Part shown: positions 1 to 64,000 of the stretch, one piece after another
How the letters are laid out: each line of letters opens with the position of its first letter
Numbering within the stretch: position 1 is the stretch's first letter
Assembly: GCA_030324005.1 (NCBI GenBank)
Contig: JARDVH010000059.1
Location: 64,645,828-64,709,827 of the forward strand
Reading direction: 5' to 3'
Length of the DNA: 64,000 nt
Source of the DNA: Negaprion brevirostris
Taxonomy: Eukaryota
Program-made: the position numbers and the translations under genes
The notes under the pieces: model-generated
Databases searched by the model: none
Seen by the model: only the letters and a program-made list of their open reading frames with translations
Told to the model about the DNA's origin: nothing

Positions 1-70
1 AGTGGGTTTATGAAGGGGGCTGAGACTGAGTGGGTTTATGAAGGGGGGGTGAGACTGAGTGTGTGGGTTG
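1..70. repeat. Short tandem repeat, ~28-29 bp unit (GAGTGGGTTTATGAAGGGGGnTGAGACT)
   Basis: Two near-identical units directly visible at the window start. Confidence 0.7.
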
Positions 71-829
71 GGCTTAGTGTGAATCTACCTTATGCCCAGT
101 CTCAGTTTTCTCACTCACTCTCACCACCACGCACTAACACACACTCACACCTTCCACCCGTACAATGACTCTTCAACGTTCAGATAATTTTTATTGTTCA
201 TACTTTTTTAATGCAACAGTTCATTGCTATGACTTTGCTTCACAGTTGTCCATCAACTATTTATTTCCTTAAAACCTCAAGTTTTTCTGATATTCAGTTC
301 TTTGTTGTACCAAACATTATCCTTCCAAAATGTGCTCATTGACCCTTCAAGTGAGAGAACTATGCAAATATGGTCCAGCGAGTGAAAAGGCTGGACAAGC
401 CTGGACCAGAAAGTGCAAAAATGGTCAAGTGCCAGTGATAAAGGCTCTATATTTGAATTTATGCAACATCCGTAACAAAATGCTTGCATTGTTAGCACAG
501 ATAGGAATCAGTAGGTATGACCAATGGCAATTACAGAGACATGGATGTGAATAATACACTCCCAGATTTGGTGCGTTCCCCATGGTGCCAAGCGTAATAT
601 CGTGATGCCAGGCAGCTTGTTTGCAACAATACCTCATGTGTTCAGGGATAAAAGTTAGAAACCTGCTCACGTTGTTCAAATTTCAATTTAGAAAGTAATT
701 AAGGTCATTAAGGATTCAATTGAGAGCAATAATATGCTTTGAAGGCAATAATACGCCTTCAGGGTGAGAATCATGCCGTGTGGGGAATTCATGTTGTAAA
801 GGTCCAGCTTGTTTGGGGAGTTTAAAAAC

Positions 830-1490
830 TTCAGCTGAGAAAGGAGTTAACACATTAGTGACTGCAGGGAGCATTCATTCCAATGAACAGACTATCCATT
901 TTCTGATCATTTGAGCTAGAAGCCTTTCCTCTGATGTGGAGGGCTCTTCTGAGTACCAGATTTACTCCTGGCCATTCCCAGCATTATAAAGTCTCTGAGA
1001 CAAATGGACATTGTGGCTCTGTTGGAGACCTCTGATTGGTACAGTGGTGTTGCTTCTTGCACCAGTTAGTTGCTGTACGATCCTCAGCAGCAGCTAGGCG
1101 TTGTTCTTTGTGCTTCCCGGCATTTTTACTCTATTCATCTGTGTTTGTCTTTCCAGCAGTTCTTCACTTTGTCAAGTCTTCAGTACCTTTCATTGTTTTC
1201 TCCTCTTTGTTCCATGTTATTTTCCTGGTCCCTCTTGTCCTTTGTCAATTTTCCTTCACCAATCAATTTCCACATTGAGAAGAATCTATTATTCTTTGTT
1301 GATTTCTCTCTTCCATCTCATGTTAACTTCAGCACACTCCTTAATTCCACTTTTGAAGATTTTCTGCTGTTCCTTGATGTTCCCCAACAGCATATTTTGC
1401 AGTGGGCAGGCAGAAACTGTCCCCCATGAGCTTGTCTTTCAGTTTTCCCATTACAAAAGGTTGTTGGAACTTTATGGTCACTGCCTCCTA
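830..1490 (-). mobile_element. Decayed RTE-clade LINE fragment (linker between endonuclease and RT)
   Basis: Purine-rich minus strand with decayed RTE-linker-like peptides; abuts an RTE endonuclease fragment. Confidence 0.45.
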
Positions 1491-1499
1491 CAGCTTCTA

Positions 1500-2790
1500 T
1501 TCTATAGATCTACTAAAGGGACTCCTCAGGCTGATTGGAAAATGAAGAGGGTGGGGTGTGCGACTAGTACACTCAACCCATAAAAACTCATCACTGCTGC
1601 AGAACAAGCAAGTTGCCATTCTGACCAACTCTGACAAAGAGAGGACGGCATATTCAGGGAGGTCTGTATAATGGAACTGGATGGAAATAGAGGTGGCACG
1701 GTTGCACAGTAGTTAGCACTGCCAGAGTCCCGGGTTCAATTCTGGCCTCTGTCTTAGTGGAGTCTGCACATTCTCCCCGTTTCTGCATGGGTTTCCTCTG
1801 GGTGCTCCAGTTTCGTCCCGCAGTCTGAAAGATGTTCTGGTTAGGTGCATTGGCCGTGCTAAATTCCCTCTCAGTGCACCCGAAAATGCACGAGCCTGTG
1901 GCAACTAGGGGATTTTCACAGTAATTTTATTGCAGTGTTAATGTAAGCCTACTTTTGACAATAATAGATAAACTTTAAAACTTTAAAAAACTGGTACTTG
2001 ACAAGCCCAGTCTTCACCACCAAAAACATCACCAACAATGGCACTTAGAACATCTGAACATTCTTTCATTTTGGAAGATGTCACAGGTGCTACAAGACAT
2101 GTAGACCTATTGACCTGACATATTAGGGATCAGTGAGATAGGGTGGACAGGCCAAGGATGAACCAGTGTTGAAGGCATGATGAACCTGTACTTTGGGCAA
2201 GAAGAGTATCAAATCCATGGAGTTGGCCTCATACTCAACAGCAGAAGTGTTAGTTGGGTGGAAGTCAATAAATCATTGTTTCATCATTATCATAAAAGTT
2301 TACACACCAACAGAAGCAAACACAGAGGAGGAGAAAGATGTTGTACCACCAGTTGTAGGCCATACTGGATGAGGTACCCAGCTAGGTGTCAGTATCAAGC
2401 TATGGATTGTTGACCTCAATGCTAATCTTGATGGCAGCCAGGGAGGAGCGAACAATGCAATTGGGTGACATCAGTCAGTAGGCATGCGCAACAGCATTGC
2501 TGAGTGTCTAGTGGCCTTGGGGTCAGCATTGGAAATATCTTCTTCAAACACAGGACACCCACAAAAAGGCATGATGGTCTCCACCCTGAATGAAATTTAC
2601 TATATTTGTATCAGTAAGAGATGGAGGACATCCCTACAAGATGTCCAGATATGTTGCGGTGTTGAGGTGGATTCTGACCACTGCCTCGTGTTAGGCAAGA
2701 TCCACCTGAAGCTGAAAAAGGCAATGGTCACAAAGACAAAGCCGCCATTCCGAGTGCTACACAAAGTAAAGAAACATAAGACTATTTAAC
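1500..2790 (+). mobile_element. Decayed RTE-clade LINE, 5' region and AP endonuclease, interrupted by a SINE
   Basis: ORF peptides HGVGLIL and NEIYYICISKRWRTSLQDVQICCGVEVDSDHCLVLGKIHLKLKK match the RTE endonuclease C-terminal ID..SDH motif. Confidence 0.8.
1692..1988 (+). mobile_element. tRNA-derived V-SINE with non-CR1 tail
   Basis: A/B-box head (GGCACGGTTGCACAGT..GGGTTCAATTC), V-domain GGGTTTCCTCTGGGTGCTCCAGTTTC, tail ACTAGGGGATTTTCACAGTAA...TGTAAGCCTACTT. Confidence 0.9.
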
Positions 2791-2799
2791 TCCACCACT

Positions 2800-3250
2800 T
2801 AGAAAAATGTACAGTTTCCATCCTCTCCCATCACATTGTGCAATTGAGCCTTAAGGGACTCCAAGATCTTTAGTGCAGCATCCTGCATGGAGGTCCATTC
2901 CGAGTGTTACTCTTTGTGCAATATACACCCTGACATCACTTCTGGGGTGAAAACACAGTTGTGTGCATGTTTAGTAGAGAAGAGTGAAGCCCAGTAGTGC
3001 TTGATGCAATCCAACCAGATCAGGCGATGGATAACCAAGTCTGCATTACTGGAGTGCAATCTGGAGCACATCCATGGCACCATAAGGAAAATTGCTGCAA
3101 ACTGGAATAATAAGTGTAGGACTGCAGTGGGTTTTAATGAATTCAATAGTTATGAACTTCTTCATGAAGAGGCATTTCTTCATGGTGTATTGTCTTCCTC
3201 GTGCCAAAGTAAAGAACATCACTGAACAGGGAAAGGCATTATGAAGGAGA
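2800..3250 (-). mobile_element. Decayed RTE-like LINE 3' (post-RT) fragment
   Basis: Weak resemblance of minus-strand peptides to PVLLYG..W and W.D...KDL motifs. Confidence 0.35.
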
Positions 3251-3304
3251 AGGGGAACAGCCAACAGTTATGTATTACTCCAGAGGCATGTGTTAATGAA
3301 TCTT

Positions 3305-3425
3305 GACTCGCCTGATGAAGAAGCAGTTCATGATACAAAATAAACCTGTTGGACTTTAATCTGGTGTTGTGAGACTTCTTACTGTGCCCACTCCAGTCCA
3401 ACATTGACATCTCCAGATAATGAAT
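3305..3425 (+). mobile_element. Penelope-like terminal repeat with deleted hammerhead
   Basis: CCTGATGAAG followed by AAATAAACCTGTTGGACTTTAATCTGGTGTTGTGAGACTTC; homologous to 24300-24430, but the GAAA box is deleted. Confidence 0.7.
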
Positions 3426-4279
3426 ATTGGAACAGTAAGATCACTTGATTAATGTGTGGCTAGGGAAATTGTGCAGGATAGAGTTTTTTAGATTTCTGGA
3501 GTGCTGGGAGCAGCACTGGGCTTGACGGGACTTGTATAAGCATGTAATAGAGCTAGGACCAATATCCTCACAAGGGGATTAATTGGTCACTTAGGGAGGG
3601 TTGTAATTAATTCAGATAGAGGAAGTGCACAGGAACGAAGCATTAGAAAGGGAATGCAATGTGGGCAGAGGACTTGGAGAAATAAACAGTATTAGTTCAT
3701 AAGTATGAGCAATCAATCCAGGAGAAATGTGGAGTAAACTAAGATGGATTTTGCAAGTGCAAGAGGAATGGGACTAATTGAATACCTCTGTCAAAGAGAC
3801 AAATCAGGCATAATGGGTTGAATGGCCTCCTTGTGCACTTCATCATTCGGTAATTTTATGAAGCTATTTGAAGATGTCAGTGTGTTGTTTGATCTGAGTT
3901 GCAATTTGAATGTGTTCTCCGGTGGAATATTTGCATAATAAGCAATAATGGTTGGTGACTTTGCATTGGCCAACTGTGAATATGGGATCAGTTGCATCTT
4001 TGGATCTCATGCATCTTTGAGCAACCTAAATTCTTTGATGGATTGATCCTACTTTGATAGTTTCTTTAACATGTCATCTTCTTCTGCCCCTGTTCTCTGA
4101 TGCTGGAGATCTTGTATACCCAGTGACTCTACCCAACTCCTGCCAAATAAACTACATCGTGGTGATGGTAACGGGTAGTACAAGCTAGACCAATCTTGCT
4201 CACACCTACCAAGCCCATCAGCACTTCAACTTCACTTGCCATCATTCAGGTTTTAAAATTATTCTTAATAAAATTCATT

Positions 4280-4555
4280 TTCAGGGTGCAGAGATTGCTG
4301 GCAAGGTTGGTGCTTGTTGCAAATCTGTGTGGTTCTGAAAAGGTGGTAGATCTGCTGCACATAATGATTTGCTATAACTTAGGGGTTTGTTTGCCCACTT
4401 TGGAGGTTAATTAGAAGGCAGGACTGGAATTTTACATCACTTAGAACAAGTGCCAGCAACAAGTTTCCTTCCTTAAAGGGCATTATTGAACTAGTCGGGA
4501 TGTTACGACAATCCAATGGTTTTCTTGTCACTTTTACAGATAGCAGCTTTTTTAA
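4280..4555 (-). mobile_element. Shark tRNA-derived SINE remnant (family with TGAA-type tail)
   Basis: Resembles the copies at 51290-52005 and 53465-53808. Confidence 0.45.
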
Positions 4556-7262
4556 ATGTCCTTTGTTTTTCTGCTTGTCCACTGACATCATTCATTGCGT
4601 CTACATCTATTTTGCCGCTACTCTTTTCACCTCCTATCACTCCTGGAAAGATTGGAGCATACTTTTAAAATATCTATACCCTGTTAAATGTTGCTGACCT
4701 GCATAATCTTCTACCCTCCTACTCTTGGTTAGCTCTGAGCTTTGGACCCAACGTGAACTGAGAGCTGACTACTGATCTGCAGAGATTCACATGCAAAGCT
4801 CTGTGATACTGAAAACAGTCTTGCCAGCTATTGTTACCTAATTCAGCATTATTGCCTTCACTCAGCCACCTGCAACTGAAGTACAGAGCTGCATACTGAA
4901 AAACATGTATTTGTTTTTTTGTGTAAGCCATACAATGGGTTCTAGATTTTATTCATAGAAAAATGATCACAGCATGGAATAGAATCAAAGAGCTGATCTT
5001 CTCGCTGGTAGCACTGCTGTCTCCTTTGTTTCAGCCAGATTTGCTGTTTCCCAGCTGCTTTTGCAAATGCTGGTCTTGCCAGGTGGTTTTCAAAGCAAGA
5101 CAATAGGCTCATTGTACAGGCTGTAAGCTACTAATGAAAATAACGAATATGATATACAAAGAAAATCACACAACTATCATAGTTGGCAAATATTGTGATA
5201 TTTCCTATTGCAACTATAGCTTGTTTACAGTTTATATCAATCTTCTACATTGAAGTTAGGAATATGGCTTTATTGTATGCCTTCCCAAGATTACTGTGAC
5301 AAGAATTGGAATAACATTGCATTGTTGAGTTTTTGAATGTCTTGCAAGTGATAGACTTTGTGCATATGTGCCTCAGAGCATCTTGAGAGAACAATCTCAT
5401 TTAGTGTAATAATATTTTTGCTCACTGACTCTGCCATTGGCTCATGATGTGTCATGTTAAATGCAGTGATATTGGTGAAGTAGCCAAGTTCTCAGGATTT
5501 TGTTATCACAATGAATTTTGGCCTGGTCAATATTTCAACAGGAATGAAAACTGGGAGCCAATTGGTAAGTTATCTCTTTGGTGTTGCACCATTTGTCCAC
5601 ATATGTAATAATAACGACATGAAAATTTGGCTGACATCTCCCTTTCAAGATCCAAAAACTTTGTATCGAGCCTGATAAACACATGCTGTACCGTCTCCTG
5701 AAATAGTAGTTTAATGCCTTTGATTCCTATCTGTGCATTTCACTACAGATTACATAATCCATGTGTGTGCATCTTTTACAGAAGGATATGGGTATCAATG
5801 TGATCTACAGAGATGCAGATGTCCTAAGATGATATACATTCACAGTAATTCTTTCTTGCCTGGAATGCCAACAAAAATACTTCATTGGGATTTCATCAAT
5901 CAATTGGCATGTTGTACATTAAAAACAACATGCTAAATTGAATCAAGTTACACATTTTAAAAAACTAAAAGAAAACTTCCTGTTGAGGCATTTTGTAGCC
6001 TATTCTGTACAGCAATCCTAAAAGTGCTTCTTCAAAAGATGCTAACATTACAGCTGCCAATGGCAAATCTTAAGAGATTTTCTTTAAAAATGTTTTTTTT
6101 CAGAAGAAGACACAATACAGTTACAGTGTACAGTTACAAAAAAGTCAGGATTTAAATAACTGGGTATGTAGTGCTCACCAAAAGTCAGAGTTTGATTCAC
6201 TTTAGTTCTCATTTGGACTTGGATAGAGGGGAAATAATCTCAAAGTTTGCTGACAAAAGTATTCCTACATTGGTGTCAATGAGGAGGACTGCAAAAATGA
6301 GGAACTAATGCCAAATTGCTGAAGAGTGCTCACAATCTTGTCAACTCACTGTTTTCTGAGTTTGGAGATGAGTATCTATATTTTACTCAATTGCATAGTT
6401 TACAATGGAACAATGCTAATCTGATTTTGAAATAATGACAACCAGCCATAAACATATTGGTCCGCCCAAACTACTATGCCTTGATACATATTTGAGGTCT
6501 CCATTCTCATGGTAGGTGTAGAGTTATCAACATGATCAATGGCAAAAAGCCAAAATTAGTAATGCAAGTAAGAAATATTAGATTATGTAGTAGTTGCGCA
6601 TAGTACAATAAAAGGAAAAGGATTAAGAACATAAAGTTCACATCTGTATATTCTCTTAAAAAGCAACATTTCAATTGTTGCCTTAAAGAATGATCCAGCA
6701 AGATTTCACATTTTGAAACTTTTACTGTAACAAAAGACTACAAAAACCTATTGGCTAAGCATCATTTTCTTTTTGTAGCAACTTATACTTTAAATTACAG
6801 ACCAGAGATTCCACATTTAACTTGTAGCATGACAGAAAATCTCCTGCTATAGTTCTAGATTATGCTGTCCCTTAAGTGGATACTTCACCCTCCAGGATCC
6901 ACTCTACAATTATTCTCAGCTCCTGCCAGATAACTTCTGATTCTAGATTGGCTTTCACTATGAGGATTACACTGGAAATTCCATCCCTCTAGCCCAAGCT
7001 AGGCAAATCTCCAAACCTCTTCAATTTGAGCACAAGCTGCCAACTACATTTTGCATGGTGAACAATCCAGTCAGTACTTTGTCAACTTCAGACGCAAGAC
7101 TGATTGCCTTGTTCAACTGCTCTCTGCCTTTTAGGTCAATGCAGATCACTCCAAACCAACATTTTCTGTTCTGTGATATTCATTAATTTATAGGGAAGCC
7201 TATAACCTGATTCCTAAAATTGCTTCCTCTGCTGTCTCCCCAGTAGCAACACAAAACACATT

Positions 7263-7430
7263 TGCTGGAATTTTCTGGCTGTTCATGCCAGCGGGACCTT
7301 TTGGTCTTGTTAATGGTGCATCCCGGCTATGGGTTCCCCAGTGTTGATGGGTGCATTCAGGAGGAAACCCCATTGACAGTGGTGAGACCAGAAGATCCTG
7401 TCACTGTTCAGATGGATATAAAAGATCCCA
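7263..7430 (+). mobile_element. Harbinger-type MITE fragment
   Basis: GCTGGAATTTTCTGGC start and CCCATTGACAG..ACCAGAAGATCC core shared with 43791-43987 and 58991-59388. Confidence 0.65.
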
Positions 7431-7744
7431 TAACACCATTTGGAGAAGGGAAGTTATCCCCAGTATCCTAGCCAGTACCTGTCTCTCAATCAACATCATA
7501 AAAAAAAATTACCTGGATCTGTAAATGTTGACAGAACATCAATATTAGTCTTTGATGCTGACACAACTGGAGCAGTAAAATTTATTCACTGATAATTCAA
7601 TGACTGCTGCCATTGCGTCCAAGGGTAAATATCTTGCACTTTCTCCTCAGGAAAATGTTCTAAGCCTTCCTCTGACCTCCAGCCATGCCTACTGACAGGC
7701 AGATTTCAGAACTCTATCACATAACCACCTTCATTCACTCTACA

Positions 7745-7960
7745 TTTGAATCAGGTCAATCTGCTTGGTTTAAATTTGAACACAGCCGGGCAGTGTTCCA
7801 AGTTGGGTTCTCCTTGGCAATGCCTCCACCAATCAGAGTCCACTTTCCAAACATCAACACACTCTTCTCATGGATTATGAATTGTTGTTCCCCAATAGTG
7901 TTGGAAATTTCTTGTGAGCTATCCTGATGAGTGCAAGGTGGTAGCATGTCTCCTTTTTCC
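7745..7960 (+). mobile_element. Penelope-like 3' terminal region (sister of 38600-38880)
   Basis: Shared CCTCCACCAATCAGAGTCCACTT, TTGTTGTTCCC and CCTGATGAGTGCAAG blocks. Confidence 0.75.
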
Positions 7961-7984
7961 AACAGAACTTTTGAAAAACTGTAA

Positions 7985-8260
7985 AAGAACTTGCATTTAT
8001 TTAAACATCTTTAATGCCCTTAGGATTCCCCAAACTTCTTCATAGGCAATTAAGTTCCTTTTATGTATAGTAACTGCTGTACCGTCGAGAAACCCAGCAG
8101 CCAACTTACACATAGTAATGTTCCAAAATCAGGAATAAGATAATGATCAGGTAAGTTGTTTAATTGACTTTGGTGAATGGTGAATTTTGGCTTGGAGAAT
8201 ACAGTGTTGCTTTCTGAATAGTGTCATGGGATCTTTTACATACATATAAGGGAACAACCA
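7985..8260 (-). mobile_element. DeuSINE (SacSINE1-like) copy
   Basis: Reverse of tail AAATGCAAGTTCTTT and Deu-domain-like core; similar to four other copies in the window. Confidence 0.65.
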
Positions 8261-9724
8261 CTGGTCAAGGAAGATGTACCTGACGGGTGGAATGGGGCTC
8301 TCATGAAGGTCAGCAGGACAGTGCAAAGGGTACCCAGAGAACTTGGACATGACCTTGATTAGTGGATGGATGTCTGACCCCAGAAAGATCAATTGGTTGT
8401 ACATAGCACAAAGGGCAGTGAAACCTTGGTGAGCATTAGTTATTTTTCAATGTTGTTTGCATTAAATGTCTGCACATTTTAAAGTCTTCATTGCACATCT
8501 GTACATACGGCGTGCTCAGAGCTCTAGTGGTTAAGATATTTGTTCACTGCTTGAGGATCGTGCAGACAAAAAGTGATCTGCTGATTTCTATCTNNNNNNN
8601 NNNNNNNNNNNNNNNNNNNNNNNNNNNNNNNNNNNNNNNNNNNNNNNNNNNNNNNNNNNNGTCTCGTGAACGGAATCAAATCAGCCTGCATGCTCTATGA
8701 AGCTGGAGTGCGCTTCAGTTACTAAATATAGTGTTCTGCATGCAATTTCCTTTTTTGGAATCTTATATCAATTGAATTTGAGGAAACATTAATTTACTCT
8801 TGAATTGTTTCAAAATGAGTCAATCGCAGCTCGAGTATAAAGGAAAAGATCAGAAACATCATTTGCAATCAGATTGTTTAAGTAGTCTAAAAGGCAAGTG
8901 TAGAACTGACTACAGTTCAAGAAATGCTGAGTGGATGATTCAGATTCCATGATATATTCAAAATTGTAATATTAGATTGGTGACCGGAGATCATTTCACT
9001 TCTTAATCATTGGAATAATGACAGGGCCTCATTACTGGAACCTTCATTATTTTTACTTTTTTTTAACCATAATGTTACACTTCCACTTGCTACAGATTCT
9101 AAAGGTCCAGGTACAGTTGTCTCAAATCCAGCTACATCTGAAAACCTCACATTTTTAAGCTGCTAGGCATAAATTTTTATCAGCAGATGAATAAAATAAC
9201 TCAATGCCTTATTGGGCCAGGTGCTGAGATAACCAGTTATCTTAGCTTTATACGCCTGTCCTTTCCTGTGCCCCAAATGGCCTGAGTGACCTTTGACCCA
9301 ACCTGATCCAAACTGCTCAACCCAAACCACCTGTCATGGAAACCAACAAGATCCAATATCTGGCACCGACCTGTTCCAAAGGTTGCCTGTTTTGAGACAC
9401 TGTGTACCTGTACTCGATGGAGGAAGTCTTGCGGCACAGCGGGTGGCATCCCAGCCTCGGAGTCAGAAACTCCACAAGTTTGAGTCCCGCTCTCAGATTT
9501 GATGGTCAGAGAAGGTGCATTCATAATATGGCCAAACATGTTAATTATTAATATCATAAAGGCAAAATATTGGAGATCTGAAATAAAAACAATGTGCTGG
9601 AAGAAATGTTTCAAGTCGAATATGACTCTGAATATAAATCTTCTTGCCTGAGCCAGCACTTAAAGAAAATTCTGCCCAACCTGTATAAAATTCAGAAGTT
9701 GCATAGTACCATAAGACTTAAGAC

Positions 9725-9875
9725 CATAAGAGGCAGAAGCAGAAGTAGGCCATTCGGCCTATTGAGTCTGCTCTGCTATTCAATGAGATCCTGACTGATC
9801 TGATATGATGATCCTCAACTTCACTTTCCTGCTTTATCCCCATAATTCTTACTGATTAAATATCTGTCAATCTTA
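9725..9875 (-). mobile_element. CR1 LINE 3' end fragment
   Basis: CATAAG..AGCAGAAGTAGGCCATTCGGCC typical of the reverse CR1 tail. Confidence 0.7.
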
Positions 9876-12199
9876 GATATGATGCAAGAATGTGGGTAAC
9901 AGTAAAGGAATGACATTACATGATCAACTTCAACATTAATTTCCCACTTCCTGTAAAGGACTACCAACATTAGTTGCCCATTTCACCATCAGAACCATTT
10001 GTGCTGGCAGGAGTTACAGTAAAAAGTGATATATTCACCAAAACTTGAATACAGCCTAATGCTTTATCAGCTGGGTTATATGTGTGCTTGAGAAATGGAA
10101 CAAAAAAAGGAGGAAATTGGGTTAAACATCCAATAACAAGTGGCCCGAGGCTCGCACCACATTGGACCTTGAGATGTTTTCGTATCAGTGGGACAGACAC
10201 CTGGCAGGCGATTCAGTAAGACGTGACAGTTTGGTTTGAAGGTATATTGTGGGTGATCAGAGGAGCAGGGGGCACCATACCATACCATTCCATCCACCAC
10301 CATCTCCCCACCCCATTCCCAGTAAAGCAAAGCAAACAAATGATTTTACTTCACATGAAGAGGAAATAAATTCTTATGTAAGAACAACAGCATCCCTTTC
10401 ACATTTTCAGCATTGAACCTTTTAAAGTAGCTATTCTAATGACGTGCTAACTAAATTAAAATGATCTTGATGCATGTCAGATCATAGCGCAGGCTGCATA
10501 ATACTGAAACTGCTTTGCATTTTGATATTGAAATCCCAGAATGTGGGAGCAGTAAAATTCCTTCAAGTTAAATTTAAATCTGGAAGCTTCAGTCTAACTT
10601 CAGTCCAAACATAAAATTATTGTCACTCTTCCAAGTTCAAAATTATGTAAATGTTGGCTGCAGGAGGGTTACATATGTGTAATGTAATTTTTCTCCACTG
10701 AGAGCAGTAATTTTTAAATTATTTTGTATTCACCACCCCTAAAGTAAGTATGTCATTGTATATCCAGTGGAGATTTGAATAATAAGTGAAATTAATACCC
10801 CGTGCTACAACAGTGTTGGCATTGGCTGTGGCTTGAAACATTCCAAATCTGTTGAGGGAATAAATCAGATTGTGAATCCATAGCATTAATAAAATGCTAT
10901 GAAATTGTGCTCAGAACTTAAACTGAGGAACCAAATTCAACATGAATGACACATGCCTGTCATGAAGGCTCTGCTGTGCGTTGCCAGCATAATGGGATTA
11001 AGCGCACCAGACTTCAGCACTGTTGAGTAGAGTGTGTTAAACTCAGGGGAATAGCTTGCCAACTAAGACTGGAGTGCAAACAACCTTTTATATTGCACCA
11101 TATTTCAAGAAGTGGTTCTGCAATACTGTCGGCTCTGGGTATTGTGGAATTTGGCACAGGAATGTTACAAGGTGGATTGAGTATAATTGAAGCCAGATAT
11201 AAACACTGATTTGAAAGTCACCGATTATAGGACCAACCTTCCACAATAAGTGGAAAAGGCCATCAAAGGAACACCTCATCTGTGGTCTTTGTGAATAGCC
11301 AAGAGCAAGGTTCCCCATGTAAATGGTAACAATGGCAGCCTCGCCATTGCGTTCACACTTGCTGTCACGGTCTTTGCTGCCTCTTAAAGTTTTGGCATTG
11401 TTGAATTCTTGAAATAGTTCTTGCCACCTGGTGAAAGTCTTTCACTGATTGGTAGCAATCCAACCTGTGAGTTCAAGCTGTTGTGTTCAAATTCTGATCC
11501 AAGCAATCTTCACAAATGGAGAACAAAGATCTGGCTCTCAGTTCTGGGTTAACACCCAATGAGATACCTGCATCGGATTTATGTGGGTGGCCTCCCCCTC
11601 ATTATATAAGTTGCAGGAGACACAAAATCCTCCCAGCATTTAGAGCTAATTAGCCTACTAGCTGGTATAAAGACGGTTCAAGTCATGGAAGCAGCATTGT
11701 AGCACAGACTGTTAATCAGCTTGCGAATTCTTTCACTACTTTCACACAATTCTCAAAGCGTAGAGTGTTGAAATACAAAAGATATCAATCCAGGAGTGAA
11801 AAATTAACATCAAAATCCAGATCAAAATATCCAATTTGGCAACATGTCCACGCCCGGGAGGAGGGAAGAGAAGAAATTTGATGAGGAAAAGGAGAGAGGA
11901 TGGAGTGTTGAGATAAACAATGTAGCAGAAATTTAGAATTATGAGGGGAAAAGATACTTGGGGTAACTTGGATGGGCCCCAAAAACAGGCAGGGTAGCGC
12001 AATATGTGATTAGCTCACACCCATTGATTGAAATGAAAGCAATATGCCAACTTAATGCTACCTGCTCAATCATTGCATTGTTATTGGCTGCACACATTAG
12101 CAGAGGGCCAATAGCGTAACTTTGTAACCACATAAAGCTAGCCTGCATTGTTTAAAAGGGAGGTGCATTGCGGCTGATGCATGTTCTGTNNNNNNNNNN

Positions 12200-13930
12200 C
12201 TGTCAATTATACAGGAAATGAGTTGGCAAGATCAGTGAATGCATCTTTAAATGTTGTATCCTACTACCTCCACCACTAGTCCCATACACTGCTCCATGCA
12301 CATGTGCATCCCTCACTTACCAACAGTCTGTATCAATCTAGTCTCGAGTAGCACTGATAGCTTCTCCTCACTCTGACACACTTATCACTGCTGTAAGTCT
12401 CACATTCACACCCCAAGCAAGCACTCTTTGCGGCAATTCAACCATGTCAGCTATTACCACCCAAACAGATTGCGCCATCCCCACTGACACTCTTCTCTCT
12501 TTCCTGCAGGGCACCTAGAGAAAGCGGGGACTAACCAAAGAGGAACAAGCAAAGTTGCATGTCTTAGCTTCCATGGCAGAAACAGTGTTGGCCATTTTTG
12601 GAATGACCATTGATAAGGGTGTGACAAGCAGTGGTGCTGAAATCAAATATGTCAGTGTTCTCATATGTAATTTTCTTTCTCACATCTCATTTCCCCTGGA
12701 TTCTACAATCACTTTAGATTTACAAGCTGCAGGTAGTATACGCAGATTTCTCCCCACCCTCCCCTCACTGTAACCTTCCCCTTGTGTCTTTCTCCTTTCA
12801 GATATCCAGGAGGTGGGGAAATGGTAGTGGAGGCACAACAAGAAGACAGTGATAACACTGCAGAGGACTCAGAGGGGAACTTTGATAGGGCAGCCTACAA
12901 CACTGATGGGTATGTAGAACAAAATGATGGGTGCTCTGGGAAGCCTTTCAGAAAGCCTGCCTTTGATGACAAGGAGTCAGCATCAACTTGGCACAGGGCT
13001 TTTGTAACCCACCATTTTCAGGCATAGAAGTAGTGATCAGTTTCATTTATATGGGAGGCCCAGCTATGATGGTTAATGTAATGGTTGTGTAATGAGGCGG
13101 GTAGAATTAGGGACCTTGTGGTGAAGGATCCTCTTGGGGAGAGTGATCATTGTATGGTGNNNNNNNNNNNNNNNNNNNNNNNNNNNNNNNNNNNNNNNNN
13201 NNNNNNNNNNNNNNNNNNNNNNNNNNNNNNNNNNNNNNNNNNNNNNNNNNNNNNNNNNNATCTTATTGAATGGCGGGGCAGGCTCGAAGGGCTGGATGGC
13301 CTTCTCCTGCTCCTATTTCTTATGTTCTTATGTAATAACTTCCATTGAAGCACAAACAGCAACTCCAACATTTAAGTGCTGCAATGGAAGCTCAGACCAA
13401 GATTGTGTAGGTTCAGACTGCTGTCACCATCACTGTGGATTGCAATGTGCAAAGAGGCTTGCAGGCTGTTACAGTCCAGCAATCTGCCTTCCAACACATT
13501 ACAATGAGAGCTGAGGGGCATCCTCCCCAGGCTCACAAGGTGAGTGGCTGTTACTCCATGGAGCAAGATCCTGCTGTTCTCTCTCAGGTAACAGCATTCT
13601 CCTTCCCACCCTTCTACTCTGCTAGTGCCCTTGCTACTACCTATAGACTGCTGGCCCTCACACTGAGGTGATGCAGTTGGCAGCTGGATTTTTCAAGGTC
13701 AGAGTTGCTTGAAGTCATCCTTCAAGTCTATCTGCAGTTTTCTCCATTAAAAATCACAAGATCTTCAGCAGCAATGCTGCAGTCACTGGGGAACACTGCA
13801 TGGAAGACAGCCACTAAGTGAATGTTAAGAGTGGTTAGTTTAGATTTGCACACTGTTACATGGTTTAATTCATCTATTTGGTTTGGAATCTTTATTTGTG
13901 ACTTTTATTTTTGCATTGTGGCCTAGAAGA
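12200..13930 (+). mobile_element. Probable decayed Harbinger Myb/SANT accessory-gene region, with nested CR1 pieces at ~13075-13332
   Basis: Acceptor-like TTCCTGCAG followed by a LHVLASMAETVLAIFG-like peptide and acidic segment; recalled resemblance only. Confidence 0.35.
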
Positions 13931-14439
13931 CACTGTGATAATGAATGAGGTGAGAGCGGAGTGACAGTGAATAAAGCAGTGATGGCGAGTAGGGGAGTGA
14001 CAGAGAGTAAGGAGAGTGCTGGCGAGTAGGGGAGGGACAGAATAGGGGAGAGTAGGGAAGTGTTGGCAAGTAGGGGAGTGACAGAGAATAGGTTCCTATC
14101 TGGACTGAAAATTTTCAGTGGAAAGGAAAATGGGTATAACATTAGAATCAGCTCCCACCCAAAGGTATCGGGCCAAGTTTTCTAGTCCCACCTGCTGCGG
14201 GAATGGTAAAGGGCAGGAGAGAAAATCTGGCAGACCATTTAAAGGTTCATTGACCTCAGGTGGGATTCTCCAGTCTTGGGGCACATGGGGCCAGAGAATC
14301 TTGCCCATAAGCCTTAAAACTTGCTTTTCCATCTGCCTAAAACTAGTTCAGAGTTTTAGTCTTGCTGCAGGTGGTTTGAAGTCATATCATAAAATTATCT
14401 AAGGAAGCCTCAGTCCACAGTGCTGATGCTGACTCTTTA

Positions 14440-15830
14440 GTACAGCTAGTCAATTAGATTCACTCTCCTGTTCTTCACCCAGAGCTTGATACTCTCTCTG
14501 AATATTTAATCCTCTTCTCTTTTGAATGTTACTCTTGAATCTGCTTCCTTTATTCTTTCAGGCAATACATTCCAAACTACATCACCACACCAGATTAAAA
14601 ATATTTCCTCATGTCATCATTAGTTGTCATCATTAGTTCCTTGGCTAATTAAATCTGTGTCCTTGGATATTAGGTCTTCTGCTTTTGGAAATGGTTTCTC
14701 CTTATTTAGTCCATCAAACCCACTTATGATTTTGAACTCCTCTATAAAAGTGTCTCTTAACCTTGTCTGCTCAAAGGTTAGACTCCACACATACACAAAA
14801 TTACAGCCTATCCCTGGTAGCTTGCTAATAAATTTCTTCTTCATTCTCTCTATAACCATGACTGCCCAGAATTATACAGGATATTCCCACTATAGCTGAG
14901 CCATTTATAAATTTCATAAATGTTCAACATAATTTTCTTGCTTTTGTACGTTAATCTTCTAATAGTAAAGCCAAGGATCCCTTCTGCCTTTTTAACAACC
15001 TTCTCAACTTGTGCTGCTATCTTGACATATACAAAAGTATTCATATATACAAAGGATATGCGTATATACACCCCCAATTTGCTATGTTCCTGCACCTCCT
15101 TTAAAATTGTAGCATGATGATCACGTTACCTTGCTTTATTCTCTTGCCAAAAATCCCACATCTTTGCCATGTATCTGCCATTTCAGCAATATTTCTACAC
15201 CTTCCTGTAACCATTCTCCTCCTTGTTTACTCCATTCCTGAGTTTCATGTTATCTGCAAACTTTGAAATGACACCTGCCTATCAAGTTCCGATCTGTAAT
15301 ATACGTTAACGAAGCAGTGAATATATATTACTAACAACAGTGAATATATATTACCAACAGCAGTGAATATATATTACCAACAGCAATGATATTACCAACC
15401 GCAGTGAATATATATTACCAACAGCAATGATATTACCAACAGCAGTGATATTACTAACAGCAGTGATATTACCAACAGCAGTGAATATATATTACCAACA
15501 GCAGTGATATTACTAACAGCAATGATATTACCAACAGCAGTGAATATATATTACCAACAGCAGTGATATTACCAACAGCAGTGATGTTACCAACAGCAGT
15601 GAATATATATTACCAACAGCAGTGATATTACTAACAGCAGTGAATATATATTACCAACAGTAGTGATATTACCAACAACTGTTATCTTAAAACTGACATT
15701 GCGGAAAACCACTCTGCAGCCCCCTCCAGTCTGAAAAACTGTTTGACGCTATTCTCTGCTTTCTGTCCCTTAACCAATTTATTCTATCTGTGCTTCAACT
15801 ATCCCTTTAATTCTGTAGGTTTTATCAGAA
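14440..15830 (-). mobile_element. Decayed CR1 LINE RT/3' region interrupted by a minisatellite
   Basis: Minus ORFs give AAQVEKVVKKAEGILGFTIR and RLRDTFIEEFKIISGFDG, typical of CR1 ORF2 C-terminus. Confidence 0.85.
15312..15680. repeat. Minisatellite with mixed 18 and 24 bp units (ATATTACCAACAGCAGTG, with or without AATATA)
   Basis: Roughly 17-18 tandem units directly visible. Confidence 0.95.
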
Positions 15831-15869
15831 TGTAATGTAAAATTTTGATTTCTATGCTTCCAATAGGAA

Positions 15870-16500
15870 GCAACAACTTGTATTTATATAGTGCCTTTAG
15901 TGTAGGGCACTTCACAGGAGCTATAATGAACCACAATTTAACACTGAGCCATGTGAGGAGGTATTAGTTCAGAGGGCAAGAAAAATGGTCAAAAAGGGAG
16001 ATATTGAACCTATGTTAAAGGAGGCAGACTGAAATTTCAGACTGGAAATTTAGTCATTCAGAACCTAGGAAGGTGAAGGCCAATGGAGAAGAAAATCGGG
16101 AATGCCTGGGCCAGAGTTGGATGAGTGCAGAGATCTCAGAGGGGTTTAATGAAGGAGGTTGCACATAGGATGTAAATTGCAGCAGCAGAGGAGCTGAGGC
16201 AATGACAGAGACCTTTATGGAGATAGGCATGCTGAAGGGGAAGATACCACATTGACAGTTCAACTCAGATTCTAACAGAAGGCCATGTTTGTGAACAGTC
16301 TGGTATTTATTCAGGTAGTGGCCAGGGAGAGGGATGGCATTGGCAAGTTTTGTTGGAGACCATAGATCGCTTTGATCTTCCTAATAGTTTATTGGAGGAA
16401 ATATCTGTTCATCAAATACTAGATGTCAGATCTGTTCATCAAATACGTGACGTCAGATAAAGAGAGGCAGTGGTGGGAATAAGAGGGGAGATGGTGAGGT
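15870..16500 (-). mobile_element. L2 LINE 3' fragment
   Basis: CAACAACTTGTATTTATATAG reverse tail; homologous to 20815-21540. Confidence 0.7.
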
Positions 16501-17789
16501 GGAGCATATAGTATGCTTGCAAAGAGCTGAAAAGATAATGGCAAAGATTTTGATAATGAGAATCAAGATGGTTTCAGATGTAAACCATCAAATTATAAAG
16601 AGGAGGCATGGAAATGAGGTCTGTTCCTACAGCCTGAACAGAATGACACAAGCTATATTCCTTAAGAAAGAAGGAATCAATCAGTTGGATGAAAAAGATT
16701 AATCTGCATGGAACTAAAATAGAGTATCATCCAACTACATGCTGCAATTTCTTTGTGTTAAATTTACCCCAGTTATGCCGAGGGATAAATTCAGCAACAG
16801 AGCTAATGCGTATGCTCAAGATTTATATGTTTGCAGTAATTAGAAAATCAATTTGGTGGCTTTATCTCCCTTCTGGGACCTATCCAGACAAAGGTCAGTC
16901 CAGACCATCAATGTGAAAAGTTCAGTTATCATTGTGGGGAAGATGACAGCCATGAGAGATGGCAATGGAAGGACAGTCAGCATTCTGCCAGAGGTCTAGT
17001 TTTGACAACAGCACCACTGTGCTATTTATCTTGTAGACATGACTGGGAAATCTCAGTAGTAAATAAGCAACGCTGCCACCTACCCTGGGGAGTAATATCC
17101 TGAATTCCTAGGGCTCTCCCGACAATGGACAGAGTATGATGTAAATTGCAATGGGAAAATATTACAGGAGTAAATGTTACACAAGTGCTCACGGATGTGA
17201 TGGTTAACATGTTAGAGATCAAGTTTAACCCTTTAGTACAATGGGCACAGCATTACCCAGTATGGTTCCCCAGTCATATGCCTCCAATACCTTCCATTTT
17301 GTTAGGACTGGATTACTGCTTGTCCCTAGTCCCTCAGTTACTCCACGTCAACCACCGTACCACTCTGGTCTTGACTGTTTATAATTTTAACCTAAAACAA
17401 CTGCAACTTGTCTCCTTTTTCCCTTTAAATTCTTTCTGAAATCTGTATTTCAACTGTATCTTCAATCCCACATCCTTTCATTCCTGAGGCTGCTGCTCTG
17501 TGTTCCCGTCTCCAAAATTTTTCTCTAAAAGACTAATTATCTTTTAGAGATGTTAGTATGTTAATTATAACATACTAATGTTTAATTAAAATACTCTGTA
17601 CTTAGAGATGAACATTTAATGTACTTAAATTTATTTCAAACGTGAAGAATTAGCAGAACATTTTGTCTGATGATGTGTTTATTTGTGCTAATTAGTACTA
17701 TGCTGTGAATTGAGACTGATAATGAGCCATCATCCTATTTGTCTATATCTCAGAAGTGAAAAGTCAAATACTACTGCACCAGTCCTTCC

Positions 17790-18060
17790 AGGTGCTATGT
17801 AACCCATTGCCCAAGAGCCTGCCTTTCAAACCTAGCTTGTGTACACTGTCAGCAGGGAACACAAGAGTGAAGACATGTCAGAAATCCAGAGCATTTGCTA
17901 CTCAGTTCTTCAGTCTCAGCTCCACTATCAGTTTGGTATTTGTCTCAGTGTGGCCTTCTGTGGCTCTGTGTCAGATTTTGTTTCATAACACTCCTGTGAA
18001 GCACCTTTGGAACAGTTTATTACATTAGATGCACTATATGAATTCAAGCTGTTGTTGTAC
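17790..18060 (+). mobile_element. L2 LINE 3' end
   Basis: CTCCTGTGAAGCACCTTTG...CACTATATGAATTCAAGCTGTTGTTG tail. Confidence 0.65.
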
Positions 18061-18129
18061 AGCTTTAAACAATGTTTAGAATTCAGTAATGGGGACTAGT
18101 TCCATGGGCAGAACTTTATGGTCCTGTCA

Positions 18130-19040
18130 CAGCAGGAGCTGCCTATTTGAATAAGTAATTCACCTAGTGCCTTTCTCTCACTTTCCTCCCATGACCCTGT
18201 ACATTCTTCCTTTTCAAGTAACAATTTAATTCCTGTTCGAATGCCTCAATTGAATCTGCCTCCATTGAAAGACCTTTTTTCTAAAGATCATGATGTAGAA
18301 TCAGTTTGGGTGGAGATGAGAAATAATAAAGGAAGTCGCCTGTGAAAATAGTTTATAGATCTCCTCCCACCCCACCCCAACAACAACCACAATGTACTTA
18401 CCGTAGGGAGATATCATGGGCACTTGTTCAGCATGAAATATAAACATGGGGGCGTTTAGCTACAGTTGTATAGAGCATTGGTGAGATCATATCAACAGTA
18501 CCCTGTACAGTTTTGATTTCCTCATTTACGAAAGGACACAATTGCACTAGAAGCAGTTCAGAGCAGGTTGACTCGACTGATTGCTGGGATGAAGGGGTTG
18601 CTGTATGAGGAAACAGTTTGGGCCTGTATCCATTGGACTTTAGGACAATGAGAGGTNNNNNNNNNNNNNNNNNNNNNNNNNNNNNNNNNNNNNNNNNNNN
18701 NNNNNNNNNNNNNNNNNNNNNNNNNNNNNNNNNNNNNNNNNNNNNNNNNNNNNNNNNNAAAAATAAGAAGTGTCCCATATATGACAGAGATGAGGAGATT
18801 TTTTTCTCTGTGGGTCATGGAGTCAGTGGAACCCTCTTCCCCAGGGAATCAGGATGATTGAATGTTTTTAAGGCAGTGGTAGATAGATCCTTGACTAACA
18901 AGAGAGCCAAAGGGTACCCAGGGAAGATAGGACAGTGGTTTTGAGGCTCCAATCAGATCAGCCATAATCTTGTTGAATATTAGAGCAGGCTTGAGAGGTT
19001 TAATGACCTATTCATAATTCATATGTTGATATATTCCTAT
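18130..19040 (+). mobile_element. CR1 LINE fragments (endonuclease piece and 3' end; short inverted piece at start)
   Basis: VESVWVEMRNNKG-like peptide, ALEAVQ.RLTRLI.GMKG-like peptide and CR1 3' UTR. Confidence 0.8.
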
Positions 19041-20814
19041 GCTGTGACTGCAGTGGAAGCTGGATAATGATGGGCTCCACAGATCATTGGTTGGAATTGG
19101 CCAGCTTCTCCACACCAGAGGGGATGAGTTTCAGGCAATCTCACAGAGCAAACTGGAGGTGGACACCTCCATTTCCCTTAGCACAACCTATCAGCATTCA
19201 GCCAAGCTGGCCATTGTACTAAGCATTTAGTTAGGCAAGCACATCAATCTTCATCGGTGGTTTGGTCTTGTCAATTCCTCATCTGATTCCTCAGCAATAC
19301 TGGTGTGTGATTTTGTGCCATACGGAAGATAACATGTGTTGGTGACCTTTCTGTCCTGCATGGCTGCTGTACAGTGACTGCGTATCACACTGTAAGAACT
19401 CCTTTTCTAATTTAACCTCTAAATTGTATGTGGTATTGGTCTCTGAGTTGGTGCCTATGACAATTGTAACCATGAGCTCAGTGCGTTCTCTCACTCTCCT
19501 TCTCCTTTTCCTCTTCCTCTAGTGAGGATAAGGTGGAGGAAAGGTGGTCACCTTGCTTTGACAGGCAAGGTAGTTTTTGCTTTTGGGAGCAATGATACAC
19601 CACTGTACTGCCACCTCCAGTGGATCTGTCCTGCCACTGGGACAGGACATACCCAGGGATGGTGATGGTGGCATCTGGGATATTATTGCTAACATTGTCC
19701 AGTAAAAATAGTACAATTTTTCCATTGTTGAATATACATGCCTACCACAGCTCAGCTAAATTGTAATTTATATGATTTTCTGTCTTGCAACTTTACACCA
19801 GATACACATTGGTTCATGTAACAAGAGACATCAATGTTCACTTCAGAAGTGATCTTGATACATTTAAGACAAATTTGTATTTCACATTTCTTCTTTGGTT
19901 TGAAAAATTTCAATTATTAAAGGGAAATTTTCTGTCACGGGAATGATAGTGCCACATGGAATACCTTGATGCTCAAAGAGACAATCCATTGACTTTATTA
20001 TCAAATGACATCTGGTCAGTTCATTTTCCTGCCAAATCTGAAACATCAACAGGTGCGCAAGAGTTTATTGCTAACAAACAAAGTGCAGGCAGAAAGATGC
20101 TTCCTCCAATACAAATTGGAGTACAAATGAGGCTCAGTAGCACTTAAGACTTCGTCAGTAATATTCTAACTTTGGCTGCACACTTTTAAAGACACTGTTT
20201 CGCTTTCCATCTGCAAAGCAGCGCATTAAATTTATAGCAAGTATCATTTCTCTTCCGCCCTTTTCTGATAGCCATGATCCATGCCAGGAAATGACACTTT
20301 TTCAGCCTCCATTTTAAATATGTGCACCAGACAGTTACATCACCAATTTTCTCAGGAAGTTTCTCCTGATCTGCTGCATCTCCAATGGAAGATCTGCAGA
20401 AATTCAGGATAAGCTGTCTACAAAGTGCTCCTGTGACAATTGAGAGCCAATTCCTGTCAGTAGCAGTATTAGGATACATAACTGGTGGAAGTCACAGCCA
20501 AGCCAAATCCTTTTCTAATCCATTACATATACACTTCCCAGCAGTCACTGTACAGCAACCTCCACCTTCTACCCTCCCAGGGAAGATGAACCAATCATAG
20601 TGACAGCTCACCCTCCAGACAATAACCTTTCCAATGGCAAACACCCTCTTTACAGATAAGCAGGTAACCAGTTACGACCTCATTAAAAGGTTCTTATGTT
20701 CCTGTGTTCCTTTATCCAATCGATAACTCATCATGGCAACATGTCTGAGATTACAAGCTTGATATGGGGGAGATCACAGGCATCAATGCACATTTTACGT
20801 AGCATACTGCGGCA

Positions 20815-21540
20815 AGTACAACAACTTGCATTTCTGTCACACCTTTAACATAATAAAACATCCCAAGGAACTTTAATAAAGTGATTATCCAACAAAATTT
20901 ACATTGTGCCAAATAAGGAGATATGAGGACTGATGAAGTTTTAATTAAGCATTCTAAAGGAAGAATGGGAGGTAGAGAGATGGAAAGGTTTAGAGAGGAA
21001 ATTCCAGATCCAAGTGTCTAGGCAGCTGAAGTCATGAAGACCAATGATTAACTGATGAAAATGGTGAACCAAAGGCCCAAATGAGAGGAGCACAGTTACC
21101 TTGGAAGGCTGGATGGAGGCTACAAAAATAGAGATGAATGAAATCCTGGAGGGATTTGTTGCTGGATTGGAACCAAAGATGGGTAATGGATTGGTGAGTT
21201 AAGCCATTGATAGCTGAGTTTTGGATGAATTTATAGGGAGTGAAAAATGGGAACTTGTCAAGGAGGCCATAGAATAATCCAATAAAGAGATGACAACGCA
21301 TGGATGAGCATTTGGGCAGCAGATGAGCTGAAGCAGGGGCATGCAGTGATATGGAAGGGGAAAGCAGTTGATAGTGGCAATGAAGAGGATATGATGTCAG
21401 AGTTCAGCTCGGGGTCAGAGAGGTTGCCAAGATTGTGGAGCCTGGTTTGTCCTCAGGCAACGATCAGGGAGCGAAATGGAGTCAATGACTATGGAACAGA
21501 ATTGTGGTGCGCACCCAGGACAATGAGAATGTCCTCATGA
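20815..21540 (-). mobile_element. L2 LINE 3' fragment
   Basis: ACAACAACTTGCATTT..CACCTTTAACAT..AAAACATCCCAAGG reverse tail. Confidence 0.7.
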
Positions 21541-22055
21541 AGTGTATTGCTTTTCAGAGGAAACAATTTTCACAGCAGAATATAAATAATACATCAGAAA
21601 ATCATTACTTAATATAACATAAATTATTTTCACTAACCCCAAAGAATCAGGCACTAAAAAATTCAATTTGAACAATATGTTTGTTAAAGCAAGGGAGAAT
21701 GTGTTCCCTTGGACCTACAAACATACACAAAAAGGGGCAGTAGGCCATTCGGCCCCTCAAGGCTGATTAGGGAGATTAAATTTATATTTAATATCAAAAG
21801 TTCTGAATTTTTCAGTAAATTAATATCTGAGGTATATGGATAATAAGAGCTAAATAAAAACATTTAAGTTTATCTTCCTGTGAAATGAGGTGATACTAGC
21901 TCAAGGGAAGTAGCTGATTGGTAAATAGCTGGTGAATCTTTACTGATTGCAGTCTCAGGTATATTTCTATTAAGTCAGTCAATAGTCTAGTAAATAAAGG
22001 CATGGCAGAGCATCTTGGTCTGATGGAATGAACATCCTGTCCTATGTGAGAACCA

Positions 22056-22120
22056 TGATGTGGAGATACCAGCATTGGACTGGGGTAAGCACAGTAAGAA
22101 GTCTCACAGTAAGAAGTCTT
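22056..22120 (-). mobile_element. Penelope-like terminal repeat fragment with a 15 bp internal duplication
   Basis: Reverse complement of the 3370-3420 block; CACAGTAAGAAGTCT occurs twice. Confidence 0.65.
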
Positions 22121-22179
22121 TAAAAGGGTGTTGTGAGGCTTCTTACCATGTGGGAACATCAGGGCACTTCTCATGATTT

Positions 22180-22750
22180 GGGCAGTGATATGCAGGAGTT
22201 GTCCTGAACTGGAACAGCTCAAACTCCAGGTTTTAGCATTTGAGCAGCAGCTGTAGCCACTGAAGTGCATCTGTGAGGCTGAGAATCTTGTGGATAGCAT
22301 GTTTCTAGATGCAGTCTTCTCTCAACTAAAGAGGTAGAGAGGGGATGGGTGATTGCCATACAGCCCGGGAGCTCTAAGCAGGCAATGGAGAAGTACCCTG
22401 AGTACTGCATGCTCTCCAAACAGTATACAGTTCAGAATACTGATGGGAGTGATGGTTCACCTGAGGTGAGCCAAGCATAGGGCATCATGGCTGACTTCGC
22501 TGTATATGGGCAGAGGTAAGGGGAGTGGTGGCAGGAGGTGGCGCTGGGTGAAAAATGGGAAAGCAACAAATGATCAAAGTGACGGGAGATTCAAGTTAAC
22601 GAAACAGTTACATGTTTCTGCTGCAGCAGACATGAATCCAGAATGGTATATTGCCTCCTGGGCATCAAGATGTCATTGAGCAGCTACAGAGCACTCTTTT
22701 GCATGGGGAGGGGAGGGGGGAGGTAGAGCGGAAAACCAGTGGTCATAGTC
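22180..22750 (+). mobile_element. CR1 LINE ORF1 remnant (coiled-coil and SGNH-esterase-like)
   Basis: Decayed C..C..LEQL..LEQQL, GDS and ..RMV.CLPG..DVIEQLQSTL.GEG segments. Confidence 0.6.
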
Positions 22751-22769
22751 AATCTCAGTCAGTACCAGT

Positions 22770-24300
22770 GACAAAGAACAGTAGAGCACAGGAGCAGGCC
22801 CTTTGGCCCACTGAATATGTGCCAACACAGATGCCTGTAGCATTTTCTTGCCTCTACGTGGTCCATATCCCTCTATTCCCTGCCTATTCATGTATCTATC
22901 CACATGCTTCTTGAACATNNNNNNNNNNNNNNNNNNNNNNNNNNNNNNNNNNNNNNNNNNNNNNNNNNNNNNNNNNNNNNNNNNNNNNNNNNNNNNNNNN
23001 NNNNNNNNNNNNNNNNNNTATTCATGTATCTATCTATGTGCCTCTTGATCATTGTTATAGAATCTGCTTCCTCCAGTAGCAAGTTCCAGTAGCAACTTCT
23101 ACAGTAGCAAGTGTGAAAAACTTGCCCCTCACATCTCTTTTGAATTTTACCCCTCTCACCCTCAATCTATGCCCCTGAGTAATTGACCCTTTGACCCTGG
23201 GAAAAAGACTATGACAATCCACTCTATCCAAGCCTGTCATAATCTTATAAACCTCTATCAGGTCCCCCCCCATCCTCCGATGCTCGAATGAAAACAATCC
23301 AAGTTTGTTCAAACTTCTTTCATAGTCCATATCCTCCAAATTAGGCAACATCCTGGTAAATCTCTTCTGCACCCTTTCCAATGCATCAACATCCTTCCAT
23401 AATGTGGCGACCTGAATTGTACACAATACTCCAAATGCGGTCTAACCAAAGTCTTATACAGCTGCAACGTGATTTTCCAATTCTGAGACTCAATGCCTCC
23501 ACCATGAAGGTCAACATATCATATGCCTTCTTGACCATCTTGTCCGCCTGAGTCTCTGCCTTCAAGGAACTGCAGATCTGCATGCCTAGATCCCTCTGTA
23601 TGCTAATATTTCTAAGAGCTCTACCATTTACTGTATACTTTCATTCTACCGTAGACCTTCCAAATGGCATCACCTCACATTTGTCCGTGTTAAATTCTAC
23701 CTGCCATCATTCAACCCAAGTCCCCAGGTGATTCATATCCTGTTGTATCCTCTGACAATCCTCCTCACTAGCCGTTACTTCCCCAATTTTTGTATCATCT
23801 GCAAATTTACTAATCAGACTACTTGCATTTTCCTCCAAATCATTTATATATATTACAAACAACACAGACCCCAGCACTGATTCTTGTGGAATATCGCTTA
23901 TCACAGACCTCCAGTTAGAGAAGTACCCTTCCACTGCTACTCTCTGCTTATGATACCCAAGCCAGTTTTGTATCCATCTTACCAGCTCAACTTGGATCCC
24001 ACATGATTTCGCCTTCTATATCGGCCTGCCATGAGGAATCTTATCAAAGGCTTTACTAAAGTCCGTGTCTACAACATCCACTGCCCTGCCCTGGTCAATT
24101 TTTGTTGTCACTTCCTCAAAGAACTCAATCAAGTTGTGAGACATGACCTCCCCTTCACAAAACTGCACTGCCTGTCACTAATAAGCCTATTCACTTCCAG
24201 ATGTGAGCACACCCTGTACCTAAGAATCTTCTCCAATAATTTCCCCACCACTGCTGTAAGGCTCGTAGACCTGTAATTTCCCAGATGGTCTCTTCTGCTC
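22770..24300 (-). mobile_element. CR1 LINE, 5'-truncated, RT domain and 3' end
   Basis: WRSVISDIPQESVLGSVLFVIYINDLEE..ISKFADDTKIG and DVDALERVQKRFTRMLP; frameshifts and stops. Confidence 0.95.
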
Positions 24301-24430
24301 TATCGTCACTCCGCCTATACACTCTGTACCTGCGCACCTCACTTCACTTCACCTGACAAAGGAGGAGCACTCTGAAAGCTTGTGATTTCAAATAAACCTG
24401 TTAGACTATAATCTGGTGTCATGTGACTTC
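24300..24430 (+). mobile_element. Penelope-like terminal repeat containing a degenerate hammerhead
   Basis: TCAC-CTGACAA-AGGAGGAGCACTCT-GAAA-GCTT-GTGA followed by AAATAAACCTGTT. Confidence 0.75.
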
Positions 24431-36939: not shown

Positions 36940-37930
36940 CAGGCTTTTGTGATTGGAGTCCTGAGACCTGTAGTGTACCAGAGGGGTCGATACCGGGTCC
37001 TTACTGTTTGTTAAATACATTAACGACTTGGATGTGAATGTAGAATTTATAATTAGTAAGTTTGCAGATGATACTAAAATTGGTGGTGTTGTTGATAGTG
37101 AGGAGGACGTCCTTAGGCTACAGACTGATATTGATCTGCTAGTAAATTGGGCAGAGCAGTGGCAAATGGAATTTAATCTCATAAGTGTATGGTGATACAT
37201 TTTGGGAGGTCCAATAAGAGTAGGATTTACACAATGAACGGTAGGTAGATCTTCAGGGAGTATTGAGGAACAAAGGAGCCTTTGTGTACAAGTGCATAGA
37301 CTCCTGATGATGATAGTACAGGTAGATAAGATAGTAAAGAAGACATACAGAATGCTTGCCTTCATCAGCTGGGGCATTGCATTTAGGAGCAGAGAGGTCT
37401 TGTTACAACTTTATCAAACATTAGTTCTGGTTACCATACTATTGGAAAGATGTAATTGCACTGGAGATGGTGCAGAGGAGATTCACAGGATGTTGCCTGG
37501 ATGGAAAGCTTCAGCTATGCAAAGAGATCAGATAGGGTGGAGGTTTTTTCCCTAGAACGGAGGAGGCGGAGGGGGGATCTGATAGAGATATACAAAATTA
37601 TAAGAGGCATAGATAGGCCAGGTGTAAAAATTGTTTTCCCATTGCAGATCTGTCAAAGACCAGAAGGTATAGATTTAAGGTGAGGAATAAATGGTTTAGA
37701 AGGGATCTGAGGAAAGACTTTTTTGCCCAGAGAGTGGTGGAAAATTGGAAGGCACTATCTGAGAAAGTGGTGGAGGCAAGACTTTCACAGCATTTGATGT
37801 TTCATCTGGACGACCACTTAAATAGCCAAGTGTTGGTATATGGGATTAGTATAGATTGGGTATTTGATAGTTGACATGGACATGGAGGGCCAAAGGGACT
37901 GTTTCTGTGCTGCATACTCTATAACGCTAT
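36940..37930 (+). mobile_element. CR1 LINE RT and 3' end
   Basis: YINDLD..ISKFADDTKIGG, WAEQWQMEFN, RRRRGDLIEIYKIIRG. Confidence 0.95.
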
Positions 37931-38599
37931 GACAGAAGGTAGTCACTGGGGACCAAACAGAGGATTCACCAAAAGTTAAATTAATATTTAGGAGAGTANN
38001 NNNNNNNNNNNNNNNNNNNNNNNNNNNNNNNNNNNNNNNNNNNNNNNNNNNNNNNNNNNNNNNNNNNNNNNNNNNNNNNNNNNNNNNNNNNNNNNNNNNN
38101 NNNNNNNNNNNNNNNNNNNNNNNNNNNNNNNNNNNNNNNNNNNNNNNNNNNNNNNNNNNNNNNNNNNNNNNNNNNNNNNNNNNNNNNNNNNNNNNNNNNN
38201 NNNNNNNNNNNNNNNNNNNNNNNNNNNNNNNNNNNNNNNNNNNNNNNNNNNNNNNNNNNNNNNNNNNNNNNNNNNNNNNNNNNNNNNNNNNNNNNNNNNN
38301 NNNNNCCTGGGATATCATGGGGAGGGACAAAAATAAAACAGAATCTAAAAATACATAGTTTGAACAGGAACATCCTCAAACACAACAAACATCCATTATG
38401 TTGAAGGAATCCTCATCCCAGTTCTACGCCTCACGTCGGAGGCAAACCAAAGTTCTACTCCTTATCAGACAAACAAAAACAACTCCATTATTCTCCTGAG
38501 AATTCCACTGGTATCCCACCGGGATTACAATGGGAGGCCCTTGGAATCTCCTGGGAGTTTCAGCTCTCAGAAAGAAAATCACCCGGATGAAAATAACAT

Positions 38600-38880
38600 T
38601 CGTTGTTTAGTAGCAGATTTTGTCAAACCTTTTCATCTTGTACTCATCAGGACAATTACAAGAATACCAGTGTCATGGGGAACAACAACCTTATACTTTA
38701 TACTGTATAAGAGGCTGCTGATTGGTTGGCAAGTGGACTCTGATTGGTGGAGGTGTTGCCATGGAAAATGATGATAACTGACAGTCAACTGCCAAACGTT
38801 GTTTGAAATTTAAACAAGCCATTGCCCTGTGGAAAAACCATGTAATGTTATCACTTATTTTGTTTAGCTGAAACAGGCAC
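38600..38880 (-). mobile_element. Penelope-like terminal repeat (pLTR) with CCAAT/TATA-like motifs and hammerhead
   Basis: Two CCAATCAG motifs, TATAAA, then hammerhead core; homologous to 7745-7960. Confidence 0.8.
38620..38655 (-). ncRNA. Minimal type I hammerhead ribozyme (near-intact)
   Basis: Minus strand reads TTGTC-CTGATGA-GTACAAGAT-GAAA-AGGT-TT-GACAA: stem I TTGTC/GACAA, conserved CUGAUGA and GAAA boxes, short stem II, UH site. Confidence 0.75.
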
Positions 38881-38959
38881 AATGATTAGACAATTTTATG
38901 TTGTTTATTACACAAGATCATGAACAGGTGTAAGGACACTTTTGGTCCTAAAAAGTCTA

Positions 38960-39445
38960 CCTCAAATTACCCGGAAAGAGCAAGAAAACCCAAATATTTG
39001 AACAAGTGGTGAAACTAGATTTTTCACATTATGCAGTAGCAACATGAGTGGTATTTGCCACAAGCAAAATGCTGCTATCGAGCCAAAAATACACTCTGTC
39101 GATCACATAAATGAATAATGTAGTGTATGAATTTCTGTGCCAGTATGATGCCAGGTACATCCCAAAGATTGGCAGATCCTAACAAACAGCATGTTCTTTC
39201 TGCAAGGTACAGACCATACCCAACCAGTCCCAATTGCAAAACTCAAAAGACAATGTCCAACATTAGATGTAATTCTGCAGTTGGACAACATTTACTAAAT
39301 AATCCTCAGCCTGCTAAAAAAATTAAGCTGACAACCAATTTAAGATTGCCAGTCTGACCTGCAATGTGGCATATTTGTGTGTACTGGAAACTACCTATAT
39401 TAATACACAGAGCTCTGCTCTTTGCAGACAGAAAGATGTGCAACT
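38960..39445 (+). mobile_element. Penelope-like element GIY-YIG endonuclease remnant
   Basis: With frameshifts: MNNVVYEFLCQYDARY / TSQRLADPNKQHV / SAVGQHLLNNP / VLETTYINTQSSALCRQK. Confidence 0.85.
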
Positions 39446-39559
39446 ATTAAAAAGTTTTCAGATCTTTTCTAAGTGATCTTTTGTGATCCTGTCGTCACCA
39501 CCTAGTCGGGCTGCTGAAAACCCAGAATTAATGGACAAAGTTGTTCACCCTTGTTGACT

Positions 39560-40440
39560 TTTAAAGGCTCTGTTGTCAAAGATACATTTGGCCCAGCCTG
39601 AAGGAAGCAGTACTGGCAGAGTTTACTCAATGCTGAACTTCGTCATCAATGGCAGTCCCTTGGGAAAGGTAGCTGCCAAGATATGAGAAATACTGCGCAT
39701 AATCCAGACCCAACCCTGCTACATGGATGGTGCAAGAGATGATCATCTAACTTGGAGAAAGCTGGTGGAGGACCTCTGTCTTGGCGAAGTTTAAGAATAG
39801 GCAAAGCCTTTTATAGGAGATATTGAAGAATTCAAGCATCCTTTACATGTCCTTACAGAATGAGCCATCAGCCAGCTGACATCTGCAAACATGAAGGATT
39901 TGGAGGTCAATTGTGGTCAATTTTTGTTTTGCCCAGAAATGATCATAGTTGAAGATCTTCCCATCCAGATAACATTGGATGCTGACACTGGGGAGTAGGT
40001 CATTTTGGACGAGGTGGAGGATGATGGTCAGGTAAATGATGAACAAGGTGGGGAAGACCACACAACCTTGATTAACCGCAGTCCAGATGAGAAAGGAGTC
40101 AGTTTCATATCCTCCGCTCAAGACAATGGGGGTCATGTTGTTGTGCAGGATTCTCAGAATGGTGAGAAACTTCAACAGGAAACCAAAGCATTGAAGGACA
40201 ATCTAAAGACCTTCATGATTTAAAGAATCCAATACCTTGGTTATGTTGATGAAAGCAAGGAACAATCCTTGGTTTTGCTCCCAGCCACAAAGTCCACAGT
40301 ACCCCGGGATGATCGGAAGCCACACTGGGTTTCCTGAAGGATCTCCTCAGTGCCAGAATGAAGGTGGTTCAGGAAGATGCAGGCCACGACCTTACCCAGG
40401 ATGGACAGGGAGGAAAATCCCCCTGTAATTTTATGGGAGG
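39560..40440 (-). mobile_element. RTE-clade LINE RT remnant
   Basis: TDSFLIWTAVNQGCVVFPTLFIIYL resembles the RTE GVKQGCVLAPTLF motif. Confidence 0.8.
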
Positions 40441-40459
40441 NNNNNNNNNNNNNNNNNNA

Positions 40460-40650
40460 ACCAGCATTAGGACCACAATCTGGAAACTTACTTCACTTGT
40501 CACTTATTTCAGCTGGATACCATGCACATCTAAAAACAACAGTAGACTTGCACAAATTTTACTACCCATCCCTGGAGTTAAAAAGGATCTCAAGGGAAAC
40601 ACTCGTTGTATTCTACAGTCTACTCCTCCTAATTAAAAGTTACTGACTTT
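40460..40650 (+). mobile_element. Possible L1/Tx1 ORF2 C-terminal remnant
   Basis: LHKFYYPSLELKRIS resembles LHRxYYTPxxLxK; weak. Confidence 0.3.
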
Positions 40651-42319
40651 GAATGATTTATTAATTTAAATTGTTTCCCAAAAATAAAAGACTTCAAGTA
40701 CTAGACTGTGCTCTAGAAATTCATATGGCATGTGTCAGGTTTACAGAATAACCTGACGCCTGATCCACTACAACAGAGTGGGTTTGCACTCATTCTGCCT
40801 CAGAGATGCAGCACCTGCCACATCGATGAAGGATCCAGCATAAATATCCCGGGTCTGACCATCAAACAGGCAATCAGCCCATTGCATTCACTGATGGGAC
40901 TTTTAACACCTGTTGGGAACCCCCTTTGCAAAAATTCATTAAGGATATATCCTCAGACACTTAGGAGGCAAACCCAGAGTCCCTAAGGGGATCCTTAATG
41001 TTTTATCCATCTCTTTGTAGAGCTGTGAATTCTGCAACTAACACAAAATTAAATTCACAAGATACTGTCATTTGTCCCTCCACAAATCCCCCACACCCTT
41101 CCTCTCAACCCATACACAGTGCTCAGAATATAATATCAGCCAATGTTTGGACTAATCAATCTTTGTCTACCCCTGGAATTGTGAACTGTATGTTTTTAAT
41201 TTCAGGGATTCATTTTAGTAACATCTCTTCAGATTAGAATTGACAGAACAGACAATTATGGTTTGCCAAATAAAGCAATGTGATTTTAAAAAAGTTTAAA
41301 ATGGCCATTTCCATTGATTGTGAGGGACTTCTTCTAGTAATGGTTCCCAAGGTTTCCACTTGGCCATTTTATATGCCAGAGAAAATTCATTCTCAGCCTG
41401 TGAAATGACTTCCTTTATCTGCACACAGTGGATTTTGTCTTCTAGTTTTTGATCATGCTCCGATTTTACCAAGTTAAACCTTTCATTGACGGTCTGCTCA
41501 GTGTACTTGCTATAGACTGCACCCTAAGGGATGGATTGCAGGACAGTAAGAATTCTGGAGTACAAAATTCTCAACATCTGGGCCACAGCAAGACCCACCA
41601 ACCCAAATGTTTTCTTCAGGATCCCAGCCATTGCTGCTGCGGTGAACTGCTTTTTGGACTAGCTGGAGCTAGTCAGTACTAGTGGAGTGAGGATGGTGGA
41701 CTTTTTCCCTTTGATCTTATCACAGACCTGATTCAAACTCTAGGCCTTGTATCTACACCTTTCACTCAAATCTTTTCTGGCTCTCATCTTCAACTATTGA
41801 TGCATTTTTCTTGACTGAGTTATACACGAAACACTGAACTTAAGTAGCACCATCTGTTAATTTCGAGTGAGTTGTCCTCAAAACAGTGACAGCCAGAGTA
41901 ATAGCAATGAATAATTAGATAGGACAGCTCACTATTGCTAGATGAAGCAGTGAGTCAAGTCTAATGTTTGTATTGATTAGTTGTTCGTATCAAATGAACA
42001 AATCCTTTTGCCAATTGATTGAATTGAAGTTTTCCAGGTAGTTTGAACAGTAAATTAATATCTTTCTAACAACAGAACTTTTACATTCAAACAATGCAAT
42101 GAATTGTTACATGGAAATACATATCTTTGAAATTGGTCTCAGAATCTATTAATTTATATCTCCAGGAAGAATAAAGTCAAATCATAATTGCAAAAAACAT
42201 TGAAGAAGTTTAGACTACAAAATAGACAACTTCCTTTGGTGACTTTACATATTATGGACAGAATTGTACTTCTACTCAATGAGTATTGAATAAAAATAAA
42301 GAACACTGCTAAAGCTAGA

Positions 42320-42431
42320 AATAGGAAAGGAGCAGTCATGTCGTTAGGAGTTTTCTATAGGCCCCCAAATAGTGATAGAGATGTGGAGGAAGAAATTGCA
42401 AAGCAGATTATGGATAAGTGTGGAGGTCACA
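42320..42431 (+). mobile_element. CR1 endonuclease fragment (runs into gap)
   Basis: RNRKGAVMSLGVFYRPPNSDRDVEEEIAKQI. Confidence 0.9.
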
Positions 42432-43790
42432 NNNNNNNNNNNNNNNNNNNNNNNNNNNNNNNNNNNNNNNNNNNNNNNNNNNNNNNNNNNNNNNNNNNNN
42501 NNNNNNNNNNNNNNNNNNNNNNNNNNNNNNNNNNNNNNNNNNNNNNNNNNNNNNNNNNNNNNNNNNNNNNNNNNNNNNNNNNNNNNNNNTATGAGTCTTT
42601 CAATGATTAGTGGTCATTTGAATGATCTCTGATTTTGTGAGCACCTTCAGGAGGGACAGAAAGAAATGAGAAATTGAATTTAATTTACATACTCTGCTTC
42701 AAGTATGCACGCAGTGGCACAAAATATAACATAGTCCCCTTATGAATTGATATCTGACAGTGGAACGTAGTTTTATCAGGGAGGAAATGGTCTGACAGGC
42801 CTGTTGCCCTGGTTCAAAGGTCACTTCCTGCTCAGTGTAACAGGCAAAGCATTTTTTTTAAATGTAGGCGCACAGGCTGGTTTGAATTCCTCTGGGGTTC
42901 AAGTGGAAGTGCTTTCTCGAAAAAAAAATAATGGAATGCAAGTAAAACACTAAACCCTTCCTTTCAGTGTTCAAGTGGAGGGATCTCTGGTTAGTTTCGG
43001 TGTATGGGTCTGTTTCTAGCAAAGAGAAACATGGTTTATGTCAGAATCTATTCACTGAGATATTGGGACAAGGCAAGCTGNNNNNNNNNNATTGTGAATT
43101 TTGTGAGGCTTCCCTTGTATCACAAGGCAATTTTTGTTTCCTCTTCTTTGGGACCCTGTCTAGCCGATGGCTGACGATTTACCATTTTTGACCTTGAATC
43201 ATCCCTAAAGCTTTGGAACCCATGACACAAATTTATTACTAAGCCAGCGAGACTTGAAGGACATCACAATATTGAATGTGTACTATAGATCGAAGCAAGA
43301 GCCCTGCAGGAGGGAAGTATTAGAGCTATAATTCAATCACGAAGATCCTACTAGTATGAAGCACTCAGTGAATTATAGTCTTTCACCCCTGCCCAGATAT
43401 TTGTTATTTCCTTTATGACATATAATTTAATCTGATTGCATATTACAAATGGAAATATAGTTGCTGTAACTGCTAGTCACAGTTGTTGATAAGTATGTAT
43501 TTGCAAGCTGAAATGAAAAGGTCTATTATTAATGTATAGGTTCTTTATAATAATTGCTGTAATAGTTTTGTTCATTCAGAATTGAAGTGGATTAATTCAT
43601 TGTTTGCCATGTTACTGAGAATTGGGTCATTGTGATTTGGGCTGAAACAGGTAAAGTTGCTTGTTATACACTTCTGCTGATTTTCATTTGATTGAATCAG
43701 AAGAAATGTGAAACAATCTTGCTCTTTTTTTGCACACATTTGTCTAAATTACACTCCCATGATTCCAGGGAGGTCCAAATTTCCATTCTG

Positions 43791-43987
43791 GGGCTGGAAC
43801 TTCCTGACCATTCACGCCAGTGGGATCTTCCATTCCCACCAATGGTGCATGTCCACCACAGATTTCACAGTGGTGAGGGGTGCATTCAGTGGGAAACTCC
43901 ATTGACAGCAGCAGGACCAGTAGATTCCACCACGAGCTTATGACGGGCCTGCTTCTGCTGTGGCAGGTTGTGTGGTAAATCCTGCCC
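43791..43987. mobile_element. Harbinger-type MITE
   Basis: Imperfect TIR GGGCTGGAA...AATCCTGCCC flanked by CTG on both sides. Confidence 0.7.
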
Positions 43988-44169
43988 CTGATCTATGCTG
44001 CTGTGTGAGAGCAGGAACAATAATGTCAACTTCAGCATCTCGCTTGCTGTTGACCTCTTGAAGTGGGACTTGAACTCAGGACCTTGTGATTTAGGTGCAG
44101 CCCAACTGGGCCACAAGTGAAACCTGCAATCATCTGTGCTATTGGAACAACAGACAGTTTTGTGACCTT

Positions 44170-44465
44170 TTAAGTTTAAGTTTATTTATTAATGTCACAA
44201 GTAGCCTTACATTAACATTGCAATGAAGTTACCATGAATATCCTCTAGTCGCCACACTCCGGCACCTGTTCGGGTACACTGAGGGACAGTGCACCTAGAC
44301 AGCACATCTTTGGACAGTGGGAGGAAACCAGAGCAGCCAGAGGAAACCCAGACACACACGGAGAAAACGTGCAGACTCCACGCAGACAGTGAACAAGCCA
44401 GGAATTGAACCTGGGTCCCTGGTGCTGTGAGGCAGCAGTGCCAACAACTGTGTCACCGTGCCATC
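44170..44465 (-). mobile_element. V-SINE with non-CR1 tail
   Basis: Full reverse-complement homologue of 1692-1988. Confidence 0.9.
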
Positions 44466-44749
44466 CCAAATATGCCTCCTGTTACACCATAACGTGGGTA
44501 GTACCGTTTCCCCGGTCCCTTTGCAGTCCACAAAACCCTAATACTACTGAGGTGACAATGATAGGTAAAATGAGTCTCAGGTCTGGTGAAATTCAGAGGA
44601 AGATGAGTCATTTTTCGTGCAACAGCATCATACCAGTGAAATAATTATGTATTTTTGTGACTGAAATTATCATGTCAAATATTTGCAACAGAATGAGAAA
44701 TGGTTTGCGAAACATCACTTCCATAGTGCAGAGGCTATTTCCTCGGGTG

Positions 44750-44980
44750 GATGTAGCTGTTACTAGGGAGCATAACTATAAGGTTCATGGTGGGAGATAT
44801 AGGAGGGATGTCTGACATAGGTTCTTCACTCAGAGAGTGGTTGGGATGTGGAATGGACTGCCTGCTGTGATAGTGGAAGTCGGGCACTTTAGGAACTTTC
44901 AAGCGGTTATTGGATAGGCACATGGTGTAGACCAGAATGACCGGGAGTGGGATAGCTTGATGTTGGTTTCAAACAAAGCT
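44750..44980 (+). mobile_element. CR1 LINE 3' end
   Basis: FFTQRVVGMWNGLP peptide and TGTTCTATGTTCTA tail. Confidence 0.9.
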
Positions 44981-45317
44981 CAGCACAACATCAAGGGCCG
45001 AAGGACCTGTACTATGCTGTAGTGTTCTATGTTCTATAAAGCCATTGACATGAAGACTCATCAACTCTGTTCACCAATCACAAATTACACTGAAAACATT
45101 TTCTCAACTCATCACTGGAATTGGGCAGCCTAACAACGAGACACCCACAGTTGCTCAAAATGCTTTCTCCAAATTTTGCCAGCCATCACTTTCTCTGAGT
45201 ACTTTCTAAAGCTCTAACCAAACAAAACTGAAGAATCAAAATTGCATGTTTCATAATAACATGATGAAATAAATCCATTAAATTGTTCCTGGTGTCTTTT
45301 CATCGTTCGATTAAAAA

Positions 45318-45700
45318 AGAAGGTAGAAAACGGCTATCAGCATCTCAGGACATCCCAATCTTCTTGACAGATAACTTTTAAGGTGTAGGTACTGCTGTAA
45401 TGTAGGATTCACAGCATCTGGTGTGCACACAGCGCAGCAAGATCCCAGTAACAGCAATGTGATCATAATAGATAATTGGTGATGTTGGTTGAGTGATAAA
45501 TTTTGGCCAGGACACCAGGGAGAAGGTTCTGGTCTTAGTCAAGGGATGAGATGAGATCTTTTATGTCTACCTGAAGGATGACAGATTTAACATCTCTTCT
45601 GAAAGATGACATCCCTGGCACAGCCTAGATTATGTGCACCAGGCCCTGCAGTCATGCTTGAACCCACACCCTTCTAACTCAAAGTCAATAGTGTCATCAG
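45318..45700 (-). mobile_element. DeuSINE (SacSINE1-like) copy
   Basis: AACAGCAATGTGAT..GGTGATGTTGGTTGAGTGATAAATTTTGGCCAGGACACCAGGGAGAA, reverse Deu-domain. Confidence 0.75.
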
Positions 45701-46911
45701 TAAGCTAATCTGAAGCTATCTGTGCTATCCTCAAAAGCCTCCATTCAGGCTCGATACTGATGTTGCAACCTGAATTCAGATTGTGCAGTCTGAGCATGAG
45801 CATTGTATCGAATTTCAAAACATCAGTTTATCCTGTCAGCTGACGTTTTCTTGTCAATTTCTGCTTAAACTTCTAGTTTCTTGTTGTTCGAAGAAATGGT
45901 CTGTGTGGTACTTGACCATACCCTTCTTCAGCAATGTTCTCAGTGATCTTTATATTGAACCCCAGTATATTTAACCACTGAATCATAAAAGCATAGCAAC
46001 AAGCAACGACAACACACGCTAATGTTCCATCAGTAATGGAAACAAATTCCTACCGTTTGTCTTTTTTTTATCTGTTTGTACACAGCTTCATTGGAGCAAA
46101 CAGTGGGGAGTCCTGTCTGTGCTATGGCTCCATGTATGCTCAGGATTTCATATCCTGGGGCAGTGCATTGCTTTTTAGGGCAACAGACGGCTGGCTATCT
46201 GTAAACATTTGACCACTCGTCAAGCTTCATTGCTGCAAACAGGATGACACAAATGAGCCTGAGATCGCTGTTGTGCTTATGGCACAGTGAAAATCTATCA
46301 CATCTTTCTGCAAAATCCAAACTGCCGCAGCAATGAAACGGGAGCAGCACCATAAATAACCTGAATTATAACTGCCTCATGTCCTTACGTTTATATAATT
46401 TCACAACCTGACAGTTGCTTAATACTAACAGTTACTTATTACTAACATTATGATATAATTATTTATATATGTTGTGTACATATTGCAGTAAAAGAGCAGA
46501 TAACATAATTAATGCTAAGGTTTTGTAACATTGTTGAAAAAGGCAGCAAAAATGAACATTTTTACAGTGCACTTTCAGAACTTAAAGAAGATTCACACTC
46601 GTGCGCTCTGCAATGCACAGAGTGTGGAAAATTCATTTTGAAAATCCCAGTGAAAAAAATCAGCGTGCTTTACTCCAGTTTTTATACAAATTTGAAATTT
46701 AGAACGTTTTTGGGAGAATTGCCCCTGTGATCTGTGCAGTTCGAAAAGTGTTTTGCAAAGTTTTATTCTTTCACAGGCTTTCACAACTTCTCTTTAAACC
46801 AGATGACACTCACTGGCATGAACCAATCCATAGGTTTATTTGGTGGCTTTGCTATTTTCATGCTGGTGAACTTTTTGTGTCTTTGGTTCGGGTTGGAGAT
46901 GTTTACAAGAA

Positions 46912-47252
46912 CCATAGAATGTCTATGGTACAGAAAAAGGCTATCCAGTCCATCAAATCTGCCTCAACTCTCCAAAAGAACATCTCACCAGGACCCTCTC
47001 CTCTGCCCTATCCCCGTAACCCTAAACATTTACCATGGCTACCTACCCTCTACATCTTTGGACATTAAGGTGCAATTTATAACAGCCATTCCAGCTAACC
47101 AGCATATCTTTCAGACTGTGGGAGGAAACCAGAGCAGTCCCATGCAGACACGGGGAGAATGTGCAAACTCTACACAGTCACCCAAGGCTGGAATCGGACC
47201 TCGGTCCCTGGGCCTGTGAGGTTACAATGCTAACCAATGTGTCACTGTGCTC
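46912..47252 (-). mobile_element. HE1-like V-SINE
   Basis: Reverse V-domain and CR1-type tail. Confidence 0.85.
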
Positions 47253-47319
47253 CATTGTACAGGGAGATCACTGAGGCTCCCTACTCAGTGAGAGCTACCT
47301 ACATTTCAAAGCTGCAGAG

Positions 47320-47830
47320 CAAGCATGCAGCTTTGCTGAAATGCAGCCATTCCCATGGCACAAGGTGCCATTGACTGCAAACATATTGCACATGAAAACA
47401 CTGCCATTTTCAGAAAGGTAAGGGAATTACTCCATCAACACTCTGTTGGTGTATAAGTACAGACAGCAAATCATCCAGATCATGCCCCAATACCTTGACA
47501 GCTGTCAAGATGCCTCATTCTACACCAGTCCACTGTGGCACTTATGCCACCATGACAAATCTTCAGGTGATTATTGGACAAGCTGGGTGCTGATTCCAGT
47601 GCACAATCAAGCACTGTGCACTGCTGCATATGATGAAAGCTGTGCTGCAACACAAAACGTGGTAAAGAAGATCATTGGAGGACTGAAACAATAATTCCAC
47701 TTACAAGATTGTTCTGGGGGAAGTGGGGGAGGGAAGAGGGGGCCCACAATACTTGACAGACCAGATGTAAGGATTTATTATGATCTGCTACATGCTGGAC
47801 AATCTGATCATCATTAGGGGACAGCCCTTG
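47320..47830 (+). mobile_element. PIF/Harbinger DDE transposase remnant
   Basis: With frameshifts: FPMAQGAIDCKHIA, YSINTLLV, QYLDSCQDA, AYDESCAATQNVVKKIIGGLKQ, MICYMLDNL. Confidence 0.85.
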
Positions 47831-48114
47831 TCACCAGTTGTATTGTGAGCAGCTCAGGAGCAGCAGGAGGGGGAAGAGGAAGTGAGGAGATAACTAGATA
47901 GCCTCTTTCTAGCTGGACTGTCCATGGAGGACTAATTTGAGTGCAATGCCAGTAACCACTACCCCAGTTCCCCATTCACCAACAGTCCCAAAGCGTACAT
48001 TCGTTCTGTAATTATCACAGCATCCTCTTGGACTTCCACAACAAGAGTCACCAGAAAACAAACATTCCAAGCCAAATGTCGTATTGCATACCAAAAACAA
48101 TAATCAATCAGTTA

Positions 48115-48190
48115 CATAAGAAATAGGAGCAGGAGTAGGCCATCCAGCCCTTCGAGCCTGCCCCACCATTCAATAAGATCATGGCTGATC
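48115..48190 (-). mobile_element. CR1 3' tail
   Basis: Nearly identical to 26765-26840. Confidence 0.9.
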
Positions 48191-49544
48191 NNNNNNNNNN
48201 NNNNNNNNNNNNNNNNNNNNNNNNNNNNNNNNNNNNCTGCCACGTCTCTTCCCAGGAATATCAATCTCAAAGAAGTTCTGCTCTTCTCTCCAACAGGGTT
48301 TCAGTTTGTCTCTTTACTCTGTTCACTTCCATTGCTTTCCCATTTCCCTCCTGATGTTTGAATAGGTGCCGACCAAGCTGCTTTCGCAGCCACATTCCCT
48401 TCCTCACTGACAGTTTCCGCTTCTAACTTTTCCATGTGGTGTCCAACTGAATGTCCATCCTTCATGTCCTGCTCTGACATCACACCAGCGTGGAAGTGTT
48501 ACGTGGGGGGGGGTATGATTCCTTCGTATTGACCCAATGTTGATACATTAATGTATTATAATAACATTCCTGACATTGAACAGTGAGAAATGTAGCCCAC
48601 CATGGATCGGGGAAAGGGGGGATCGTATCCTGCCTTTACGATGATGTGAAACATGACTAGGGCCTTCTTATGATATTTTCCACTCTCACTGTCAAATGCC
48701 TCCCACCCCAAATGGGAACAGAAAATCCTGGCCATTTTCTCCGCTCCTCTCTCCATAATGCTGCCAGACCTGCTGAGCATTGCCTTCACTTCCTATTTTT
48801 ATTTCAATAGTCACCTTCCACCCTCCAAGTGCCTTGGCCTAGCCAAAGACTTCAACACAGTGTGACTGCAGTTGTTGCAGCACAGCTGGTGGAAGGACGC
48901 TGACTTTCAGTGCCCTATTTTACCATTTTGATTCTAAGTGCTGGGTGGACTTGAAAAACAGGGAGTGTTTCAGGTCCGACTTTTAGACCCATTCCTAAGC
49001 ACTCTGCCTGAAAAAATATCAGCAATTCTGAAATGCACTGCATAAGCCTGTGGGCGGTGCTTAAAGCATCCAAAATTCTGTAACTCCGAATGGCGCCTCC
49101 AACTGCACATGTGCAGAAAAAAAAGATAGAATACTGCTCCCCTGCCACATTGCTCCCAGGCCAGATAATGCCCCCCTGTGGCCCCCACAGACATTGCCCA
49201 CCCCCACAACATTACAACCCCCCTTATACCACCACANNNNNNNNNNNNNNNNNNNNNNNNNNNNNNNNNNNNNNNNNNNNNNNNNNNNNNNNNNNNNNNN
49301 NNNNNNNNNNNNNNNNNNNNNNNNNNNNNNNNNNNNNNNNNNNNNNNNNNNNNNNNCGGGTGGGACACGGACCATGCAAAGGTCTGTTGACCTTGGGCAG
49401 AATCTTCCAGCTTTGGGCCAAAGATGACCAGAAAATCCCAGCATGTGCATCCTGTGAGATTTGTATGGAAGGTGTGCAACAGTATTGTTAAGTATGTGAG
49501 AATGTGGTAAAGTCAGCTGTGAGCCCTGATTACAATAAATTAAA

Positions 49545-49665
49545 TAAAAGCAAATTACTGTAAGTGCTGGAATCTGAAAAAAAACAGAAATCTCTGCAAG
49601 TCTGACAGCATCTGTGGAGAGAGAAAAGAGCCAATGTTTTGAGTCTGGATGTCCTTTCATCAATG
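49545..49665 (-). mobile_element. Penelope-like terminal repeat with a degenerate hammerhead
   Basis: Minus TGATGAAAGGACATCCAGACTCAAAAC..CTCTCTCCACAGATGCTGTCAGAC; related pieces at ~9560-9630, 48745-48810 and 63335-63395. Confidence 0.6.
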
Positions 49666-63258: not shown

Positions 63259-64000
63259 CCCCATATGGGAGAAAGAAATCCATAGAAGCCACTTCTACCT
63301 ATTTCCAAATCTGGGAAAGGAAAATGAGCTCTTTATCTCATTCCACAAAGGCTGCCAGGCCTGCTGGATGTTTCCAGCATGTTCTGCTTTTATAGCATAG
63401 TGAAATTGCATTTACAGATTAAATCAGAGATTAAATACTGGCATCAGAGTTTTGCCAATTGTCCTATTCAGTCCCTCCTTTGAGCAAAGGAATATCATGC
63501 AAATAGTTGTCAAGCAACTATATAGTTTCAGCAGGAAAGCCCAAAATTCCACTGCTGGATGATTTCACCTTTTCCATCTGATGACATTTCCTTTAAAAAG
63601 TCTCAGAAGGCTTCAGCCATTGTCAGTGGAATGGTTAGACCGACGCCCAGTCTATTCAGCATTTTCCAACTTCCTGCATCAATTCATTCTAGGATAAGCT
63701 AAGTCCAGCATTATATTTCAATCTGGATATTCTGTATTTTAAATTGATTAAATAAGGTATTTACTTGACGGGTTGTGGTGGGGGAAGAAGTGGGGGGAGG
63801 TTATGGCAACTGATTTACAAATGTTCAAAACTGTAATTAAAATACTGTGATCAGCAATTAGGACTTTTAAGCTGTCTTAGTTGTTCTGGTGTGGTATTAC
63901 ATTCTGCTTAACATGTGGCATTCATGATAATTAAAATGATACTAACACATGGACAATTTTATGGCCCTTATGGTGCAGCCCATTATGCCAAATACAGGCC

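What the first reader, a model, noticed from the sequence alone, without database searches (positions are those of the whole stretch)
38620..38655. Near-intact minimal hammerhead ribozyme on the minus strand
The RNA would read UUGUC-CUGAUGA-GUACAAGAU-GAAA-AGGU-UU-GACAA. All core boxes are present, stem I is a perfect 5 bp, stem II is 2 bp (G-U, U-A), and stem III is vestigial. Minimal type I hammerheads are established features of Penelope-like element termini and typically cleave as dimers. My inference is that the ancestor was ..GAC-GAAA-AGCU-UC-GACAA, decayed partly at CpGs. CCAAT boxes and a TATA-like motif lie just upstream on the same strand. With two other families in the window, this points to several distinct ribozyme-bearing element families in this shark genome.
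Basis: partly seen in the sequence, partly recalled or inferred. Interest (0 to 1): 0.7.

Follow-up and report, generated by a model that had tools for sequence, protein, structure and literature searches.

The report
Decayed hammerhead in Penelope retrotransposon stub
This short self-cutting-RNA motif is real and belongs to the end repeat of an old, very common Penelope-type jumping gene, a known arrangement; this copy carries four changes that likely silence it, and the one open lead is that its subfamily may have started its protein from a start codon inside the ribozyme's catalytic core.

Summary
The motif is present exactly as described (38655-38620, minus; 0 of 200 shuffles give such a hit). 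It is the minimal type I hammerhead in the pseudo-LTR of a truncated, 5'-inverted copy of a ~2.7-kb Penelope/Poseidon-type element (RT plus C-terminal GIY-YIG-like end; 3,817 first-look candidates in the genome). But this copy also lost the loop-3 palindrome (AAGCUU to AAGGUU, not a CpG change) that dimer cleavage needs; its double-hammerhead fold scores +10.6 kcal/mol against -1.7 to -9.3 for intact copies, so it is likely dead. Six family copies join the hammerhead directly to the ORF's 5' end, so the motif sits at the start of the transcription unit. Side lead: in sister subfamilies an AUG just 3' of stem I is in frame; in this copy's subfamily that AUG is out of frame and the AUG inside CUGAUGA is in frame (39 of 45). 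Untested, and a one-in-three coincidence is possible. PLE minimal hammerheads are known since 2014, and this scan has reported them on other DNA many times, including in this genome.

The parts
38620..38655 (-). Minimal type I hammerhead motif (stem I 38655-38651/38624-38620; CUGAUGA 38650-38644; stem II/loop 38643-38635; GAAA 38634-38631; loop 3 to U16.1 38630-38626; position 17 at 38625; expected cut between 38625 and 38624)
38626..38631 (-). Loop-3 segment, AAGGUU here; palindromic AAGCUU in the family (C in 69 of 87 unselected copies, G in 4 including this one)
38645..38647 (-). AUG formed by core residues A6-U7-G8; in frame with the ORF in this copy's subfamily (inferred candidate start codon; no ORF follows in this copy)
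38691..38747 (-). Promoter-like boxes: CCAAT at 38747 and 38725, TATAA at 38702 and 38695; function untested
38602..38884 (-). pLTR arm of the insertion: last ORF codons, promoter-like region, hammerhead, and a short tail with an internal deletion of about 27 nt
38883..39461 (+). Inverted arm: decayed 3' part of the PLE ORF (GIY-YIG-like C-terminus), opposite in orientation to the pLTR arm
   Evidence: 67-71% to L028, L011, L003, inverted; tblastn 38955-39458, E 2e-6; joints 38884/39436 on opposite strands in all 4 runs
7808..7940 (+). Second, more decayed copy of the same family; CUGAUGA kept, GAAA box and loop 3 lost

Best explanation
The motif is the minimal hammerhead of the pseudo-LTR of an old Penelope/Poseidon-type retrotransposon family, left here in a truncated, partly inverted copy in which it is likely no longer able to cut. 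[quoted passage not shown] Inferred from published work: in the active ancestor the RNA started just upstream of the hammerhead, and two hammerheads (tandem copies) paired through the AAGCUU palindrome, possibly helped by the element's protein, to cut after C17. Inferred for this copy: loss of the palindrome, of G10.1-C11.1 and of C17, and no same-strand partner nearby, make cleavage unlikely; it is neutrally decaying DNA.
For: 3,817 first-look candidates, 40 scored, 44 matches at 72-100%. Shared 3' ends, variable 5' ends and inversions. Walk to the 5' end; L091, L092, L098, L102 (twice) and L107 join hammerhead to ORF 5' end. 284 protein relatives at E<=0.001 for one ORF piece; 11 of 11 long ones tested carry RVT_1; they map along family copies and onto window 38955-39458. 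CpG decay pattern. Of 87 unselected copies 26 keep the core, 0 keep core, stem I, palindrome, G10.1-C11.1 and C17; 6 such copies occur among pattern-selected loci. Double-hammerhead energy +10.6 kcal/mol for this copy versus -1.7, -6.9, -6.9, -9.3 for four intact copies; stem I pair probability 0.0 in 126-nt context. Outer stem I pair changes between subfamilies while keeping pairing (U-A 78, C-G 17, G-U 12; 127 of 184 paired vs 102.5 shuffled).
Against: No cleavage or RNA data: inactivity rests on nearest-neighbour energies, which also do not favour the hammerhead fold as minimum for most intact copies, and the anole PLE hammerhead cuts only with protein (PMC11167929), so folding models may understate activity. 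Pfam gave no hit at its cut-off for 9 of 9 decayed ORF fragments and no GIY-YIG Pfam hit on the 11 homologs; the endonuclease call rests on a motif read by eye (recalled) and on homology. The covariation is confined to one of five pairs and non-partner columns nearby show similar mutual information (0.15-0.25), so it reflects a few subfamily-level events. No target-site duplication was found. The hammerhead region is slightly better conserved than the upstream pLTR (A/T columns 0.91 vs 0.85), but so are the adjacent 19 columns (0.90).
Confidence: 0.85

Rival explanations
1. This copy is still a weakly active ribozyme: transcribed from its CCAAT/TATA-like boxes into flanking DNA, it cuts slowly in trans with transcripts of other copies or with protein help.
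For: All core boxes and a 5-bp stem I are intact, a state found in 14 of 87 unselected copies (core plus stem I >=4); promoter-like boxes kept; short-helix-II hammerheads can cut slowly (PMC13725137, passages).
Against: Palindrome broken (self-duplex +2.6 vs -4.3 kcal/mol), C11.1 and C17 lost, alternative fold dominant; even intact PLE minimal hammerheads were inactive as monomers and weak as dimers (PMC4209133).
Confidence: 0.1
2. The motif belongs to a non-autonomous short element (retrozyme or SINE-like) rather than to a coding PLE.
For: Most copies are short stubs: first-look candidates fall from 3,817 at the pLTR to 689, 228, 88 and 53 further 5'. Tandem retrozymes are reported in one chondrichthyan (10.64898/2026.07.22.740005, passages).
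Against: Homology continues without a break from the pLTR through a full RT-endonuclease ORF to the next hammerhead, and this very copy carries about 550 nt of the ORF 3' part; no tandem array at the site.
Confidence: 0.04
3. Chance match to a short motif.
For: The bare core pattern occurs at chance level in the window; Rfam has no hit.
Against: 0 of 200 shuffles with the full descriptor; 30 exact genomic matches of the intact core pattern against 0 for the reversed control.
Confidence: 0.01

Closest known systems
Minimal hammerheads (min-HHR) in pLTRs of metazoan PLEs, incl. fish Xena, Poseidon, Neptune, coelacanth, Xenopus (Cervera and De la Pena 2014, PMC4209133; read parts 1-2 of 4)
   Same: Type I core, 4-5 bp helix I, no true helix III, palindromic 15.2-16.2/loop 3, G10.1-C11.1 in the ancestor, mostly solo truncated copies, opposite-strand pairs a few hundred bases apart.
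   Different: Helix II only 2 bp with no unpaired base after A9 (the paper reports that base as conserved and, for Schistosoma, 7-8 bp helices); no cartilaginous fish is named in the parts read; supplements not seen.
PAc, Poseidon of Anolis carolinensis (Frangieh et al. 2024, PMC11167929; read parts 1-2 of 4, supplements searched without hits, figures and GenBank file not seen)
   Same: Hammerhead at the pLTR-ORF junction, overlapping the ORF start; tail defined by clustered 3' ends; RT plus C-terminal GIY-YIG.
   Different: PAc ORF starts at the start of stem II with C3 and G8 before the start codon; here sister subfamilies have an in-frame AUG just 3' of the cut and this copy's subfamily has the in-frame AUG at A6-U7-G8. 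PAc is active; no intact ORF of this family was found.
EN+ Penelope insertions with inverted arms and tail (Arkhipova et al. 2013, PMC3846280, passages; Craig et al. 2021, PMC8557442, passages)
   Same: Truncated copies with inverted parts, optional 30-40 bp tail, pLTR with TATA box that includes the first ORF codons.
   Different: Here the inverted arm is ORF 3' sequence rather than a second pLTR, and no TSD is left.

Membership tests
Minimal type I hammerhead (min-HHR) | Conserved core boxes CUGANGA, GAAA, UH | tested here: met
   H is U here, C in the ancestor
Minimal type I hammerhead (min-HHR) | Helix I of 4-5 bp closing the motif | tested here: met
   5 of 5 pairs here; outer pair covaries between subfamilies, inner four show no covariation
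Minimal type I hammerhead (min-HHR) | G10.1-C11.1 pair and helix II | tested here: inconclusive
   G-U in this copy, G-C in the ancestor by CpG pattern; only 2 bp, no covariation seen
Minimal type I hammerhead (min-HHR) | Palindromic 15.2-16.2/loop 3 for dimer formation | tested here: not met
   Not met in this copy (AAGGUU); met in the family (AAGCUU)
Minimal type I hammerhead (min-HHR) | Site-specific self-cleavage | not testable with these tools
   No RNA run listed; needs an assay
Penelope-like element, EN+ (Penelope/Poseidon) | Single ORF with RT | tested here: met
   Homologs with RVT_1 map along family copies; RT motifs visible in the majority translation; individual copies are broken
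Penelope-like element, EN+ (Penelope/Poseidon) | C-terminal GIY-YIG endonuclease, no Neptune-type Zn-finger linker | tested here: inconclusive
   GIY-YIG-like motif and absence of a Cys linker read by eye; no Pfam GIY-YIG hit
Penelope-like element, EN+ (Penelope/Poseidon) | pLTR with hammerhead at both ORF ends; inverted/truncated copies; tail | tested here: met
Penelope-like element, EN+ (Penelope/Poseidon) | RT phylogeny inside the Penelope/Poseidon clade | not tested
Non-LTR retrozyme | Non-coding tandem units each with a hammerhead | tested here: not met
   No tandem array at the site; coding sequence attached

The most novel reading that the evidence does not exclude
In this copy's subfamily a 2-nt loss threw the family's usual start codon (just 3' of stem I) out of frame and translation moved to the AUG formed by catalytic residues A6-U7-G8, so the start codon is the ribozyme core and each cut removes the start of the RT-endonuclease ORF: a built-in switch between message and template.
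Probability: 0.3. Interest if true: 0.5.

Novelty: new member of a known kind. Interest (0 to 1): 0.2.

Why it matters
As found, little: it adds one more decayed PLE hammerhead family to a class described in 2014, and gives natural intact copies (L123, L126, L127, L137) with an unusually short 2-bp helix II for assays. If the start-codon lead held, one element family would offer both layouts side by side (cut upstream of the AUG versus cut inside the ORF), a natural comparison for the open question of what PLE hammerheads are for.

Tried and rejected
Rfam scan: no hammerhead model hit at E<=10. Pfam on 9 decayed ORF fragments: nothing at cut-off. Word-based protein search: 0 of 92 candidates; the HMMER search succeeded. 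Sequencing runs: no RNA holder listed; the 4 runs laid were contigs dominated by paralogous copies, so conservation of this locus in other organisms could not be read. TSD search: only one 7-nt match, rejected as chance. First idea that the core AUG is the start for the whole family: rejected after the unbiased spacer survey showed the commonest spacer puts it out of frame; among junction copies only 1 of 7 measurable was in frame. Splicing at the T-tract/CAG after the hammerhead: considered by eye, rejected because the intron would be about 40-66 nt and would remove the only AUG. Test of whether this subfamily's ORF was open: inconclusive, majority of 34 copies hops between frames where coverage is 3-10. 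Search for young intact PLEs to test the start-codon layout: open frames found belong to other families or short contigs and none showed a hammerhead at its 5' end. Lunse et al. 2017 on dimer cleavage was not held; seen only as a reference title. Six literature searches listed no paper on shark PLE hammerheads or on an AUG inside the CUGAUGA box; most subscription journals and Repbase/Dfam were not searchable, so this does not show absence from print.

Full report
Observation. A descriptor asking for both core boxes, stem I of 5 or more pairs, stem II of 2 or more and a short loop 3 hits only this site in the window and none of 200 dinucleotide shuffles. The core pattern alone is at chance level (5 found, 3.5 expected), and Rfam lists no hammerhead among 12 matches at E<=10. 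CCAAT (38747, 38725) and TATAA (38702, 38695) lie upstream on the same strand.

It is a repeat. A search of the own genome with 38500-38960 gave 3,817 first-look candidates; 40 were scored, giving 44 matches, the best non-self ones 73-81% identical over window 38884-38617. Copies share their 3' end just past the hammerhead, differ in 5' extent and often hold inverted parts. Of 114 instances most end 20-55 nt after stem I, and six (L091, L092, L098, L102 twice, L107) run on for more than 300 nt into the element's 5' coding part. Walking upstream closes the unit at about 2.7 kb from hammerhead to hammerhead (my sum of the aligned pieces).

It is a Penelope-like element. One 153-residue open piece found 284 proteins at E<=0.001; 11 of the longer ones were scanned and all 11 carry RVT_1. 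They align along the family copies from the first codons after the hammerhead to the C-terminus, and their C-terminal part matches window 38955-39458 on the plus strand (best E 2e-6). A GIY-YIG-like motif and the lack of a cysteine linker were read by eye (recalled motifs); Pfam did not report GIY-YIG. So the window insertion has two arms: 38884-38602 (minus: last codons, promoter-like region, hammerhead, tail with a deletion of about 27 nt) and 38883-39461 (plus: inverted ORF 3' part). Contigs from four public runs join 38884 to 39436 on opposite strands, as colinear family copies would. No target-site duplication is left.

Ancestor and decay. Median divergence from the majority at non-CpG columns is 15%, lowest 7%, this copy 10% (biased, since it was the query). 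This copy differs at four places: 38641 (loop II), 38635 (C11.1 to U), 38625 (C17 to U) and 38628, where a non-CpG change turns the palindrome AAGCUU into AAGGUU (C in 69, G in 4 of 87). Of 87 unselected copies 26 keep the core, 14 also stem I, 5 also the palindrome, and 0 also G10.1-C11.1 and C17; an exact-pattern search found 30 copies with the intact core (control 0), and 6 copies pass all tests. The double-hammerhead fold scores +10.6 kcal/mol for this copy and -1.7, -6.9, -6.9 and -9.3 for four intact copies; in context stem I has pair probability 0.0. These are model energies only. The outer stem I pair is U-A, C-G or G-U in different subfamilies (127 of 184 paired, 102.5 in shuffles), but the four inner pairs show no covariation and neighbouring non-partner columns carry similar information, so this counts as two or three events.

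Mechanism. Shown: order pLTR promoter-like boxes, hammerhead, ORF. Inferred from PMC4209133 (parts 1-2 of 4 read): such motifs lack helix III, are inactive alone and cut weakly as dimers paired through the palindrome. From PMC11167929 (parts 1-2 of 4): the anole Poseidon hammerhead overlaps the ORF start, cuts only with the element's protein, is not needed for insertion in vitro, and the tail marks internal reverse-transcription starts. PMC3846280 (passages) notes a pLTR that includes the first 12 codons, and inverted arms. The window copy has no same-strand partner; the other family copy in the window (7808-7940, plus) has lost GAAA. I put it at 85% that this is a dead PLE hammerhead.

Start-codon lead. 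Among copies closest to the window, the modal distance from the AUG in CUGAUGA to the ORF frame is 45 nt (18 of 54; 24 of 54 multiples of three, p=0.058), and the minus copy in L102 reads in that frame into the conserved N-terminus, with stops from decay. An unbiased survey went against generalising this: of the first 100 of 626 matches, 41 have a spacer two bases longer and 18 the window-type length (counted by hand). I fetched 60 of the first 62 listed and 59 were readable: 22 had the longer spacer, the core AUG was out of frame in all 18 where it could be located, and an AUG just 3' of stem I was in frame in 10 of the 11 that kept one. In the window's subfamily (spacer AAAAUGUC) 39 of 45 genome-wide matches have lengths that put the core AUG in frame and 5 of 45 the downstream AUG (the core itself was not in the pattern). 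A pLTR tree separates the longer-spacer group from the window's group, though noisily. Either this subfamily's master switched to the core AUG, or it was non-coding and the frame is a one-in-three coincidence; the ORF-integrity test was inconclusive and only 1 of 7 measurable junction copies was in frame. I give the switch 0.3.

Comparison and novelty. Works like, and by most tested features is, a min-HHR in a Penelope/Poseidon-type pLTR; this copy fails the palindrome feature, the family meets it; clade placement by tree was not done. Papers seen: PMC4209133 and PMC11167929 (half of the text each), 10.64898/2026.07.22.740005 (part 1 of 5 and passages; reports retrozymes in one chondrichthyan and PLEs in five vertebrate classes), PMC8557442, PMC3846280, PMC6155905, PMC6765202, PMC13725137 (passages). 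Supplements of PMC4209133 and of the preprint were not seen and may list cartilaginous-fish families. Earlier notes of this scan describe the same kind of feature in many windows, four of them in this genome; the sequence look-up found no look-alike. Verdict: real, ordinary, new member of a known kind; interest 0.2.

Noticed in passing
window 24353-24431 (+); related remnants at 3310-3422, 22054-22108, 27632-27680: A second hammerhead-bearing repeat family with a longer stem II, core decayed; a similar motif lies 3' of an RT-like open frame in L173, so it is probably another PLE family.
   Followed up: partly
window 58366 (+): Weak hammerhead-like match with two core mismatches; probably chance.
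   Followed up: no
L145, L148, L159, L170 (short contigs C11832, C16959, C4716, C14609): Stop-free PLE-like frames of 464-767 codons on short contigs, unlike the decayed chromosomal copies; young families or foreign DNA.
   Followed up: partly
L102, L028, L004, L017, L026, L027: Pairs of family hammerheads on opposite strands 150-1,200 bases apart (head-to-head insertions), the known complex PLE layout.
   Followed up: partly
family copies, 3' ends: 3' ends cluster about 20-25 and 50-57 nt after stem I, about 30 nt apart, like the two reverse-transcription starts that define the PLE tail.
   Followed up: partly
window 15307-15730: Tandem array of 18/23-nt units (periods 41, 59, 118).
   Followed up: no
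window 38000-38305: Assembly gap 300 bases downstream of the hammerhead on its strand.
   Followed up: no
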